Source: Oscillospiraceae bacterium (lineage in GTDB: Bacteria; Bacillota; Clostridia; Oscillospirales; Oscillospiraceae). From it: a DNA stretch of 64,000 nucleotides. Location of the stretch: contig WQUY01000002.1 in NCBI GenBank assembly GCA_009781855.1, positions 10,017 through 74,016 on the forward strand. Reading direction: 5' to 3'. Positions 1 through 64,000 of the stretch are shown here, piece after piece. The position numbers and the translations under genes are program-made. Positions within the stretch are counted from its first letter, which is position 1; each line of letters begins with the position of its first letter. A model generated the notes under the pieces. The model searched no databases. It was not told where the DNA came from and worked only from the letters and a program-made list of their open reading frames with translations.

Positions 1-1
1 G

Positions 2-544
2 CCGAATATCACGGCGATTCATGCTGTTGTTAAAAATCATCTCGCAAATAGACGCCAAGGTACGCAGTCAGCACTTACCCGCGCAGAAGTCAGCGGCGGC
101 GGCGCAAAACCTTATCGTCAAAAAGGAACCGGACGTGCGCGTCAGGGTTCGAAAAGTGTTCCGCACTACACACATGGTGGTGTCGCATTTGCTCCGAAGC
201 CACGCGATTATCGCTATTCGCTCAACAAGAAGCTCAGGAGGCTTGCACTAAAGTCAGCGCTTTCGTTAAAGGCCACAGAGGACAAAATCATAGTGGTCGA
301 TGAGCTGAAAATGGACGAAATCAAAACTAAAGAGTTTAAAGCATTTCTGCAATCTGTTGGTGTCGAGGGTAAGGCTCTGGTGGTTACCCCGGAAAAGAGT
401 GACACAGTTATGCTCAGCGCAAGGAATATTCCGGGCATAAAGACTACATTTGCAACCTTGCTAAACACCTATGACATAGTGGACGCCCGCACATTCGTAG
501 TCGATAAGTCGGCGCTTCCGCTCATCGAGGAGGTATATGCTTAA
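2..544 (+). CDS. rplD: 50S ribosomal protein L4 (5' end cut by window edge)
   Basis: Frame 2 reads without stops from base 2: ...AEVSGGGAKPYRQKGTGRARQGSKSVPHYTHGGVAFAPKPRDY..., continuous with listed ORF 293..544. Stop TAA 542-544 overlaps the rplW ATG. Confidence 0.93.
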   Translation, partial: PNITAIHAVVKNHLANRRQGTQSALTRAEVSGGGAKPYRQKGTGRARQGSKSVPHYTHGGVAFAPKPRDYRYSLNKKLRRLALKSALSLKATEDKIIVVDELKMDEIKTKEFKAFLQSVGVEGKALVVTPEKSDTVMLSARNIPGIKTTFATLLNTYDIVDARTFVVDKSALPLIEEVYA

Positions 545-840
545 TGAAAACTGCATATGATATTATCCTGAGACCGATTATTTCAGAACAATCGACAGAG
601 CATGTAGATTTGAAGAAATATGTATTTGAGGTCGCGCCCGAATCCAACAAAATCGAGATCAAAAAAGCAATCGAGGAAATATTCGATGTCGAAGTGATAA
701 AAGTTACGACGCTGAATATGAAGGGCAAGAAAAAGCGCATGGGCCGCCACCCAGAGGGTAGCAGGAAAGATTGGAAAAAAGCCGTTGTTAAACTTGCAGA
801 TAGTTCAAAGACCATCGAATTCTTTGAAGGTTTGGTATAA
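544..840 (+). CDS. rplW: 50S ribosomal protein L23
   Basis: 98 aa, MKTAYDIILRPIISEQS...; position between L4 and L2. Confidence 0.95.
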   Translation: MKTAYDIILRPIISEQSTEHVDLKKYVFEVAPESNKIEIKKAIEEIFDVEVIKVTTLNMKGKKKRMGRHPEGSRKDWKKAVVKLADSSKTIEFFEGLV

Positions 841-926
841 CTTCGTTCCAATTTCATTAATTCGGTTATGTCCGGTCAGACCGGACGCAACTCTCATATC
901 ACTCGATCATAGAGGGAGGAAATAAA

Positions 927-1763
927 GTGTCAGTAAAAACGTATAAACCCACTACTCCGTCGAGACGGCACATGTCTGTTTCCGGATTCGATGGGATAGA
1001 TAAAAGAGCCAGACCGGAGCGCAGCCTGACAGAAGTGCTCAAAAAGCATTCAGGCCGCAACAGTTACGGTCGCATCACAGTCCGTCATAGAGGCGGCGGC
1101 AACCGCAGGAAATATAGGATTATCGACTTCAAGCGCAACAAGTTTGATGTACCGGGCACAGTTTTGCGTTTGGAATATGACCCGAACCGCTCGGCAAACA
1201 TCGCACTCATAGAGTATCCGGATAAGGAACGCAGGTATATTCTGGCTCCGGTTGGTTTGAAAAACGGCGATACAGTAATCTCGTCAAAAGATGCAGATAT
1301 CAAGCCGGGTAACACGTTGCCAATCACATCAATTCCTGTCGGTACAGTCATTCACAACATTGAGCTGCATCCCGGAAAGGGCGCACAGCTTGTCCGCAGT
1401 GCCGGTACACAGGCTCAGCTTATGGCAAGAGAAGGCGCAATGGCTCAAATCAGAATGCCTTCCGGCGAATACAGAATGGTTCGTAGCAACTGCCTAGCAA
1501 CAATAGGGCAGGTCGGAAATACAGACCACTCCAACATCCACATCGGCAAGGCTGGACGTAAGCGTCACATGGGCATCCGCCCGACAGTTCGCGGCTCGGT
1601 CATGAACCCGGTAGATCACCCGCACGGCGGTGGTGAGGGTAAGAGCCCAATAGGACGCCCGGGACCTGTGACACCATGGGGTAAACCAACGCTTGGCTAC
1701 AAGACTCGCAAGGCAAAAAACCCGACAGACAAATACATCGTAAAACGCCGCGGTAAGAAATAA
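927..1763 (+). CDS. rplB: 50S ribosomal protein L2
   Basis: 278 aa, GTG start after GGGAGG; ...[15 protein letters not shown]...[13 protein letters not shown]... Confidence 0.96.
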
Positions 1764-1778
1764 GGAGGGCTTGAATAT

Positions 1779-2051
1779 ATGAGTAGAAGTGTTAAGAAAG
1801 GCCCATTTGCCGCGCCGGAGCTGATTAAACGGGTCGATGAGATGAATACTTCGGGAGACAAAAAGGTGCTGAAAACATGGTCTCGCGCCACAACAATTTT
1901 CCCGACATTCGTTGGACACACGATAGCAGTTCACGACGGCAGACGCCATGTGCCGGTCTATATTACCGAGGATATGGTTGGTCACAAGTTGGGCGAGTTT
2001 GCTCCCACGCGCACCTACAGAGGTCACGCGGGCAGCAAGACATCAAGATAA
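1779..2051 (+). CDS. rpsS: 30S ribosomal protein S19
   Basis: 90 aa, [10 protein letters not shown]...[27 protein letters not shown]. Confidence 0.96.
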
Positions 2052-2067
2052 GGAGGTGGACGATTTT

Positions 2068-2403
2068 ATGGAAGCAAAAGCACATCTGAAATATGCACGC
2101 ATATCACCTCGTAAAGTAAAAATAGTCTGCGACCTTATAAGAGGTAAGGATACTAAAACAGCGAAAGCAATCCTTATGCAGACCCCCAAGGCAGCATCGG
2201 AGCTTATGCTCAAACTACTCAACAGCGCCGTAGCAAATGCCGAAAACAACCATGAGATGGATCCGGACAATCTCTTCGTTTCTGAAACGTTTGCAAACCC
2301 CGGGCCGATACTGAAAAGGATCAGACCGGTGTCAAGAGGCAGAGCATACAGGATATACAAGAGAACGTCACATATCACGATCATCGTGGCTGAGAAGGAA
2401 TAG
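2068..2403 (+). CDS. rplV: 50S ribosomal protein L22
   Basis: ORF 1948..2403 trimmed to ATG 2068 ([17 protein letters not shown]) preceded by AGGAGG; the upstream part overlaps rpsS. Confidence 0.93.
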
Positions 2404-2414
2404 GGGGAATCACC

Positions 2415-3374
2415 ATGGGACAGAAAGTTAATCCACACGGATTTCGAGTCGGCGTCATAAAAGACTGGGATTCCCGTTGGTATGCCCGCGAGGACAAAGT
2501 AGGCGACCTCATAGTTGAAGACTATAACATCCGCAAATACCTCAAAGAGCTGCTGTTTTCGGCAGGTGTTCCGAGAATCGAAATAGAACGCGACAATGCA
2601 AAAGTCAGAATTTTCATCCACTGCTCACGTCCCGGCGTTGTAATCGGCAAGGGTGGTGCGGAGATTGAAAGACTGCGCGTTGAAATGGAAAAGAGAATTG
2701 GCAAGCCTGTCGCCCTTTCGATAGTTGAAGTTAAAAACCCAGACACGAACGCGCAGCTTATTGCTGAAGGCATCGCAGCAAAACTCGAAAAACGCATCGG
2801 ATTCCGCCGTGCGATGAAAAATGCGATGAGCAGAGCAATGCGTCTCGGTGTGCGCGGCATCAAAGTCATGGTAGCTGGTCGTCTGGGCGGTGCTGAAATT
2901 GCAAGAAGTGAAACTTATCACGAGGGTACAATACCGCTCCAAACCATCAGAGCCGATATCGAATATGGCTTTGCAGAAGCAGCGACAACCTATGGCCGTA
3001 TCGGCGTAAAGGTTTGGGTATATAACGGAGAAATCCTGAGCCAGACACTACGTACAACGCCAAGGACTATGGATACTTCAAGACCTCCGAGAGATCGTCG
3101 TGACCGTGACAGAGGTGGACGCGGCGGTGACAGAGGCAGAGGGCCGGGCGGCGGTGGTTACAACCGTGGGCCGGGTGGCGGACAAGGCGGCGGCGGTTAC
3201 AGAGGGCCACAAGGTGGCGGAGGATATAACCGCGGGCCGGGACAAGGCCAGGGTCAAGGCGGATATAACAGACCTCCTCAGGGACAGGGTCAAGGCGGAT
3301 ACAACAGGCCTCCGCAAGGACAAGACCAAGGATCCAGACCTCCGGCTGCTCCTAAGGAAGGAGGTACAGCGTAA
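2415..3374 (+). CDS. rpsC: 30S ribosomal protein S3 with ~109-aa Gly/Arg/Tyr-rich C-terminal extension
   Basis: [13 protein letters not shown]..., KH motif GKGGAEIE. The conserved core ends near aa 210 (VWVYNGEIL), followed by [30 protein letters not shown]...[12 protein letters not shown] x2. Confidence 0.93.
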
Positions 3375-3805
3375 TGCTAACACCAAAAAGGGTCAAGCGC
3401 CGCAAGGTGCATAGAGGCCGCATGAAAGGCAAAGCGACACGCGGCAACACAATAACATACGGCGAATATGGCCTGCAGGCTACTGAGCCGTCATGGATTA
3501 CTTCAAACCAGATAGAGGCCGCGCGTATTGCGATGACACGTTATTCAAAGCGTGGCGGTAAAGTATGGATAAAGATCTTCCCCGATAAACCCGTAACATC
3601 AAAGCCAGCCGAGACAAGAATGGGCTCCGGTAAAGGTTCACCCGAATACTGGGTCGCAGTTGTAAAGCCGGGTAGAGTCATGTTTGAAATCGGTGGGGTA
3701 CCGGAGGAAGTCGCTCGCGAAGCGATGCGCCGCGCAGCGCACAAGTTGCCTTGCAAGGTGAAGTTCATCAAACGCGAGGACGAAATCGAGACAGGTGGTG
3801 AGTAA
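3374..3805 (+). CDS. rplP: 50S ribosomal protein L16
   Basis: 143 aa, [19 protein letters not shown]...; TAATG overlap with rpsC. Confidence 0.96.
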
Positions 3806-3806
3806 G

Positions 3807-4010
3807 ATGAAGGCAAGCGAGGTAATAAATCTCAGCCCGGACGAGCTTGAAGAAAAGCTTTTGGGACTAAAGAAAGACCTCTTCTTTTTAAGAATGCAGC
3901 ATGCGACAAATCAGCTTGACAACCCTATTCGGATCGCACAGGTAAAAAAAGACATTGCCCGAGTCAAGACAGTTATTCGCAGTAAGCAATTAGAGCGGGT
4001 AGGAGGTTAA
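3807..4010 (+). CDS. rpmC: 50S ribosomal protein L29
   Basis: ATG 3807 ([18 protein letters not shown]...) directly after the rplP stop; the listed GTG 3795 start overlaps rplP. Confidence 0.9.
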
Positions 4011-4013
4011 GCA

Positions 4014-4277
4014 ATGAGTGAAAACAGAACATCCAGAAGAAAGACGAGAGTCGGCAAGGTTACATCGGATAAGATGGACAAAACCATCGTAGTGGCTGTC
4101 GAGGATCGCGTAGCACACCCGCTGTATAAAAAGATTATTAAGAGGACATATAAACTAAAGGCGCACGACGAGAACAACGAGTGCGGCATCGGAGACAGGG
4201 TTCGCGTGATGGAAACGCGCCCGCTCTCGAAAGACAAGCGCTGGAGACTCGTCGAGGTCATAGAAAAGGCGAAGTAG
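4014..4277 (+). CDS. rpsQ: 30S ribosomal protein S17
   Basis: 87 aa, ...[29 protein letters not shown]... Confidence 0.95.
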
Positions 4278-4289
4278 GGAGGAAGCAAC

Positions 4290-4658
4290 ATGATACAACA
4301 AGAAACGTTTCTGAAGGTTGCTGACAATACCGGCGCCAAGGAAATAAAATGTATCCGCGTTCTTGGCGGCTCCGGAAGAAAGTACGGAAGTGTGGGCGAT
4401 GTAATCGTTGCCTCAGTTCGTAAGGCAGCCCCAGGCAGTGCGGTAAGAAAAGGTGAAGTCGTCAGGGCAGTAATTGTTCGTACAGCTAAGGGCGTTCATC
4501 GCGCCGATGGCACATATGTAAGATTTGACGAAAACGCCGCAGTCCTCATCAAAGAGGACAAAAACCCAAGAGGCACACGCATATTTGGCCCGGTGGCCCG
4601 TGAGCTCCGCGACAAGGATTACATGAAAATCCTCTCGTTGGCGCCCGAAGTAATATAG
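4290..4658 (+). CDS. rplN: 50S ribosomal protein L14
   Basis: 122 aa, [28 protein letters not shown]... Confidence 0.97.
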
Positions 4659-4674
4659 GGAGGGAGCGCTCAAT

Positions 4675-4983
4675 ATGCATATTAAAACAAATGACACCAT
4701 TGTGGTCTTGTCCGGTAAGGATAAAGGCAAACAAGGTAAAGTGATGAGTGTGGATCCAAAAGCCGGAAAGGCGCTTGTTGAGGGTGTAAGTGTCGCAAAA
4801 CGACATAAAAAGCCGCGCAAACAAGGCGACCCCGGTGGTATCATCACAAAGGAAACACCGATTTATACAAGCAAATTAATGCGTGTATGCCCCAAGTGTA
4901 ACAAACCAACAAGACCCGCACACAGCATCAAAGGCGATGGCGAAAAAGTCAGAGTCTGCAAAAAGTGCGGAGCTGAAATCTAA
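4675..4983 (+). CDS. rplX: 50S ribosomal protein L24 (with CxxC-x19-CxxC in the C-terminal third)
   Basis: 102 aa, KOW motif VVLSGKDKGKQGKV; C72/C75/C95/C98. Confidence 0.94.
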   Translation: MHIKTNDTIVVLSGKDKGKQGKVMSVDPKAGKALVEGVSVAKRHKKPRKQGDPGGIITKETPIYTSKLMRVCPKCNKPTRPAHSIKGDGEKVRVCKKCGAEI

Positions 4984-5001
4984 GAAAGGAGTGGCCAAGT
5001 T

Positions 5002-5544
5002 ATGACAAGAATGAAGAAAAAGTATCAGGAAGAGGCCATTCCCGCCTTGATGAAGAAGTTTGAGTACAAGAGCGTTATGGAAGTTCCTAAGGTTGAGAAG
5101 ATCATAGTTAATGTTGGCTGTGGCGATGCGCGTGATAATGCAAAAGCAATAGACGCTGTCGTCAAGGACATCTCAGCCATAACAGGCCAGAAGGCTGTTG
5201 TGACAAAGGCAAGAAAATCAGTTGCCAACTTCAAACTTCGTGAGGGAATGCCGGTCGGCGTGAAAGTGACACTGCGGCAAAACAGAATGTGGGAGTTTTT
5301 AGACAGGCTATACAATGTAGCGCTGCCCCGCGTCCGTGACTTCAGAGGCATAAGTGCCAACTCCTTTGACGGAAGAGGCAATTATGCACTGGGACTAAAA
5401 GAACAGCTCGTTTTCCCCGAAATAGACTACGATAAGATTGAGAAAATTCGCGGTATGGATATAGTAATATGTACGACTGCGAAAACAGACGAGGAAGCCC
5501 GCGAGTTACTGACATGTATGGGCGCCCCGTTCATCCAATCGTAG
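5002..5544 (+). CDS. rplE: 50S ribosomal protein L5
   Basis: 180 aa, ...[16 protein letters not shown]...[17 protein letters not shown]... Confidence 0.96.
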
Positions 5545-5557
5545 GGAGGAGACAATT

Positions 5558-5743
5558 ATGGCAAAAAAATCTATGATTCTAAAGCAGCAGAGGGAGCCAA
5601 AGTTCTCATCCCGCCGCTATAACCGATGCAAAATCTGCGGTCGCCCGCACGCGTATCTGCGTGATTATGGTGTGTGCCGTATATGCTTCCGTAATTTGGC
5701 CTATAAAGGACAAATTCCCGGAGTGCGCAAAGCCTCGTGGTAA
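5558..5743 (+). CDS. rpsZ: 30S ribosomal protein S14 type Z (zinc form)
   Basis: 61 aa, CxxC...CxxC (CKICGRP...CRICFR), ends ...GVRKASW*. Confidence 0.96.
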
Positions 5744-6023
5744 ATTTTTCCGTTATGCTTCACCTCACGGACTTGCAGTATAGAGATACAGCGTCGTCCG
5801 CTCGGTTTAGCCTAACAAAAAAATTCTCTCACGAGGGAACCTCGTGGTAAGCTTCCGTTATGCTTCACCTCACGGACTTGCAGTATAGAGATACAGCGTC
5901 GTCCGCTCGGTTTGGCTTAACAAAAAATTTCTCTCACGAGGGAACCTCGTGGTAAGCTTCTGTTATGCTTCACCTTTCGGTTTAGCCTAACAAAAATCTC
6001 CCTTTCGAGGGGGGAACCGCGTG
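5733..6023 (+). repeat. Tandem direct repeat: 107 + 105 + ~79 bp (third copy has an internal ~38-bp deletion); each unit starts with CCTCGTGGTAA
   Basis: Unit starts at 5733, 5840 and 5945. Copies 1 and 2 are near-identical over ~105 nt. The first unit begins with the last 11 nt of rpsZ including its stop. Each unit junction forms the hairpin CACGAGG-GAA-CCTCGTG. Confidence 0.9.
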
Positions 6024-6139
6024 AAAAACTAATACAGTCTACGCCGAAAGGCTTCGGGTGCACTGAAGAACCTCGGCGAGAAAGCGGAAGCGCCATGTTC
6101 AGATTGAGCGCATTCCGCGACGACGAAGGAGGAGAGCAC

Positions 6140-6535
6140 ATGCAAATAACAGACCCCATTGCCGATATGCTCACGCGTATCAGAAATGCGAGCGCTGCTA
6201 AGCACGCCACAGTCGATATTCCCGCTTCCAACATGAAAAAAGCCATTGCGGAAATATTGCTGCAAGAGGGTTATATCAAAAACTTTCAGCTAATAAATGA
6301 TGGTATTCAAGGTGTTATTAAAGTGACGCTGAAATACAACGGGACTGAAAAGGCCATTGCTGGTCTGCGTAGAGTCTCGAAACCCGGCTTGCGTGTTTAC
6401 GCAGGTGCGGACGAACTACCTTATGTTCTCAGAGGACTGGGAGTTGCCATTATATCAACATCCAAGGGCGTAATGACCGATAAGAGAGCCAGAACGGCGA
6501 ACATCGGTGGCGAAGTCCTTGCATTTGTCTGGTAA
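6140..6535 (+). CDS. rpsH: 30S ribosomal protein S8
   Basis: ORF 6095..6535 trimmed to ATG 6140 ([17 protein letters not shown]) behind GAAGGAGGAG. Confidence 0.94.
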
Positions 6536-6547
6536 GGGGGCGCAGGT

Positions 6548-7090
6548 ATGTCGAGAATAGGTAGAATGCCGATAACCATTCCTGCGGGAGTGAATGTCGA
6601 AGTTACGGAGCATAATGTTGTTTCAGTAAAAGGCCCGAAAGGCCGACTCGAAGCCCCAATTAATCCTGAGATAAGCGTAAAGATAGAGGATGGAACCATA
6701 AGCCTCACTCGCCCGACAGATTCGCCCAAGCATCGCAGCCTTCATGGGCTCTCACGCACCCTTGTCAACAACATGGTTTTGGGTGTTAATGAAGAGTTTA
6801 AAAAAGAGCTGGATATCAACGGCGTTGGTTACAGGGCAACAAAAGAAGGCAAGAAGCTTGTGATGAATCTTGGTTATTCACATCAAGTAATCGTAGAGGA
6901 AACCGATGGAATAACGATTGATGTTCCGACACCAAACAAAATAATCATCAGCGGCATAAACAAACAGGAAGTCGGCCAGTTTGCTGCCGATATCAGGAAA
7001 AAAAGACCGCCGGAACCCTATAAAGGCAAAGGCATCAAATACGTTAATGAAGTCATTCGCCGCAAAGAAGGCAAGACTGGAGCAAAATAA
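6548..7090 (+). CDS. rplF: 50S ribosomal protein L6
   Basis: 180 aa, [19 protein letters not shown]... Confidence 0.96.
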
Positions 7091-7106
7091 AAGGAGGTGT
7101 GCCTAA

Positions 7107-7466
7107 ATGATAAACAGACCCAATACGAAAGCGCAGCGTAAAAAGCGCCATAAGAGAGTACGAGGCAGGATTTCTGGCACGCCGGAACGTCCCAGACTCA
7201 ATGTATTCCGGAGTGAAAAGCATATTTATGCCCAAGTGATTGATGATGTCGGCGGCGTAACGCTTTGCTCGGCTTCGACAGTCGAAAAAGACTTTGAGGG
7301 CTCCGGCTCGAATAAAGAGGCCGCGAAAAAGGTTGGCAAACTGGTTGCAGAGCGAGCAATCGCAAAGGGACTAGAGACCGTCGTTTTCGACAGAGGCGGA
7401 TTTATATATCACGGACGTGTGAAAGAACTTGCAGAAGCTGCCCGCGAGGGCGGACTGAAATTCTAA
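7107..7466 (+). CDS. rplR: 50S ribosomal protein L18
   Basis: 119 aa, ...[20 protein letters not shown]... Confidence 0.96.
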
Positions 7467-7484
7467 CGGGGAGGAGGAAACAAC

Positions 7485-8021
7485 ATGGCTTTTAGCAATC
7501 AAAGAAGAGATAACAGAAGAGACAATCGCAAAGAAGAAGTTCAATCAGAGTTTACGGAAAAAGTAGTTTCCCTGAACCGTGTTTCAAAGACTGTAAAAGG
7601 TGGACGTATTTTCAAGTTCGCTGCACTTTGTGTCGTAGGTGATGGCGCAGGACGCGTTGGCTTTGGCCTCGGCAAAGCAGGTGAAGTTTCTGAAGCGATT
7701 CGCAAAGGCATCGAGGATGCAAAAAAGAATGTCACGAGCATAACAGTTTCCGGCAGCACAATACCGCACGAAGTTATAGGCGCATATGGTGCAGGCAGGG
7801 TTCTGTTAAAGCCCGCACCTCCGGGTACAGGCGTTATCGCCGGTGGAGCTGTTCGTGCAGTTGTTGAAGCGGCCGGTATCTCCGATATCAGGACAAAGTG
7901 TCTGAGATCAAACAATCCTCAAAATGTTGTCGCTGCTACCATGGTTGGGCTTAAATCACTGCGTGATGCCGCTGCGGTAGCGAAAACAAGAGGCAAAACA
8001 GTTGAGGAGATTGTTGGGTAG
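7485..8021 (+). CDS. rpsE: 30S ribosomal protein S5
   Basis: 178 aa, ...[28 protein letters not shown]... Confidence 0.96.
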
Positions 8022-8046
8022 TAACCCTTAAACAGGAGGACATAAT

Positions 8047-8226
8047 ATGGCTAGTTTGAAAATTAAGCTCGTCAAGAGCCTATGCGGCAGACGCGATAAG
8101 CATATCGCGACAGTCAAATCCCTCGGGCTTAAAAAAATCGGAAGTGAAGTGACACAGCCCGACAACCCGCAAACCAGAGGAAAGATAGCGCAAGTCAGAT
8201 ATCTGGTAACAGTAACCGAAGAGTAA
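8047..8226 (+). CDS. rpmD: 50S ribosomal protein L30
   Basis: Not in the ORF track (59 aa). Hand translation: [65 protein letters not shown] lies 6 nt upstream; canonical position between rpsE and rplO. Confidence 0.9.
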
Positions 8227-8240
8227 GGAGGACGTGATAT

Positions 8241-8681
8241 ATGAATTTGCACGATCTCACTCCCGCAAAAGGAGCAACCAGCGTTGGCAAACGTAAAGGC
8301 CGTGGCCGTGCGACCGGTAACGGTAAAACAGCCGGGCGTGGTCATAAAGGTCAAAAATCCCGTAGCGGCGGCGGAACGCGAATTGGCTTTGAAGGCGGAC
8401 AAATGCCGCTTGCCAGGCGCGTACCCAAAAGAGGATTTAACAACATATTTGCAAAACCACTGACAGCGATAAATGTTGCAGCACTGAACAGATTTGATGA
8501 TGGTGCAACTGTTGGAGCTGAGGAACTGCTTGAATGCGGCGTACTGAGCAAATGTGAGTACGGACTTAAAATCCTTGGAAACGGCACGATGACAAAGAAG
8601 CTGACGGTCAAGGCACGTGCGTTTTCCGAGTCGGCAAAACAGAAAATAGAAGCAGCCGGCGGAAAGGCCGAGGTGGTGTAA
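8241..8681 (+). CDS. rplO: 50S ribosomal protein L15
   Basis: 146 aa, [12 protein letters not shown]...[13 protein letters not shown]... Confidence 0.96.
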
Positions 8682-8682
8682 G

Positions 8683-9975
8683 GTGATAACTACACTGCGT
8701 AACGCATGGAGAATAGACGATATACGCAAAAAACTATTGTTCATGATGTTTATCGTTCTCCTGTACAGATTAGGTAATGCGGTGACCGTACCATACGTAA
8801 ACACCGAGCTTTTGACCTACTTCTTCCGTCAGGAGGTGGGAATACTTGCCCTAATAAACACAATGTCAGGTAGTGCGCTTGAACGGGCGTCGATATTTGC
8901 GCTGTCTATACAGCCGTACATTAACGCATCGATCATCATGCAACTTCTGACCATTGCAATTCCTGCTTTCGAGCGTATGCGTAAAGAGGGCGGCGAAGAA
9001 GGCAAGAAGAAGATTGAAAAAATCACTCGCTATTCAACCATTGGTATTGCAGCACTTCAGGGTTATGCCTATTATTTGCTGATTGCCAGAGAAGGTATGC
9101 TTGACCCAACGGCGACAGGAATTTGGCCTCCAATCGTTATCGTAGCCACATTTATGACAGGTTCTGCGATTCTGATGTGGATGGGTGAACAAATAACAGA
9201 GTTCGGTATCGGAAACGGTATTTCCGTGATCCTCTTTGTCAGCATCGTAGCCCGCTTCCCCATCGAGATTTGGTCGATGATAGCAGGTCCGAGAGGGGTT
9301 ATGACCCATCCGGAACTATGGTGGATATATGCATTGATGCTGATTGGTGCGCTGGCAATAATCGTACTTATTGTTGTTGTAAACAATGCGGAACGACGAA
9401 TACCCGTCCAGTATTCCAAGCGGGTAGTTGGCAGAAAGATGTACGGAGGACAGTCAACGCATCTTCCGATGAAGGTAAACATGTCCGGTGTTTTGCCAGT
9501 CATCTTCGCTCAGTCCATAGCGTCGATTCCGGCGACCATCGTAGTGTTTGTACCTGCGTGGTCTGAGGGGTGGCTGATGACAGCGCTTGACCCATCAAGT
9601 ATTGCGTACATGGTCATATACTTCCTGCTCATCGTATTCTTCTCATATTTCTACTCGACAGTTCAGTTTAATCCTATCGAGATTGCGAACAACCTGAAGA
9701 AAAATGGTGGATTTATACCAGGCTTCCGTGCCGGTAAACCAACCAGTGAGTTTATTCAAAAGGTTTTGACGAAGATAACGTTGTTTGGTGCGCTGTACCT
9801 GGCTATTGTGGCGATAACACCGCTGATCGTGGCGTTCTTCTCTGATACGGCGAGACTGTCAGGCATAGCAATGGGCGGTACATCAATCATCATCGTAGTC
9901 AGTGTTGCGCTTGAAACAATCAAGCAGCTTGAATCGCAAATGCTGATGAGGCACTACAAAGGATTTTTAGAGTAA
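8683..9975 (+). CDS. secY: Preprotein translocase subunit SecY
   Basis: 430 aa, polytopic, GTG start; ...IFALSIQPYINASIIMQLL...; position after rplO. Confidence 0.95.
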   Translation: MITTLRNAWRIDDIRKKLLFMMFIVLLYRLGNAVTVPYVNTELLTYFFRQEVGILALINTMSGSALERASIFALSIQPYINASIIMQLLTIAIPAFERMRKEGGEEGKKKIEKITRYSTIGIAALQGYAYYLLIAREGMLDPTATGIWPPIVIVATFMTGSAILMWMGEQITEFGIGNGISVILFVSIVARFPIEIWSMIAGPRGVMTHPELWWIYALMLIGALAIIVLIVVVNNAERRIPVQYSKRVVGRKMYGGQSTHLPMKVNMSGVLPVIFAQSIASIPATIVVFVPAWSEGWLMTALDPSSIAYMVIYFLLIVFFSYFYSTVQFNPIEIANNLKKNGGFIPGFRAGKPTSEFIQKVLTKITLFGALYLAIVAITPLIVAFFSDTARLSGIAMGGTSIIIVVSVALETIKQLESQMLMRHYKGFLE

Positions 9976-10135
9976 ACAATGATGCGCAAATCTCTTTTGC
10001 AACTACGGTTTATTCAAAGCAATACCGCAGGGCGCAATATGCGCCCGCGGGATTGACATCCTACACTGTAGCAAGTCAACGCCCCTCTTGTTAAGGGCGA
10101 CACTGTTCGCCCGAATAAACACACGGAGGTAAAGC

Positions 10136-10771
10136 ATGAAGCTGGTATTACTCGGGCCGCCGGGTGCCGGTAAAGGTACGCAAGCCGATATTCTGATAGA
10201 GGTTTTGGGCGTACCGCAGATATCCACAGGAGAAATTCTGCGCGAGTCTGTTAAGAACGGCACTCCCGTTGGACTGAAAGCAAAGGCGCTTATAGACCAT
10301 GGTGACCTAGTGCCTGACGAAATCATAATAGCCATTATCTCTGAGCGGCTTGCTCAAGATGATTGTAAAAATGGTTTTATACTGGATGGAGTTCCTAGGA
10401 CACTAAATCAGGCAGAAACTCTTGACAGGCATGGCATAGGAATCGACCATGTATTATCTATTGAAGTTCCCGATGCGGTTATTTTAAAAAGGATCGCAGA
10501 TCGGAGACTATGTTCAAATTGCCCAACGACATTCCATTTGGTTTCTAACCCGCCAAAAGAGGCAGGCATCTGTGATGCTTGTGGGTCGAGTCTGACCACG
10601 CGCAACGATGATAACATCGAAACGACAAGACATAGGCTGGAAACTTATCACTTGCTGACGGAACCTCTAAAGGCTTACTATGAAGGGCAAGGCAAGTTAT
10701 GTTATGTCACCGGTGATTGTACAATAGAGGAAACAACGCGTGAAATACTCAAAACATTGGGTATAGACTAA
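10136..10771 (+). CDS. adk: Adenylate kinase (Cys4 zinc lid)
   Basis: 211 aa, P-loop GPPGAGKGTQ; lid CSNC...CDAC. Confidence 0.96.
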   Translation: MKLVLLGPPGAGKGTQADILIEVLGVPQISTGEILRESVKNGTPVGLKAKALIDHGDLVPDEIIIAIISERLAQDDCKNGFILDGVPRTLNQAETLDRHGIGIDHVLSIEVPDAVILKRIADRRLCSNCPTTFHLVSNPPKEAGICDACGSSLTTRNDDNIETTRHRLETYHLLTEPLKAYYEGQGKLCYVTGDCTIEETTREILKTLGID

Positions 10772-10776
10772 TATAC

Positions 10777-11544
10777 ATGATTAAAGCTAAATCTGCGATC
10801 GAAATCGCAAAGATGCGCCGTGCCGGAAAAATAGCCGCGGCAGCCCGGCAGTTAGCAGGGAAATTGGCTAAGGCAGGTGCAACAACCCAAAGTATTGACA
10901 AAAAAGTGCATGACTTCATCCTCTCAAAAGGAGCCGTGCCATCGTTTCTGGGTTATAATGGGTATCCCGCAAGTATTTGCATCTCAGTTAATGAGCAGGT
11001 AATTCATGGGATTCCGTCAACCAGAAGACTTGTCTCGGGAGACCTGGTAAGCATTGATATAGGCGCAACCAAGGATGGATATATCGGTGATTGTGCAGCG
11101 ACGTTTGTTGTTGGCGAAGGTGACCCAGACTCAACAAGACTCGTTGAGATAACAAAAAAATGTTTTTTCGAAGGTCTTAAATTTGCGCGGTTCGGATATA
11201 GGGTGTCTGATATTTCAAGGGCGATACAACGATGTGCTGAAGAAAACGGCTATTCGGTCGTCAGAGAATATGTGGGACACGGAGTCGGTTCAAAGATACA
11301 TGAACCGCCTGAAGTTCCGAACTACATCGAAACCCCCAGACGAAAAGCTGATCCGAGACTTTTGCCCGGAATGACGCTTGCAATCGAACCCATGATTAAT
11401 GCGGGTGCTGCGGCAATCGAAATACTCGGTGACGGTTGGACAGTCGTTACGGCTGACGGTAAAAACTCAGCGCATTACGAAAACACTGTTCTAATCACAA
11501 GAGGCGATCCGGAGATACTCACCGCCGCAGAGGAAGAATCATGA
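10777..11544 (+). CDS. map: Type I methionine aminopeptidase
   Basis: 255 aa, ...HGIPS...DIGA...GHGVG...EPM...; position adk-map-infA. Confidence 0.95.
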   Translation: MIKAKSAIEIAKMRRAGKIAAAARQLAGKLAKAGATTQSIDKKVHDFILSKGAVPSFLGYNGYPASICISVNEQVIHGIPSTRRLVSGDLVSIDIGATKDGYIGDCAATFVVGEGDPDSTRLVEITKKCFFEGLKFARFGYRVSDISRAIQRCAEENGYSVVREYVGHGVGSKIHEPPEVPNYIETPRRKADPRLLPGMTLAIEPMINAGAAAIEILGDGWTVVTADGKNSAHYENTVLITRGDPEILTAAEEES

Positions 11545-11822
11545 GCATCGAAAAAGCTAATGTGGTAATACCGATTAATGGCCGGGATGCCGGCAAACGA
11601 TTCATTGTCGTTGGAACAGAAGATGACTATTCGCTTCTGGCTGACGGAAAGGGTCGCAGAGTTGAAAAACCTAAGCGAAAGAAAAACAAGCATGTTCAGG
11701 TTGAAGACAAGATAGACGGCCTGATTGCGACGAAGCTGAGCGAAGGTGAAAGAGTTACAAACAGTGAGATAAGACGAGCGTTAGCAATGCCGCTGACCCG
11801 CGGAGATAAAGGAGGTATGTAG
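11541..11822 (+). CDS. KOW-domain RNA-binding protein (small, conserved between map and infA in Clostridia)
   Basis: 93 aa, ATGA overlap with map; ...[14 protein letters not shown]... KOW-like. Confidence 0.75.
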
Positions 11823-11823
11823 G

Positions 11824-12042
11824 ATGGCGAAGGACGACATGATTGAGCTGGAGGGAATAGTGGTCGATTCGCTCCCAAACACCATGTTTCATGTTGACAT
11901 AGGTAATGGGCACACGATTTTGGCACATATCTCTGGCAAACTCCGGATGAATTTTATACGCATACTTCCAGGTGATAAGGTGACGGTGCAAATGTCGCCG
12001 TATGATTTGACACGTGGAAGAATCACGTGGCGAAGTAAGTAG
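11824..12042 (+). CDS. infA: Translation initiation factor IF-1
   Basis: 72 aa, [24 protein letters not shown]...GRITWR. Confidence 0.97.
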
Positions 12043-12052
12043 GAGGTTTATA

Positions 12053-12166
12053 ATGAAAGTTAGACCATCAGTTAAGCCGATGTGCGAAAAGTGCAAGGTC
12101 ATTAAGCGCAAAGGCAGGGTTATGGTAATATGCATTAACCCCAAACACAAACAGAGACAAGGCTAG
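12053..12166 (+). CDS. rpmJ: 50S ribosomal protein L36 (zinc form)
   Basis: Not in the ORF track (37 aa). [37 protein letters not shown]; AGGAGG upstream. Confidence 0.93.
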
Positions 12167-12194
12167 CCTAAATAAGAAAGGATGATTGCATAAT

Positions 12195-12563
12195 ATGGCA
12201 CGTATTGCCGGCGTTGATTTGCCTAAAGACAAGCGAATCGAAATAGGACTGACTTATGTTTTTGGCATAGGCAGGACTAGCGCGAAAAAAATCCTTGAAC
12301 AAACGGGCATTGACCCAAACACAAGGGTAAAAAATCTTACAGAGACGGAAGAGTCTGCATTGCGCGAATGCATCGACAAAAGCTTTATGGTTGAAGGTGA
12401 CCTTCGCCGCACTGTTGCGCTTGATATCAAACGCTTGACAGAAATCGGCAGTTACCGTGGGCTGCGCCATAGACGCGGTCTTCCCGTACGCGGACAACGC
12501 AGCAAAACAAACGCACGTACCCGCAAGGGACCAAAGCGTACAATCGCTAACAAGAAGAAGTAA
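12195..12563 (+). CDS. rpsM: 30S ribosomal protein S13
   Basis: ORF 12186 trimmed to ATG 12195 ([14 protein letters not shown]...). Confidence 0.95.
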
Positions 12564-12579
12564 GGGAGGGAGCAAGTAA

Positions 12580-12978
12580 ATGGCAGCACCCAAAGGTAAA
12601 AAAACCAGAACCAGACGTCGCGAACGAAAAAATATTGAGAAGGGCGCGGTGCATATCAGATCGTCCTTTAACAATACGATGGTGACAGTTACCGACGTTA
12701 ACGGAAACGCGATCTCCTGGGCATCCTCAGGCGGAATGGGTTTTCGCGGCAGCAGAAAATCGACTCCCTTTGCCGCACAGACGGCTGCTGAAACAGCAGC
12801 AAAAGCCGCAATGGAGCACGGATTAAAGACCGTTGTTGTCTTTGTTAAAGGACCAGGCTCCGGCCGTGAGGCGGCAATCAGAGCACTCCAGTCAGCAGGG
12901 CTTGAAGTTACAATGATTAAAGACGTGACTCCAATACCGCATAACGGATGCCGTCCGCCAAAAAGGCGCAGAGTTTAG
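12580..12978 (+). CDS. rpsK: 30S ribosomal protein S11
   Basis: 132 aa, ...[26 protein letters not shown]... Confidence 0.96.
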
Positions 12979-12992
12979 GGAGGAGAATATTA

Positions 12993-13619
12993 ATGGCAAG
13001 ATATACAGGTGCAGTATGCCGCCTTTGCCGCAGAGAAGGGCAAAAGCTTTTTCTGAAAGGTGACAGATGCTATACAGATAAATGTGCAGCAGACCGCCGT
13101 CCGTACCCACCGGGGCAACATGGACAAGGTCGTGCGAAAACTTCAGAATATGGTACCCAATTGCGTGAAAAGCAGAAGGCGAAGAGATACTACGGTATTT
13201 TAGAAAGCCAGTTCCGTGGTTATTTTGATATGGCTATCAAGAAAAAAGGCAAGACAGGCGAGAACATGCTTGCAATTTTGGAAACACGCTTGGATAATAC
13301 AATTTACAGGCTTGGTTTCGCGATGAGCCGTGCAGAAGCAAGACAACTTGTTTTACATGGGCATTTCCTCGTTAATGGCAGGAGAGTCAACATACCATCT
13401 TTTCTTGTAAAGCCGGGCATGATTATTTCGCTTAACGAAAAGAGCCGGAGTCTTGACAAATTCAAATCGGTCATAGAAGCAAATTCATTTAGGCAACCGC
13501 CAAAGTGGCTTGAATATGACGCGAATGCTTTGGTTGCCAAGGTCAGTTCCGTACCGATGAGGGAAGACATCGACATGCCTATCGAAGAACAACTCATTGT
13601 TGAGTTCTATTCTAAATAA
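12993..13619 (+). CDS. rpsD: 30S ribosomal protein S4 (Cys-rich N-terminus)
   Basis: ORF 12948 trimmed to ATG 12993 ([26 protein letters not shown]...) after GGGAGGAG. Confidence 0.95.
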
Positions 13620-13715
13620 ATGATAACCTTCGGATACAGGTTTAAACCCTCATATCTCAAACCCGCGAGCCGATACACATTGCGCAAGCATCAACGAAAA
13701 GAAGGAGGGTACTAA

Positions 13716-14663
13716 ATGGTAGAGATTGAACGTCCACGTATTGAATGCACGGAAGTTCCAGAGGACGAATCTTACGGAAAGTACGTTGTAGAACCCCTTG
13801 AGCGCGGTTACGGCACTACACTGGGCAACTCGCTGCGCAGGATATTGCTTTCATCACTTCCGGGAACAGCAGTTACCACAGTTAAAATTGCCGGAATACA
13901 ACATGAGTTTTCAACAATTCCCGGTGTAAAAGAAGATGTAACGGAGATAATTCTCAACATTAAGGGCATTGTTGCAAGACTGCACACACAAAGAACAAAG
14001 ACTGTATATATTGAAGCTTCTGGCGAGGGCACGATAACGGCCGGTGATATCAAAGCAGATGGTGAAGTAGAAATTCTCAATCCCGACCTGCATATTGCAA
14101 CGCTTAGTTCTGACGCTTCGCTCAGCATGGAGCTTACAATAGATCATGGTCGCGGATATATGTCTGCGGAAAGAAATAAGCTTTCCCAACCGATTATCGG
14201 AGTTATTCCGATAGACTCCATATATACCCCGGTTCACAAAGTCAATTATACTGTCGAAAACACTCGCGTAGGTAATGTTACTGACTTTGACAAGCTGACA
14301 ATAGAGGTTTGGACGGATAAGACCATCACGGCGCGAGATGCCGTTTCGCTCGGTGCAAAGATACTTTGTGACCACTTCACACTGTTTACGGATTTGTCCG
14401 AAACCATCGGCAGTAAGTCAACAGTTGTGGAAAAAGCAGAGACACAAAGAGACAAGGTGCTTGAGATGACAATTGAAGAGCTGGATCTGAGTGTACGTAG
14501 CTTTAATTGTCTGAAGAGAGCAAACATAAACACGGTCGAGGATCTTATTTCAAAAACAGAGGATGAAATGATCAAGGTCAGAAACCTTGGACGCAAATCG
14601 CTCGAAGAAGTGATACATAAGCTGGCGATGATGGGGTTATCCCTGCTGAGCGAGGAAAATTAA
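13716..14663 (+). CDS. rpoA: DNA-directed RNA polymerase subunit alpha
   Basis: 315 aa, ...[20 protein letters not shown]...; C-terminal domain ...[16 protein letters not shown]... Confidence 0.97.
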
Positions 14664-14677
14664 GGAGGTACATAACA

Positions 14678-15019
14678 ATGCCTGGGACACGTAAGCTTGG
14701 AAAACCAACGGATCAACGCATGGCAATGCTAAGACAGATGGTTACCGACTTTCTGGATAATGGTAAAATGGAAACGACAGTAACGCGCTGTAAAGAGATA
14801 GCGCCGCTTGCTGAAAAAATGATTACACTGGGAAAGAAGAACACTTTGGCCTCAAGGCGTCAAGCGCTCGCGTTTATGACACGTGAAGATGTTGTGACGA
14901 AAGTGTTTGCGGAAACAGCGCCCGGATATGCAGAGCGCAATGGGGGTTACACCCGCATTATCCGCACAGGCCCGCGCAGAGGTGATGCTGCGGAAATGGC
15001 CATTATTGAATTGGTGTAA
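14678..15019 (+). CDS. rplQ: 50S ribosomal protein L17
   Basis: 113 aa, ...[17 protein letters not shown]... Confidence 0.96.
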
Positions 15020-15026
15020 GGTGATT

Positions 15027-15072
15027 AAAAAAAGCTGCTTGCCGTCGTTGTGATGGCAAGCAGCTTTTCTAT
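15027..15072. terminator. Bidirectional intrinsic terminator ending the alpha operon
   Basis: AAAAAAGCTGCTTGCC-(11 nt)-GGCAAGCAGCTTTTCT: 13-bp stem flanked by an A-run and a T-run, between convergent rplQ (+) and the PPIase gene (-). Confidence 0.85.
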
Positions 15073-15156
15073 TCAAGACTTATAGTCTGGTTATTTCGAA
15101 TGCATTGAATTTATGCGACCACTACGAGACGACAAACTGCCGCAATGGTGTCGTTA

Positions 15157-15888
15157 TCAGAGGTCAAGGTCGAGCTTATCCGGCCAGGGCAGGACGACAT
15201 CGCTGTCGATTGTGATTGTCCGGATAACAGGTCGGTCGGCAGCAGCAACTGAGCCATTGGGGCCGTCATTGGGTGTTTCCATAATCCTATCGACAACATC
15301 CATGCCCTCGGTGACCATTCCAAATGCGGCATAGCCGCCATCGAGTGAACTTGCACCGCGTCCGTCAACATGAATGATGAAAAACTGAGAGCCGGCGGAA
15401 TCATAACAATCCCCACGACGCGCCATTGACAGAACGCCGCGTGTATGTGCAAGGTCATTTTCAAAACCATTATCAGCAAATTCTCCAAAAATCGTCCAGC
15501 CCGGATTGCCGATGCCGATGCCTAGTGGGCAACCGCCTTGAGCCATGAAGCCGTACATAATGCGGTGGAAGTTGAGTCCGTCATAAAAGCCTTCACGCAC
15601 AAGATGAACGAAGTTGAAAACAGATTGTGGGGCAATGTTTGGATAAAGTTCAAACTCAATGATACTACCATCATCCATGATGATTGTACCGGGGATTGTA
15701 TCCGGAATTGGCTCGGTGGGCACCGGTGGTTGAGGCGGTGGTGGAGCTGGTTCGGGTTCGGGCGTCGGAGCTGGTTCAGGTTCTGCTACCGGTGTTTCCG
15801 GAGCTGTTGGGGCGCTGCCATTTCCGCACCCGGCTACGAAAGCCAGGCAAAATAGCAGGCACAGTGCGAGGGCGATATATTTTTTCAT
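15157..15888 (-). CDS. Cyclophilin-type peptidyl-prolyl isomerase, lipoprotein with Pro-rich linker
   Basis: 243 aa; signal plus lipobox ...AFVAGC; linker PEPAPTPEPEPAPPPPQPP; cyclophilin motifs FHRIMYGFMAQGG and SAGSQFFI. Confidence 0.9.
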   Translation of the reverse strand: MKKYIALALCLLFCLAFVAGCGNGSAPTAPETPVAEPEPAPTPEPEPAPPPPQPPVPTEPIPDTIPGTIIMDDGSIIEFELYPNIAPQSVFNFVHLVREGFYDGLNFHRIMYGFMAQGGCPLGIGIGNPGWTIFGEFADNGFENDLAHTRGVLSMARRGDCYDSAGSQFFIIHVDGRGASSLDGGYAAFGMVTEGMDVVDRIMETPNDGPNGSVAAADRPVIRTITIDSDVVLPWPDKLDLDL

Positions 15889-16048
15889 TTTCTTATTATC
15901 CTCCTAAAGAAAAGTTCAGGGTCAAACCGTTAATAAATATATCAGAACATGCGGTTAAAGTCAAATCAACGAAGTGAATAATCCGGATTGCGAATAAGCT
16001 GGGAGTGTGATAGAATGGCTGAAATTAAGTTCAAAAGGAAGATGTGTG

Positions 16049-17188
16049 ATGAAAGATTATTTTGGAATGCAAATCAAGAAGTTGGGGTTTGGATTTATGC
16101 GGTTGCCTGGTTTTGCGGGCAAGCCCGACAGCGAAATTGACTATGAGCGCACAAAGGAAATGGTGGATCTGTACATGGCGCAAGGCTACACGTACTTTGA
16201 TACAGCGTATTTATATCACGGAGGCAATTCTGAAACGGCAATCCGAAAGACAGTTGTTGAAAGATACAACAGAAACCAGTTTCAGGTGACGACCAAAATT
16301 CCATTATGGAAAGAGCTTTCTTTTGACGAGATGAGTGAAGTAACCAATACACAGCTCCACCGAACAGGTCTTGACTATTTTGACCTTTATTTTCTGCATG
16401 GGATAGGGCCTGACAGACTGGATATGATTGAGAAAATAAAGGCTTTCGATTATTTGCGAGGCATCAAGGATAGCGGAAAGTCGAAAAATATTGGATTTAG
16501 CTATCATGGAGATGCGGATACTTTAAATCGTATTCTTGATACGCATGGAGCGCAGATTGATATTGTTCAGTTGCCTCTTAATTATCTTGATTGGGATGAC
16601 CAGGCAAAAAAATGCTATGATGCGGCAATTGCGCATGATGTAGGTATTATCGTAATGAGCCCGATTAAAGGTGGTGCATTATCGACCTTTACTCCGGAGA
16701 TTGCAGAGATATTCAAGAAAGCGAATCCAGAGGCGAGCCTGGCTTCATGGCCGTTGCGATTTACTATGCATCTTGATGGAGTCATCACAGTGCTTTCCGG
16801 AATGTCTGATATTGAGCAAGTCAGCGATAACATAAAGATAACTGAGACCATGGGGCCGCTCACAGATGAAGAGTTGAAAATTATAGGCGTTGCTATGGAA
16901 GAGATGAAAAAGATACCAACGATTCAATGCACGGCCTGTAAATACTGTCTTGATTGCTGCCCTAAGAAGATAAACTCGCCGGAGATTATAGGGCTTTTAA
17001 ACGAATACACAGTTTATCAAAACCTCCCGGCAATTAAGCGGATGTATTCCCTAATCACAGGCGGAGCCTGGAGCGGAGTGGTAGCGAAGTCGAGTGATTG
17101 CACCGGTTGCGGCGAGTGCGAAAAATATTGTCCACAGAATATCGAAATTATTGAGGCTCATAAGGAAGCGGTTAAGGTGTTTGAGTAA
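16049..17188 (+). CDS. Aldo/keto reductase with C-terminal 4Fe-4S cluster-binding region
   Basis: ORF 16007 trimmed to ATG 16049 (MKDYFGMQIKKLGFGFMRLP). Two Cys clusters at the C-terminus: CTACKYCLDCCP and CTGCGECEKYCP. Confidence 0.8.
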   Translation: MKDYFGMQIKKLGFGFMRLPGFAGKPDSEIDYERTKEMVDLYMAQGYTYFDTAYLYHGGNSETAIRKTVVERYNRNQFQVTTKIPLWKELSFDEMSEVTNTQLHRTGLDYFDLYFLHGIGPDRLDMIEKIKAFDYLRGIKDSGKSKNIGFSYHGDADTLNRILDTHGAQIDIVQLPLNYLDWDDQAKKCYDAAIAHDVGIIVMSPIKGGALSTFTPEIAEIFKKANPEASLASWPLRFTMHLDGVITVLSGMSDIEQVSDNIKITETMGPLTDEELKIIGVAMEEMKKIPTIQCTACKYCLDCCPKKINSPEIIGLLNEYTVYQNLPAIKRMYSLITGGAWSGVVAKSSDCTGCGECEKYCPQNIEIIEAHKEAVKVFE

Positions 17189-17197
17189 TGATGTATA

Positions 17198-17236
17198 CCC
17201 TCTTGCTATAGTGTATGGCACGCTCTAGCAGGAGGG
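17198..17236 (+). terminator. Possible terminator hairpin after the AKR gene
   Basis: CCCTCTTGCTA-(17 nt)-TAGCAGGAGGG, 11-bp stem with one G.U; weak T tract (TGTTGAG). Confidence 0.35.
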
Positions 17237-17273
17237 TGTTGAGTCTCAAAAGAGAAAGTCGAAATAAAACCAA

Positions 17274-18650
17274 ATGCTAAAACATTTTAAGCAGCCAAGT
17301 AAGTTTTACAAAAATGTATTTGCACTAATGGTACCCATGGTGCTGCAAAATATAATTACACATACAGTCGCGCTGACCGATACTTTTATGGTTGGGATGT
17401 TGGGCGAAGAATATCTTGCGGCGATGCCAATTGCACTGGTGCCGCTTTTTATTGTGCTCATTTTTTCTTTTGGGGTGCAAAGCGGAACGAGCATTCTTGT
17501 GGCTCAGTATTGGGGAAAAGGCAACCTTGATGTGATCAACAGAGTGCTTGGCGTAGGGTTTTATGTTGTGGCAATCGTGACATTTTCCGCCGCTTTTGTA
17601 ATGTATAATTTTCCTTATCAAATATTGAGCTTTGTGACACCGGAACTTCATTTGGTTTCTATTGCCGTGCCGTATGCAAGAATTACAGCATTTTCAATGG
17701 CGCTCAGCGCAATAAGCATGCTCTATTTTGCATGTCACCGAAGCATTGAAAATCCTCGTTTGGGTGTCATAGTATTGTCAATTTCGGCTTGCTTCAGTAT
17801 TTTCTGGAATTGGGTTTTGATTTTTGGAAATCTCGGGTTTCCTGAGTTGGGCATTCAGGGTGCAGCGATATCAACCCTTTCTGCCAGAACGCTCGAAGTG
17901 ATTATTGTGACAATCCATGCGCGTAGAAACAAAAGGTTTAGGGTCAAGTTCGCATTGTTTTTCAGACCGGGAATCACTATGACCAAAGACTTTTTCAAAT
18001 ACTCTTTGCCGGTGATGGCCAATGAAGCGTTGTGGGGCGTGGGCTTTATGATGTTCCCAGTGATTTTTGGGCATATGACAGGTGCGCAAACGATTCTTGC
18101 TGCTTATAATATTTCGAGCAACCTGGAGCGGCTCTTTGCGGTGGCGCTTTTTGCTTGTGGTGGTGCAACTGCTGTAATAGTTGGTCGTGAAATCGGTGCG
18201 GGGCGCAGGGAGCAGGCTGAGCGCTATGTCAAGACGTTAACCAGGCTAGGTTTTTTGATGGGGGTTGGTTCAGCCGGGTTGTTGATGCTTGTGCGCTTTA
18301 CTGTTTTGGAGCCTTTTGTATTTCCGCTGTATAGTTTGTCGGAAGATGCGGCAAGTGCGGCAACAATTATGTTGACGATTTATGCTGCGATTCTGCCTAT
18401 GCGAGCGACTGGGGTAACGATGGGGTTGGGTGCGATGAGAGGGGGCGGTGATGTCAAGGCGTTTATGTTTATAGATGTGGGGACAATGTATTTTGTGGCT
18501 TTACCGCTGGCGGCTATAGCCGGGCTTGTGCTCAGGTTGGAGATTGGTTTTGTCTATGGGGCTTTGTTTGTAGAAGAGATAGTAAAAACCTCCCTGATTT
18601 ATGGGAGGTTAAGGAGCAGGAAATGGATTCATGATGTTACCCGGGATTGA
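17274..18650 (+). CDS. MATE family efflux transporter
   Basis: 458 aa, ~12 TM, typical MATE N-terminus ...LMVPMVLQNIITHTVALTDTFMVGMLGEEYLAA... Confidence 0.88.
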   Translation: MLKHFKQPSKFYKNVFALMVPMVLQNIITHTVALTDTFMVGMLGEEYLAAMPIALVPLFIVLIFSFGVQSGTSILVAQYWGKGNLDVINRVLGVGFYVVAIVTFSAAFVMYNFPYQILSFVTPELHLVSIAVPYARITAFSMALSAISMLYFACHRSIENPRLGVIVLSISACFSIFWNWVLIFGNLGFPELGIQGAAISTLSARTLEVIIVTIHARRNKRFRVKFALFFRPGITMTKDFFKYSLPVMANEALWGVGFMMFPVIFGHMTGAQTILAAYNISSNLERLFAVALFACGGATAVIVGREIGAGRREQAERYVKTLTRLGFLMGVGSAGLLMLVRFTVLEPFVFPLYSLSEDAASAATIMLTIYAAILPMRATGVTMGLGAMRGGGDVKAFMFIDVGTMYFVALPLAAIAGLVLRLEIGFVYGALFVEEIVKTSLIYGRLRSRKWIHDVTRD

Positions 18651-18687
18651 CATTGTAATCATGGATTTACGATGTTGATTCGACCTT

Positions 18688-18741
18688 GTAGGGGACGATG
18701 TCCACATCGTCCTGCGGGCTGATGTAGACATCAGCCCCTAC
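18688..18741. repeat. 54-nt double-hairpin element (copy E1)
   Basis: GTAGGGG[ACGATG-TCCA-CATCGT]CCTGCGGG[CTGATG-TAGA-CATCAG]CCCCTAC. It is the reverse complement (with substitutions) of the element at 57254..57307 and lies between convergent gene ends. Confidence 0.85.
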
Positions 18742-18800
18742 ATAGCAGAATCATTAGCAATATCCATGCATCTCAGTACTTTTGGCGGCTGAAGTACGCG

Positions 18801-19688
18801 TTATTTACCAAACACATTGGTCAAAACCATTCCTGCGATGATAACAATGCCGCCGAATAATGACCAGAGCGAGAATGTTTCGCCAAGCCAGAAAAAACCT
18901 ATTAGAGAGGATAGAAAAGGAATCAGGTACAAAAACACGGTTACATGTGTTGTTTTTTCGGCTGTTGACAATGCATATGCCCAGGATATGTAGGCAAGAA
19001 CAGCGGGGAATACAGCCATTTGTATGATTGCAATGCTTGTAAAGAGTGTTGCTTCGGATAATTCATGAATTGCATCGGGCAAGTATATGAGCATACATAG
19101 CGTTCCGAACAAAATGCCATATGTGGTGGCTTCGAGCGCTGTGTATTTTTTTACTAACAAGCGTTGTGTGATGTTGAGGATGCTTGCAGAAATTGCTGCG
19201 CCGATAAGAAATAAAGTGCCTATATTGAGTGCAAATCCGTCTGTTTGGCTGAACATGACCAGCATAAGACCACCGAAGCTTAGGCCAACGCCAACCCAAA
19301 CAGAGGACTTTACAATTTCTTTCAAAAAGAGCCGGGCTAAAATAAGTGTGAATACCGGAGAAGATGAAACAATAAAGCTACTGATACCGGCAACGACATA
19401 GATAGTCCCTGTATTGAAAAAGAAGTTATACAAAAACACGCCAAATACGCCCAACGCAATAAACAATGGCAAGTCTTTCACTTCCGGTATTTTTATTTTC
19501 TTGATTATACCGATGCAGATAAGGATAACGGAAGCTGTAATAAAGCGCAAAACCATTATTGCCCCGGGGCTGTGGTATTGCAAAAGATATCTTGTAACAG
19601 GAAACGCGGATGACCACATCAGTACGGTTGCCATTGCTGCCAAAAAACTAAGCGTCTTTTTTGACGCTTGAAATCTCCCTTTGCCCAT
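18801..19688 (-). CDS. DMT/EamA family transporter
   Basis: ORF trimmed to ATG 19688 (MGKGRFQASKKTLSFLAAMATV...) behind AAGGGGG; ~10 TM, EamA-like repeats. Confidence 0.85.
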   Translation of the reverse strand: MGKGRFQASKKTLSFLAAMATVLMWSSAFPVTRYLLQYHSPGAIMVLRFITASVILICIGIIKKIKIPEVKDLPLFIALGVFGVFLYNFFFNTGTIYVVAGISSFIVSSSPVFTLILARLFLKEIVKSSVWVGVGLSFGGLMLVMFSQTDGFALNIGTLFLIGAAISASILNITQRLLVKKYTALEATTYGILFGTLCMLIYLPDAIHELSEATLFTSIAIIQMAVFPAVLAYISWAYALSTAEKTTHVTVFLYLIPFLSSLIGFFWLGETFSLWSLFGGIVIIAGMVLTNVFGK

Positions 19689-19878
19689 GTTAGTACCCCC
19701 TTCGCCGGTGAGAAGTATATCATGAGTGCAGCCGAGTTGCAAATTGCTGTAGCGCAACATTGACAAACTGCCTAAAAGACTATAGTATGTATGCTCAGCA
19801 AGCGTAAGCGGCATCAGCGTGATGGAAAAATAATGCTAGGGCGAGCGTTTCACGCCCATTTGGTAGGGAAGCGGTTAT

Positions 19879-20541
19879 ATGAAGCGAGTGATAGGTTATT
19901 ACGGAATATGGGCAGCACTGACATACCTCAGTATCGTTTCGGCGGTATTGGGTATGTTTCTTGCGCTTAATGGCAATCTGGGGTTTGCGATTGTATGCCT
20001 TATGATCAGTGGGCTGTGCGATATGTTTGATGGCACGGTTGCAAGGATGAGGCACAGAACGGAAAATCAGGAAAGCTATGGGATACAAATAGATGCGCTG
20101 GCGGATATCGTCGCATTTGGGGTTTTTCCTGTGGTAATCGGATTTTCAGCGGGCGCACATTTGATTTTCTACAATAATACTGGGTTGGGTCTGGGGTTTA
20201 GTATCGCAATAGGCTCAGTCTATATTCTTGCGGCGCTTATCAGGCTTGCATACTTTAATGCACAGGAAATTGAGCTTAAAACCAAGGGCGAGAGACGGAC
20301 ATATTATGAGGGGATGCCTGTTACATTTGTTGCTATTTTGATTCCGCTTGTGTATGCGATTTGCCTTATTTTTGAAATAGAGCTGGCTCATGTCTACAAT
20401 GTCATGTTGCTTATAATCGCAGCAGCCTTTTTACTTAGAATCAGAATTCCAAAGGTGAGGGGGCGTTATTTGCTTGCCTTTTTGCTGATAGGTTTGCCAA
20501 TCGCTGTATATTTGATTTGGAACATTGGAGTGCGTATATGA
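19879..20541 (+). CDS. pssA: CDP-diacylglycerol--serine O-phosphatidyltransferase
   Basis: 220 aa, CDP-alcohol phosphatidyltransferase motif DMFDGTVAR...GIQIDALADIV; immediately upstream of psd. Confidence 0.85.
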   Translation: MKRVIGYYGIWAALTYLSIVSAVLGMFLALNGNLGFAIVCLMISGLCDMFDGTVARMRHRTENQESYGIQIDALADIVAFGVFPVVIGFSAGAHLIFYNNTGLGLGFSIAIGSVYILAALIRLAYFNAQEIELKTKGERRTYYEGMPVTFVAILIPLVYAICLIFEIELAHVYNVMLLIIAAAFLLRIRIPKVRGRYLLAFLLIGLPIAVYLIWNIGVRI

Positions 20542-21401
20542 GCAGAAACAATGGAACATTCGAGGTTATTCCGATTGAAAATGAGAAAATCTGTGCGGTG
20601 CGTTTTTTATATAATACGGTTTTTGGTAGGATGATTCTGAAGCTTCTGACAATGCCAGCCATTTCAAAATTTCTGGGCATGATAATGGATAGCAGGGTGT
20701 CAAAGCTACTTATCCCGGGATTTATTAAGAAGAACAATATTGATTTGAGTGATTTTTTGGACGAGCAATACAATTCGTTCAATGATTTTTTTGTGCGCGA
20801 AATAAAAAAGGAACTCAGGCCTTTTCCCGCTGACTATGCAGAGGCAGGTGCGCCCTGTGATGGGAAGCTCTCGGCGTATGAGATCACAGATGACAGTGTG
20901 TTTCAGATAAAAAACTCCAAATATACCATTGAAGATTTGCTCCGGGACAAGGGGCTGGCTGATGAATATTCAGGTGGAGTGTGTTTGATTTACAGGCTTT
21001 CTCCCGATGATTATCATAGGTATGTGTATGCCGATGATGGTGAGATTTATTTGCATAGGAAGCTTGAGGGTGTCCTGCATACGGTTCGGCCGATTGTGCA
21101 TGAAAAATACAGTGTCTTCACTCAAAATGCGAGAGAGTACACTGTATTTCAAACTGAAAACTTTGGGAAAGTAATTCAAATGGAAGTGGGGGCTCTTTTT
21201 GTCGGCAGGATTATCAATCATGTGACGAGTGGAAAGGTGAAGCGTGCTGCCGAAAAAGGTATGTTTCAATTTGGTGGTTCAACGGTGATTATGCTATTTC
21301 GGAAAGGTGCAATTGAGTTGAATCCTATTTTCTTGGAGCACACGCAAAATGATGCAGAAACTTTGGTTAAAATGGGTGAAGTGATAGGCAGAGCGCCTTG
21401 A
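20538..21401 (+). CDS. psd: Phosphatidylserine decarboxylase proenzyme
   Basis: ATG 20538 (ATGA overlap with pssA); ...DYHRYVY...; self-cleavage region FQFGGSTVIMLF. Confidence 0.88.
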   Translation: MSRNNGTFEVIPIENEKICAVRFLYNTVFGRMILKLLTMPAISKFLGMIMDSRVSKLLIPGFIKKNNIDLSDFLDEQYNSFNDFFVREIKKELRPFPADYAEAGAPCDGKLSAYEITDDSVFQIKNSKYTIEDLLRDKGLADEYSGGVCLIYRLSPDDYHRYVYADDGEIYLHRKLEGVLHTVRPIVHEKYSVFTQNAREYTVFQTENFGKVIQMEVGALFVGRIINHVTSGKVKRAAEKGMFQFGGSTVIMLFRKGAIELNPIFLEHTQNDAETLVKMGEVIGRAP

Positions 21402-21413
21402 TAACACACAATC

Positions 21414-21511
21414 TGGGATGCTGGGGTCTGACTAATGATTTTCTGTTTTGCTCGGAACGGGTCTCGTCGCCCTACACTTCGCAAAACAGAAAACCATCAG
21501 CCAGCCCCTTG
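21414..21511 (-). repeat. ~100-nt long-hairpin repeat, copy A (subfamily 1)
   Basis: By my hand comparison, identical over 98 nt to the reverse complement of 57123..57220. 24-position stem around the conserved 29-nt loop TCGGAACGGGTCTCGTCGCCCTACACTTC. The strand is assigned from G.U pairing. Confidence 0.9.
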
Positions 21512-21524
21512 ATGGCCTGTGCGC

Positions 21525-21560
21525 GGGACGCTGGGGTGTTATTAATGGTTTTGTTGGTTC
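21525..21560 (-). repeat. Partial (one-arm) copy of the long-hairpin repeat
   Basis: GGGACGCTGGGGTGTTATTAATGGTTTTGTTGGTTC resembles the left arm of copy A. Confidence 0.6.
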
Positions 21561-21575
21561 AGTCCAGTAAGTCTG

Positions 21576-22880
21576 TTACCCGGGGGCTTTTTTTATATCG
21601 CCGATTGCCCTGATTATCGGCAGCAACAGCATAGCAGTCAAACCGGCGGCAAGACCATTGTTATAAAGATTCATCCCACCGTGAAACACAGCAACATTTG
21701 CAGCAAAAGTGAGATGGATAAACCCAGCAACCACACCCCACCTCCAGCCGAACTTAGTACAAAGAGGTGACAAGCAAGTGGAGAACAAAACTGCCACAAG
21801 AAATCCAGCGCTGTTAAACGGTGTGCCTGTTGCAAGCATACTGACCGTAGAAGCGAGCAAAGCGCCAGCCATGAGCGGAACGGCCGATAATATACGCTTG
21901 CCGATAGCGCCGAATCCGATGACTGAGATGGCCGCCCCGATTATAGGGCCATTATATTGCCCATTTACCGCAAGCATCACAATCGCGCACAAAAGCCCCA
22001 TGAGTCCCATGTTTATAAAAGACCTGCCGCTGTATTGAGTGTAGAAGTCGTTGCCATCAGCTTTCATATAGGCCATCTCAATAAAGCTTGCGTTTTTGCG
22101 AGAAAGCAAGCCGCAGATAAGAAAATATAACGAAACGCCCACAAGAAATAGCGACAAATGCAAGTTAACGCCCTCACTCCAGATGCTGAGTGGCGCAAAG
22201 TCTATGCCCATAGTCCGCAAAATAACCATGATGCAGATGGACAGCATTCCGGCGGCAAATCCAACATTGTAAAGGTTATAATCTTCATAGTTTACTTTGA
22301 GGGCTTTTGCCAATGGATTGATAACCAGCCCGATGAAGATGCCGATGCAGAGGCCGATGATTGCACCTGCAGTGGTGCTTAACTGTTCTACAAAGGCAAG
22401 TTGGGTAACAGCTGGGCCAAGGCATGTGGCGAGCACTGCGGGAAGGACACATGTTTTATAAGGTGTCTTGGTGATTTTGCTATATAAGTATCCTCCGAAT
22501 ATGATGGGCAGCATGTTGATTAGATTTTTTCCAAAAAACGCAAAGCCCGTGACAAGTCCTAATGTACCCAGCGTGAGGCCTATAGGCTCATGCTTGATAA
22601 GTACAAAAATAAGAACGGTTACAAGACCGGATAACCCTACGTTGACATATGTTGCACCAAGACCGGCGGTGGCGATATAGTCGGTAACAAGAATGTCGGG
22701 GGAGCGGATGATTGTCCTGAGTCCCTGCAAAACTTCACAGGGCGTTGCGTAAGCGAAGCCAAGGGCAATAATCAGGCAAAATAGGATGGTAAATACCCTG
22801 TATGGACATCTAAGGAAATTACTTTGAAGCCAATTCAATTTTTCAGGGATTTCTGATTTAGTTGTCAAGTTCCACCTCAT
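21576..22880 (-). CDS. Polytopic membrane protein with internal tandem duplication (DUF1576-like)
   Basis: 434 aa, about 12 TM. The N and C halves share the pattern ...G(F)GA(F)GK..L...P(I/L)..G.... The family name is from memory, not verified. Confidence 0.6.
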   Translation of the reverse strand: MRWNLTTKSEIPEKLNWLQSNFLRCPYRVFTILFCLIIALGFAYATPCEVLQGLRTIIRSPDILVTDYIATAGLGATYVNVGLSGLVTVLIFVLIKHEPIGLTLGTLGLVTGFAFFGKNLINMLPIIFGGYLYSKITKTPYKTCVLPAVLATCLGPAVTQLAFVEQLSTTAGAIIGLCIGIFIGLVINPLAKALKVNYEDYNLYNVGFAAGMLSICIMVILRTMGIDFAPLSIWSEGVNLHLSLFLVGVSLYFLICGLLSRKNASFIEMAYMKADGNDFYTQYSGRSFINMGLMGLLCAIVMLAVNGQYNGPIIGAAISVIGFGAIGKRILSAVPLMAGALLASTVSMLATGTPFNSAGFLVAVLFSTCLSPLCTKFGWRWGVVAGFIHLTFAANVAVFHGGMNLYNNGLAAGLTAMLLLPIIRAIGDIKKAPG

Positions 22881-23027
22881 GTAAATGTTTTGTAGTAACT
22901 AACGTCAAGACAGTATACATTGATGTTTGGTAGAAATCAACGGATTATTTTACGAAAAAGTCGAAGTAAAGCACGATATTTGAGCAGTATTGGTTCATAA
23001 TATAATGAGAGGCGATGCTGCATGATA

Positions 23028-23942
23028 TCACTTCTGGACTTGCTGCCGCTCCTTTTTACGCAGACGCTTGTTTTCGTACATTCTTTCATCGGCAATGCTC
23101 AGGATATCGCTTGCTGATAGTTTGTTATTTTTATCAACGTAAGCAACACCGAAGCTGATACTATATGTAAAAGCCTTGTCAGCCAAATATTCATCTTGCT
23201 GAAAGTCATTGTAAATCTTATTCATTCTCTCAATAGCGCTGGCATAATCAAAATTTTGAGCCAGCACCAAAAATTCGTCCCCACCGATTCGGCAAACAAC
23301 GGCGTTTTTTGAAAAACTACTCAAATATTTGGAAGCATTGAGAATATATAAGTCGCCTTCTCTATGCCCAAATTTATCGTTTACATACTTCAAGCGGTCA
23401 AGGTCAGAGAAGATGACGACAAACTGCCTTTTTTCACGCAACCAGGAGTTTAGTGTGCACATGCCGAAAGCTCTATTATATAAATTAGTTATGTTGTCTT
23501 TGTATGCCTGAGTTTCAAGGTCGTCGATTTTTTCCTTGAGGTGACTTTCACGCGCACGCAGTTGCTCAATCATGATGTTAAAAGAATCAGAAAACTCGCC
23601 CATGAAGTCAATGCGCTGTTCGTAATCACCCTGAGCGATTTGTTGAACTTGCCAGGTTAAATATTTTAATGATGCGTGTAGCGACTTGAGTGGTGCAGCG
23701 ATCGCATTGTCATGCGATGGAAGGATTACATCAAGATTACCTTTGGATAAACCCGATGCAAGCGCTATTGCTTCATTAACATAGCGGGTATAATGTTGCA
23801 ACACGCTACCGATGTCTTTATAGTCATCCGGAAGCGTATCAATGTCCAAATCGGCATTGGCCGGGTCATAAATTGCATCGTGCAAATATTGAAACAGTGT
23901 ATCTGTGGCTGGGTTCATGACGTTTTCAAATACACTACTCAT
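23028..23942 (-). CDS. Diguanylate cyclase (GGDEF), cytoplasmic, HAMP-like/coiled-coil N-terminal region
   Basis: 304 aa, intact active site RIGGDEFLV, no predicted TM segment. Confidence 0.88.
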   Translation of the reverse strand: MSSVFENVMNPATDTLFQYLHDAIYDPANADLDIDTLPDDYKDIGSVLQHYTRYVNEAIALASGLSKGNLDVILPSHDNAIAAPLKSLHASLKYLTWQVQQIAQGDYEQRIDFMGEFSDSFNIMIEQLRARESHLKEKIDDLETQAYKDNITNLYNRAFGMCTLNSWLREKRQFVVIFSDLDRLKYVNDKFGHREGDLYILNASKYLSSFSKNAVVCRIGGDEFLVLAQNFDYASAIERMNKIYNDFQQDEYLADKAFTYSISFGVAYVDKNNKLSASDILSIADERMYENKRLRKKERQQVQK

Positions 23943-24238
23943 TTAAGTTTTCTCCTTTGCAAGAACATAAACGCTGCAAACGTGGACTAAAACACTAGAA
24001 CTTTGGCGATGAAATGAGTCTGCTTTTCTTGCGCAGTATACTATAAGTATGATAAAATGTCTATAGCAATTGGACTTTTTTAGTATTTTATAACTTGTTG
24101 TTTATTATTTTGAACGAGGACATAGCATTGTCGTGTTATATATGGTAAAATGGCATAGTGAACTATAAATGTGAGGATTTTCTTGAAAATTTGGACGATA
24201 AATACAAAAAATGTTGATACAGGCAAGGGGGCTTAATA

Positions 24239-24514
24239 ATGGTTGAATCAAGATGCGGTATACACTGCAGCAGCTGTAAATACCGTGAGAAAATGAACTG
24301 TGCGGGGTGCACGAACATAGAAAAGCCTTTTTGGGGTTCATGTCCGCTCAAAGATTGTTGTGAAGGCCGGGGGCATGAACATTGTGGACAATGCGTCGAA
24401 TTTCCATGTGGGCAACTCAATGACTTTGCTTATGATAAGGAGCAGGGTGATCATGGTAAGCGCATTGAAAATTGCCGTATATGGATGCAGTCGGGCGCGG
24501 GTTCTGATGGCTAA
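24239..24514 (+). CDS. Cys-rich DUF3795-like protein
   Basis: 91 aa, CGIHCSSC...CAGC...CPLKDCC...HCGQCVEFPC. Confidence 0.7.
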   Translation: MVESRCGIHCSSCKYREKMNCAGCTNIEKPFWGSCPLKDCCEGRGHEHCGQCVEFPCGQLNDFAYDKEQGDHGKRIENCRIWMQSGAGSDG

Positions 24515-24550
24515 GCTGCCGTCAGGTGATGGGGTTTGACTCCCAGTAGC
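24515..24550 (-). repeat. T-loop-like short hairpin motif, copy S1
   Basis: GCTGCCGTCAGGTGATGGGGTTTGACTCCCAGTAGC aligns with 36624..36659 and 62177..62211; a shorter relative is at 61488..61516. Confidence 0.7.
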
Positions 24551-24586
24551 GTAGCGAGCCATCATCTTGCGATAACTCAAAACTTA

Positions 24587-25291
24587 TCATGTGTTTGCAT
24601 ATAGTTTAGTTGGCGAATTATAGCTTTGTGGTACATATACAGCGTGAGGAATGCGATTGCTTGGAGCGCCGTATCGCGGATTGTATCCAAGCAGGTTTAT
24701 GTATTTCGGCAAGTCGCCAGTTTCTTTTGCCATCGCAGATAAAACTGCAAACAACGCTTTGACATCATCAAGCGCACGATGATTGTTTTCTACCTGTTCG
24801 TTTAGTTTGTAATGTGTTATGGCATCAGAGAGCTTATGTGGGTATGATTTTCTATCTTTTAAAATGGTCAGTGTATCCAAGATGTCAAACTGATCGGCAA
24901 GGTTGCTGTGGCCGTTTTTACGCAAAAAGGCATTTAAGAAGCTGATGTCAAAATGTGCATTGTGTGCGATAAACAAGATGCGGTCAGGGCTGCTTTGTTC
25001 TATCATATCAACAAATGTGTTCGCCGCGTCTTGCTGTGTCAGGCCTTGGGTTTCCAGCATTTCATTTGTTATTCCTGTCAGTTTGGAAATCTCTGCACTT
25101 AGGTGTTTGCCTTCCGGCAGCTTGATTAAGCAGTTCAGTTCTTCTTTGGCGATTGTGTTTTTTTGGTTTAGTGAAAGAATAATCGCTCCGAGTTCTATGA
25201 GGTCATCAACGTCAGAGGAAAGGCCGGTTGTTTCAACGTCAAAGAGGATGATTGGATTGTGGGTGCAAAATAAGCTGCTGCTTTTGTTCAT
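24587..25291 (-). CDS. DEDDh 3'-5' exonuclease (DnaQ/epsilon-like)
   Basis: ORF trimmed to ATG 25291 (MNKSSSLF...) behind AGGAG; Exo motifs FDVETTGL, HNAHFDISFL, HRALDDV. Confidence 0.85.
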   Translation of the reverse strand: MNKSSSLFCTHNPIILFDVETTGLSSDVDDLIELGAIILSLNQKNTIAKEELNCLIKLPEGKHLSAEISKLTGITNEMLETQGLTQQDAANTFVDMIEQSSPDRILFIAHNAHFDISFLNAFLRKNGHSNLADQFDILDTLTILKDRKSYPHKLSDAITHYKLNEQVENNHRALDDVKALFAVLSAMAKETGDLPKYINLLGYNPRYGAPSNRIPHAVYVPQSYNSPTKLYANT

Positions 25292-25359
25292 AAAAAGCTC
25301 CTGTTCATCATAGTTGGTTCGTAAGCATTTTAGCACAGATAAGCTGGAATTTCGATAGT

Positions 25360-27715
<2,356 letters not shown>

Positions 27716-27720
27716 GTGTT

Positions 27721-28086
27721 GTGACGATCAAAAAGCTACTGTTAATTATTTTGGGTTTTTCTTCTTTAGCGCTTGGCGTGGTAGGTGTGTTGATACCTGT
27801 TCTGCCTACCACGCCCTTTGTTCTACTGTCTGCGGCTTGCTTTTCAGCGAGCAGCAAAAGGTTTGATGATTGGCTGCGGCGCAACCGCTTGTTCGGGCCT
27901 TATATTGAGAATTACCGAACGAAGCAAGGCATCAGCAAGTTGCGAAAGGCGGCGACGTTGACTTTTCTATGGACGGGGCTGCTTGTTTCGATAATCATCG
28001 TAAGAACACCTGTGATTTTTGTGGTTTTGAGTATCGTTGGAATAGGTGTCACGATACACATATTGATGATTAAGACGAAAAAGTAA
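27721..28086 (+). CDS. YbaN/DUF454 family inner-membrane protein
   Basis: 121 aa, GTG start; ...GVLIPVLPTTPFVLLSAACFSASSKRFDDWL... Confidence 0.8.
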   Translation: MTIKKLLLIILGFSSLALGVVGVLIPVLPTTPFVLLSAACFSASSKRFDDWLRRNRLFGPYIENYRTKQGISKLRKAATLTFLWTGLLVSIIIVRTPVIFVVLSIVGIGVTIHILMIKTKK

Positions 28087-28172
28087 CGGGTGTGTATCAC
28101 ACAAGGTGACACGTATACAGTAGCCCATTTTATGGGCGCAGACTGTTGTCTTTTTCGTTCGCATATCTCTCA

Positions 28173-28391
28173 TCATTTACGAATGAAAAGGACTTCCTTG
28201 ATTGACATATCTGTAATTTCAAATGGCGAATCTGGATTCCTTGCTTGCCCTACAAGTAAGTCTTTAATTCGTGCATCATAATCGTAGTCGAAACTGATAA
28301 ATGTGTGCGTGTTGTCATTGAACAAGGATATGCGCTCCTCAACTTCGCATTTGGTTTTATCGTGTATTGGCTCTATCGTTGCACCCTCTTT
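28173..28391 (-). pseudogene. 72-codon open frame without a start codon, downstream of the methyltransferase; possibly a frameshifted small gene
   Basis: Hand translation: KEGATIEPIHDKTKCEVEERISLFNDNTHTFISFDYDYDARIKDLLVGQARNPDSPFEITDMSIKEVLFIRK*. An ATG with GAGGG SD sits at 28395 in the +1 frame relative to it, across an A4 run. Confidence 0.3.
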
Positions 28392-28458
28392 TCATTACGC
28401 CCTCATTTTATTAACAATTCGACAAACCAAACACAACCTTTAGAGCTGGTTAACTCAG

Positions 28459-29691
28459 TTAAATCAATTCTAAAAGACGGGTTCCTATTTTTTCTACGAT
28501 TGGCACAACGAGTGCATTCCCCATTGTGAAATATCTGAACTTTTCGGGCATTCCGGTATTTGTCCAGTTGTCTGCAAAACCGTTTAATCGTTCACATTCG
28601 ACAGGTGTTAAGAGACGAAGTCTGCCAGTTGCCGCATCCTCAATGACATGAGTGCTTCTATTTACACTAGATTCACTTGTAAGCATTGTGCGCGCAGGTC
28701 GGTCAAGATGGTCAGGGAAACATAAAGCACCTTCGCTAAAAAAATATGGTTCACCATTTGGACGCACGCGCGGTATCTTCTTCGACCCTTTTAGAAACTT
28801 CCACTTCTCAAGTGAGCCGTTGAGGAAGAATCTTTCATCTACAGGTTCCGTGTGGCGAATTTCGCCTAGCGTCACAGGTTGTGTGTCCACTGGAACAACT
28901 TCATTTGAGATGATGTGTCCGTCTATCATAATCCCGGAGTTATAGAAAGAGGCGGAAAAGTTATTTGAAATTTCAGTTAAGTCGTTGTATTTGCTTGAAT
29001 CTATTTGGGTCTTTGTAAACTTCTTTGTATTAACATTATCCTGCACTGGAAAAATTGACGAGAAGAAACCATTGCTGTATAATCGAGAGTGAAGTTGTAA
29101 ACGGCTTTTAGTTTTAACAGCTTGAGCCATCTCGTGATAAATTCCTGTAGAATTTTTGAATGCAGTAATATAAATGCGTCGACGTCTTTGAGCGTGTCCA
29201 TAGTCTGCAGCATTAATTATCCGCCATTCTACAGCGTACCCTAAATCGTGTAAACATCTAAGTATGACGGCAAAGTCGCGACCTCTTTGTGACGCAGGTG
29301 ACTTTAACAAACGATCTACATTTTCAAGGACGACAAAGCTAGGTTGGCGCTCTGTGAGTACGTCTTGTATATGCCACCATAATACGCCCTTTTTACCTTC
29401 AATACCTTGTGCGCCGGTTTTGGCAACAGAATAGTCTTGGCATGGAAAACCACCGACAAGAAGGTCGTGATACGGCACATTATGCTTTTCAGTAGCGATA
29501 TCATTATTAACGTGCGTTGGAATAGCACCAAAATGAGAAACGTAACAATCATAGGCATGCTGTGCCTTTCTGTCAGGTTCCCATTGGTTTGCCCATATAG
29601 TATCGTAGCGGTTTGAACTTTTTTCGAGACCGACGCGAAAACCACCGACACCAGCGAAGAGCTCGGCGACTTTAATTTTGTTATTTGTCAT
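28459..29691 (-). CDS. DNA (cytosine-5)-methyltransferase, M.Sau3AI-like
   Basis: Motifs I ELFAGVGGF, IV GGFPCQDYS, VI VLENV, VIII QRRRR, X GNALVVP. Start placed at ATG 29691 (MTNNKIKVAELFAGVGG) because a TATAAT box lies only 5 nt upstream of the longer ORF start at 29703. Confidence 0.92.
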   Translation of the reverse strand: MTNNKIKVAELFAGVGGFRVGLEKSSNRYDTIWANQWEPDRKAQHAYDCYVSHFGAIPTHVNNDIATEKHNVPYHDLLVGGFPCQDYSVAKTGAQGIEGKKGVLWWHIQDVLTERQPSFVVLENVDRLLKSPASQRGRDFAVILRCLHDLGYAVEWRIINAADYGHAQRRRRIYITAFKNSTGIYHEMAQAVKTKSRLQLHSRLYSNGFFSSIFPVQDNVNTKKFTKTQIDSSKYNDLTEISNNFSASFYNSGIMIDGHIISNEVVPVDTQPVTLGEIRHTEPVDERFFLNGSLEKWKFLKGSKKIPRVRPNGEPYFFSEGALCFPDHLDRPARTMLTSESSVNRSTHVIEDAATGRLRLLTPVECERLNGFADNWTNTGMPEKFRYFTMGNALVVPIVEKIGTRLLELI

Positions 29692-29708
29692 TTTAATCAC
29701 CATTTTGG

Positions 29709-29737
29709 ATTATACCATAGGTTTTGAAAATGATCAA
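29709..29737 (-). promoter_or_regulatory. Sigma-70-type promoter of the methyltransferase gene; GATC inside the -35 hexamer
   Basis: Minus strand reads TTGATC-17 nt-TATAAT with TG at -15/-14 (TGGTATAAT). The -35 box contains GATC (29732..29735). Confidence 0.6.
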
Positions 29738-29832
29738 GGGGTATTAAGGAATTTTGCGGCAACAAATTTAAAATTTAAAAATATCAGATTAATTGCACTT
29801 CGCTATGGGCAAGGACGTAAAAGGAGGCACAT

Positions 29833-31302
29833 GTGCCAAAACATGAATTCAAATTTGTAGATTTAGTCAATCTCCTTGAAAAAGCAAAGGGGCAAACTTT
29901 GGGTGAGGCTGATGTCAATAACGTATTTTATAAAACAATCTCCAATCCAAAAGTCACAGGTATCGCTGGAGATGTTGTTGAGCAGTCTATTTTGAAATAC
30001 CCTCCTGACAATAAGCAAGATGTTGACCTTGTTGTTGATGGTGTAGACACAGAATTAAAGACTACTGGTTTGAAAAGAGTAAAGAGAGGAGACTTCGCAT
30101 TTGACGCTAAGGAACCTGTTAGCGTAACGGCTGTAAGTCCGGAAAAAATAGTTGATGAAGAGTTTGATTATTCTAAGTTGTGGCACAAATTAGAAAACAT
30201 ACTATTTGTGTACTATTTATACGATTCAGACAAAACCGTTCCCGCAGCAGAATATGCTAGTTTTCCTATTCAAGATTACCAGTTTCATAAATTTAGTGAC
30301 GATGACAAGAGGATACTTCAAAATGATTGGGAGATTGTCAGGGATTTTATTCGCAAAGTAAATTCTGAGGAAGAAAATCCATTGTCAAGATATCCGGAAA
30401 TATCAAAATTAAGAGAAAAAATGATGTTTATGGACACTGCACCGAAGTATCCAAACCTGCCTCGTTTTCGATTGCGACGTTCAGTTGTCAGCACAATAAT
30501 AAAGGAACACTTCGGCAAAGATTTCGAACTACTTCAAGGAAGCAACAAGTTTTGTAGTTATGAAGAACTTTACAAAATACTGCGTGACTTCGCAAAGAAT
30601 CAAAAAGGGAAAAACATAACGCATATTGCACAAAGTTTAAATATAGTCTTAAAAAGAAACCTTAGCGGCGTTGTTAATAAATCTGTTGCAGAGCGTGTGT
30701 TAACAGCTGCCTTTGGTGCTGAGTCTGGAAAACTGAGAGATATAGAAGTTTTTGCTAAAATTGGTATAATTCCCAAAACAATAACTCTATCTTCAAAAGG
30801 ATTCAGAACCGAAGACACAAAGTTGGATGCAATAGATTTTGTTGAATGGGCTGATATGAGCATTAAATTTGAAGAATCAAGTGTTTACAACTATTTTGCG
30901 AACCATTCAATGCTATTCTCTGTATTCCAAGAGCCGCACGCAAAGTCGCCATTAGAAGAAAATGTTTTTCTTGGATTCAAACGTCTAAGTTTTGACGATG
31001 AATTCATATATAAACACGTAAAGCCGACGTGGGATAGGGTCAGAGAGTTAGTAAATAACAATGAACTTACGGTAGGTGAAAAACTTACTAAGTATGGAGA
31101 CTCCATAGTAAACAAGTCTGGTACGAGAATGGAAGCAACAAATTTTCCTAAATCTAAGGATTATGTCGTTTTCATAAGAGGGTCAGCACAGGACTCGACT
31201 AAAAAAACCTATACAATAAACGGATTAAACATGTACCCGCAACAATTTTGGATTAAAGGGAAAGTTTTAGTAGAAATGCTTTCAAAGATTGAGTTTATTT
31301 AA
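29833..31302 (+). CDS. Type II restriction endonuclease, MutH/Sau3AI family (expected GATC)
   Basis: 489 aa, GTG start behind AAAGGAGG; MutH-like catalytic motif DLVVDGVDTELKT; divergent from the m5C methyltransferase; AT-rich relative to flanks. Confidence 0.82.
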   Translation: MPKHEFKFVDLVNLLEKAKGQTLGEADVNNVFYKTISNPKVTGIAGDVVEQSILKYPPDNKQDVDLVVDGVDTELKTTGLKRVKRGDFAFDAKEPVSVTAVSPEKIVDEEFDYSKLWHKLENILFVYYLYDSDKTVPAAEYASFPIQDYQFHKFSDDDKRILQNDWEIVRDFIRKVNSEEENPLSRYPEISKLREKMMFMDTAPKYPNLPRFRLRRSVVSTIIKEHFGKDFELLQGSNKFCSYEELYKILRDFAKNQKGKNITHIAQSLNIVLKRNLSGVVNKSVAERVLTAAFGAESGKLRDIEVFAKIGIIPKTITLSSKGFRTEDTKLDAIDFVEWADMSIKFEESSVYNYFANHSMLFSVFQEPHAKSPLEENVFLGFKRLSFDDEFIYKHVKPTWDRVRELVNNNELTVGEKLTKYGDSIVNKSGTRMEATNFPKSKDYVVFIRGSAQDSTKKTYTINGLNMYPQQFWIKGKVLVEMLSKIEFI

Positions 31303-31744
31303 TCCTAATCGTTATCTATTTTAAAACAGCTCGTAGCATGGACTGCTGTCAGTGGAACACACGGAAGTGATAACCTACAAGACCGGTGTCATGGGTGTCA
31401 ATCACGATTCTGTGCGACCTAGAGCAACACATTCTAACTGGGGGCGGTCTGCATCTCTACAGCTTTATATGCGGACAGTGCGCCGGTCTGACGCACAGGA
31501 AATGCAATAATCAAAAATCAAAGCGCACCCAATTTGCCCTGCGATGCCAGCCTCTGCCCTGCATTTCCGCACATTAAGCCGCAATCTCCGGCGAGCTTTA
31601 ACGCTGGTTGGAGCTCTCAGGCTCACATAAGCGGCAAGAGGGTAGGTAAATAAAGGGGTTTCTTTGTTTTTTTGAGAATAATGCCAATAAAAACCAATTT
31701 GTCCGCTATTAAGGTTTTTGTTGGCAACAAAACACACGAAAAGA

Positions 31745-31779
31745 GCCGAAAACCCTTGCAATTGCAAGGGTTTTCGGGC
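31745..31779. terminator. Intrinsic terminator downstream of tRNA-Ser
   Basis: GCCGAAAACCCTTGCA|ATTGCAAGGGTTTTCGGGC; on the minus strand it is followed by a T-rich tract (TCTTTTCGTGTGTTTT). Confidence 0.8.
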
Positions 31780-31785
31780 AAATTG

Positions 31786-31874
31786 TGGCGGAGAGGGTGG
31801 GATTCGAACCCACGTGGGCTTGCACCCTAACGGTTTTCAAGACCGCCCCGTTATGACCACTTCGGTACCTCTCC
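31786..31874 (-). tRNA. tRNA-Ser (anticodon UGA), encoded CCA
   Basis: Reverse complement GGAGAGGTACCGAAGTGGTCATAACGGGGCGGTCTTGAAAACCGTTAGGGTGCAAGCCCACGTGGGTTCGAATCCCACCCTCTCCGCCA. It has a 7-bp acceptor stem, anticodon loop CTTGAAA, long variable arm and T-loop GGTTCGAATCC. Confidence 0.93.
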
Positions 31875-31901
31875 ATATGAGCGTTTATTCAACGCTCAGA
31901 C

Positions 31902-31930
31902 ATTATACTAGATGTTTACAAAATAAGCAA
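31902..31930 (-). promoter_or_regulatory. Candidate promoter of tRNA-Ser
   Basis: Minus strand TTGCTT-17 nt-TATAAT, about 28 nt upstream of the mature 5' end. Confidence 0.5.
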
Positions 31931-31963
31931 TGAAAATTTTTCATCAAACAAAAATCTCTGAAG

Positions 31964-33094
31964 CTATAGCAGCGCATTTGCGATTTTTGCAGTATCCCAT
32001 GCGAGCTTATGCAACTCTTGTCGGTGTGTTTCCATAGCATGAGCATAAGACGAAGAGCCGCTTTCTGTCTCAACATGTAAAGCATCCATCATGCTTATCG
32101 CTTTTTGAACATTAAAGTCATCAAACGACAAACAGAATCTGCTGAGCCCCATTTTTTCCATGAAAGCATCGACTTTAGGATCATATGAAAGCCCCACCAT
32201 AGGCGTGCCGACGGCCATTGCACAAATAAGCCCATGAAGCCGCATTGAAAAAACATTGTCGGCAATTGCGGTTAGAGCCAAAAACTCATGCGCACTCAGA
32301 CATCGTTCTATCAAAATGGCTTCAGCTTCCATTTTTTGGCGAAGCAAAGCGCTTGCGTTTACATCCTGTGGGAAATGGGCCGGAACTAACAAAATGTTCC
32401 AACCATTTGCCGCTTGAGCATCTAAAAATTTTGCAATAGGCTCAAAATGACGATCATCCTTCCAATTTCTGACAGATACAAATAACAGTGGCGCTTTCTT
32501 TTTTCCGTCTTGAGTGTTTAACCCCAGCTCGCAGGTCAGCGAATGTATAAGATCAGGACTGACATGGTCACGGTTAAGCGCCAGAACTGGGTCGCAAGTG
32601 ACATTTAAGTTTTTGGTGACACCTATCTCCGAAAGCAGCGCAGCCGACCCCTCATCCCTGAGTGTTATGGCATGACAGCGATTGAACACTTTTGATGTCT
32701 TCTCGCGGTTTTTTTGAGTGATAATCGGCCCTACGCCCTGGCTGTAGATTATGACTTTTTTTTGCATCAGTAGTGCAAGCCTGATGATGCCTAAATAATA
32801 ACTCGGACTTCTTACACTGGTGACATCCTGGATTAGTGAGCCCCCACCGCTTATAAGCAAATGAGCCCTAAGTAACGCGATCTTGATTGCGACCAAATTC
32901 CAACGATTGACAGCATCAACACCATAGACAGCACGGGTTTTTTCAGGGTTTCCGGAAAGCACAGTGATTTTGACATCAGGCCGAAGCGTTCTCAGGCAAT
33001 GGATGATTGACATAAGCACCGCTTCATCACCGCAATTATCATAGCCATAATAACCGCTTATGACGATTTTTGGGTTGCTCTTTGACCTACTCAT
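31964..33094 (-). CDS. csaB: Polysaccharide pyruvyl transferase CsaB
   Basis: ...IVISGYYGYDNCGDEAVLMSI... Start placed at ATG 33094 (MSRSKSNPK; GGAG 9 nt upstream); the ORF extends to TTG 33109. Confidence 0.85.
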   Translation of the reverse strand: MSRSKSNPKIVISGYYGYDNCGDEAVLMSIIHCLRTLRPDVKITVLSGNPEKTRAVYGVDAVNRWNLVAIKIALLRAHLLISGGGSLIQDVTSVRSPSYYLGIIRLALLMQKKVIIYSQGVGPIITQKNREKTSKVFNRCHAITLRDEGSAALLSEIGVTKNLNVTCDPVLALNRDHVSPDLIHSLTCELGLNTQDGKKKAPLLFVSVRNWKDDRHFEPIAKFLDAQAANGWNILLVPAHFPQDVNASALLRQKMEAEAILIERCLSAHEFLALTAIADNVFSMRLHGLICAMAVGTPMVGLSYDPKVDAFMEKMGLSRFCLSFDDFNVQKAISMMDALHVETESGSSSYAHAMETHRQELHKLAWDTAKIANALL

Positions 33095-33226
33095 AGTCTT
33101 CATCTCCAACTACATAATTACATGCAAAGTGCGGTAATCTCCGCTCTTACGTAAGAAACCAAAGTCTTCACTTTATGCCAAATCTAAAACAGATACTGTC
33201 CCGGAACAATCCGGCTATTTTGAAAC

Positions 33227-35323
33227 TTATGCGCCGGTCTGATTCAGTCTATGCAGTACTCTAATTTTTTTGAAAATAAGCTCCAATATGATAATTAAAA
33301 CTACACCAACCGCAATACCCATCCACAACCCATGGAGGGAACGCTCCAGAGAAATAAGAACCGGAGTGTGCAGGTGAGCATAGGTGTTCATAAGCGATGC
33401 TTGACCGAGAACACCAGCAATCAGAAGCGGGAACATGTTAAATTTATAACCGAAGTACAGCATAACAAGCATTAGCGGATGGCCTATCAAAAACTCTGAT
33501 GTTCTTGGGCGTACACCCAAAATATTGTGTAGAAGTTGTCTGAATCTAAGCTCGATATCCAGCACGGCATCAGGATTTTCATTACCTGTACGCATAAAGA
33601 ACAAGGCGAGAGCGGCGAGCATAATAAGGCTTAGTGCAAGTTGCCAAACCTTTACATGGCTCTTCACTGTGCCATTAATAAGACCGAACCAATCTTCCTC
33701 ACGTACCCAGAGTATAAAAGGAACAAGAGCCAGAGGTATGAGTTGGGCAATATTAACACCAATGAAAGTATCAAGCTTAACCATAAAAACAGGCTCAGAC
33801 AAAAGCGCCGACATGATAAAAGCGCCGGATAAAGTGAGGGCGGACATAATAAGCAGGTGAGTTATAGCACGAAGTGTGCTCTTTGTTTCGCAAACAGCAG
33901 AGCCGTCAGCTCTCATTATGTTTTTTCTAAATGGTGGCCAGTTGTCACGGTTTAACAGGACTAATATGATGCCAAGCGTAGGTAGAACTATTGCAGCGGC
34001 AAGTGCAAAGAGTTTTCGTATAAAAGCAGGGGCAAAAAACAGACCCAAAGTCCAAACAGCAAAAGCAAAGAGCATTAGAAGAACAAATGGAATCTGCCAT
34101 TTTTTCCTGGCAAAAAACGGTTCTGCCACCAATGCAAGAAGCCAACCACCGGCAGAAATTATACCTACCCCGATTATTAAAAATGCAACAAATGGAATTG
34201 AGAAATTTGGAAGTGGTTCGGGTATGCCGACAGTCAGACCGTTTCTTTCAAGTTCTGCATGTACAAACTCTATAAGCTCCAGATTTCTGTCCATTGATGC
34301 GGCTGGACTCATAAGCCCCATAAAACGCAAGTAAATAAAGCTGATGTTTCGTTCTGTTGCGGCAAGAGAGAAACGGTCGGCGGCGTCTTGTACATTTCGG
34401 TAGTGATTAAGTTCATTTTCGGCAATTGCGTGGACACGCATAAAGCCATTATCAAGACGTGTTGCGATTCCACCAAGACCTATCTGAGTGAAAAATTCAA
34501 ATGATACAATAGGCTTGCCAAGTGTTCCAACATATTGAGCTAACTTATCTTGAATGTCAGGGTCATCACCGCCGCCGGGCATTGTTGAATCATTAAATCC
34601 AATTGCAATCATATTTGGAATTTTGGAAAGCCATGTCATTTTTGCCGAAAGACTTTCATCTGTTACAGGATCCCATGTGCGAATACGCGGGATGATGTGA
34701 AAGCCTATCTCAGCGGCCTGTTCAAGCTGAGCTAAGGGGAAGCCTAAACCAAGATTACCTCTTTCGACCGAGTGCATTCTTGTTCCTATGACCATGTAAT
34801 CAAGAAACTCAAAAGATGTGGGATAACGCTCTTTAGCGGCAAGTTGAGTGAAAATTTGATCGAAAACGAGCGGGTCTCTTGTAAAGATATATGTTCCGTC
34901 AGGATTAATCTGATCTATGAGCGCATGGACGGAATCATCATTCATAGTTTCGAGCTGAAATTTGAATTGGCCGCCGCCAATAGAAATTATATCTCCGGCA
35001 ATTTCCCAATCGGCAAGGATTCTCTCTCGTATAACAATTCCGGTAGCTCCTGCGGTGTATGCCTTGCGCATCATGTCATAAAGTTCCATGTCATGAGTTG
35101 CGTTAGCTATGCGCCAAAGCTCATCATAATCAACAAAGAGGCCTACGGTTGTATCTTCAAGCTCAACCGATGCTCTGAGACCAAAATTAACCCATAATGC
35201 GCAAATCAGAGCCGCAATGAGCAGGACAACAGCTATCCATTTAAGAAAGGATGGCCTGTTTGCTCCTGTTTGAAGTCTATTATCGCTCATATGTTCTCTC
35301 AACTTTCCTCTGTATTTGAACAC
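33227..35323 (-). CDS. Large membrane protein: N-terminal TM, ~330-aa extracytoplasmic domain, ~10 C-terminal TM (DUF5693-like, usual csaB neighbour)
   Basis: 698 aa from GTG 35323 (alternative ATG 35290, MSDNRLQ...). The family name is from memory. Confidence 0.6.
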   Translation of the reverse strand: MFKYRGKLREHMSDNRLQTGANRPSFLKWIAVVLLIAALICALWVNFGLRASVELEDTTVGLFVDYDELWRIANATHDMELYDMMRKAYTAGATGIVIRERILADWEIAGDIISIGGGQFKFQLETMNDDSVHALIDQINPDGTYIFTRDPLVFDQIFTQLAAKERYPTSFEFLDYMVIGTRMHSVERGNLGLGFPLAQLEQAAEIGFHIIPRIRTWDPVTDESLSAKMTWLSKIPNMIAIGFNDSTMPGGGDDPDIQDKLAQYVGTLGKPIVSFEFFTQIGLGGIATRLDNGFMRVHAIAENELNHYRNVQDAADRFSLAATERNISFIYLRFMGLMSPAASMDRNLELIEFVHAELERNGLTVGIPEPLPNFSIPFVAFLIIGVGIISAGGWLLALVAEPFFARKKWQIPFVLLMLFAFAVWTLGLFFAPAFIRKLFALAAAIVLPTLGIILVLLNRDNWPPFRKNIMRADGSAVCETKSTLRAITHLLIMSALTLSGAFIMSALLSEPVFMVKLDTFIGVNIAQLIPLALVPFILWVREEDWFGLINGTVKSHVKVWQLALSLIMLAALALFFMRTGNENPDAVLDIELRFRQLLHNILGVRPRTSEFLIGHPLMLVMLYFGYKFNMFPLLIAGVLGQASLMNTYAHLHTPVLISLERSLHGLWMGIAVGVVLIIILELIFKKIRVLHRLNQTGA

Positions 35324-35359
35324 AGTTTAACACGGGTTTTATCGAAATACAATATATTT

Positions 35360-36586
35360 TTATCGTTTTTCGATAAAACATTTTCTGCGTTTACGCAAAA
35401 TCGAATATTTAGGCGCAAAAACCGGAAGTTTCATTCTCAGTTCCATCATTGCTTGCGCAGTGGAATCAATCTCCTGATCTTTCTTGTTGCGAATGCAGTC
35501 AGCAACAAAGGAAACAGGCTCATTGTTAGGAGTTAAAAGTTCAATTGTATCTCCTTTGAAGAACTTATTGCGTTGGGTCAATACAGCATTACCCTCATCA
35601 TCACATTCCTCAACAACAGCAACAACGTCACAATCAGTCCTGTACATCGAATCACCATGATACTGACCCGGCCCTTCTGCGTCGAAGTAAAATCCGGTCG
35701 AGTATTCACGATGACTGACTTTATTTACTTCGTTGCGCCAGACATCAGGCAAAGGCACCCCGGCGACAGCCGAATCAATAGCCTTTCGGTAGGCATTGGT
35801 TATCACAGCGGCATAGTAGGCCGATTTCATCCGGCCTTCAATTTTAATGCTGGAAATACCTGCGTCTATCATGGCACTGATATGATCGATCATGCACAAA
35901 TCGCGAGAATTCATTATATATGTCCCATTGTCTTCAGTGATATCAAAATATGCTCCGGGACGGGTGCTTTCAACGAGGCTGTATTTCCATCGGCAAGGTT
36001 GTGCGCATTCACCCCGATTGGCATCTCGAGATGTGAGATAATTTGAAATAAGGCAGCGTCCTGAAATGGCAACACACATAGCGCCGTGGGCAAAAGCTTC
36101 AAGTTCGAGTTCTGGCGGTGTGTTTTCGCGGATTTTAGCTATCTCATAAAGCGGAAGTTCTCTAGCTAAAATGACTCTGGATGCACCCATGTCATACAAT
36201 GCCTTAGCGCTTTCAAAGTTAAAAACACCGGCTTGTGTGCTTATATGGATATCGACAGAGGGGGCGTACTTTCGGGCAAGCGCCAGAGCGCCGATGTCAG
36301 ACACAATCACTGCATCTGCACCGGCATCTGATATTTCTTCAAGGAATTTTGGAAGACAACGCACGTCCTCATTGTTGAGGACGCTGTTGCATGTAATATA
36401 TGTTTTTGCACCATGATTATGACAGAGATTTACCGCTTCGGCCAACTCATCGGAGCCAAAGTTTCCGGCAGATGCGCGGAGGCCAAAACGCAAGCCGCCA
36501 AGGTAGACAGCGTCAGCGCCGTAGGTTAGAGCCATGATGAGTTGTTCAAAATCCCGTGCAGGAGACAGAAGTTCAGGGTTAGTCAT
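35360..36586 (-). CDS. Peptidase U32 family protein
   Basis: 408 aa, MTNPELLSPARDFEQLIMALTYGADAVYLGG...; synteny mltG-U32 as in Bacillus yrrL-yrrNO. Confidence 0.88.
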   Translation of the reverse strand: MTNPELLSPARDFEQLIMALTYGADAVYLGGLRFGLRASAGNFGSDELAEAVNLCHNHGAKTYITCNSVLNNEDVRCLPKFLEEISDAGADAVIVSDIGALALARKYAPSVDIHISTQAGVFNFESAKALYDMGASRVILARELPLYEIAKIRENTPPELELEAFAHGAMCVAISGRCLISNYLTSRDANRGECAQPCRWKYSLVESTRPGAYFDITEDNGTYIMNSRDLCMIDHISAMIDAGISSIKIEGRMKSAYYAAVITNAYRKAIDSAVAGVPLPDVWRNEVNKVSHREYSTGFYFDAEGPGQYHGDSMYRTDCDVVAVVEECDDEGNAVLTQRNKFFKGDTIELLTPNNEPVSFVADCIRNKKDQEIDSTAQAMMELRMKLPVFAPKYSILRKRRKCFIEKR

Positions 36587-36623
36587 TAAATGCTACCTAA
36601 TTCTTAAAATAATAATAGATGCA

Positions 36624-36659
36624 GCCGCCGTTAGGCGATGGGGCTTGATTCCCGGCAGC
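36624..36659 (-). repeat. T-loop-like short hairpin motif, copy S2
   Basis: GCCGCCGTTAGGCGATGGGGCTTGATTCCCGGCAGC. On the minus strand the closing stem GCUGCCG/CGGCGGC has one U.G, followed by a U-rich tract. Lies between mltG and the U32 gene. Confidence 0.7.
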
Positions 36660-36729
36660 TTAAAATGCGAAGTGCAAAAATAGTCGAGAGATGTTTATGC
36701 GGATGTTTTTATTTTTGCCTTACTATTGC

Positions 36730-38331
36730 TTACCACCATCTGCCAAACAGCTCGCTACGTACAAAGGCTCTGTGCTCATCATAGGTTCTAAAGAATCTGT
36801 GTGTACCGTCTACATGAAGGGCATAGAAGTATTCATTAGTTTCAAGCGGATAGAGTGCGGCACGAATGGAGGCAATGCCAGGATTTGCGATTGGCCCCGG
36901 CGGAAGCCCAGGATTTGTGTAGGTGTTAAACGGATGGTCCAAATTTGTGGTGGCTGGGATATCTGTTCCTTGAACCGCATAATCCAAGGTTGCATCGATT
37001 TGTAAGAATGGAAAATCTCTTGTGTTATTAAGTCTGTTATATATAACAGCGGCGACTCTTGGGCGTTCCTCATCATTTGCTGCCTCACGCTCTATCATCG
37101 CAGCGACATTGATGATATCGTGGATAGACATGTTCATTTCAGCAGCGCGTGCGACAAATTCGTCCGTGAATCTTCTGTCAAACTCACGCAAAAATCTGTT
37201 GATGACGACAACCGGAGAAGAAGCTACGAAAAAGTTGTATGTTTCTGGGAATAGAAATCCTTCAAGTCTCAGTCTGTCGCCAATGGTTTCTTCATCCAAG
37301 AAGTGGAAGTTGAAGTTGTGGTTCGTGGCAGCTTCCCACAAATCGTCTGCGGAATGTACAATGCCATAATCGGCAAGCAAATTGAAAATTTGCATCATGG
37401 TGAACCCTTCGGGGATGGTTACTCTTCGCTCAACCCGTACACCGGCGCGTGCAGTCATGCCTTGTACTAAAGCTCTGTAATCAAAGCTTTTGTTAAGAAT
37501 GAATTGTCCGGCGGTGATTCGCTCTTCCGCATTAGAGAAGTTAGCATAGGCATTGAAGAGGAATCGGTGTCTTATCAGACCGGCATCATAAAGCAAATCA
37601 GTAACTTCTGACATTTCAAATCCCGGCGGAATGGTTATGTTAACATCCTCATCCTCAGAGCCGAAACCAAGGACATCTACTGCAAACAGCCACAAAATAG
37701 ATGCAAACACCAAGCTGATGCATATTATAAAAGCTGCATATAGTATTCCGCCGATGCAACCGGTGCGCCTTTCACGCCTCAGCCTTAAAGGCTTCTCTTC
37801 GGGAACATCCTGGTACTCGCCGTCGAAATCAAAGTTTACTTCAAAATCATCGTCACCGGTATCCAGCTCCGGTTCCGGTTGCTCGCGATGTTTTGAAACC
37901 TTACCGTTGGGGGATATATCGAAATCACGAACCTTGCCGGTATCGGTAGGGGTGGATATTTTTCCGCTTTGAGAAATATCGTATGAGTGAGCCTCAACTT
38001 TTTCGTTTGCTATTGGTGGAGCTGGCTTTCTGCCTTGCGCAGGCTGCATAGGCTTTCCGGTTTGTGCAGGCGGCATAGGTCTTTTTTTGACTGGCATAGG
38101 TGAATTGCCACTTTGCTGCGTGGGTGCGCTTATTTGAGTTTGTTCCGGCTTTTTTGAAGCAGCAGGTGTGCCAGCACTGCCGGAGCCGTTGTTTGCATCC
38201 TTTTTAGGCATGGAAGAAACAGCCTGTCTTGGCCGTGCCGGTACAAGCTTTTTAGCAGTAGGGGCTGGACTGGGACTGTCTGCTATCAATCTTTTTATTT
38301 CTTCAAGTTCGTCATCAACATTATTGTGCAA
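36730..38331 (-). CDS. mltG: Endolytic murein transglycosylase MltG (YceG-like) with ~190-aa low-complexity N-terminal region
   Basis: 533 aa; single TM ...GGILYAAFIICISLVFASILWLFAV...; C-terminal motif NTYTNPGLPPGPIANPG. Confidence 0.9.
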   Translation of the reverse strand: MHNNVDDELEEIKRLIADSPSPAPTAKKLVPARPRQAVSSMPKKDANNGSGSAGTPAASKKPEQTQISAPTQQSGNSPMPVKKRPMPPAQTGKPMQPAQGRKPAPPIANEKVEAHSYDISQSGKISTPTDTGKVRDFDISPNGKVSKHREQPEPELDTGDDDFEVNFDFDGEYQDVPEEKPLRLRRERRTGCIGGILYAAFIICISLVFASILWLFAVDVLGFGSEDEDVNITIPPGFEMSEVTDLLYDAGLIRHRFLFNAYANFSNAEERITAGQFILNKSFDYRALVQGMTARAGVRVERRVTIPEGFTMMQIFNLLADYGIVHSADDLWEAATNHNFNFHFLDEETIGDRLRLEGFLFPETYNFFVASSPVVVINRFLREFDRRFTDEFVARAAEMNMSIHDIINVAAMIEREAANDEERPRVAAVIYNRLNNTRDFPFLQIDATLDYAVQGTDIPATTNLDHPFNTYTNPGLPPGPIANPGIASIRAALYPLETNEYFYALHVDGTHRFFRTYDEHRAFVRSELFGRWW

Positions 38332-38908
38332 AAACTTGTTCCTCCGTGACTAAGCAATCAACTGCGACATCATGCGGTGCTCTCGGAACTTCGTCCCTGA
38401 GTAGCCGATGCCTGGTAATGCCAACTGTGTATGCATTGATACCGTCTAAGTATCTATCATAATACCCGCCACCGTAACCCAGACGATATCTGGCTTTGTC
38501 GAATATAAGTGCGGGAACTATTATCAAATCCAACTTATCCCGTTCGATTATAGGGGATGATTCAGGTGGAGCGGGAATGCCCAACAGGGCAGGTTTTAAT
38601 TCATTCAAACTCCTGACATGATGTGCTTGCATGATTCCTTTTTTTAAACAAAAAGGGAACGCAACATTCTTGCCGGCGGCTAAAGCGGCCTTTGCCAGCG
38701 CAAGTGTGTCAGGTTCGTTTCCAATGCTGCAATAGAGCATGATGCTTTTTGCGGCGGTGAATTCTTTTAGAGATAGTACGTGAGTTAAGATGCCTTTGTC
38801 CGACAGGGTGATGTAATCGTCAGGCAAAGCAGCAATTTCTTCTGCTACAAGCTTCCTTAATTCTGTTTTTTGTGTTGCAATATTCATAGTATCTTCTTCT
38901 TGTTTCAA
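38321..38908 (-). CDS. 5-formyltetrahydrofolate cyclo-ligase
   Basis: 195 aa (alternative start ATG 38887); ...LIIVPALIFDKARYRLGYGGGYYDRYL... Confidence 0.88.
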   Translation of the reverse strand: MKQEEDTMNIATQKTELRKLVAEEIAALPDDYITLSDKGILTHVLSLKEFTAAKSIMLYCSIGNEPDTLALAKAALAAGKNVAFPFCLKKGIMQAHHVRSLNELKPALLGIPAPPESSPIIERDKLDLIIVPALIFDKARYRLGYGGGYYDRYLDGINAYTVGITRHRLLRDEVPRAPHDVAVDCLVTEEQVFAQ

Positions 38909-38946
38909 AGTTGTAAAATAGGGGAGAGGCAGCGTGAAGTGGGTGT

Positions 38947-39606
38947 TTACAATTCCAATACACGCAAAACCTCACGGTGTATTTCTTCCTCACTGTGTTC
39001 ATGCTCGCCAGAAAAACAATTGACTTTGATCCATCCAAAATAGTCTGCGGCCTGTCTGCCGCTTTGTGCGCTGAGCGCAAGGTAGTTTAAATCCTGCTCA
39101 TGGATGTCGCCTTTTGTACCGGTTTCTGTCTGCCTGCGCGCAAGTCGCTTTGCAGATTGCTCTGCTTCGATATCCATGTATATCACATTGTCGGGCTTGG
39201 GCAAACCGACTAACTCAAACTCATAGGAATATAACCAGCGGAAAAAGTTTTCGCGTGCGACAGAGGACAGTTTTGCGCCCTGGTGTATCGCATTGCTTGT
39301 GGTGTATCTGTCGGTTAGGACAAACCCACCGTCTTCATAGTACGCTTTCCAATCCTGAAGATATGATGCGATTCTGTCAACTGTAAAAAACGATGATGCG
39401 GCATAAGGATTCACTGAGTCCGGGTCATTACCGAATGCACCGCCTAGATACATCTTTATAAGCTCGGAAGAGGGTTTGTCATATCGTGGAAAGCGCAAAC
39501 GGCGAAACGCTTTGCCTTCGCTTTTAAGATGAGCACACAGCAAGTCAAACTGTGTTGACTTTCCACTTCCATCAATACCTTCAAAAACAATTAGTTTACC
39601 TTGCAA
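38947..39606 (-). CDS. tmk: Thymidylate kinase family protein
   Basis: 219 aa, P-loop FEGIDGSGKSTQ, DRY motif LTDRYTTS. Confidence 0.82.
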   Translation of the reverse strand: MQGKLIVFEGIDGSGKSTQFDLLCAHLKSEGKAFRRLRFPRYDKPSSELIKMYLGGAFGNDPDSVNPYAASSFFTVDRIASYLQDWKAYYEDGGFVLTDRYTTSNAIHQGAKLSSVARENFFRWLYSYEFELVGLPKPDNVIYMDIEAEQSAKRLARRQTETGTKGDIHEQDLNYLALSAQSGRQAADYFGWIKVNCFSGEHEHSEEEIHREVLRVLEL

Positions 39607-40324
39607 TTCCGACTCTCCTCAACATAACAAATAAAACAAATAGTGGTAAACTCAGACTACGTTTGAGCCGTTGAGGCTCTTTTATGATTCTATACAACCA
39701 CTCTAGTCCTAACTTTTGGAAAAAAACAGGCGCTCGTTTAACATTGCCAGCAAAAACATCAAGGGAACCGCCAAGCCCTGCACAAAGCGGTACATTCAAA
39801 CGAGAAATGTTTTCCGAAATCCACAATTCTTGTTTTGGTGCACCTAAGCACACCATCAAGAAATCAGGGTTTGCTGCGTTTATCTTGGCGGCAAGTGCCA
39901 CGCTGTCGGTGAAGTAGCCGTCAGATACGCCTGCAATAGCAAGCCCCGGATACATAAGGGTAAGTTCTGCACCGGCCTTGTCGGCAACGCCTGGTTTTGC
40001 ACCGAGCAAAAACACACTTCCCTTTGTCTTTGCAAGCACTGCAAATAGAGCAGACGCAAAATCTATACCGGGAACTCTGCCGCTGTGCAGTGGGGTTCCG
40101 AGTATCTTAGCGCCAAGAATTATTCCGATTCCGTCGGGTAGCACCAAATCGGCATTGTTGATGATGTCACGCAAAGCCTCGTTTTTACGGCATAACCAGA
40201 CGATTTCTGGGTTTGGGGTGACACAATAAGCCTTTTCGCGCTTTGATATTATTTCAAGAGCATTTTGGATTGCTTGCTCCATGGATATGTCGTTAAACCC
40301 TACACCAAGAATATTAACTCTCAT
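39596..40324 (-). CDS. tagA: WecB/TagA/CpsF family glycosyltransferase
   Basis: 242 aa, ...LVLPDGIGI...LGAPKQELW... Confidence 0.85.
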   Translation of the reverse strand: MRVNILGVGFNDISMEQAIQNALEIISKREKAYCVTPNPEIVWLCRKNEALRDIINNADLVLPDGIGIILGAKILGTPLHSGRVPGIDFASALFAVLAKTKGSVFLLGAKPGVADKAGAELTLMYPGLAIAGVSDGYFTDSVALAAKINAANPDFLMVCLGAPKQELWISENISRLNVPLCAGLGGSLDVFAGNVKRAPVFFQKLGLEWLYRIIKEPQRLKRSLSLPLFVLFVMLRRVGIAR

Positions 40325-40381
40325 AAAATCTCATCGTCTCTTGTCCCTTCGGAATTGTGGATTATTTGTTGTCAATCGCCA

Positions 40382-41752
40382 TCAGCCTGTCATCGTCTTA
40401 AATTCTGCTTTGTCTCTTGCCAAACCATCTTGCTGCATCAGGCTTTCCAGCACGTTGATATCCGCTTCGATATCCATTGCGTCCGCTGTGAAGAGTTGGT
40501 CAAGTTGCTGCTCGTATCCGGTAGCAAGTGTATCCAGAATGCGGCCAATATTCTCTTTGGCAGTCATGATATTTTCACCTTTAACACCTTGCTTTTCAAG
40601 TATAGAATATGAGCGAATAAGTTTCATGGTAGTCGGCAGATAATAGCTTTCAAATCGCCGGATTTGCTTTTTTTTCTCGGGATGTTCTTCGACAATACGG
40701 AAAATTTTAGCCGTCAACTCTTCAATTTTATTTATTTTTCTAGAAATTGTGATATCGGCGACGGATAAGTTAAGTTCGTGCAGTTCTGATATTGTGGACA
40801 TATATTGATTTTCCGGGACTTCCTCTGTTTGAGATATATCATCAAAGGGCGAAACGGATTTTCTCATGTTGTTTGCGGTATCGTTGCACAAGACTAGGCT
40901 GTCGAGCTCATTGTCGATATATGCATCGGCATCAAAATATCCTTCATTGACCATGGTCTGTATATCACGCCTGACTTTCCTGATGGAAACACCACTTGTT
41001 TGTGCAATATCAGACATAGGAATTACATCGCGCCCATGGATGAATGCATAATAATTCTTGTAGCGCCCAAGTCTTTTTGTGACAATGTTTCTTGAGAAAA
41101 GAGATATGAAACCACCAGCAAAGTAAAACACACCTAGCCAGAACTCAGGCCAACGTGTCAAAATGCCACCGCCCCAAATATCTGTGGCGGCACTGACCAT
41201 TGTGTTGGCACCGATAATAAACAACGCAATTGCTATAAGCAGCAAAACAATGGAAATAACTTTGCCGGACTTATTACTCAGCTGATTGCTTTCTTTTGTT
41301 TTTTTCGGCTTCACGGTCTGCTTTGTGACATTTTTTGATTTTGCAGCTTGCTCTGTGGTCTTTTTTTCTGAATAAGTCTTGTATTCTGATTGATCCAGTG
41401 AACCGGCAACCTGGCTTAGAAGCTCCTGTGCAGCAACAGATGCCTGAGTAATGGCATTTTGCGCTGTGGTTGAGGCCTGATTTATTGCCTGGTGGGCAGT
41501 CTTTGAAGCTTGGGATACAACATGTTCGGTGGTGTCTTTAGCCTGCTTTGTTGTGCTGCGCGTTTGGCCTGCTGTCGTTGAATTTTTTTGCGATGAATTT
41601 GTTGAGGGCTTGGCGTAACTGCGCATTTTAAGTATAAGAAGAATCAAACCTATGGGTGGAAAAGCGAACATCAAAATAAAAATGATGACCCAAGACATGA
41701 CCTCTCCACTTTGATCGGTATTATTAGAATTGTTTTTGTTGTTTTTGTTCAT
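40382..41752 (-). CDS. XpaC-like (5-bromo-4-chloroindolyl phosphate hydrolysis family) membrane protein with central HTH-like segment
   Basis: 456 aa; N-terminal TM, Ser/Thr/Gln-rich linker, two more TM, ...MSDIAQTSGVSIRKVRRDIQTMVNEGYF..., C-terminal ...FESYYLPTTMKLIRSY... Confidence 0.6.
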   Translation of the reverse strand: MNKNNKNNSNNTDQSGEVMSWVIIFILMFAFPPIGLILLILKMRSYAKPSTNSSQKNSTTAGQTRSTTKQAKDTTEHVVSQASKTAHQAINQASTTAQNAITQASVAAQELLSQVAGSLDQSEYKTYSEKKTTEQAAKSKNVTKQTVKPKKTKESNQLSNKSGKVISIVLLLIAIALFIIGANTMVSAATDIWGGGILTRWPEFWLGVFYFAGGFISLFSRNIVTKRLGRYKNYYAFIHGRDVIPMSDIAQTSGVSIRKVRRDIQTMVNEGYFDADAYIDNELDSLVLCNDTANNMRKSVSPFDDISQTEEVPENQYMSTISELHELNLSVADITISRKINKIEELTAKIFRIVEEHPEKKKQIRRFESYYLPTTMKLIRSYSILEKQGVKGENIMTAKENIGRILDTLATGYEQQLDQLFTADAMDIEADINVLESLMQQDGLARDKAEFKTMTG

Positions 41753-42009
41753 TTCTGTTACCTTGTTGCGCTACCAAATATCATTCAAAACAGAGTATAT
41801 CAGAATAACGTCGAATTGTGAAGAGTCAAGTTATTAAAGGATTGTTTGTATGAGATTAAAATTTTTTAGGACAGGTGTGTGGAGTTGTTTTCGAAAAGTT
41901 TGCACTTGACACAAAAGTGTGTTGTCGTTCGCTGGAATGACCTTCTCTGCAAATACCGAGTCAATTTTTAGTTGCACATTTCGCATTTCTGTTACAGCCC
42001 ATTTTGGGG

Positions 42010-42067
42010 TTGACAAAGGCTTTTTGTTATGTTACCATATGACCATAATGAGCATTTGGTCATATGG
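42010..42067 (+). promoter_or_regulatory. Candidate tetR promoter (TTGACA-17-TACCAT) overlapped by a perfect 11-bp inverted repeat operator
   Basis: TTGACA at 42010..42015. CCATATGACCA (42035..42045) - 11 nt - TGGTCATATGG (42057..42067), immediately upstream of the TetR start. Confidence 0.6.
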
Positions 42068-42092
42068 ACAAGGTGGGGGGGGAGCGTGCGCG

Positions 42093-42680
42093 ATGCCAAA
42101 ATTTAATGACACGGAAAGAGCCATCATACAAGAAGCGTTGCTCACCAAAGGAGAACAACTCTTCATCCGGTACGGGCTTAAAAAAGTTACGGTCGATGAC
42201 TTAGTAAATGAAGCTGGAATTGCAAAAGGTTCTTTTTATGCTTTCTACAAAAGCAAAGAACATTTGTACACGGAGATTCTGTTTGACATACAAAATAGGG
42301 TGCTGGCAGACACCGCCGTATTTTTAGAAGAGCATAAATCCCTGCCACCAAAAGAGCTTGTGAAAAAGCTAACCGTTTGGTCGTTTGACGGAATAGAGAA
42401 GTACCCGATACTTTTGCAACAGGACTTGGAGTTGATGACGTATCTTGTGCGCAAGCTCCCTAAAGAAATTTTAGATACGTATCCCGATCTTGATGTGCAA
42501 ATGACAAAAATGCTGGCGGAGCAAGGTGTTAAGTTCAAATGTGGAGTAGAGGTCGCCGGGAGCGTTTCTCAAACGCTGTCGATTGTATTTGCGCATTTAA
42601 TGGGTAGTAAAGACAAAAACGCCAAGGCCGTTATGGAAATATATATAGACGGCATAGTCAATGAAATTGTGGAGGAATGA
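42093..42680 (+). CDS. TetR/AcrR family transcriptional regulator
   Basis: ORF 41919 trimmed to ATG 42093 (MPKFNDTERAIIQEALLTKGEQLFIRYGLKKVTVDDLVNEAGIAKGSFYAFYKSKEHLY). Confidence 0.88.
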   Translation: MPKFNDTERAIIQEALLTKGEQLFIRYGLKKVTVDDLVNEAGIAKGSFYAFYKSKEHLYTEILFDIQNRVLADTAVFLEEHKSLPPKELVKKLTVWSFDGIEKYPILLQQDLELMTYLVRKLPKEILDTYPDLDVQMTKMLAEQGVKFKCGVEVAGSVSQTLSIVFAHLMGSKDKNAKAVMEIYIDGIVNEIVEE

Positions 42681-42719
42681 GCACGTTGGTAAATTTGAAA
42701 AAGATAGAGGGGAAAAATA

Positions 42720-43460
42720 ATGAGTAATTTATTTTCAAACAAATTCATCTCTGATGAAAAGAATTTTGCACTATTGCAAGAGACGATGTGGGGGCCGAAT
42801 GCAACACGGCAATCCGAGGAATTGGCCTCGTATTTTACAATCACAAAGGATATGAAAATCCTTGATTTAGGTTCTGGAATGGGCTTGTCAGCGTTGTATT
42901 TGGTACAAGCATATGGAGCAGAAGTTTTTGCCACCGATTTATTTGCTGACCCGACCGAAAATTATGAGCGATTCAAATCGCTGGGCATTGCGGATAAAAT
43001 CATCCCGATGTTGCTAGATGCAACACAGCCGTTGCCGTTTGCAAAGCATTATTTCGATGTGATTTTTTCTGTGGGTGCGTACAATATGTTTGGCGATAAT
43101 GAGGAAATGCTGCCGAAGTTGATTCCGTATGTGAAAAAAGGCGGTTATATCGCAGTCTCATTTCCGGGATTAAAGTATGATTTTGGTCACAATGTTCCAT
43201 CTGAAATGCAACCGTTTTGGGATGTTCCAGAGGTTGCAAGATACGTCCGAGGTCTTCAGTGGTGGAAGGATTTGTTTTATAAGGCAGAGGGCATCGAGAT
43301 TATACATGTCGGCGAACAAGCTTGCCACGATATAGCTTGGCAAGAATACCTTGCAAGCCGCAACCCTGATGTTGAAGAAGAAAAATGGGATTTGGATATG
43401 ATGACGGCAGAAGATGGAAAGTATTTTAATACAATCCAATTGATTGCCAAAGTTATCTGA
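42720..43460 (+). CDS. Class I SAM-dependent methyltransferase
   Basis: 246 aa, motif I ILDLGSGMGLSALYL. Confidence 0.82.
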   Translation: MSNLFSNKFISDEKNFALLQETMWGPNATRQSEELASYFTITKDMKILDLGSGMGLSALYLVQAYGAEVFATDLFADPTENYERFKSLGIADKIIPMLLDATQPLPFAKHYFDVIFSVGAYNMFGDNEEMLPKLIPYVKKGGYIAVSFPGLKYDFGHNVPSEMQPFWDVPEVARYVRGLQWWKDLFYKAEGIEIIHVGEQACHDIAWQEYLASRNPDVEEEKWDLDMMTAEDGKYFNTIQLIAKVI

Positions 43461-43484
43461 GCATAGATAGTCTCTCAATACAGT

Positions 43485-43527
43485 GTCACGACTTTGCGAT
43501 ATCATACGCAATAGTCGTGACCTTTTA
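43485..43527 (+). terminator. Intrinsic terminator after the methyltransferase gene
   Basis: GTCACGACT-(19 nt)-AGTCGTGAC followed by CTTTTAT. Confidence 0.7.
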
Positions 43528-43529
43528 TA

Positions 43530-43558
43530 TGTACAAGTACATCAAAATGTAATATAAT
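43530..43558 (+). promoter_or_regulatory. Candidate promoter for the 43598 gene
   Basis: TGTACA-17 nt-TATAAT; the -35 region lies within the palindrome TGTACAAGTACA. Confidence 0.4.
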
Positions 43559-43597
43559 GATTCATTATATAGGATTTACCCGAAAAGGAGATATGCT

Positions 43598-45262
43598 ATG
43601 TCTAAAGGGATAGTAATAGGAGCATCAATAGGCAACTGTGTGCATGTTGCAGGCGCCGCACATTTTCTGAGCCTTGCTGAGGACGAAGGTTATCAGGCGA
43701 TATTTCTCGGGCCTGCGGTGTGTGTTGACATGGTGCTGGAAAGCATTGAAAAAAATAAACCAACGATGGTAACGCTTGGGTACAGGTTGACTCCGGAAAA
43801 CGGAGTGACAATTGTGCGCGAGCTCATTGAAAAGAGTTCGAAATTGACACATAAACCAATCTGGATATTTGGGGGCACGGCACCGGTTGCGGAAAAAGTC
43901 CGAGCACTCGGATTTTTTGATGTTATTTTTGACGGAACAGACGATATAGACGACAGTATTACATTTTTGCGCACAGGACAACTGCCTGACAAAAGCGGTG
44001 CAGAACTATTTGCCGCAGACCTGACCGGGCGGCTTGCGCAAAAACACCCATACCCACTACTGCGGCATCACTTCGGATTGCCGTCTTATGAGGAAACCTG
44101 CGAGGGCATTGCAGAAATTGCAGAATCCAGAGTGCTTGATGTAATCTCGCTTGGAATTGATCAAAATACCCAGCAGTTTTTCTTTCACCCTGAAAATCGA
44201 AAACCCGAAATGGATGGTGCAGGCGGTGTTCCTGTCTATGACGCGCAAGGTTTCTCACGCCTCAAAGAAGCATCTTTGCGCGGAAATTTTCCTTTAATGC
44301 GCTGCTATAGCGGAACTGCGGATGTTATCCCATTGGCTGAGGTATTAAATGAAACAATAGCTAATGCATGGTGTGCTGTGCCGCTTTGCTGGTACAACGA
44401 GCTTGATGGCAGGGGAGATCGTCCGCTCAGAACCTCCATGGAGGAAGCTCAGGAGCTTATCGCATTTCACGGTAAACGTGGGATTCCTGTCGAGCTTAAC
44501 GAGCCCCATCACTGGGGGCTGAGGGATGCGCACGACACGATTTCCGTTGCAGCCGCATACATCAGCGCATATAATGCAAAAAAATACGGCGTGAAGGACT
44601 ATATATCACAATATATGTTCAATATACCCAATGCCCTGAGCTTCTCAATGGATCTTGCCAAAGTGTTGGCTCAGATAGAACTCTCAGAATCCCTAGCCGA
44701 CAAAGATTTTAGGGTATACAGACAAACACGAGCTGGGCTGCCGTTTCTCAGTGGCGATGATGCGATTGCAAAAGGGCAATTAGCAGCATCGACAGCGCTT
44801 CAAATGAATGTCAGGCCTCATATAATACATGTTGTTGGTTATAGCGAGGCGCTTCATGCAGCGACACCTGAGGTCATAATAGAGAGCTGCAAAATAGTTC
44901 GCGGTGTTGTCCGTTCGACACTTTCGGGCAATGCAGAGTCGTTACACGAACCCAAAATAAGAGAGCGGCGTGAAGAGCTTTTGAGCGAAGCAAACTACTT
45001 GCTTGATTTTATACGAGACGAATATTCCTCCATCAGCGACGACCCGATAGGTGACGCTGCGGTTATTTCAGATTGCATTAAGCGTGGAATCCTTGATGCA
45101 CCGCATATAGTCAAAACAGGTGAATTTCGCGGAAATTTGCAAACACGCATCAAAGACGGAAAATGTCTTGCGTGGGATGGTAAAGCAGGCCGCACCATAG
45201 ATGAAAGAACGAGACTGGAGCAATTGACAGGAAAAGCCATGCGCTCGTCATTACGGGCTTGA
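43598..45262 (+). CDS. Uncharacterised 554-aa protein: N-terminal B12-binding-like Rossmann domain plus ~400-aa C-terminal domain
   Basis: N-terminus ...IVIGASIGNCVHVAGAAHFLSLAEDEGYQAIFLG...IWIFGGT... resembles cobalamin-binding domains, but the DxHxxG signature reads NCVHVAG. I do not recognise the C-terminal part. Confidence 0.45.
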   Translation: MSKGIVIGASIGNCVHVAGAAHFLSLAEDEGYQAIFLGPAVCVDMVLESIEKNKPTMVTLGYRLTPENGVTIVRELIEKSSKLTHKPIWIFGGTAPVAEKVRALGFFDVIFDGTDDIDDSITFLRTGQLPDKSGAELFAADLTGRLAQKHPYPLLRHHFGLPSYEETCEGIAEIAESRVLDVISLGIDQNTQQFFFHPENRKPEMDGAGGVPVYDAQGFSRLKEASLRGNFPLMRCYSGTADVIPLAEVLNETIANAWCAVPLCWYNELDGRGDRPLRTSMEEAQELIAFHGKRGIPVELNEPHHWGLRDAHDTISVAAAYISAYNAKKYGVKDYISQYMFNIPNALSFSMDLAKVLAQIELSESLADKDFRVYRQTRAGLPFLSGDDAIAKGQLAASTALQMNVRPHIIHVVGYSEALHAATPEVIIESCKIVRGVVRSTLSGNAESLHEPKIRERREELLSEANYLLDFIRDEYSSISDDPIGDAAVISDCIKRGILDAPHIVKTGEFRGNLQTRIKDGKCLAWDGKAGRTIDERTRLEQLTGKAMRSSLRA

Positions 45263-45284
45263 GTATTAAATAGGGGGAAATGAA

Positions 45285-46346
45285 ATGGGCAAGAACAACA
45301 AAAAAATTGCAGTAATCAGCTCAGGCAACGGCGGGCAATCAATGGTTGCGTATTTTAAATATCTGGGATACGAAACGGCGCTTTATGCCAGAGAAGCCGA
45401 ACGCGTTGACATGTTTCCGGATAATCGCTTTGTAATCAGCGGAGAAGTTGAGGCCGAAGTTGATATAGACCTTATAAGCGCGGACATGGGCGAAGTCGTG
45501 AAAGACGCATATCTGATTATGGTGACAACCCCGGCACAATATCACCCAATCGTAGCCAGAGCGATGGCACCGCACCTAGTCAGTGGGCAGGCAGTAGTAC
45601 TCAACCCCGGACGCACATTCGGAACCCTTGCGTTTTCAAAAGTTTTGTCGGAATGTGGCAATAAAGCGGAGATAATGCTCGGCGAGACGGACACTTTTGC
45701 ATTCACTTGCCGTTGTCCGGAGCTGCGCAAACCGGAGATTTATAAAATAAAAGACAGTGTACGCCTTGCCGCTCACGATAATGCTTATGCTGACCGTCTG
45801 CTGGACATCCTCAGGGAGATATTCCCGATGTTTAGTCTTGCTGAAAGCATTCTTTACACAGGCTTTTCGAACATTGGCATGATATTTCACCCAATGCCGA
45901 TACTTATGAATATTACACGCGTCGAAGCAAAAGAAGACTTCAAATTCTACATGCAAGGAATCTCTCAACTTGTGGCCGGGCTACTTGAAAAAATGGACGT
46001 AGAACGCGTGTCGGTTGCCAAAGCGTATGGGGTGTCCGTTCCGACAGCACGGCAATGGTTGGCAGAAGCCTATGGCTCACGAGGCAATTCATTGTTTGAG
46101 CAGATACAAAATACCGATGCATATAAAACAGTCCTCGCACCGACAGATATCGACACGAGGTATATTTTTGAGGACATTATAACAGGCTGTGTTCCGACCA
46201 GTTGCGCTGGTAAAGCCGCAGGTGTAGAAACCGAGGTTCTGGATACACTCATTAAGTGGGCGTCGATTCTTTATGGCAGAGATTTCCGTGCCGAAGGCCG
46301 AAACGAAACATTAATCGACTTCAAGCAGTTTTTGAGTAAAAACTAA
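45285..46346 (+). CDS. NAD(P)-dependent octopine/nopaline (opine) dehydrogenase family protein
   Basis: 353 aa, N-terminal dinucleotide fold KIAVISSGNGGQSMVAYF; 22 nt downstream of the previous gene. Confidence 0.7.
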   Translation: MGKNNKKIAVISSGNGGQSMVAYFKYLGYETALYAREAERVDMFPDNRFVISGEVEAEVDIDLISADMGEVVKDAYLIMVTTPAQYHPIVARAMAPHLVSGQAVVLNPGRTFGTLAFSKVLSECGNKAEIMLGETDTFAFTCRCPELRKPEIYKIKDSVRLAAHDNAYADRLLDILREIFPMFSLAESILYTGFSNIGMIFHPMPILMNITRVEAKEDFKFYMQGISQLVAGLLEKMDVERVSVAKAYGVSVPTARQWLAEAYGSRGNSLFEQIQNTDAYKTVLAPTDIDTRYIFEDIITGCVPTSCAGKAAGVETEVLDTLIKWASILYGRDFRAEGRNETLIDFKQFLSKN

Positions 46347-46385
46347 ATAAACCTTTTGGTTGGATTTAATCAGTGTCTGCACGAG

Positions 46386-46562
46386 CTACTCTAATCTCAA
46401 CCAAGGGATGTCCAGTTGACCGTCCACATAATAGCCTTCCAATAAAAAAAACAGCAACAGAAACAAAACCACAACTGCGACCACCACAGAAACTATGGTT
46501 CCCAGGATGATTCTGAGTAATCTTCGATTACTGTATGTTTTTGGTACATACCGTTTGCCCAC
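46386..46562 (-). CDS. Candidate 58-aa single-pass membrane protein (below ORF-track cutoff)
   Basis: GTG start, GGAG 10 nt upstream: MGKRYVPKTYSNRRLLRIILGTIVSVVVAVVVLFLLLFFLLEGYYVDGQLDIPWLRLE*; directly downstream of rpiB. Confidence 0.35.
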   Translation of the reverse strand: MGKRYVPKTYSNRRLLRIILGTIVSVVVAVVVLFLLLFFLLEGYYVDGQLDIPWLRLE

Positions 46563-46610
46563 GTTTCAAAAGCTCCATTTCATTATAAACCGCATCAATG
46601 TTTCGTTGCA

Positions 46611-47060
46611 TCAACACCTCGCTGCATCAAGTTCGGTCAACATACCGACTCTGCGGGCATGTCTGTCTCCATCGAAGCCTGAGTTTAGGAACACTTCGAT
46701 TATTCCCAGCGCTGTGTTTGCACTGAGTACGCGAGCGCCAAGGCAGAGCACGTTTGCGTCATTGTGATTGCGTGCCATCTGAGCCATAAAGTTATCGAAG
46801 CATAACGCGGCTCTGATGCCCGGTATCTTATTTGCCGCGACGGACATGCCTATGCCGGTACCGCATATGAAAATCCCGCGTGCACAGTCACCGAGTACGA
46901 TTGATTGCCCAGCAAGGACTGCATACTCGGGATAATCGACGCTTTCAGACGAGAAAGTTCCAAAATCCTTGTATTTGAAACCGGCATTGTCAAGATATGC
47001 CTTGACTTTGCCCATAAGTTCAAACCCACCGTGGTCACAAGCTAAAGCAATCATTTTCAT
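46611..47060 (-). CDS. rpiB: Ribose-5-phosphate isomerase B
   Basis: ORF trimmed to ATG 47060 (MKMIALACDHGGFEL...) or ATG 47054; AAGGAG immediately upstream; ...GICGTGIGMSVAANK... Confidence 0.9.
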   Translation of the reverse strand: MKMIALACDHGGFELMGKVKAYLDNAGFKYKDFGTFSSESVDYPEYAVLAGQSIVLGDCARGIFICGTGIGMSVAANKIPGIRAALCFDNFMAQMARNHNDANVLCLGARVLSANTALGIIEVFLNSGFDGDRHARRVGMLTELDAARC

Positions 47061-47241
47061 TCGCTCCTTAAAAATAGCAATCAAACAAAACACCCACTGA
47101 GGGCGTGTGTCAGTTTCGTTTGTTATGATAACAGCTTATGTTTGAAAAGTCCACATGATTTTTGCCCCCCACACATCCCACTTGACAAATACACTATAAT
47201 AAATAATGAGTAAAATGAAACGAAATTGAGGGGAAGCAGAC

Positions 47242-48678
47242 ATGGCAAAAGGTAAAAATGTAGAACAGATAACAGATATGGATGTAGACTTCGCACAATG
47301 GTTTACGGATATCGTCACTAAGGCGGGTCTTATCGACTATTCCGGTGTTAAGGGGTTCTTTATATTGCGGCCATATGCATATGCATTATGGGAAAATATA
47401 CAAACGGTGCTTGATGCAAGATTCAAGGAATTGGGGCATGAAAACGTATCCATGCCGTTGCTTATCCCGGAAAGCCTGCTCCAAAAAGAAAAGGATCATG
47501 TTGAAGGGTTTGCGCCCGAAGTTGGTTGGGTGACACATGGTGGCTCGGAGGAGCTTGCGGAAAGACTTTGCATCCGGCCGACATCCGAAACACTGTTTTG
47601 CGACCACTGGAGCAATGTCGTAAGCTCATGGCGCGATTTGCCGATGTTGTACAACCAGTGGTGCAGTGTGCTGCGGTGGGAAAAAACAACAAGACCATTC
47701 TTGCGCCACAGGGAGTTTTTGTGGCAGGAAGGCCATACCTTGCACGAGACGGCGGAAGAAGCGGAGCTTGAAACTCAGCAAATGCTTAACGTATATGCAG
47801 AACTTTGCGAAGAATACCTTGCCATGCCAGTTGTTAAAGGCAGGAAAACGGATAAAGAAAAATTTGCGGGTGCAGAAGCAACTTATACAGTTGAGTGCAT
47901 GATGCATGACAAAAAAGCATTGCAAAGCGGAACTTCACATTATTTTGGTGACGGCTTTGCCAGAGCGTTTGATATACAATTTTCCGATAGAGAAAACAAA
48001 CTCAGCTATCCGCACCAAACATCATGGGGCTTGTCTACGCGCATGATAGGCGGTATAATTATGACACATGGAGACAACAATGGCTTGAATCTGCCGCCGC
48101 GCATTGCGCCGGTGCAGGTTATCGTGATACCGATTGCTGCACATAAACCGGGTGTGCTGGATAAAGCTTCTGAACTGGTTTCGCGTCTGAAACAGGCAGG
48201 TGTGCGTGTTAAGAGCGATACTTCTGACCAAAGCCCGGGCTGGAAATTTGCTGAACATGAAATGAAAGGTGTTCCACTGCGCATAGAGATAGGGCCTAAG
48301 GATATTGAAAATGACCAGTGCATGGCTGTGTTGCGTTATTCCGGCGAAAAGATTTCAGTTCCGCTGTCCGCACTCGAAGAGCAAACAAAGCAACTGCTTG
48401 AACAAATACAAAAAAGCCTGTTTGAACGTGCGAAAGAATATCTGACAAGCAACACACACAGCGCAGAAACTTTGGATGATGTAAAGACAATCTTGAATGA
48501 GCGCGGTGGATTTGTCAAAACAATGTGGTGCGGTAATCTGGAATGTGAAATGAAGATGAAAGATGAAGCAGGAGTTACCTCACGCTGCATACCATTTGAA
48601 CAGGAACGTGTCGGTGCGGTTTGCCCGATTTGTAAAGAGCCATCCGATACGATGGTAGTCTGGGGTGTTGCATATTAA
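47242..48678 (+). CDS. proS: Proline--tRNA ligase (archaeal/eukaryote-like type)
   Basis: 478 aa, ...[38 protein letters not shown]...; C-terminal Cys cluster. Confidence 0.93.
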
Positions 48679-48722
48679 ATGCATCGTGCGTTGCATGTGT
48701 ATCCTTGTGAGGGGGTTGGATT

Positions 48723-49328
48723 ATGAACATTGGAATTGATGTTGACGGTGTGCTGACTGACATTCACGAATTCAATATCAGACATGCTCCCCCTTTTTTC
48801 AAAAGGAAATATGATAGGGAAGTCGTTGATGAAGCGCCGTATGATATACGGGATATTTTCGGATGCCCTGACAAAGAGTGGATTGCTTATTGGAAGAGAT
48901 ATTTGCTCAAATATGCAACGGTTGAGCCTGCACGCAAAGGTGCAAAGGAATTCACAGAAAAACTGTATGCTGACGGGCATGAAGCAATCATAATTACAAA
49001 GCGTGTGTTTACTGCAAAAAAAGGCGTTATGGGGCGGCTTATGCGTACGCTTGTGCGTAGTTGGCTTAAGCGCAATGGCATTTTGCACCGTGAAGCAGTT
49101 TTTTGTGTTCATGATGATCCGGATATTAAAAAAGCTATTTGCCTTGATAAAGACGTAAAAATCATGATAGATGATGAACCTGAGAATATTTATGCGGTTG
49201 CAGATGTTGCAAAAGCCATCTGCTTTGACACAAGTTATAATCGGGATTGTAAGGGAGAAAATATTTACCGTGCAAAGGATTTCGATGAGGCTTATGCTAT
49301 AATAGAAAGGTTGGGGGAAATAAAATGA
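48723..49328 (+). CDS. HAD-superfamily 5'(3')-deoxyribonucleotidase-like hydrolase
   Basis: 201 aa, motif I MNIGIDVDGVLTD. Confidence 0.65.
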   Translation: MNIGIDVDGVLTDIHEFNIRHAPPFFKRKYDREVVDEAPYDIRDIFGCPDKEWIAYWKRYLLKYATVEPARKGAKEFTEKLYADGHEAIIITKRVFTAKKGVMGRLMRTLVRSWLKRNGILHREAVFCVHDDPDIKKAICLDKDVKIMIDDEPENIYAVADVAKAICFDTSYNRDCKGENIYRAKDFDEAYAIIERLGEIK

Positions 49329-50398
49329 AAAACGCAGGCAGATGGAGAAAGATTATAGGGACAGTTTTGGCGATGCTGTTATGTTTGGGTCTGGTTGCTC
49401 CGGCCATAGCGGCAAATCCTCCGACATTTAGCGTGGTCTCAAATAATCCGCAGTGGGGAACTGTTGAGTATGACTCATTTTTAGATAGTGAGGGCAGACT
49501 TACAAAAACGGCCTTTGCAGCGGTATACGATCCGAGCGACAGATACGTTTTTGATCGCTGGGAAGTGAGCGGAGATGCACGGATAGTCAGCCAAAATGCG
49601 ATAAGGCTTGATGGCGAAATCAGGCTCACCATGCCAGAAACAGGGCATGTGGAAGTGAGGGCAATATTTCGTGAGATGGTAAACCCAGGGCGTATAACGA
49701 TTGGCCCAAGCAATCCCGATTGGGCGGTTGCGGTAGCGTTGGATATAGCGTGGGCAAGCGGTCCTATTTCCGGTTGGGCGGAAGCAGGGGAGCGGATAGA
49801 CCTTTATGCCTTTACCATGAACAGTTATGAACTCAGAGAATGGTCAGTCCGTGCAGGTGGAGTAACAATAAATGACCCGATTTGGGAGCATTTCGACATA
49901 CCATATGATACGCTATGGGAATACAGGGCATGGTTTACCATGCCATCGCCGGCAGTTGATGTGGATATTGTTGCAGTTTTAGCCGAGCGGGCAGCACAAG
50001 TAACGCCGGAGCCTCCACCGCGTAATGAAGAATCGACGCAGCCTGATCAAGCGCTGTTTGTCACCATAAACGGTAGACAAATGGAATTTGAAGTGCCGCC
50101 TTATTTGATCGAGAACAGAGTGTTTGTTCCATTTCGGGCTATTTTTCAGGAGCTCGGTGCCACGGTCAACTGGAATCCATACATGCAAACAGCAACCGGG
50201 GAGCGGGATGAGATAACGGTTACGCTGATGATTGGCAGCAATATCGTGTTTATAAACGGAGTGAGCGAAGAGATTGACGTTCCGGCGCGGATTATAAACG
50301 GCAGGATACTTGTTCCTACAAGGGTCGTCGCAGAGAGTTTTGGAGCTGAGGTTACATGGGATGCGGCGAGCAGAACCGTTAATATCACAGCTGGATAA
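49325..50398 (+). CDS. Secreted protein: two InlB-B-repeat-like modules plus C-terminal copper-amine-oxidase-N-terminal (stalk) domain
   Basis: 357 aa, signal peptide ...LGLVAPAIAANPP; C-terminal ...NRVFVPFRAIFQELGATVNWN...GRILVPTRVVAESFGAEVTWD... Confidence 0.7.
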   Translation: MKNAGRWRKIIGTVLAMLLCLGLVAPAIAANPPTFSVVSNNPQWGTVEYDSFLDSEGRLTKTAFAAVYDPSDRYVFDRWEVSGDARIVSQNAIRLDGEIRLTMPETGHVEVRAIFREMVNPGRITIGPSNPDWAVAVALDIAWASGPISGWAEAGERIDLYAFTMNSYELREWSVRAGGVTINDPIWEHFDIPYDTLWEYRAWFTMPSPAVDVDIVAVLAERAAQVTPEPPPRNEESTQPDQALFVTINGRQMEFEVPPYLIENRVFVPFRAIFQELGATVNWNPYMQTATGERDEITVTLMIGSNIVFINGVSEEIDVPARIINGRILVPTRVVAESFGAEVTWDAASRTVNITAG

Positions 50399-50424
50399 AC
50401 GCTTCTGAGCAAAAATCATGATTC

Positions 50425-50461
50425 AAAAGTAAAAAGTCCCCAAATGGGACTTTTTACTTTT
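50425..50461. terminator. Bidirectional intrinsic terminator
   Basis: AAAAGTAAAAAGTCCC-CAAAT-GGGACTTTTTACTTTT between the convergent stalk-domain gene and htpG. Confidence 0.85.
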
Positions 50462-50476
50462 GGTAGCTCTGTTTAG

Positions 50477-52411
50477 TTATCCAAACAACAATGCGCTTAC
50501 AAGCTCAGAAAACTCATTCGGGTCATCAAGTGGAACACCCGCAGTCAGCAACGCCTGGCCATATAGCAACCTTGCGTACTTGGCGGCTTTATCTTTGTCG
50601 TGTTCAAAAGCACCTTTCAATGCAGCAAATGATGGGTGATCTGCATTGAGTTCAAGCACACGCTGGGCGCGCATCATCTCTTCCGGCATACCATCCTGAC
50701 GGCTTTGCATCGCTTTGAAATATTTCTCCATTTCGAGGCTGATTTCACCTTGTGTTGCAAGGCAGCATGGGTGGCTTTTGAGTTTATGTGACAACTTAGC
50801 GCTGACAACTTTCCCATCCAGCGACTCTTTTACAAACTCCAAAAGCTCCTTGTTCTCAGTCTCTTGGCGCTCGGTGTCTTCTTTATCTTCGGGCGTATCA
50901 ATGCCAAGATCCTCATCATTGACCGACCGGAATTCTTTTTCTTCAAAGGCTCTAAGCATCCGAATGACAAACTCGTCTATCTCCTCTGTGAGATAGAGTA
51001 TCTCATAACCCTTTTCACGTACCTGCTCAGCTTGAGGCAGCTTTTCGAGCAAAGTGATGTTTTCCCCTGCGGCATAATAAATGTATTTCTGTTCTTCCGG
51101 CATGTTTTTGACATATTCTGCAAGCGGAATCAGCTTCTTAGCCGTTGAGGAATAGAACATGATTAGGTCAGAAAGCATGTCCTTGTTTGCGCCCCAACCA
51201 TTTGCAATGCCGTATTTAATCTGGATACCGAAGGCCTTGTAAAACTGCTCATATTTGTCAAGATTCTCGTCCATAATTTTTTTGAGCTCTGTCTTGATCC
51301 TCTTTTCGATGTTGTTTGCAATAACCTTGAGTTGACGGTCATGTTGAAGCATTTCACGAGAAATATTAAGCGAAAAATCCGGAGACTCGACAACACCACG
51401 CACAAAGCGGAAGTGCTCCGGCAGCAAATCAGAACAATGTTCCATGATCATAATGCCGGATGAATAGAGCTGTAAACCTGCTTTGTACTCGCGTGTGAAA
51501 TAGTCATAAGGCGCAACCGCCGGTATAAACAGCATAGCCTGATAACTGACCAACCCTTCGGCAGAAACTCTTATTACAGCAGTCGGGTCGGTATGGTCAA
51601 AGAATTTCTCTTTATAAAACTCAGCGCAGTCCGCATCCGAAACATCGCTTTTAGGACGCTGCCAAATCGGTATGCGGCTGTTGATGGTGTCGATTTCGGT
51701 ATAATCTTCCCATGTCTTTTTCTTGTTGCCGCTTTCGTCAACTTCATCAGTCTCGACCTGACGACTCTTGGTGACCTCCATCACTATCGGCCAGCGTACA
51801 TAATCAGAATATTTTTTGATTAAATTGTGCAGAGTATATTCTTCCAGATAGTCGCTATATTTTTCGTCCTCAGTATCCGGTTTAAGCTCGATTACGATAT
51901 CAGTGCCGCAGCCGGTTTTTTCGCATTCATAGGGCTCTAAAGTATAACCATCAGACCCTTCAGAAACCCATCGGTGTGCCAGCTCCTCGCCATAGGCGCG
52001 GGAAGTCACAATCACGCGGGATGCGACCATAAATGCAGAGTAAAAGCCAACGCCGAATTGCCCGATAATGTCTATATCATCAGGTTTGTCATTCATGTCT
52101 TTTTTAAACTGCAGCGAGCCGCTCTTTGCAATCACACCAAGATTTGTTTCAAGTTCCTTTGCGGTCATGCCGACGCCATTGTCGATGATTGTCAGGGTTC
52201 TGTTTTCTTTGTCGGCCTTTATGCTGATTCTAAAATCATCTCTGCTCAGCCCGACTTTATCATCGGTCAAAGAAATGTAGCAAAGCTTGTCGATTGCGTC
52301 AGATGCGTTAGAAATCAACTCACGTAAAAAGATCTCCCTATGGGTGTAGATAGAGTTGACCATGAGATCCAACAGTCTTTTTGATTCTGATTTGAATTGT
52401 TTTTTTGCCAT
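50477..52411 (-). CDS. htpG: Molecular chaperone HtpG (Hsp90)
   Basis: 644 aa, ...IYTHREIFLRELISNASDAIDK... Confidence 0.96.
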   Translation of the reverse strand: MAKKQFKSESKRLLDLMVNSIYTHREIFLRELISNASDAIDKLCYISLTDDKVGLSRDDFRISIKADKENRTLTIIDNGVGMTAKELETNLGVIAKSGSLQFKKDMNDKPDDIDIIGQFGVGFYSAFMVASRVIVTSRAYGEELAHRWVSEGSDGYTLEPYECEKTGCGTDIVIELKPDTEDEKYSDYLEEYTLHNLIKKYSDYVRWPIVMEVTKSRQVETDEVDESGNKKKTWEDYTEIDTINSRIPIWQRPKSDVSDADCAEFYKEKFFDHTDPTAVIRVSAEGLVSYQAMLFIPAVAPYDYFTREYKAGLQLYSSGIMIMEHCSDLLPEHFRFVRGVVESPDFSLNISREMLQHDRQLKVIANNIEKRIKTELKKIMDENLDKYEQFYKAFGIQIKYGIANGWGANKDMLSDLIMFYSSTAKKLIPLAEYVKNMPEEQKYIYYAAGENITLLEKLPQAEQVREKGYEILYLTEEIDEFVIRMLRAFEEKEFRSVNDEDLGIDTPEDKEDTERQETENKELLEFVKESLDGKVVSAKLSHKLKSHPCCLATQGEISLEMEKYFKAMQSRQDGMPEEMMRAQRVLELNADHPSFAALKGAFEHDKDKAAKYARLLYGQALLTAGVPLDDPNEFSELVSALLFG

Positions 52412-52447
52412 GGTTTGAGCTTATCCTCCTTTTTAAGGTGTAATTAT

Positions 52448-53476
52448 TTAAACTAACATTTGTCTGCGTCTGGCGAGATTGATTGTCCCCTCGGTCATTT
52501 CGCCGACCCAGTTGAGCGCTTTGCCAAGCCCGTTAGCAACGCATAAATCAGCATCATCTGCGGTGTGGGTCATGATGTTGGTTCTGTTTGCGATGAGTTT
52601 ATCAAAGCCCCAAAGCAAACTATTTCCACCGGTCAATATAATGCCATTTTGTGAAATATCTGCAACAAGCTCCGGCGGTGTACTTTCAAGCACCTTATGG
52701 ACAGCTTCAACAATGCTTTCTGTAACCTCTTCAAAAGCTTCGAGAATATCTGTTGTACTTACCGCAACAACACGTGGAAGTCCTGTGAGCAAACAGCGCC
52801 CCTTAACCTCGACTGCCATTGATTCGGGTCTCGGAAACACACAGCCGATTCCCTTTTTAAGCTCCTCTGACGTGGTTTCGCCAATCAGCACATTATGCTT
52901 TCGCTTTATATACTTTATAAGCGCATCATCAAAAGCCTCGCCGCCGGCTTTAAGAGACTCGGATGAAACAACGCCATGTAAGGAAAGGACGGCAATGTCT
53001 GTTGTGCCGCCACCCACATCAATGACCATGTGGCCGTCAGGCTTTGCAATGTCAAGCCCCGCTCCAATTGCGGCAGCCAGCGGAGCCTCCATAAGAAACA
53101 CCTTGCGAGCGCCTGCGGCTACGCCGGCATCAATAACAGCACGCTCCTCAACCTCTGTTATTCCGGAAGGCACAGAAACGATTATTCTGGGCTTCATAAG
53201 CGAAAAAGAGAGCGCCTTCCTGACAAACTCTTTGAGCATTCGCTCCGTCATGTCATAGTCAGAAATTGCACCGTTTTTCATAGGGCGGATAGCAACGATA
53301 TTACCCGGTGTCCTGCCGAGCATCCGCTGTGCAGCCATACCGACATTCAGTAAACGCCCTGTGTTTTTGTCCATGGCGACAACCGCCGGCTCACGTAAAA
53401 TAACGCCCTTAACTCTAGTCGAAATAAGAACGGAAGTTGTTCCAAGATCAATTCCTATATCTCTGCCAAAAATCAT
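52448..53476 (-). CDS. mreB: Rod shape-determining protein MreB/Mbl
   Basis: 342 aa, ...DIGIDLGTTSVLI...DVGGGTTDIAV... Confidence 0.94.
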   Translation of the reverse strand: MIFGRDIGIDLGTTSVLISTRVKGVILREPAVVAMDKNTGRLLNVGMAAQRMLGRTPGNIVAIRPMKNGAISDYDMTERMLKEFVRKALSFSLMKPRIIVSVPSGITEVEERAVIDAGVAAGARKVFLMEAPLAAAIGAGLDIAKPDGHMVIDVGGGTTDIAVLSLHGVVSSESLKAGGEAFDDALIKYIKRKHNVLIGETTSEELKKGIGCVFPRPESMAVEVKGRCLLTGLPRVVAVSTTDILEAFEEVTESIVEAVHKVLESTPPELVADISQNGIILTGGNSLLWGFDKLIANRTNIMTHTADDADLCVANGLGKALNWVGEMTEGTINLARRRQMLV

Positions 53477-53486
53477 AGTATCTCCC

Positions 53487-53570
53487 GAGACAAGGGACGG
53501 TTCCTCTGTCTTACAAAAGTAATTAAGTACATAAAACTCGCTTAAAACAGAGGAACCGTCCCTCTGTCTC
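53487..53570 (-). repeat. Pair of inverted hairpin modules in the comF-mreB spacer; the upstream one (53547..53567, minus) looks like the comF terminator
   Basis: Arms GAGACAAGGGACGGTTCCTCTGT (53487..53509) and ACAGAGGAACCGTCCCTCTGTCTC (53547..53570) are inverted copies separated by 37 nt. On the minus strand, ACAGAGG-GACGGTT-CCTCTGT is followed by TTTAAG. Confidence 0.6.
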
Positions 53571-53594
53571 CGAACTCATAAGCAACAAAGCGGC

Positions 53595-54269
53595 TTATTC
53601 GCCACGCGCCAAAGCGGCGCAGACAACACTATTTGCCCCTGCCAAGCGAAGCGCCTTTGCACACTCAGCTAGAGTTGAGCCGGTTGTAACGACATCATCA
53701 ATAAGCAGCACACGCTTCCCCTCTATGAGCTCAGGATCTGAAACCGCATAAGCGCCACTAATGTTAGCACTCCGCTCCGCCTCATCGCCCAACTCCGACT
53801 GAGCCTGGACATCATGAGTCTTTTTTAGCGTCTCCACAGCAACGTCGTTGAGTTCCAGCGCCGTTGCCAGGGCGAGCAGCAAAGCCTGATCATATCCGCG
53901 AGAAGACTTGCGTTTGCTGCTCAGCGGTACCCATGAGATTATATCATATTTTATACCTGGAGTATGCCGGATGCATTCAGCCAAGAGCTTGCCATATGTT
54001 GCAGCATAAGCGGAAGCATCCTTGAACTTGTACCGGTGTATAGATTTTCGGACGACTCCGCTAAAATAGAGCGGTGAAACGCAAAAGTCATAGTAACTTC
54101 CGCTCTGTTGTCCGAAATTGTCGGCAAAGGGTAATGACTCAATACATTTTCCACATATCCCATCGTCGCCACTGTTAAGAATGCTCCCACAAAATACGCA
54201 TTTCGGAGGAAACAGAAGATCCAAAAGTGAAGATAGAAAACCCATAATACACCTCCAGGTTACGCTCAT
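53595..54269 (-). CDS. comFC: ComF family protein (ComFC-type phosphoribosyltransferase domain)
   Basis: 224 aa; N-terminal Cys pairs CVFCG...CGKC; PRT motif LLIDDVVTTGST; TAATG overlap with the recD2 stop. Confidence 0.85.
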   Translation of the reverse strand: MSVTWRCIMGFLSSLLDLLFPPKCVFCGSILNSGDDGICGKCIESLPFADNFGQQSGSYYDFCVSPLYFSGVVRKSIHRYKFKDASAYAATYGKLLAECIRHTPGIKYDIISWVPLSSKRKSSRGYDQALLLALATALELNDVAVETLKKTHDVQAQSELGDEAERSANISGAYAVSDPELIEGKRVLLIDDVVTTGSTLAECAKALRLAGANSVVCAALARGE

Positions 54270-56515
54270 TAATCAGCGAGTCGTGCCCTCAGACCGCTGT
54301 ATCGTCTTAGCCTTCTGTCATTATTAACCATTTGCGACATAACCTCCGGTGTACCAACTATGACAAGGAGATTTTTAGCTCGAGTCATTGCGGTATACAA
54401 AACACCTCGCGTCAAAAGTGGTGGAGCGGCGGAAGTTAGTGCAAGAATAACTGCATTATATTCGCTGCCTTGTGATTTGTGCACGGTGACGGCAAAGGCC
54501 GGCTCCAGTTCGGAAAGCTGTTCAAACAGATATGTTACAAGCCTATCATCAAAATCGACTGTGAGGATTTCCTTTTCATTGTCGATATCCTTGACCAGAC
54601 CTACATCGCCATTAAACACACCCAGACCTTCATTTTGCCCATCACTTGTCTTCCAAATTATATCATAATTATTTCTAATTTGCATCACTTTATCGCCGAC
54701 TCTGAAAACGATGCCCCCCGATTGCTTTTCTTTCCTTGCGGCAGAAGCCGGATTGACGCTCTCCCTGAGCCTGTTATTGAGCATATGTGTACCGGCTGCT
54801 CGCTTTCTGGTAGGTGAGAGAACCTGGATAAGTGAGGAATCTATGCCCATGTTGCTTGGCAGCCTCTTACCATAAAGCTCTGCGACAGTCTCAGCCAGTT
54901 GATCCTCTGATTGGCGTCGAATAAAGAATAAATCCGGATATTTTTCAGTCAAGTCGGGCATGATGCCATTGTTGACAGCATGGGCGCACCGCACAATTCC
55001 GCTATCCGCAGCCTGTCTGAAAATCTCCGACAACGCCACTATGGGCACAACGCCACTTCTCAAAATATCGGCAAAAACATTGCCGGGGCCTACAGGCGGA
55101 AGCTGGTCGGCATCACCGACCATAATAAGCCTGCTGCCGCGCTTCATTGCAGTGAGCAGTGCGCGCATGACTAGAATATCCAGCATTGAAGATTCATCTA
55201 CGATGACCACATCGGCTTTGAGTGGATTTTCTTCATCGTGGTCAAAAATCAACTCGCCATCGTCACCGGGAGATGTGCCCAATAGCCGATGGATTGTGGC
55301 AGCCTCACGCAGACACGATTCAGCTAACCGCTTTGCAGCACGCCCTGTCGGAGCGCACAGGGCTGTTTTTAGCCCCATAGCATCAAAGAGCATCAAAATG
55401 CCATGCACAGTTGTAGTTTTTCCGGTACCGGGGCCTCCGGTAAGCGCCATAACACCGCTGTCTGCGGCAATCTCAATCGCCTCGCGTTGCTTTTTTGCAA
55501 ATTGTATGCCGTCATTGTTTTCAATGTCTTTAATAATCCCGGCGATTGAAAAAGTGGATAGAGCCGAAACAGGAGCGGAGCCTCCGTCTGTCTTGACGTA
55601 AGCAAACGGACGATTTCCGCCAGTCATATCCAAAAGCCGCGAAGCAATATAACATTCTGCTTCATACATATGTCTCAAATAACAACCCTGCACACCGGCG
55701 ATTTCCTCTATTATGACATCCCCACATTCACACAAAGTATCCAACGCATCACTGATAGAATCAAGACTTGCACCAATCAACGTTTCAGTAGCGGCAGACA
55801 ACTTATCTTTGGGAATAAAAATATGTCCATTGCCTAAGTTGTGAATCAGCTCAAACACCAACGCAGCGGATATCCGCTGCGGACAATCACTTTCAAACCC
55901 CAGCTCCAGAGCAATAGCATCTGCCTGAGAAAAATCAGCGCCATAAGCATCCGAAGTTAAAATGTATGGATTATCTCTGACCGCCTCAACTGAATCATCG
56001 CCATAATCCTTGTAAATACGTGTTGCGACAATAGGATTTATGCCATATTGAGTCAAAAAATCAATAATCCGCCTAAGCCCCGCCTGACGACGATATCCCT
56101 CACCAATTTTTCGCGCACTACGCAAAGAAATACCCTTTATCAAAGAAAGCTTATCCGGATTATTTTCAATAACCGAAAGAGATTCGCTGCCAAACTTTTT
56201 TACAATATCACGAGCCTTTGATGGCCCGATGTTTTTGATTGCACCTGAAGCCAGATAGCGGAAAATCTCATCTGCACCACTTGGCTTTCTAAACTCAAAC
56301 GCCTCAACCTTAAATTGCTCACCATACTGAGGATGCGTCATCCATGAACCGGTGAGCAACAAAGACTCGCCGGATGAAACACCAGGAATGCTACCCGCAG
56401 CAGTAACCACCCCATCGGCAGTATCAAGCTTTAAAACAACATAACCATTTTCGGGGTTTGAAAAAACAATGGAACTGATGCGCCCCTCGATTATATTATC
56501 CATCTCACCTATCAC
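54269..56515 (-). CDS. recD2: ATP-dependent RecD-like DNA helicase (RecD2, SF1B)
   Basis: 748 aa, Walker A LTGGPGTGKTT; GTG start 9 nt after GGAG, abutting the dtd stop. Confidence 0.92.
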   Translation of the reverse strand: MIGEMDNIIEGRISSIVFSNPENGYVVLKLDTADGVVTAAGSIPGVSSGESLLLTGSWMTHPQYGEQFKVEAFEFRKPSGADEIFRYLASGAIKNIGPSKARDIVKKFGSESLSVIENNPDKLSLIKGISLRSARKIGEGYRRQAGLRRIIDFLTQYGINPIVATRIYKDYGDDSVEAVRDNPYILTSDAYGADFSQADAIALELGFESDCPQRISAALVFELIHNLGNGHIFIPKDKLSAATETLIGASLDSISDALDTLCECGDVIIEEIAGVQGCYLRHMYEAECYIASRLLDMTGGNRPFAYVKTDGGSAPVSALSTFSIAGIIKDIENNDGIQFAKKQREAIEIAADSGVMALTGGPGTGKTTTVHGILMLFDAMGLKTALCAPTGRAAKRLAESCLREAATIHRLLGTSPGDDGELIFDHDEENPLKADVVIVDESSMLDILVMRALLTAMKRGSRLIMVGDADQLPPVGPGNVFADILRSGVVPIVALSEIFRQAADSGIVRCAHAVNNGIMPDLTEKYPDLFFIRRQSEDQLAETVAELYGKRLPSNMGIDSSLIQVLSPTRKRAAGTHMLNNRLRESVNPASAARKEKQSGGIVFRVGDKVMQIRNNYDIIWKTSDGQNEGLGVFNGDVGLVKDIDNEKEILTVDFDDRLVTYLFEQLSELEPAFAVTVHKSQGSEYNAVILALTSAAPPLLTRGVLYTAMTRAKNLLVIVGTPEVMSQMVNNDRRLRRYSGLRARLAD

Positions 56516-56965
56516 TTACATCGTCTCCGTATCAAACAAAATGGTCACAGGCCCATCATTTACTGAAGCAACATCCATCATCGCCCCAAACTCGCCTGTC
56601 TCAACAGTATGCCCCAGAGCCTTGCACTCTCTGATAAACAATTCATACAAAGGAATCGCAGTATCAGGTCTTGCAGCTTCAGTAAAGCCGGGGCGACGAC
56701 TCTTGCAATCAGCATATAAAGTGAACTGAGAAATCACTAAAATGCTGCCACCGGAAGCGACCAAATCCAGATTCATTTTTCCATCATTATCGCTGAAAAC
56801 TCTCAAATTGCAAATCTTGGCAGCAAGCTTTTTTGCCTCGGTTTCGGTATCGCCATTTTTTATTCCCAGCAAAATTAAAAACCCATTGTCAATTGCACCT
56901 GAAACAGCACCGTCGATGGTAACCGACGCAGAAGAAACCCTTGTAACAACTGCTCTCAATGACAT
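56516..56965 (-). CDS. dtd: D-aminoacyl-tRNA deacylase
   Basis: ORF 57097 trimmed to ATG 56965 (MSLRAVVTRV...). TTG 56959 would give the canonical MRAVVTRV with 8-nt SD spacing. ...SQFTLYAD...; the discarded N-terminus is translation of repeat C. Confidence 0.9.
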   Translation of the reverse strand: MSLRAVVTRVSSASVTIDGAVSGAIDNGFLILLGIKNGDTETEAKKLAAKICNLRVFSDNDGKMNLDLVASGGSILVISQFTLYADCKSRRPGFTEAARPDTAIPLYELFIRECKALGHTVETGEFGAMMDVASVNDGPVTILFDTETM

Positions 56966-57007
56966 ATCCTCCAATATTTCGGACTTGTAAACACCCAGCA
57001 TACCAGG

Positions 57008-57108
57008 CTTACAGGGTGTTGCTGATGGTTTTTTGTTTCGCGAAGTGTAGGGCGACGAGACCGGTTCCGAGCGAAACAACAAAATCATTAGTAACACCCC
57101 AGCACTCC
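57008..57108 (+). repeat. Long-hairpin repeat, copy C (subfamily 2)
   Basis: Reverse complement is near-identical to copy B (25394..25495). Confidence 0.88.
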
Positions 57109-57122
57109 AGAGCGCAGACCGT

Positions 57123-57220
57123 CAAGGGGCTGGCTGATGGTTTTCTGTTTTGCGAAGTGTAGGGCGACGAGACCCGTTCCGAGCAAAACAGAAAATCATT
57201 AGTCAGACCCCAGCATCCCA
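57123..57220 (+). repeat. Long-hairpin repeat, copy D (subfamily 1)
   Basis: Reverse complement matches copy A (21414..21511) over 98 nt by hand comparison. On this strand all 24 stem positions pair (21 Watson-Crick plus 3 G.U). Confidence 0.9.
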
Positions 57221-57253
57221 GAACACAGGTCGGCAAGGGAATAAATATTCCGC

Positions 57254-57307
57254 GTAGGGTCTGATGTCCACATCAGACCGCGGGACGATGCGGGCATCGT
57301 CCCCTAC
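57254..57307. repeat. 54-nt double-hairpin element (copy E2)
   Basis: GTAGGG[TCTGATG-TCCA-CATCAGA]CCGCGG[GACGATG-CGGG-CATCGTC]CCCTAC, 5 nt downstream of the relA stop. Confidence 0.85.
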
Positions 57308-57312
57308 GAGGT

Positions 57313-59499
57313 CTAGCCATCCATTCTGCGCACATCAGTAACACCCGGAACAGACATGATTTTAGCCATCGCAGAAACGAGCTCATCCCTGTTTTTGACC
57401 CCGATATCTATAGACACAATAACATTACCCCCGCCGGTAGCCTTTGCATTAAAAGAAGAAATCTTTACATTCAACGCATTTAACACAGAAGCGATATCAA
57501 CCACTATGCCCGTTCGATCACGAATCTCAACCTGAACACTAGTCATATAAACATGCCCATCGGTCTCAGCCCAACCAACACGCACCCAACGACCTGCGTC
57601 CTCCGACCCCTTTTCGAAATGGATATAATTTACGCAATCCTGCCTATGAACCGACACGCCAAACCCCCTGGTAATAAAACCAACCACCGGATCGCCCGGC
57701 ACCGGAGAACAACACTTTGCAAACTTGACAAGACAATTATCCAAACCCTCAACAGTAACACCCAAGACAGGCTTGAGCTTTGGCTCCTCCCTCTTCTCAA
57801 GTTTTGTGAGCAAAGACGACTCTTTTTTCTTATTCTTTTCGGCAGTGCGTAAATAATCACGAATCTTATGCACAACCTTCTGTGCAGAAATACCACCATA
57901 ACCAATCGCCGCATACAAATCTTCGATTGAATTAAAAGAAGTCCGAGTCAAAACCCTTGACATCAAATCCTCGCTCGAAAGCTCGGACATCTGGATGTTT
58001 TCGTGGCGCATCTCAGTTTCGAATGCCATTTTACCATGAATGACATTTTCTTCACGCTTCTCTTTCTTAAACCACTGACGAATCTTGTTTCTCGCCTCTG
58101 CACTCCTGATGATATCCAACCAGTCGCGGCTCGGGCCCTTTGCAGCATTTGAAGTATGGATTTTGACAATATCACCATTATGTAAAATATGCGTATATGG
58201 AACCAAACGTCCATTGACGATGGCTCCGGTCATCCTGTTGCCCACCTCAGAATGGATACTGTAGGCAAAATCGATTGGCGTTGAACCGGCTGGAAGATTT
58301 ACGACATCGCCGCTCGGAGTGAAAACAAAAACCTCATCGGCAAACATGTCAACTTTAAGCGCATGCAGAAAATCCTGAGCATCACTATCTTGCTGTGACT
58401 CCAGAAGCCGCCTGACCCAGGCAAATTTTTCCTCGTCAGCGACCTTTCCACCCTTACCCTCTTTATACTTCCAATGAGCCGCAATGCCATATTCAGCTGT
58501 TTGATGCATTTCCCATGTACGTATCTGCACCTCAAACGGAAGACCCTCATTACCGATAACTGTTGTATGCAGACTTTGATACATATTCGGCTTAGGCGTT
58601 CCAATATAATCTTTAAAAGCACCCGGAATCGGACGGTACATCTCATGAATATAACCCAGAACATTATAACAATCGGCAATGTCATTAACGATTACGCGAA
58701 AGGCGTAGAGATCCAAAACTTCTGACAGCACCTTATTATCGCCGTACATCTTTCTATAGATACTGTATAGATGCTTTATCCGCCCATTGACGGCACACTC
58801 GATTCCGTGCGCACTGAGACGCTCGGTGATTTTGGTTTGAACACGACTAAAGAAGCTCTCGTCCTCAACATGACGCAGCTTCAACCCATCTATGATTTCC
58901 TTACATCCGATGGGGTCGAGGTATTGGATAGACAAGTCCTCCAACTCCCATTTGACCTTTTGCATACCGAGCCTGTGGGCGATTGGCGCATACATTTCCA
59001 TTGTTTCAAGCGCCTTTTCACGCTGCTTTTCCCGTGCCACATATTCCATAGTTCTCATATTATGGAGCCGGTCAGCAATCTTTATGAGAATGACACGTAT
59101 ATCCTGAGCCATTGCAATCAGCATTTTGCGCAGATTCTCCATCTGCTCTTCTTCTTTGCTGGTATATTGCACACGCGTAAGCTTTGTTACGCCATCAACT
59201 ATCTGAGCAACATCTTGCCCGAAATGCTTCTTTATATCGTCAAAAGTAACGTCGGTATCCTCAATGCAGTCATGCAGAAGTGCAGCGCATAAAGAATCCT
59301 CATCAAGCCCTATCTCAGCGACAATTTCTGCGGAAGCGAGCGGATGAGTAATGTATTCACTGCCATCCTTGCGCATCTGCGTGCCGTGGGCTTTTCGGGC
59401 AAAATCAAAAGCGGCCCGGATGCGGCTCATATCTGCGCCGGGATGGCTTTCAAGTATAACATTTTCTAAATGATGATATCTCTCGAGTACGTCATCCAT
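57313..59499 (-). CDS. relA: Bifunctional (p)ppGpp synthetase/hydrolase RelA/SpoT (Rel)
   Basis: ORF 59574 trimmed to ATG 59499 (MDDVLERYHHL...). HD domain ...HPLASAEIV...LLHDCIEDT...; 728 aa; C-terminal ACT region. Confidence 0.93.
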   Translation of the reverse strand: MDDVLERYHHLENVILESHPGADMSRIRAAFDFARKAHGTQMRKDGSEYITHPLASAEIVAEIGLDEDSLCAALLHDCIEDTDVTFDDIKKHFGQDVAQIVDGVTKLTRVQYTSKEEEQMENLRKMLIAMAQDIRVILIKIADRLHNMRTMEYVAREKQREKALETMEMYAPIAHRLGMQKVKWELEDLSIQYLDPIGCKEIIDGLKLRHVEDESFFSRVQTKITERLSAHGIECAVNGRIKHLYSIYRKMYGDNKVLSEVLDLYAFRVIVNDIADCYNVLGYIHEMYRPIPGAFKDYIGTPKPNMYQSLHTTVIGNEGLPFEVQIRTWEMHQTAEYGIAAHWKYKEGKGGKVADEEKFAWVRRLLESQQDSDAQDFLHALKVDMFADEVFVFTPSGDVVNLPAGSTPIDFAYSIHSEVGNRMTGAIVNGRLVPYTHILHNGDIVKIHTSNAAKGPSRDWLDIIRSAEARNKIRQWFKKEKREENVIHGKMAFETEMRHENIQMSELSSEDLMSRVLTRTSFNSIEDLYAAIGYGGISAQKVVHKIRDYLRTAEKNKKKESSLLTKLEKREEPKLKPVLGVTVEGLDNCLVKFAKCCSPVPGDPVVGFITRGFGVSVHRQDCVNYIHFEKGSEDAGRWVRVGWAETDGHVYMTSVQVEIRDRTGIVVDIASVLNALNVKISSFNAKATGGGNVIVSIDIGVKNRDELVSAMAKIMSVPGVTDVRRMDG

Positions 59500-59633
59500 T
59501 GCATTGCCGCGAATGATGCAAACCCCAGCGTGTATCTGGAAATTATGGGCTTGCCTTACCGCGCCTCCTCTCAATTGCGAAATCGCTTAGCGTCGTAAGT
59601 GAAACAAAAAATTAAATGCTGCTCATTATATAG

Positions 59634-61337
59634 TTATTTATGAGACGCTAAACTGGGTTTGATATCGATCAGACGCAACTGTACACTGCTGCGACCGCGA
59701 AATTCGTTTATCTGTGGCTCAAATGCTGCGTCAACAAGAGAACCGACACTTACGCCCAAATCTTCTGATGGCATCGAGAAAAATATGCAATCAAGGCTGC
59801 TTCCGGACTTTTCAAGTCTGAGCCTTGTATGTTTTCCTGCACCTATGGATTGAGTGGAAGAAATCTCAGCGCCACTCATATACAAGCTGGGTGAAGGGTT
59901 TCCGTTACCGAATGGCTCAAGCATTTCAAGTGCCTGGATGTTCTGGACGGACAATAGCTCGGGTTTGGTTACTTCAAAATCCAATTTCAACTCAGGTGCA
60001 GGTATCGTATCAATGTTGTCGGAATAATATGCCGCCATACGTTTTTTGAAACTTTCGATTTTCCCATCGGAAATAGAAAGCCCCGCCGCCATTTCATGCC
60101 CTCCGAAATTATCCAGAATATCCGAGCATGAACGCAACGCATCGAAAATCGGAAAAGAACCAAAGCTCCGGCAGGAACCGCGCCCAACGCCCGAATCATC
60201 AATGCTGATGATTATCGTGGGCATGCGATACCGCTCAGCTATTTTGGCGGCGACTATCCCGGTGACCCCCTGATACCAATCCTTTTGAGCCAGTATAATT
60301 GGCCCCTCACACGGCGATTCGACCAACATGGCCATGGCCTCATCAAATATCTCGCTTTCTCTCAGTCTGCGTTCCAAATTCAGACGACACAACGCCTCTG
60401 CGAGTTCTTTAGCATCGCCAATATTGCCGGTAAGCAAAAGCTCCTTTGCCAGACTGGTTTGCCCCATTCTGCCTGCGGCATTGAGTCTTGGTGCAAGAGT
60501 ATACCCAACAGTCGTAGCCGTTATTTTCCCCGGTGCAATGCTGACTTCCTTAAGTAGCTGCAAAATGCCTGGGTGTGGGGATTCGTTTAAAACAAAGAGC
60601 CCACGGCGTATCAGCTCACGGTTTTCGCCGACAACCGGCATAACGTCTGCGATGGTGCCCACCGCAACAAGATCGCCATAAGCAGCGAAAAGCGTGTCAA
60701 TATCAGTGTCCTTTTCAAGTGCGCAAATCAACTTAAACGCAACGCCGACTCCTGCAAGCACCTTGTTTGGATAATTGCAATCGAGTCGCTTAGGATCAAC
60801 AACCGCATTGGCCTCCGGCAGCGCACCCATGCATTCGTGATGATCGGTGACCACAACGGACATGCCAAGGTTTCTGGCATGTTTTACTTCTTCAAGTGCG
60901 GTTATCCCACAATCAACTGTGATGATAAGGTCTATGCCCTTTGATTTTAACACATCAATTGCGGCGGTATTCAGCCCATATCCCTCTCCAAACCTGTTGG
61001 GAATATATATCTCATAGTCTGCACCCTGCGTATCCAACCAACGCGCCAAAACTACGCTTGATGTCAGCCCATCCACATCATAATCTCCATAAATGGCAAT
61101 GCGTTCGGAGCTTTCAACAGCTGCACGTATACATGCAACTGCATTTTTCATATCTTTCATGAGCAATGGGTCGTGTATTTCACTATGCCCATCTCCAAGC
61201 ATTTCTTGTACTTCCTCTATGTGCTTAGAACCACGTGAGGCAAGAAAAACGGATACCAGCGGATTGACGCCCTGACGATAGAAGTCTACTGCCGTATTTC
61301 TGTCAAAATCGCCGACTACCCAGTTTCGAAACCTCAT
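59634..61337 (-). CDS. recJ: Single-stranded-DNA-specific exonuclease RecJ
   Basis: ORF 61484 trimmed to ATG 61337 (MRFRNWVVGDF...) behind GGAAGGAAG; DHH motifs ...IAIYGDYDVDG...VVVTDHHE... Confidence 0.92.
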   Translation of the reverse strand: MRFRNWVVGDFDRNTAVDFYRQGVNPLVSVFLASRGSKHIEEVQEMLGDGHSEIHDPLLMKDMKNAVACIRAAVESSERIAIYGDYDVDGLTSSVVLARWLDTQGADYEIYIPNRFGEGYGLNTAAIDVLKSKGIDLIITVDCGITALEEVKHARNLGMSVVVTDHHECMGALPEANAVVDPKRLDCNYPNKVLAGVGVAFKLICALEKDTDIDTLFAAYGDLVAVGTIADVMPVVGENRELIRRGLFVLNESPHPGILQLLKEVSIAPGKITATTVGYTLAPRLNAAGRMGQTSLAKELLLTGNIGDAKELAEALCRLNLERRLRESEIFDEAMAMLVESPCEGPIILAQKDWYQGVTGIVAAKIAERYRMPTIIISIDDSGVGRGSCRSFGSFPIFDALRSCSDILDNFGGHEMAAGLSISDGKIESFKKRMAAYYSDNIDTIPAPELKLDFEVTKPELLSVQNIQALEMLEPFGNGNPSPSLYMSGAEISSTQSIGAGKHTRLRLEKSGSSLDCIFFSMPSEDLGVSVGSLVDAAFEPQINEFRGRSSVQLRLIDIKPSLASHK

Positions 61338-61487
61338 TCCACAAACCACTTCCTTCCGCAGTGCAATACTACAATGTAACAGTATATCAAAACGAAAATG
61401 CCTTAACAATATATAAACGGAAAAGTTTACGCCTTGCTGCGAAAAATTCCCGTTTATAGTTGCTTCAGATATGTTGATTATCACTAA

Positions 61488-61516
61488 AGCTGGCGGGCGT
61501 TCGACTCCTGCCAGCT
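61488..61516 (-). repeat. T-loop-like short hairpin, short variant S4
   Basis: AGCTGGC-GGGCGTTCGACTCCT-GCCAGCT: perfect 7-bp stem, loop contains GTTCGACTCC. Overlaps the stop codon of the cyclase gene. Confidence 0.65.
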
Positions 61517-62159
61517 AATCGGTGATGGCATATGCCCGAACGGGGCTGCCATCGCCATTTTCGAACTTGAGCGGAACAGCGCTGAAATAAAAACGCTTGC
61601 CGATGAGCGGTTTGAGGTTTATGAGAGACTCAATGATACCCAAATCGCGACCCAGTAAATCACGATGGATAGAGCCTCCTAAGTCAATTGACGGCAAATC
61701 AAACCCGATGCCGTTAGCGCCGAGCTTTGTCAGAAGCGCACCGGTTTGGGGGTGAAATTCCGGATAATTGAAATATTCCTTGGTGCCGACCTTATCCTCC
61801 CAACCAGTATGGAATATGATGATATCGCCGGGTTTTATGGAATCTTTATTTTTTTCAAGTACTTCGGAAAAATCCAAGACCTTATCAGGCGTGACATCCG
61901 GAACATCAAAGCACACCGCCTGGCCGCAATACTTTGCCAAATCAACCTGTGCTGTGCTTTTTCCATCTTTGATAAAATGCAGCGGAGCATCAACATGCGT
62001 GCCCATGTGTGAACTCATAGAAACGACAGATGCCTGCACTTGATGCTCGTCGTGATTTACGGAATGAGACCATGTCATAAAAGGGTCGTTTGCAGGCAGA
62101 AATGGCAGCGTTTTTTCGTTTAATGTGATCGTTAAATCATGTATCATATTTCTTACCAC
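61515..62159 (-). CDS. Cyclase family protein (kynurenine formamidase-like)
   Basis: 214 aa (GTG 62159; alternative ATG 62147); metal motif SSHMGTHVDAPLHF. Confidence 0.85.
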   Translation of the reverse strand: MVRNMIHDLTITLNEKTLPFLPANDPFMTWSHSVNHDEHQVQASVVSMSSHMGTHVDAPLHFIKDGKSTAQVDLAKYCGQAVCFDVPDVTPDKVLDFSEVLEKNKDSIKPGDIIIFHTGWEDKVGTKEYFNYPEFHPQTGALLTKLGANGIGFDLPSIDLGGSIHRDLLGRDLGIIESLINLKPLIGKRFYFSAVPLKFENGDGSPVRAYAITD

Positions 62160-62176
62160 CTAAAATTATTTTTTAA

Positions 62177-62211
62177 GCCGAAGTCAGGCGATGGGACTTA
62201 CTCTCGTCAGC
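62177..62211 (-). repeat. T-loop-like short hairpin motif, copy S3
   Basis: GCCGAAGTCAGGCGATGGGACTTACTCTCGTCAGC. Overlaps the stop of the thioredoxin-fold gene; on the minus strand it is followed by TTAAAAAATAATTTT. Confidence 0.65.
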
Positions 62212-62467
62212 TTATAGCGGTGTCAAACACACCCTTTATGATCTCTAAACTTGGAACGCCGCTATACAGCAGCGTATCTTCGACAAAATATGCCGGGACA
62301 AGGTCGTAGTCATAGTTGTCAGAAATGTCCGGCTGCTGAATTTCGTCAATGGTTTCAATTTCTAGTGCCCTGTACTCAGGGCTTTTGGCAAACAGCTCGT
62401 CCATCATATGGAAAGCCTGTTTGCAATATGGTCATGTTGCAATAATAAACATCCTGATTTTTTTCAA
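62207..62467 (-). CDS. Thioredoxin-fold (glutaredoxin-like) protein with in-frame TGA at the first redox position: candidate selenoprotein (UPYC) or nonsense pseudogene
   Basis: The ORF track lists only 62207..62407. The same frame continues upstream: TTG 62467 (GGGAGG 8 nt upstream) or ATG 62452 gives MKKIRMFIIAT-TGA(62432..62434)-PYCKQAFHMMDELF...LVPAYFV...SGVPSLEIIKGVF. A hairpin GCAAACAG...CTGTTTGC starts 7 nt after the TGA. Confidence 0.55.
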
Positions 62468-62578
62468 ACAAAACACCTCCCGCTAGCTTGATTTGTTACA
62501 CCAGTATACCACGAACATTTGCGCATAGCAAAACTTATGGTAAAATGTACGTAGGCTAAACTGGAAGGGTGACATTGT

Positions 62579-63943
62579 GTGAAAATTATACTACCGGACG
62601 ATGCGTTATATATCATAAGCACCCTTGAAAACAACGGTTATGAAACCGTTGTTGTTGGGGGAAGTGTTCGCGATGCACTTTTGGGCAAAGTCCCGAATGA
62701 CTGGGACATAGCCACCGCAGCAACCCCTGAGCAAAGCATCTCATGCTTCTCTGGGCAACGCATAATCGAAACGGGTCTGAAACATGGAACAATAACACTG
62801 TTGCTCAATAATAAACCATACGAAATCACCACATTTCGGACGGATGGAATTTACAAAGACAACAGGCGCCCGGAAACAGTACAGTTTACAGGTGACTTGA
62901 AAAGCGATTTGGCTCGCAGGGATTTCACAATCAATGCGCTTGCATACACACCGCAAAAAGGAATTATTGATTTTTTTGGCGGCATAGATGATATAAACAA
63001 TCGGAAAATCCGCTGTGTTGGCAATGCAGCGAAGCGATTTGAAGAAGATGCTTTGAGAATAATGCGGGCTATGAGATTTTCGGCAACACTGGAGTTTGGC
63101 ATTGAATCTGCTACAAAAGAGGCGCTGAAAAAGTCAGGGCATTTGCTTAATAATATTGCAAAAGAACGCATAAGCGACGAATTAAATAAACTGCTGTGCG
63201 GTAGAAACGTAGGAGCGACGCTGCTTGAATATTCGGAGATTATCGGGATAATTATTCCGGAAATAATCGATATGATAGGGTTTGAACAAAACACCAAATA
63301 CCATGATTTGGATGTATGGAACCACACGGTAAAAAGCGTTGGAAAAACGCCTTCCGAAATAGTTCTGCGGTTGACATTGCTTTTGCATGACATAGCCAAG
63401 CCGAGCTGTTATACATATTCGGAGGGGAAAGGGCACTTCCACGGTCATCAGGCAACGGGAGCAGAAATGGCCAAAAGGATACTGTCCCGACTTAAATATG
63501 ATAACGATACGATTCAAACAGTTACAACACTGATTTTATTCCATGATGCCGAGATTGTTCCGGAAAACAAAGCAATAAAACGATGGCTGAACAGACTGGG
63601 TGAACCGAAACTTCGTCTATTGCTGGAAGTCAAGAAAGCAGATGCAAAAGCCCAAGCTGAAAAATTCCGTCACCCAAGAATAGAAATGCTGGATGAAGCA
63701 AAAAATGTAATGGACAAAATCGTTTTGCAGCAGCAATGTTTTGCGATAAAAGATTTGGCGATCGGCGGTAACGACCTGCTTGCACTGGGTGTGCCGCCCG
63801 GAATACAAATAGGCGAAATGCTCAGTAGCTTGCTGGATATGGTGGTTGACGAGAAAATCGAAAACGACAAAGCGCAATTGCTGGAAAAAGCGCAGGAGCT
63901 GAGTGGACATCCACCGGAGACATACCTCGGGAATATGCCTTGA
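62579..63943 (+). CDS. cca: CCA-adding tRNA nucleotidyltransferase (with HD domain)
   Basis: 454 aa, GTG start; GGSVRDALLGKVPNDWDIAT; ...LLLHDIAKP... Confidence 0.9.
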   Translation: MKIILPDDALYIISTLENNGYETVVVGGSVRDALLGKVPNDWDIATAATPEQSISCFSGQRIIETGLKHGTITLLLNNKPYEITTFRTDGIYKDNRRPETVQFTGDLKSDLARRDFTINALAYTPQKGIIDFFGGIDDINNRKIRCVGNAAKRFEEDALRIMRAMRFSATLEFGIESATKEALKKSGHLLNNIAKERISDELNKLLCGRNVGATLLEYSEIIGIIIPEIIDMIGFEQNTKYHDLDVWNHTVKSVGKTPSEIVLRLTLLLHDIAKPSCYTYSEGKGHFHGHQATGAEMAKRILSRLKYDNDTIQTVTTLILFHDAEIVPENKAIKRWLNRLGEPKLRLLLEVKKADAKAQAEKFRHPRIEMLDEAKNVMDKIVLQQQCFAIKDLAIGGNDLLALGVPPGIQIGEMLSSLLDMVVDEKIENDKAQLLEKAQELSGHPPETYLGNMP

Positions 63944-64000
63944 CAAGGCAAACGCAAACCCATATGATACAAATACATTAAAATGCAAAAAGGTATTTGA

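Follow-up and report, generated by a model that had tools for sequence, protein, structure and literature searches.

Organization of the rpsZ-rpsH spacer

The two genes considered here are located on the forward strand of the window, by which we mean the whole stretch of DNA analyzed (64,000 nucleotides, nts). rpsZ, encoding a Zn-type S14 of 61 amino acids, occupies positions 5558-5743, and rpsH, encoding S8 of 131 amino acids, occupies positions 6140-6535. Both were assigned from the list of open reading frames (ORFs) and by tblastn, which was performed against the relatives in the case of rpsZ, and the fold was used for rpsZ as well. The genome of the window (G000) is a metagenome-assembled genome (MAG) of 2.4 Mb in 134 contigs. 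With the stop codon of rpsZ at 5743 and rpsH starting from 6140, the spacer between the two genes is 396 nts long. The sequence CCTCGTGGTAA, which consists of the final rpsZ codons and the stop codon (5733-5743), is present at 5733, 5840 and 5945. The original prediction, made from the sequence alone, had given the same ends of rpsZ and rpsH, a 396-nt gap and repeat units starting at these three positions, and all of them were borne out by the ORF list and the motif positions.

Inspection of the spacer showed that it consists of two unrelated and independent modules, which we call B (5733-6029) and A (6039-6134). No terminator-like or promoter site was predicted in 5744-6139 when both strands were scanned, and therefore rpsH is presumably co-transcribed with rpsZ at this locus.

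To place the spacer among its relatives, rpsZ-rpsH spacers were extracted from 108 related genomes in addition to the window's own locus. The length ranged from 12 to 737 nts across the sample; spacers of Oscillospiraceae were mostly about 90-740 nts, while those of other families of the order were 12-60 nts. A long spacer is therefore the norm of the family, and the earlier premise that the two genes are normally separated by some tens of nts describes only the other families.

Tandem array of module B in the genome

Module B contains a long hairpin of about 82 nts in 2.7 tandem copies (5733-6029), in the array order X-E-X-E-X-E-X, all on the forward strand. In repeat unit 1 (107 nts, 5733-5839), CCTCGTGGTAA at 5733-5743 serves as the 5′ arm of the outer helix (paired part at 5733-5739), and is followed by the core hairpin at 5744-5825 and the 3′ arm CACGAGG at 5830-5836. 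Repeat unit 2 (105 nts, 5840-5944) has its 5′ arm at 5840-5846, the core hairpin at 5849-5930 and the 3′ arm at 5935-5941. Repeat unit 3 (5945-6016) is decaying: after the 5′ arm at 5945-5951, only a core remnant is found (5954-6000), from which the apical 35-38 nts or so of the hairpin are deleted with the base of the unit kept, and the 3′ arm at 6004-6010 is a degenerate TTCGAGG. A degenerate and partial fourth leading motif follows at 6017-6029 (CCGCGTGAAAAAC versus CCTCGTGGTAAGC, 79% in the repeat search). When searched with R1, the covariance model of B, units 1 and 2 matched with 97.3 and 88 bits, respectively, and unit 3 gave a partial match of 33 bits.

Tandem Repeats Finder (TRF) on 5748-5975 gave a period of 105 with 2.2 copies, 96% matches and a score of 428, and the repeat search found a 105-nt pair at 97% identity together with a shorter third copy. 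The near-identity that had been predicted for units 1 and 2 (107 and 105 nts) thus holds at 96-97% by both methods. The description of unit 3 was correct as to the internal deletion and the degenerate tail, but the following stretch at 6039-6134 is a different conserved element and not the end of the repeat.

CACGAGG, which occurs at 5830 and 5935, is exactly complementary to CCTCGTG. It can pair forward with the next unit, giving the 7-bp hairpin that had been predicted at each junction, or backward with the rpsZ 3′ end or the start of the unit. The backward pairing closes the minimum free energy (MFE) structure around the rpsZ stop codon, with -40.2 kcal/mol.

The unit repeat is confined to one locus in the 2.4-Mb assembly, in agreement with the earlier statement that no other ribosomal protein junction in the window carries anything similar. 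Strong R1 matches in this genome were the three units at the rpsZ locus; the rest scored 25-36 bits and belonged to other repeats, chiefly a repeat of about 140 nts with at least 8 copies. Elsewhere in the window, a hairpin at 21414-21511 has an inner stem that looks similar to the base of B on visual inspection, and R1 gives no score to it.

Conservation and copy number of module B

The core of B is an imperfect hairpin of about 82 nts, which starts 0-4 nts after the rpsZ stop codon on the sense strand. R1 detected it at rpsZ in at least 22 other Oscillospiraceae loci, in 1-3 tandem copies. The carriers are G002, G003, G004, G005, G011, G013, G015, G023 and G033 in one genome set and L040, L043, L044, L048, L050, L057 (Flintibacter porci), L066, L068, L069, L071, L072 and L075 in the other, and they represent eight further species of the genus and two other genera in a 60-genome sample, plus a dozen additional MAGs and isolates.

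Fourteen units from 10 genomes were aligned by MAFFT on the basis of sequence. RNAalifold on these 14 units predicted the long hairpin, and compensatory changes were found in 14 of the 24 pairs. For the full structure, 85.5% of the cells were paired, compared with 35-42% when the 3′ partners were slid, and 21 of the 34 pairs changed on both sides; the observed values were reached in none of 500 shuffles. Nucleotides in the loops and bulges (CUUGC.GUA ... UAC.GC..CG) were conserved as well. This comparison of sequences indicates that the B unit is a conserved, covarying hairpin whose position is constant across many genera, and not a product of random slippage.

The number of copies per locus varied. 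It was one in G002, G005, G011, G023, G033 and others, 1.5 in G013, two in G004 and L075, about 2.5 in G015 and three in G003, and duplicated units each carried the 3′ end of rpsZ of the respective species. The identity of units within a genome was 91% in G000, 89-93% in G003 and 84% in G004, and that between G000 and G004 was 71-84%. As the units are more alike within than between genomes, the arrays appear to be recurrent or homogenized. Extra copies were shortened or decaying in G000, G013 and G015, and many congeners were without B. It was also missing from G018, the closest relative judged by rpsH (87% DNA identity), whose 22-nt spacer does not have the insert and retains no more than the final bases of module A. 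Because unit 3 is decaying and the insert is missing in the closest relative, the amplification looks recent and dispensable.

The original prediction had left open either a neutral slippage duplication or a cis-acting RNA, and had proposed comparing the spacer in related genomes, taking close relatives without the insert and with no effect on the structure of the operon, or a variable copy number without constraint on the sequence, as evidence against it. In the present comparison, presence of the unit was patchy, copies ranged from 0 to 3 and the helices covaried. Each alternative holds in part: neutral, recurrent duplication appears to account for the tandem copies, and the unit is a conserved covarying hairpin. 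The short spacer of G018 counts against an essential regulatory role, and the copy number is unconstrained among species, while the structure of the unit itself is constrained.

Copy number could also be affected by the assembly, if the 2.7 copies were an artefact of short-read MAG assembly and the true locus had a single copy. The MAG is divided into 134 contigs, the 105-nt period is near the read length, and rpsZ and rpsH of G022 are on separate contigs, so that assemblies can break in the spacer. However, the three units differ by substitutions, in the 5′ end and by the internal deletion, and hence do not represent identical copies that the assembly collapsed or expanded, and the independent assemblies of G003, G004, G013, G015 and L075 carry 1.5-3 tandem copies. 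We consider an artefact very improbable.

Pairing of module B with the last codons of rpsZ

The 14 nts on the 3′ side of the B core are complementary to the end of the cognate rpsZ and track its synonymous differences. The pair is CCTCGTG/CACGAGG in the window and CCTCATG/CATGAGG in G013, and in G015, which has an AGT serine codon variant, it is GGCA..TTGG/CCAA.GCC. Similarly, TTGGTGAG pairs with CTCACCAA in L040, ATCCTG with CAGGAT in L072, and TTGGTAAA with TTTACCAA in L050. The mean duplex energy was -9.8 kcal/mol for cognate combinations and -6.8 kcal/mol for non-cognate ones (p of about 5 × 10-5 by permutation). The pairing of the repeat end with the 3′ end of rpsZ, which had been noticed in the window, is thus real and species-specific. 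This cognate complementarity means that the base of the structure regularly includes the last rpsZ codons and the stop codon.

Dispersed relatives of module B

R1 also found dispersed matches of about 82 nts, 10-13 each in G004, G006, G013 and G014, with scores of 30-47 bits; in most other carriers there were none or one. The dispersed copies and B have basal and apical motifs in common (TTTTTCCG..A..CTTCG, CTTG.A.TA, GCG and CGCCT.G....CGAAAAAAT), and all the dispersed copies examined were intergenic. In G014, the B-like core forms part of a repeat of 165 bp, which is bounded by perfect terminal inverted repeats of 20 bp and has at least 13 copies with unclear target-site duplications. The copies of G013 have different outer arms, which nevertheless remain complementary. 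The orientation of dispersed copies relative to neighboring genes was mixed, with the reservation that the strand call is unreliable for near-palindromes. From these similarities in sequence, the B core is judged to be homologous to dispersed hairpins of congeners that resemble miniature inverted-repeat transposable elements (MITEs), and this makes an operator dedicated to ribosomal proteins less likely.

Several other identities were considered for B. A system of repetitive extragenic palindromes (REPs) with their RAYT transposase was not supported, for the Y1 (HUH) transposase PF01797 gave 0 matches in G000, G004, G013 and G014 and was found in G006 alone, and the genome of the window does not have many dispersed copies. 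An intrinsic terminator was rejected: there is no U-tract, an A-run follows the hairpin, and 5744-6139 has no terminator-like site. Small ORFs in the repeats (37 amino acids at 5737-5850 and 31 amino acids at 5860-5955) were discarded as coding sequences, since interspecies substitutions track base-pairing and not codons. An attC-like reading (GTTATGC...GCCTAAC) was discarded because the order of the boxes is reversed and the boxes are not kept in the dispersed relatives. The Rfam cmscan of 5400-6400 at E<=10 returned two chance matches only, both inside rpsZ, and Rfam on the dispersed relatives returned only plant and animal miRNA-precursor models far below the cut-offs, as expected of generic long hairpins.

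The dispersed copies bear on the possibility that B is a selfish or neutral palindrome of the MITE or REP type, residing in a permissive spacer and having no role as RNA, with the complementarity of its arms, that to the rpsZ codons included, kept by template switching during replication and its tandem copies made by slippage. The complementarity of a long DNA palindrome can persist by template-switch (quasi-palindrome) mutation without selection on the RNA, and the spacer would tolerate insertions because rpsH has its own Shine-Dalgarno sequence (SD) and leader. Such an origin is compatible with the 10-13 homologous cores dispersed in each of the four genomes, with the location of the G014 cores within a 165-bp unit bounded by 20-bp terminal inverted repeats, with the lack of orientation bias relative to neighboring genes, with the hugely variable length of the spacer (12-737 nts), and with the patchy presence and truncated copies of B. 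In addition, the sense strand of B has 25 G.U pairs against 13 A.C pairs, a weak bias that is not significant. On the other hand, the rpsZ copy is the sole copy of the genome in most carriers (G002, G003, G005 and G023, and also in the window's genome if the weak matches are set aside), and its position and strand are constant across many genera, with compensatory changes. Moreover, the outer 5′ arm is the coding sequence of the host and not the terminus of an element, and the Y1 transposase is missing in G000, G004, G013 and G014. We regard a purely selfish or neutral B as the chief alternative to our proposal, possible although somewhat unlikely.

Module A, a candidate S8-binding leader of rpsH

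Module A (6039-6134, forward strand) was recognized by a match to R2, the covariance model of A, by covariation and by the fold. It is composed, in this order, of helix P1 (6041-6047/6073-6079), an internal loop, helix P2 with a variable apex (6052-6055/6065-6068), a linker, helix P3 (6084-6093/6108-6118), GUAACUCUAA, and the SD of rpsH (AGGAGG, 6127-6132). In the core, AAGG at 6048-6051 is opposite AACC at 6069-6072, with GG forming pairs with the CC at 6071-6072 and the two A's at 6069-6070 bulging out.

R2 matched the genome of the window at A only, with 45.4 bits, and gave one match in every genome carrying A, always ending a few bases before rpsH. The module was present in 21 of the 37 Oscillospiraceae genomes (15 of the 19 genera) and at 70 of 100 loci, and R2 found it in 0 of 24 genomes of other families. 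As A is missing in 16 of the 37 genomes and B is missing in the closest relative and in many congeners, neither module is essential. In 29 diverse sequences, 91% of the cells of A were paired compared with 29-46% when slid, and double changes were seen in 14 of the 18 pairs. In the core, A9, A11-U57, G12-C56, G13-C55 and the A preceding CC were invariant or nearly so in the 29 leaders. Beside the two-base bulge, the pair is either U-A, when the bulge is UA, or C-G, when it is AA, and UA and AA are the forms found in 16S rRNA of E. coli or Firmicutes.

These features resemble the S8-binding site of 16S rRNA. The determinants of the latter are the triple A595-(A596-U644), the pair G597-C643 with N641, and the invariant bulged A642 (PMC4176348), and the core of A shows them as an A-(A-U) triple context, an adjoining G-C pair and a bulged N-A with an invariant A. 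For comparison, helix 21 was taken from G026 of the same family, as G000, G003 and G004 are without a 16S gene; it reads GCAAGUCAG...UUGAAACUG and the core of A resembles it. Helix 21, with AAGUC/GAUACU, has just one G-C pair to separate its A-U pair from the bulge. In most copies, that of the window included, the core is 5′-A.AGG(U/C)C ... G(A/G)(U/A)ACCU-3′, which has one G-C pair more than helix 21, and a minority of the copies (e.g. L020, L102 and L111) have the exact AAGUC/GAUAC(C/U) core. R2 did not retrieve helix 21 from the rRNA operon of G026, a result that is uninformative because the model was scored end to end including P3. No Rfam family matched A in the cmscan of 5400-6400 (E<=10).

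The core of A (6048-6072) is about 55 nts upstream of the SD with P3 in between, and does not overlap the ribosome-binding site. Because of this distance, the mechanism cannot be a simple occlusion such as that at rplE. From its sequence, structure, position and distribution, we conclude that A is probably an S8 autoregulatory leader that mimics helix 21. In the literature consulted, an S8 operator is described only at the start of rplE in Gammaproteobacteria (PMC3616713), a 2020 survey of new ribosomal leaders lists no S8 or rpsH leader (PMC7247131), and a 2024 review calls the regulation of spc in B. subtilis and other species outside Gammaproteobacteria unknown (PMC10931766).

The original prediction had connected S8 with the repeats. 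This connection is supported for the separate module at 6039-6134, and nothing was found that ties the repeats to binding of S8 or S14. An operator in B for S14, L5 or S8, which would mimic an rRNA site for feedback and gain avidity from tandem copies, could be argued from its location in the spc operon directly behind rpsZ, from the conserved loop and bulge nucleotides, and from the covarying pairing with the rpsZ stop region. However, R1 with filters off found nothing in the 16S-23S-5S operon of G026 (best match 12.4 bits, E 0.095), which argues weakly against rRNA mimicry by B. In addition, homologous cores are located at unrelated intergenic sites, the element shows no constraint on its number of copies and has often been lost, and a much better mimic of the S8 site, namely A, is present in the same spacer. 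We therefore consider an operator role of B improbable.

Internal promoters in the spacers of relatives

In L040, L045, L054, L057, L068 and L072, the spacer has a hairpin resembling a terminator and a sigma-70 promoter close to the consensus, both located between the rpsZ end (with B, if present) and A. The window's locus differs from these relatives in that its spacer has no such predicted sites. Judging from the predicted sites, rpsH is the first gene of a separate transcription unit, and A its 5′ leader, where the internal promoter occurs. B persists beside the internal terminator and promoter in L040, L045, L057, L068 and L072, and in such relatives it would mark the 3′ end of the upstream unit. 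This persistence suggests that B belongs to the 3′ end of rpsZ and not to the initiation of rpsH.

Interpretation

From the comparative analysis of sequences, we propose, with about even confidence, that the spacer combines a tandemly duplicated hairpin behind the rpsZ stop codon (B), acting like a REP on the mRNA, with a leader (A) bound by S8, which represses from rpsH onward. In this proposal, a single B unit would act generically: its stable structure behind the rpsZ stop codon would block 3′-to-5′ decay and/or mark a processing point, and would thereby uncouple the rplN-rpsZ segment from the S8-controlled, rpsH-distal segment. S8 would bind the loop of A that mimics helix 21 of 16S rRNA and repress rpsH and the downstream genes. 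By analogy with REPs, the most likely role of B is protection of the mRNA 3′ end.

Tandem duplication of the whole unit, with the 5′ arm, the hairpin and the tail, has given 2.7 copies, probably because replication slipped or recombination was unequal between the 11-nt direct repeats CCTCGTGGTAA on either side of each unit, a process that the palindromic junction CACGAGG-GAA-CCTCGTG may have helped. The extra copies look recent and redundant and are already decaying, and would have no function beyond that of the single unit. The tandem array is probably an ordinary recent duplication of a REP- or MITE-like hairpin with little functional consequence.

A more ambitious reading, which we think unlikely on present evidence, is that the two modules form a two-part device splitting the spc operon post-transcriptionally. 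B would seal and protect the rplN-rpsZ segment or be cleaved there, A would let S8 repress only the rpsH-distal genes, and the hairpin would be a module that MITE-like repeats have carried to further intergenic sites. If true, the device would be the first described feedback circuit of spc in a Gram-positive lineage, with an operator that is placed before the repressor's own gene and acts at a distance from the SD.

Under the proposal that we favor, the locus is valuable mainly for showing how the spacer is built from modules, and in particular for the undescribed candidate S8 leader of rpsH. Module A is a concrete candidate, being a single-copy, covarying, helix-21-like leader at rpsH in a large family, which includes cultured gut bacteria (isolates of Flintibacter, Pseudoflavonifractor and Intestinimonas; Oscillibacter is represented here by MAGs only). 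Module B is a structured hairpin fixed at one operon junction across genera, and its outer helix and the codons of the gene before it evolve together. As its core has also been spread by MITE-like repeats, B is a useful case for distinguishing selection at the RNA level from mutation that maintains palindromes.

Comparison with known systems

Module A shares with the S8 operator of the E. coli spc operon a helix with an asymmetric internal loop, two or three A's with an A-U pair, an invariant G-C pair and a bulged N-A, and it is located in the same operon, whose own S8 would bind it. The placement differs, since the E. coli operator overlaps the start of rplE, whereas A is directly upstream of rpsH, with about 55 nts to the SD. 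A also differs in the extra G-C pair of most copies (AAGG/..ACCU), the added hairpin P3 and the GUAACUCUAA tract, and in its restriction to Oscillospiraceae without an Rfam match; its binding of S8 is a prediction.

For B, a parallel is offered by the REP and BIME elements of enterobacteria. REPs are intercistronic or post-stop palindromes that stabilize the upstream mRNA, and those within about 15 nts of the stop codon also lower translation of the upstream gene. Like them, B is an imperfect palindrome located in an operon right after a stop codon, is dispensable, has a variable number of tandem copies, and has related copies dispersed in intergenic regions, in this case those of congeners. 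Unlike them, B is much longer (an 82-nt core in a unit of about 105 nts), is present at a single locus here, has host coding sequence as its outer arm, and is arranged in direct tandem copies instead of alternating inverted ones, and RAYT/Y1 is absent from the carriers G000, G004, G013 and G014. The likeness to MITEs is based on the homology of the B core to the center of the G014 165-bp repeat, which has 20-bp terminal inverted repeats. However, the copy at rpsZ is without termini of its own and uses the 3′ end of the gene as its outer arm, and, contrary to the pattern of a typical MITE, it is the central hairpin that is conserved across subfamilies and the outer arms that vary.

Finally, B resembles the hairpins cleaved by RNase III, such as the R sites of T7 early mRNA, rplJL-rpoBC and rpsO-pnp, in that it is long and imperfect, lies between cistrons, spans about 30 bp and has conserved internal loops. 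This likeness is an analogy only, with no sequence relationship found, and cleavage of this kind would provide the upstream message with a 3′ hairpin.

Homologues and weak matches of the rpsZ hairpin at other loci

The imperfect hairpin of about 82 nt that follows the rpsZ stop codon (module B) is not strictly bound to this gene, because a hairpin of the same family in one related MAG (L096:1933-2014) lies at the rpsH-rplF junction, 34 nt past the rpsH stop, and carries mutually complementary flanks of its own (CCTTCGG / CCGAAG). In the congener G014, homology to the rpsZ hairpin was found in the central ~82 nt of a MITE-like element of 165 bp, which is present in at least 13 copies (e.g. L122-L129) and is bounded by perfect terminal inverted repeats of 20 bp (AGGCAACCTCCAAAAACCCT / AGGGTTTTTGGAGGTTGCCT). 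No Y1 transposase was found in the G014 genome.

The genome to which the window belongs also contains a dispersed repeat of ~140 nt in at least eight copies, several of them located at contig ends (C8:2680-2796, C58:1-120, C61:10139-10280, C79:4081-4222, C1:79880-79989, C84:7174-7282, C94:5286-5393 and C13:6306-6401). Its inner ~82 nt matched the covariance model of module B weakly (25-30 bits), and one copy has an AbrB-like gene on one side and a response-regulator gene on the other.

The rpsZ-rpsH spacer in relatives

The spacer is just 22 nt (CTCTAACAAGGAGGATAGCAAC) in the closest relative, G018 (locus L006). Of the S8-like leader (module A), only its CTCTAA-SD end remains there, indicating that both modules were removed by one clean deletion. 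In G025, rpsZ and rpsH are about 900 nt apart, and in G022 the assembly breaks exactly inside the spacer (rpsH at C9:303, rpsZ at C15:51626).

Six loci of relatives (L040, L045, L054, L057, L068 and L072), among them those of Flintibacter porci, Pseudoflavonifractor phocaeensis and Muriventricola aceti, have a near-consensus promoter in the spacer (e.g. TTGCAA-17-TACAAT and TTGACA-17-TAGAAT), which lies 5′ of the S8-like leader and is preceded by a terminator-like hairpin. The spc operon of these species appears to be divided into two transcription units at the rpsZ-rpsH junction.

Many S8-like leaders of relatives share a conserved apical sub-hairpin in P2, CCAAUC..G.AUUGG. The leader in the window has a P2 (6052-6068) without this sub-hairpin, and its P3 is unusually long (6084-6118).

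Follow-up and report, generated by a model that had tools for sequence, protein, structure and literature searches.

GTAG-tagged REPs are short palindromes that carry a 5′ GT[AG]G at the foot of a hairpin and are cleaved and rejoined by RAYT/TnpA_REP enzymes (PMC6006769; PMC3733652). G·T pairs are common in REPs, as are subfamilies with complementary stem changes, and in Anabaena variabilis GTAG-15 dimers are embedded in long palindromes that are never found without their core (PMC3733652). In a 2013 survey, GTAG repeats were confined to Proteobacteria, Cyanobacteria, Chloroflexi and the PVC group, with none reported for Firmicutes (PMC3733652). Hairpin-forming bacterial MITEs are intergenic elements of 70–300 bp that have long inverted arms and are co-transcribed with their neighbours (PMC3733652).

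The repeat family described here occurs in a 64-kb stretch of DNA from an Oscillospiraceae bacterium (the window; 64,000 nt in full) and has much in common with REP, REPIN and BIME repeats and their RAYT (TnpA_REP Y1) enzymes. Both kinds are extragenic palindromes placed just 3′ of genes, mainly between convergent or same-direction genes, both have frequent G·T pairs and subfamilies defined by complementary stem changes (PMC3733652), and in both, inverted units and conserved linkers make up mosaic clusters. Our element contains a GTAG motif, and canonical GTAG-tagged REP doublets adjoin it. There are also differences: the stem is 27–30 bp here and about 7–15 bp in REPs, GTAG is not at the hairpin foot but in a 29-nt unpaired core, the sequence examined shows no RAYT gene, and the host is a Firmicute. 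The A. variabilis palindromes are alike in that a long inverted repeat frames a GTAG-tagged core (Di Nocera et al. 2013), but that core is a REP dimer, whereas ours is a single half-REP-like 29-mer, and sequence and phylum are unrelated. Relative to bacterial MITEs, the family shows no variable short target-site duplication and no related full-length insertion sequence was found, and its centre is the most conserved part, whereas in MITEs the termini usually are. Long inverted arms and a non-coding nature are also shared with Neisseria Correia/NEMIS, enterobacterial ERIC/IRU, Bacillus cereus bcr1, pneumococcal RUP and BOX elements, to none of which it has known sequence similarity. Modular or tandem variants, in BOX of the form A-Bn-C, are also seen in the element here. 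Integron attC sites, retron msr/msd, CRISPR and type III antitoxin arrays were rejected on anatomy, there being no cassette array, adjacent reverse transcriptase, toxin gene or spacers.

We propose, with a probability of about 0.6, that the family is a short (~100–112 bp), non-coding and non-autonomous intergenic repeat of termite-gut Oscillospiraceae, a mosaic of the MITE and REP-BIME type, and that single-stranded DNA handling by an enzyme encoded elsewhere is probable. It is best read as an undescribed family of an ordinary kind, a small non-autonomous repeat rather than a proven RNA gene.

Copies in the window and architecture of the unit

The window has four occurrences of the 29-nt core TCGGAACGGGTCTCGTCGCCCTACACTTC, against zero matches expected from shuffled sequence. 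Three occurrences are exact (21452, 25433 and, on the minus strand, 57154); the fourth, in copy C at 57042 (minus strand), has one mismatch, a C-to-G change that is the only loop substitution among the window copies. The window holds four full and three partial copies (solo arms), with two associated REP doublets:

18682–18741, no strand assigned: associated GTAG-tagged REP doublet.
18742–18788, plus strand: solo right arm and tail, abutting the REP doublet, between the convergent genes MatE and EamA.
21398–21528, minus strand: copy A, subfamily 1, consisting of tail, left arm, 29-nt loop, right arm and tail (core 21414–21511).
21525–21576, minus strand: solo right arm (21525–21560) and a degenerate short tail module (21563–21576).
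25360–25392, minus strand: solo left arm, 3′ of the copy B tail.
25383–25508, minus strand: copy B, subfamily 2 (hairpin core 25394–25495).
56994–57120, plus strand: copy C, subfamily 2 (core 57008–57108), with a short tail module upstream (57003–57016).
57106–57239, plus strand: copy D, subfamily 1 (core 57123–57220), then a long tail with a CAAGGG end.
57234–57313, no strand assigned: associated GTAG-tagged REP doublet and conserved 20-nt flank CAAGGGAATAAATATTCCGC.

An earlier, sequence-only reading of this DNA had described the four full copies, and the core search and a repeat finder recover them at the same positions. As it had claimed, copy A (21414–21511) is the reverse complement of copy D (57123–57220) without a mismatch over 98 nt, the two lying ~35 kb apart, and copy B is close to the reverse complement of copy C. 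The repeat finder extends the A/D similarity to 117 nt at 96% (21412–21528 and 57106–57222) and gives 96% over 92 nt for B and C (25404–25495 and 57008–57099). The two fragments reported earlier (21525–21560 and 25360–25392) are real, and the solo arm at 18742–18788 raises their number to three. Neither a profile search nor a covariance model run over the whole window with filters off found a fifth full copy; apart from the four copies, the covariance model returned an ordinary terminator (~15020–15070) and one unrelated long hairpin (53478–53571). This hairpin, a single-copy structure in the spacer of mreB and a ComF-like gene, has ~22-bp arms (GAGACAAGGGACGGTTCCTCTGT...) around a 38-nt AT-rich loop, and its sequence is unrelated to the repeat family.

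Two further repeats of a different kind were observed in the window. At 5748–5990, within the ribosomal-protein operon, a 105-nt tandem duplication (two full copies, 97% identical, and a partial third) covers the final codons of rpsN (S14) together with the rpsN-rpsH spacer. The rpsC gene (ribosomal protein S3, 2415–3374) encodes a C-terminal tail of ~90 aa rich in Gly, Gln, Arg and Tyr that is made of 36-nt internal repeats (3243–3314).

Conserved sequence extends beyond the ~100 nt assigned to the repeat earlier, the true unit being longer. It consists of a tail module, a left arm of 27–30 nt, the conserved 29-nt core, the complementary right arm and a second tail, and the module CCAGA-N5-13-CA(A/G)GG is present on either side of every hairpin. 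In copy B (CAAAC) and at locus L042 (TTTCAGA), a tail variant specific to the copy is common to both sides of the hairpin. At 100–112 bp, non-coding and with 27–30 nt complementary arms, the unit has the size and the terminal inverted repeats of a MITE; its ORFs are spurious in all frames.

Units also occur joined and broken. C and D form a head-to-tail tandem pair with a period of 112, and the spurious protein P0001 of the Oscillospiraceae MAG FWC66 implies at least two full tandem units and part of a third. Solo arms occur in the window, where that at 21525–21576 begins immediately past the DUF1576 stop codon, and at metagenome loci L027 and L030. L027 also carries a hybrid unit, with a left arm of subfamily 1 and a right arm of subfamily 2. 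This hybrid looks like the product of unequal exchange inside an array; of the 11 copies aligned below, none folds more weakly. Arm searches of the sequence examined found no widely spaced arm pairs, and no hairpin of left and right arm without the core was seen.

Distribution of the family

Exact protein matches place three window proteins on record (KatG, MCL2391087; RecD2, MCL2391111; CCA enzyme, MCL2391117), and contigs near-identical to the window are present in ENA assembly ERZ27257300. A 19-nt core pattern, searched in one genome per species for 185,579 species, matched four loci, all of them in two termite-gut Oscillospiraceae MAGs (WQWL01 and WQVH01). An 18-nt core pattern searched in JGI metagenomes found true copies only in the termite-gut metagenome Ga0123355, the other matches being about ten chance matches and an unrelated leader family of high-GC contigs. 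In the protein database, the spurious C/D peptide matched only two 'hypothetical proteins' (P0001 and P0002), both from MAG FWC66. The sequence-only reading had pointed to relatives for copy number, and these exact-core scans of 185,579 species genomes and of JGI metagenomes bring seven further distinct copies, all from termite-gut Oscillospiraceae MAGs or the one termite-gut metagenome; diverged relatives would escape scans that require an exact core match. Between the window and the other contigs compared, the repeats alone align, at both the DNA and the translated level. A paper concerning termite-gut MAGs contains the sample name Emb289P1 (PMC7886697).

The leader family is an observation apart. 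About 30 high-GC soil-metagenome contigs (loci L005–L048, for example L012 at 215–400) share the 18-mer GTGTAGGGCGACGAGACC inside a conserved leader of ~150 nt that precedes a hypothetical gene whose ribosome-binding site is strong. With no Rfam match and no significant fold (z −1.4), this leader was rejected as a relative of the element and the shared 18-mer taken as coincidence.

Phage records and plasmid records (blastn) and viral contigs (pattern scan) gave no match to the element. Rfam 15 at gathering thresholds returned tRNA-Ser only over the whole window, and at E ≤ 10 only sub-threshold miRNA-precursor models over 56950–57330, which are generic long-hairpin noise. The core sequence is absent from the searchable papers, which hold nothing relevant on MITEs or repeats in Oscillospiraceae or Ruminococcaceae. 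In Rfam and the literature there is no named family to which the element can be assigned. The tRNA in question, tRNA-Ser(TGA) at 31786–31874, lies just downstream of a DNA methylase gene and an adjoining MutH-domain gene (28459–31302), likely a restriction-modification pair.

Hairpin fold and covariation

Each window copy folds as a single long hairpin with a 27-pair stem around the 29-nt loop. The loop is nearly invariant, with one base differing, as had been described; the stem is longer than the ~24 positions first counted. We call S the strand that reads GGGG/GGGT...GCGAAGTGTAGGGCGACGAGACCCGTTCCGAGC... and W its complement; S corresponds to the plus strand in C/D and to the minus strand in A/B. 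Folding energies in the window copies are −44 to −51 kcal/mol for S (z −5.5 to −8.7) and −35 to −39 kcal/mol for W (z −3.1 to −4.1).

We aligned 11 distinct copies, namely A–D and the seven from other contigs. Standard pairs fill 97.3% of the cells in the 27-pair stem, so that pairing is kept in the further copies, which had been named as the place to look for stem-breaking mismatches. Four stem pairs are changed on both sides (12 cells), with which RNAalifold agrees, none of 500 shuffles reached the observed pairing or covariation, and in slid registers stem pairing falls to 39–59%. These results uphold the proposal of a structured repeat family with two subfamilies. Subfamily 1 (A, D) differs from subfamily 2 (B, C) at four compensated pairs (columns 32/112, 34/110, 49/95 and 55/89), twice the two pairs for which compensation had been claimed. 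The compensatory changes show pressure for arm complementarity. In quasi-palindromes templated correction can also yield compensatory change, so that such change alone does not demonstrate selection on an RNA.

The core varies less than the stem. Among the four window copies, which are free of retrieval bias, 1 of 29 core columns is variable against 12 of 57 stem columns (p = 0.05); with all 11 copies the counts are 1 of 29 and 24 of 60, where retrieval of the outside copies through an exact 18/19-nt core match exaggerates how invariant the core is beyond the window. At the 11 core positions outside the search word, the comparison with stem variability gives p = 0.08. A core that hardly varies would also be compatible with a sequence-specific function for the host.

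In each of the 11 copies S is the better folder, by 4–14 kcal/mol over W, with RNA and DNA parameters in agreement. Subfamily 1 does have the three non-Watson-Crick stem positions noticed earlier, G·U on S and A·C on W (columns 36/109, 39/106 and 43/102), and one of them is G·U in 10 of 11 copies. Counted from the alignment, ~8 events favour S and 2 favour W, three of the former being the inherited G·U positions. The bias is real and comes mainly from these three positions and a few singletons; it is suggestive only and, with so few events behind it, no proof of an RNA.

Genomic setting and RNA-level readings

All copies are intergenic and close to gene ends, starting 10–30 nt past stop codons, and their neighbours are housekeeping genes (psd, katG, relA/dtd, tgt/prfB, an ABC transporter and others). 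Copy A fills the spacer of the convergent genes psd (end 21401) and DUF1576 (end 21576). Between katG and a divergent RNase_T-type exonuclease gene lies copy B, whose end is 30 nt short of the katG ATG (25529); C/D occupy the relA-dtd spacer within a recJ-relA-dtd gene string. Elsewhere the element follows an ABC-transporter gene or a beta-lactamase-domain gene, or lies in the spacer of tgt and prfB (L046) or that of a radical-SAM and a cobW gene. Translation of the element yields the pseudo-peptide recognised earlier and falsely extends two ORFs, katG to 25406 against a true start at 25529 (728 aa, identical to MCL2391087) and dtd to 57097 against ~56965.

In the same-direction spacers (C/D, L001, L003 and L013), S is antisense to the genes in 4 of 4. 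In convergent and divergent spacers both strands of the element could be transcribed, and across these few loci, with convergent and divergent spacers mixed, we found no rule relating orientation to transcription or GC skew. No sigma-70-like promoter was detected in or next to the window copies, no terminator-like site overlaps any copy, and no T-run follows the stem on either strand. Because it lacks a U-tract, the element is not an intrinsic terminator.

This setting bears on a rather unlikely reading in which the element is a host-selected cis-acting mRNA element, a hairpin transcribed within the flanking operons that serves mainly as an RNase III processing site, a barrier to 3′ exonucleases, a pause site or attenuator, or a protein-binding site through its 29-nt loop, and so uncouples or tunes its neighbours, for example relA and dtd or the katG leader. 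The placement just past stop codons, inside the relA-dtd spacer and no more than 30 nt from the katG start codon agrees with such a role, as do a stem kept by compensatory changes, a loop far less variable than the stem, and the convergent pairs tgt/prfB (L046) and psd/DUF1576 (A), where no other terminator-like structure lies between the genes. However, the neighbouring genes are functionally unrelated, termination is denied to the hairpin by the missing U-tract, orientation relative to transcription is not uniform, and the mRNA strand in same-direction spacers is the weaker folder, with A·C mismatches. Solo arms, tandem copies and hybrid units, moreover, typify selfish or recombining repeats rather than regulators. 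A cis-acting function overlaps with our preferred explanation, the mobile-type repeat, of which it may be a domesticated side effect.

The sequence-only reading had favoured an RNA transcribed from the plus strand in C/D and from the minus strand in A/B. On this view the copies would be small structured RNAs, each transcribed independently from the G·U (S) strand, with the invariant loop as the functional site for base-pairing or protein binding. The better folding of S in every copy, the G·U pairs kept at three stem positions and the near-invariance of the loop are what such a family would lead one to expect. Against it, S runs antisense to the neighbouring genes and leaves no space for signals of its own; the window copies have no promoter-like or terminator-like signal in or next to them, and the flanks of the unit are conserved tail modules without −10/−35 boxes. 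Rfam yields generic long-hairpin noise alone, the solo arms and the tandem and hybrid units point to repeat DNA, the strand bias stems from few independent events, and G·T wobble favours S equally as single-stranded DNA, as DNA parameters indicate in all 11 copies. We consider this origin improbable, and the proposed strand of transcription is not supported.

That the copies or their positions were created by metagenome mis-assembly is very improbable: ENA contigs and the window do disagree exactly at the repeats within near-identical DNA, L052 departing from the window inside the left arm of copy C (window 57026; L052 3300–3500) and continuing into bacA, and the first ~93 nt of L050 mismatching the window (about 57234) while matching L003 from a different MAG (identity with L003 runs for ~140 nt), but the element recurs in independent assemblies and bins (JGI Ga0123355; NCBI MAGs WQWL, WQVH, MCL239 and FWC66; ENA ERZ27257300), copy B reads the same in ENA contig L049 (99.99% identical to the window), and the recJ-relA-dtd order of the window is the usual Firmicutes synteny. 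Bacillus subtilis has this order, and on that account we trust the window. The doubt is confined to linkage at C/D, and the element itself is secure. The L050 end and the L052 junction were rejected as insertion polymorphisms, the former being the L003 locus of another MAG and the latter a break inside copy C; they are probably assembly chimeras or breaks at shared repeats. Contigs end or turn chimeric at copies, and the metagenome contigs L027, L030 and L042 end in arrays.

GTAG-tagged REP doublets beside the element

The repeats at 18682–18741 and 57254–57313, 54–60 nt long, are doublets of canonical GTAG-tagged REPs. Each REP unit consists of GTAG, a 9-bp stem (8 bp at 18688) and a 4-nt loop, and two units stand inverted with heads outward; in both doublets the GT[AG]G tag lies at the foot of a short hairpin. 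The doublet at 57254–57313 is placed between copy D and the relA stop codon, and a third lies in L003 at about 950–1030. All three adjoin a long hairpin or a solo arm, and all three carry a tail-like flank ending in CAAGGG. The 2013 survey did not find such repeats in this phylum, the Firmicutes.

The long hairpin resembles these REPs in parts. Its core contains GTAGGG-CGACGAG, which is similar to the REP head GTAGGG-GACGATG, although the complementary half is absent from the core, and its outer stem GGGGCTGGCTGATGG resembles the REP stem GGGGCTGATG. Because GTAG lies in the 29-nt unpaired core, where the bases that follow it have no partner, and not at the foot of a short hairpin, the long-hairpin unit is not a canonical REP. 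In its extragenic position downstream of genes and its clusters of inverted units with conserved linkers, it is BIME-like.

Discussion

The units have multiplied within and between genomes while their hairpin was kept by compensatory changes, and they sit just downstream of genes, single, tandem or truncated, clustered with GTAG-tagged REP doublets. Modules, solo arms, tandem and hybrid units, identical distant copies, intergenic placement, neighbouring REPs and a narrow lineage are what lead us to regard the family as a mosaic non-autonomous repeat. The earlier label 'MITE-like' is reasonable as to size and inverted arms and falls short elsewhere, as there is neither a classical target-site duplication nor a parent insertion sequence. 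Target-site duplications were looked for at copy boundaries, and no classical, variable ones were found; the direct repeats that flank the copies are conserved modules. The tail module is found in conserved form in every copy, which makes it a piece of the repeat or a specific target rather than a classical duplication. No transposase of any kind was found in the 64-kb window or beside copies at other loci (~64 kb plus ~80 kb), no Y1 transposase among the scanned genes of the MAG fragments, and no parent insertion sequence with these arms in the ~64 kb plus ~80 kb of these genomes.

As no transposase was seen, we infer how the repeat would move. The unit would have spread, or been homogenised, as a single-stranded hairpin, most likely through a Y1/HUH enzyme (RAYT or IS200-like) encoded elsewhere in the genome, with the stem and the GTAGGG-bearing core as its recognition features. 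The arms would stay matched through recombination or through templated repair between them. Co-transcription with neighbouring genes would produce a very stable RNA hairpin that could be an RNase III site or stabilise a 3′ end; such RNA-level effects would be a side effect and not the reason for the element's existence.

A more specific version of the mobile-repeat reading, which we offer tentatively and think rather doubtful, is that the long hairpin is a new substrate format for REP-type Y1/HUH (RAYT-like) enzymes, in which a stem of 27–30 bp, extruded from single-stranded DNA, presents the GTAG half-REP in its 29-nt loop and conserved G·T wobbles mark the active strand. Together with the adjacent REP doublets, it would then form the first REP/RAYT-like mosaic system described in Firmicutes. 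If a Y1 transposase does act on the element, the known substrate shapes of REP-type enzymes would be widened.

The family is mildly unusual in its very long stem around a conserved GTAG-bearing core and in the canonical GTAG-tagged REP doublets that accompany it in a Firmicute. It adds a Firmicutes example to the repertoire of small repeats, although no long-standing open question is addressed. In practical terms it accounts for the spurious N-terminal extensions of katG and dtd and for 'hypothetical proteins' in MAG annotations, as well as for contig breaks and chimeras in termite-gut metagenome assemblies, and one group of uncultured Oscillospiraceae might be recognised by it as a lineage marker.

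Follow-up and report, generated by a model that had tools for sequence, protein, structure and literature searches.

Thioredoxin-fold proteins with a UxxC active site (Trx, Grx, AhpF-N-like, DsbA-like and others) make up the largest class of bacterial selenoproteins (PMC13188914). Two described members are of particular relevance for the gene studied here, namely the UxxC Sec-glutaredoxin of Clostridium sp. OhILAs/Alkaliphilus oremlandii (Kim et al. 2011, Mol Microbiol 79:1194, as cited in PMC13188914) and a UxxC Sec-thioredoxin of the PF00085 family (Kim et al. 2015, BBRC 461:648, likewise as cited in PMC13188914). Furthermore, a 2026 selenoprotein inventory already records selenoproteins with PF13192 or the related TIGR02187 domain, for which the motifs CxU and UxC (Sec.1, Sec.2) are given. 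Cys-containing relatives are found in the MJ0307/MTH895 family and in the C-terminal CPYC domain of the Pyrococcus PDO.

Within the 64-kb stretch of DNA analysed here (the window), the minus strand at 62207..62467 very probably holds a working gene whose product is a thioredoxin-fold thiol/selenol-disulfide oxidoreductase of 86 residues with the active site Sec12-Pro-Tyr-Cys15, and thus encodes a genuine selenoprotein, as judged from comparative sequence analysis. Like the OhILAs Sec-glutaredoxin, the predicted product is a small stand-alone redoxin of the thioredoxin fold from anaerobic Clostridia, in which Sec would stand where a CxxC motif has its N-terminal, nucleophilic Cys and for which many Cys orthologues exist. 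However, the OhILAs protein is filed under PF00462, where the window protein stays below threshold while passing that of PF13192, and the window redoxin, unlike its OhILAs counterpart, has no MsrA partner gene nearby. With the Sec-thioredoxin it shares UxxC on a thioredoxin fold, and Foldseek groups the structural model of its nearest full-length Cys orthologue (P0003) with thioredoxins; yet the window protein is shorter (86 aa, four strands), lacks the N-terminal beta-alpha extension and carries a CPYC-type motif instead of WCGPC. The small archaeal thioredoxin-like proteins of the MJ0307/MTH895 family and the Pyrococcus PDO C-terminal domain resemble it in length (~85 aa), in Thioredoxin_3 architecture and in having a CPYC-type motif, but carry Cys and not Sec. 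As its NCBIfam scores (TIGR00411/TIGR02187 type) fall far under the equivalog cut-offs (28.8 vs 92.75 bits; 32 vs 185), the window protein is a relative rather than a member of the MJ0307 and PDO families. From the PF13192-type selenoproteins of the inventory it appears to be set apart by the listed motifs, U-P-Y-C as against CxU and UxC.

The frame comprises 86 codons followed by a TGA stop, opens with a TTG start and contains a further TGA at codon 12 (Table 1). Its first codons read TTG-AAA-AAA-ATC-AGG-ATG-TTT-ATT-ATT-GCA-ACA-TGA-CCA-TAT-TGC, giving the product MKKIRMFIIAT-TGA-PYCKQAFHMMDEL... down to the stop at 62207..62209 and, written out for the full frame, MKKIRMFIIAT-[TGA]-PYCKQAFHMMDELFAKSPEYRALEIETIDEIQQPDISDNYDYDLVPAYFVEDTLLYSGVPSLEIIKGVFDTAIS. 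An in-frame TAG at 62483..62485 on the same strand, six codons upstream of the TTG, bounds the frame. The ORF list gives just a 66-aa piece (62207..62407) beginning at Met21, and the public record MCL2391116.1 is correspondingly a 66-aa 'glutaredoxin' truncated at the internal Met. The extended frame had been proposed in a preliminary description of the locus, and re-reading the sequence proved all of its sequence statements correct, among them the TTG start, the GGGAGG placed 8 nt before it, the TAG boundary and the reading MKKIRMFIIAT[TGA]PYCK; its statement that the listed ORF starts in the middle of the fold also holds, and the Met21 start leaves out strand 1 and the redox motif. The same can be said of its view that TGA is not reassigned genome-wide: TGA is an ordinary stop in the window, where it ends 16 of the 61 non-overlapping ORFs of at least 90 aa, and therefore the codon has not been given another meaning. 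Among the ORFs ended in this way is cca, whose Cca domains reach the C-terminus. A scan of the window for further ORFs split by TGA gave a single candidate of some size (4413..4847, with an 85-codon extension), which was dropped owing to its implausible translation.

Table 1. Features of the redoxin locus (window coordinates)
Feature	Position	Strand	Basis
Promoter-like TTGCTA-17-TATACT, TG before the -10 hexamer	62503..62531	-	Consensus match only; 1 found vs 2.7 expected by chance (weak evidence)
Shine-Dalgarno GGGAGG, 8 nt upstream of start	62476..62481	-	Read directly; GGAGG/GGGGG likewise placed in L001, L004 and L145
Thioredoxin-fold selenoprotein candidate CDS	62207..62467	-	Frame reading; Pfam Thioredoxin_3; orthologues align end to end
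TTG start codon	62465..62467	-	Read directly; homologous codon ATG in L001, TTG in L004 and L145
In-frame TGA, codon 12, proposed Sec codon at the nucleophilic position of U-P-Y-C	62432..62434	-	TGA in 4 other distinct sequences; TGC/TGT in ~109
TGC codon 15, resolving Cys of UxxC	62423..62425	-	Invariant across all homologues
Hairpin 1, SECIS candidate with canonical spacing, nt 11-47 from U of UGA	62388..62424	-	MFE, pair counts, RNAalifold consensus
Hairpin 2, CCCUG-AGUA-CAGGG, nt 54-67 from U of UGA	62368..62381	-	Identical in all five Sec forms; single occurrence in window
CCG codon 58, conserved cis-Pro position	62294..62296	-	Invariant in 55 homologues; precedes strand 59-62 in the P0003 AlphaFold model
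TGA stop codon	62207..62209	-	Read directly
PF04199 'putative cyclase' family gene, 210 aa, 59 nt downstream of redoxin	61515..62147	-	Pfam match; conserved neighbour, possible operon partner

For profile searches, Cys was written for the TGA codon of the 86-aa product. Residues 4-80 of 86 matched Pfam Thioredoxin_3 (PF13192) with 32.0 bits against a gathering cut-off of 24.8 (E=1.3e-7). Pfam Glutaredoxin (PF00462) reached 18.6 bits, below its cut-off of 22.9, and the NCBIfam Grx equivalogs 14-20 bits against cut-offs of 84-129; hence, the NCBI name 'glutaredoxin' is unsupported as a statement of family membership. The match to Pfam PF00085 (Thioredoxin) was insignificant (E=0.17), and sub-threshold NCBIfam matches were obtained to TIGR02187 (PDO/AhpF-N-terminal type) and TIGR00411 (MJ0307-type). 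The closest PDB sequences were MTH895 (1nho), MJ0307 (1fo5) and the CPYC domain of the Pyrococcus PDO (1a8l, 1j08), with E values from 7e-6 to 5.5e-5. As a structural proxy we used the AlphaFold2 model of P0003, which is 66% identical to the window protein. This model (pLDDT 97.1) displays a four-stranded thioredoxin fold with the elements E4-8, H13-28, E37-41, H46-49, E59-62, E65-69 and H74-85, that is, a beta-alpha-beta-alpha-beta-beta-alpha topology, and its top Foldseek matches in the PDB are thioredoxins (TM 0.70-0.76). Residue 12 lies immediately before helix 1 (13-28), and the invariant Pro58 immediately before strand 59-62, in the predicted cis-Pro loop; the retention of the cis-Pro (LVPAY), noted earlier for this locus, is thereby borne out by its invariance among homologues. 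Judging from the model, the TGA stands where a CxxC redox motif has its nucleophile.

A Cys/Sec pair, TGA-containing homologues and a candidate SECIS element together represent the accepted computational standard for selenoprotein calls. A protein search retrieved full-length Cys homologues along with three proteins of 65-67 aa that begin at the same internal Met as the annotated window product, and the contigs of these short proteins (L001-L006) all read MK(N/K)I(K/R)MF(V/I)L(A/G)R-TGA-PYCKQA.... DNA-level scans of metagenome contigs and GTDB representative genomes yielded 134 further loci, and in the 137 loci that could be scored (L001-L006 included) the homologous codon was TGC in 65, TGT in 64 and TGA in 8. 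One more distinct Sec form, the fifth, came from a second protein search (P0019, L145-L147). In total, ~115 distinct homologues were read at the DNA level. Counting the window, TGA occurs in five distinct sequences (the other four being L001, L004, L006 and L145), and ~109 distinct sequences have Cys, their C-P-[YH]-C aligning with the U-P-Y-C of the window. The four TGA sequences from outside the window are diverged (57-67% protein identity), stem from several metagenome samples and assemblies, and keep an intact frame with the TGA at exactly codon 12. The short homologues P0088, P0062, P0042, P0030, P0023 and P0098 were also considered as further Sec forms, but each of them encodes Cys and had its start miscalled, so that short length is no marker of Sec.

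All Sec forms fall within one narrow metagenomic clade, whose closest named relatives are Oscillospiraceae MAGs; the names of related MAGs suggest that the lineage originates from the termite gut. In neighbour-joining trees, which are weakly resolved given 250 nt of sequence, Sec and Cys forms intermingle.

Between the Sec forms, pN ranges from 0.09 to 0.31 and pS from 0.46 to 1.1, the latter being saturated. Where computable, dN/dS is 0.09-0.36 over the 10 codons that precede the TGA and 0.12-0.16 over the 72 that follow it, a pattern indicating that purifying selection maintains the protein sequence before and after the TGA alike. The positions of the Shine-Dalgarno sequence and of the start codon are retained among the Sec forms L001, L004 and L145, and the window, L001 and L004 are syntenic: cca flanks the gene at one end, recJ, relA/spoT and dtd at the other. 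Regardless of any predicted folding, synonymous differences are unevenly distributed along the gene: among the Sec forms, the share of codon pairs for one and the same amino acid that differ is 0.27 in codons +1 to +22 after the TGA as compared to 0.55 in the rest of the gene, whereas the corresponding values for the nearest Cys forms are 0.47 and 0.56. From this, together with the hairpins described next, we conclude that RNA-level selection acts downstream of the UGA, specifically in the Sec forms.

RNAalifold predicted two hairpins for the five Sec forms. Hairpin 1 has the lower stem GCAAACA(G)/(C)UGUUUGC and an inner stem of 3-4 bp, with nt 11-22 pairing with nt 37-47, numbered from the U of UGA. 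In the window it starts 7 nt after the TGA as a stem GCAAACAG/CTGTTTGC (elsewhere given as GCAAACAG/CUGUUUGC) around UCCAU-AUG-AUGGA, and its MFE is -17.3 kcal/mol (z = -2.25; 6 of 200 shuffled sequences fold as well). All five Sec forms retain 10-11 of the 11 stem pairs, as compared to a full set of 11 in just 1 of 111 Cys forms. Close Cys relatives still keep 7-11 of these pairs, because the stem is built of conserved codons for CKQA and DELFA, so that these peptides account for part of the stem conservation; the apical part differs among sequences, and MFE alone does not separate Sec from Cys forms. The published bSECIS consensus (PMC13188914) demands a loop of 3-9 nt, a stem of 4-16 bp, a G in the first two loop positions, a distance of 16-37 nt from the UGA and an MFE of at most -7.5 kcal/mol. 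Across the Sec forms, 19-25 nt separate the UGA from the hairpin 1 loop, and the MFE is -14 to -18 kcal/mol, both within the published ranges. The window hairpin fits in spacing (24 nt), stem and energy (-16.5 kcal/mol), but its loop AUG, with the G in third position, fails the loop-G rule. Accordingly, the SECIS-like hairpin of the preliminary description stands as far as its stem, inner hairpin, spacing and presence in all Sec forms are concerned, and departs from the consensus in its loop. Scored with our own re-implementation, the rule set passes 3 of the 5 Sec forms (4 of 5 at 5 kcal/mol), 17 of 102 Cys forms and 4 of 15 genuine TGA stops; since Cys forms and true stops pass as well, it discriminates weakly.

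Hairpin 2, which had gone unnoticed in the preliminary description, is more strictly conserved than hairpin 1. Its 14-mer carries 1-5 changes in each of the six nearest Cys forms, and its codons CCT GAG TAC AGG are non-preferred, with a joint probability of 0.004 under window codon usage. Its AGUA tetraloop conforms to the rule, with G in second place followed by U, yet the distance of 55 nt from the UGA puts hairpin 2 outside the range of 16-37 nt. Both hairpins are intact in 5 of 5 Sec forms vs 2 of 109 Cys forms (L011 and L015, both from the nearest clade). Among the five Sec forms, no pair of either stem had changed on both sides in the chosen register, which means that the case for the proposed RNA structure comes from conservation and from reduced synonymous change, and not from compensatory covariation. 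One possible G-C to A-U switch is seen in L006, depending on which of two adjacent bases is taken as bulged. Rfam returned tRNA-Ser alone for the whole window at the gathering threshold, and a permissive search of 62300..62500 gave chance CRISPR and snoRNA matches and no SECIS family. The distal invariant hairpin is the sole unusual feature of the gene. Conceivably, though we regard it as rather unlikely, hairpin 2 may be the functional SelB-binding element and hairpin 1 a structured spacer or pausing element, forming together a bipartite or long-range SECIS; if true, hairpin 2 would represent a bacterial SECIS element beyond the canonical 16-37 nt.

How else might the interrupted frame be explained? 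Gene callers and NCBI alike have chosen a 66-aa protein starting at an internal ATG (Met21/22), and two ATG codons do lie 9 codons past the TGA; the 11 codons before the TGA would then serve as a separate leader peptide or remain untranslated. Such a product, however, would have neither strand 1 nor the start of helix 1 nor any part of the redox motif, and could not, going by the model, form the fold; no Shine-Dalgarno sequence precedes Met21, and 10 upstream codons are conserved as amino acids despite many synonymous changes and align with strand 1 of the Cys homologues. Moreover, the same internal start has been called on plain Cys homologues (P0011, P0030, P0023, P0098, P0062, P0042 and P0088), and the 66-aa call is therefore a habit of the software and not evidence, which makes this product highly improbable. 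A nonsense pseudogene, in which TGC or TGT has turned into TGA in a decaying gene, would agree with the single substitution that separates TGA from either Cys codon and with its presence in a minority of homologues. Yet five diverged sequences share the TGA in frames otherwise free of stops and frameshifts, dN/dS lies around 0.1-0.2 while synonymous sites are saturated, and ribosome-binding site, start codon and synteny are retained; the saturated pS also excludes that the five sequences are one recent clone, and we consider decay exceedingly improbable. A sequencing or assembly error, named earlier as a possible refutation, has practically no likelihood, as the TGA recurs in two further assemblies of the locus (ENA ERZ27257300 and Logan SRR10512955) and in four other distinct sequences from different samples. 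Taken together, low dN/dS, saturated synonymous sites, the retained Shine-Dalgarno and start positions, synteny and normal TGA stops thus exclude, in our assessment, error, pseudogene and internal-start product.

A different possibility is that near-cognate tRNA-Trp or tRNA-Cys decodes the UGA with no involvement of the Sec machinery, resulting in low yields of W-P-Y-C or C-P-Y-C. In line with this, a tblastn comparison using the E. coli proteins SelA, SelB and SelD found no match to selA, selB or selD in the 64-kb window and the fetched loci, and ARAGORN detected no tRNA-Sec (selC) in the window and 10 loci, 8 of them Sec-form or window-locus contigs, although these negatives cover the window and fetched loci and are uninformative for the genome as a whole. 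The deviating loop of the window hairpin 1 would fit as well. On the other hand, near-cognate decoding would be costly for a housekeeping redoxin in which one mutation to TGC or TGT yields Cys, as in neighbouring lineages, and a Trp in place of the nucleophile would leave the protein inactive. Five lineages have kept the TGA, along with a downstream RNA structure conserved specifically in Sec forms, although their synonymous sites have diverged to saturation, which points to a dedicated recoding signal and renders such read-through very unlikely. As to the choice between a true selenoprotein and a nonsense pseudogene, which the preliminary description had left standing, the orthologue comparison that it called for hence favours the selenoprotein: four others carry TGA and more than 100 carry Cys at codon 12, and the shared TGA is accompanied by purifying selection and by the hairpins of the Sec forms.

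For the selenoprotein, a mechanism may be proposed along the lines of the established bacterial Sec pathway. SelB-GTP carrying Sec-tRNA(Sec) would bind a downstream hairpin while the ribosome stands at UGA12, such that Sec is delivered in place of release; hairpin 1 stands at the canonical distance for this role, and hairpin 2 may assist or may itself be what SelB binds. If selenium is lacking, the growing peptide would be released after 11 residues. In the finished protein, the selenolate of Sec12 at the N-terminus of helix 1 would attack a substrate disulfide or sulfenate, Cys15 would resolve the mixed selenenylsulfide to form an intramolecular Se-S bond, and this bond might in turn be re-reduced by a flavoenzyme of the thioredoxin-reductase type.

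Correction of MCL2391116.1 would add a Sec-containing member to the PF13192 small-redoxin family, and the uncultured Oscillospiraceae lineage would possess the selenocysteine-decoding trait; the general picture, in which UxxC thioredoxin-fold selenoproteins are the commonest bacterial kind, stays unchanged. The clade unites, at a single syntenic locus, five Sec forms with roughly twelve close relatives of the Cys type; it provides a compact natural data set for Sec/Cys exchange, and could equally serve to map the SECIS requirements of Gram-positive bacteria. The interspersion of Sec and Cys forms, along with the two Cys forms that retain both hairpins, could, though again with rather low probability, document repeated recent Sec-to-Cys switching at one locus.

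Lastly, the genomic surroundings differ between close and distant relatives. Where the Cys homologues are distant ones, as in Clostridium, Hungatella, Lutispora and Desulfitobacterium, the loci display no conserved neighbourhood or operon. Within the narrow clade, the PF04199 gene, the sole neighbour that recurs, directly follows the redoxin in at least 7 distinct loci, and adjoins it at 71-79% identity in L145 (a Sec form) and in L009, L010, L011, L015 and L019 (Cys forms), which hints at a functional link between the redoxin and this gene of the cyclase/formamidase family.

Across all five Sec forms of the redoxin gene (homologues with TGA at codon 12), the 14-nt hairpin 2 (CCCUG-AGUA-CAGGG) did not change in a single nucleotide, despite its non-preferred codons and the saturation of synonymous sites elsewhere. 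Its position, 55 nt 3' of the UGA, exceeds the distance at which canonical bSECIS elements lie. Hairpin 1, the SECIS candidate closer to the UGA, was complete (11/11 pairs) in the nearest-clade Cys form L009, which carries TGC or TGT at this codon, and both hairpins are still present in two further nearest-clade Cys forms, L011 and L015. In NJ trees, Sec forms were interspersed with Cys forms. The hairpins present in these three Cys loci fit either relics of the SECIS after recent Sec-to-Cys replacement or an origin of the hairpins before that of Sec.

Many Cys-containing homologues were, like the Sec forms, assigned by gene callers a start (MDEL...) at the internal Met downstream of codon 12 (P0011/L015, P0062/L149, P0030/L152, P0023/L154, P0098/L155, P0042/L151, and P0088/L148), in many cases owing to a TTG as the genuine start codon or to omission of the upstream region. 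Therefore, a short database length is an unreliable flag for Sec in this redoxin family.

The redoxin gene resides in a housekeeping block comprising cca on the plus strand, followed on the minus strand by redoxin, cyclase, recJ, relA/spoT, dtd, a recD2-like helicase, a comF-like phosphoribosyltransferase, mreB, and htpG. Within 14 kb, no gene for a redox partner (thioredoxin reductase, peroxiredoxin, or Msr) was found. The sole tRNA of the window is a tRNA-Ser with anticodon UGA and not tRNA-Sec, with ARAGORN and Rfam in agreement.

Coordinates of the features discussed
Feature	Locus	Position	Strand
tRNA-Ser	window	31786..31874	-
Housekeeping block	window	50477..63943	
Hairpin 2	window	62368..62381	-
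Redoxin, Cys form	L009	1136-1393	
PF04199 cyclase	window	61515..62147	-
PF04199 cyclase	L145	1480-2109	
PF04199 cyclase	L010	3255-3884	
PF04199 cyclase	L011	1331-1957	
PF04199 cyclase	L015	3282-3911	
PF04199 cyclase	L019	260-889	
PF04199 cyclase	L009	1399-1815	

The PF04199 'putative cyclase' gene (kynurenine-formamidase-like) directly follows redoxin in no fewer than seven distinct loci, all from the narrow metagenomic clade that contains all Sec forms, with 71-79% cyclase protein identity; it is missing from L001, L004, L007, and L014. Because the pair recurs with Sec and Cys forms alike while its outer flanks differ among loci, this arrangement suggests a two-gene module. Another Sec-form pair, recovered as L145 (JGI 3300009826), L146 (ENA ERZ27257300), and L147 (Logan SRR10512955), has a TetR-family gene on one side and, on the other, genes for a molybdopterin oxidoreductase of 906 aa and its Fe-S partner. 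Both assemblies/samples that hold the window locus also contain this pair, which may be either a paralogue from that genome or part of a co-resident relative.
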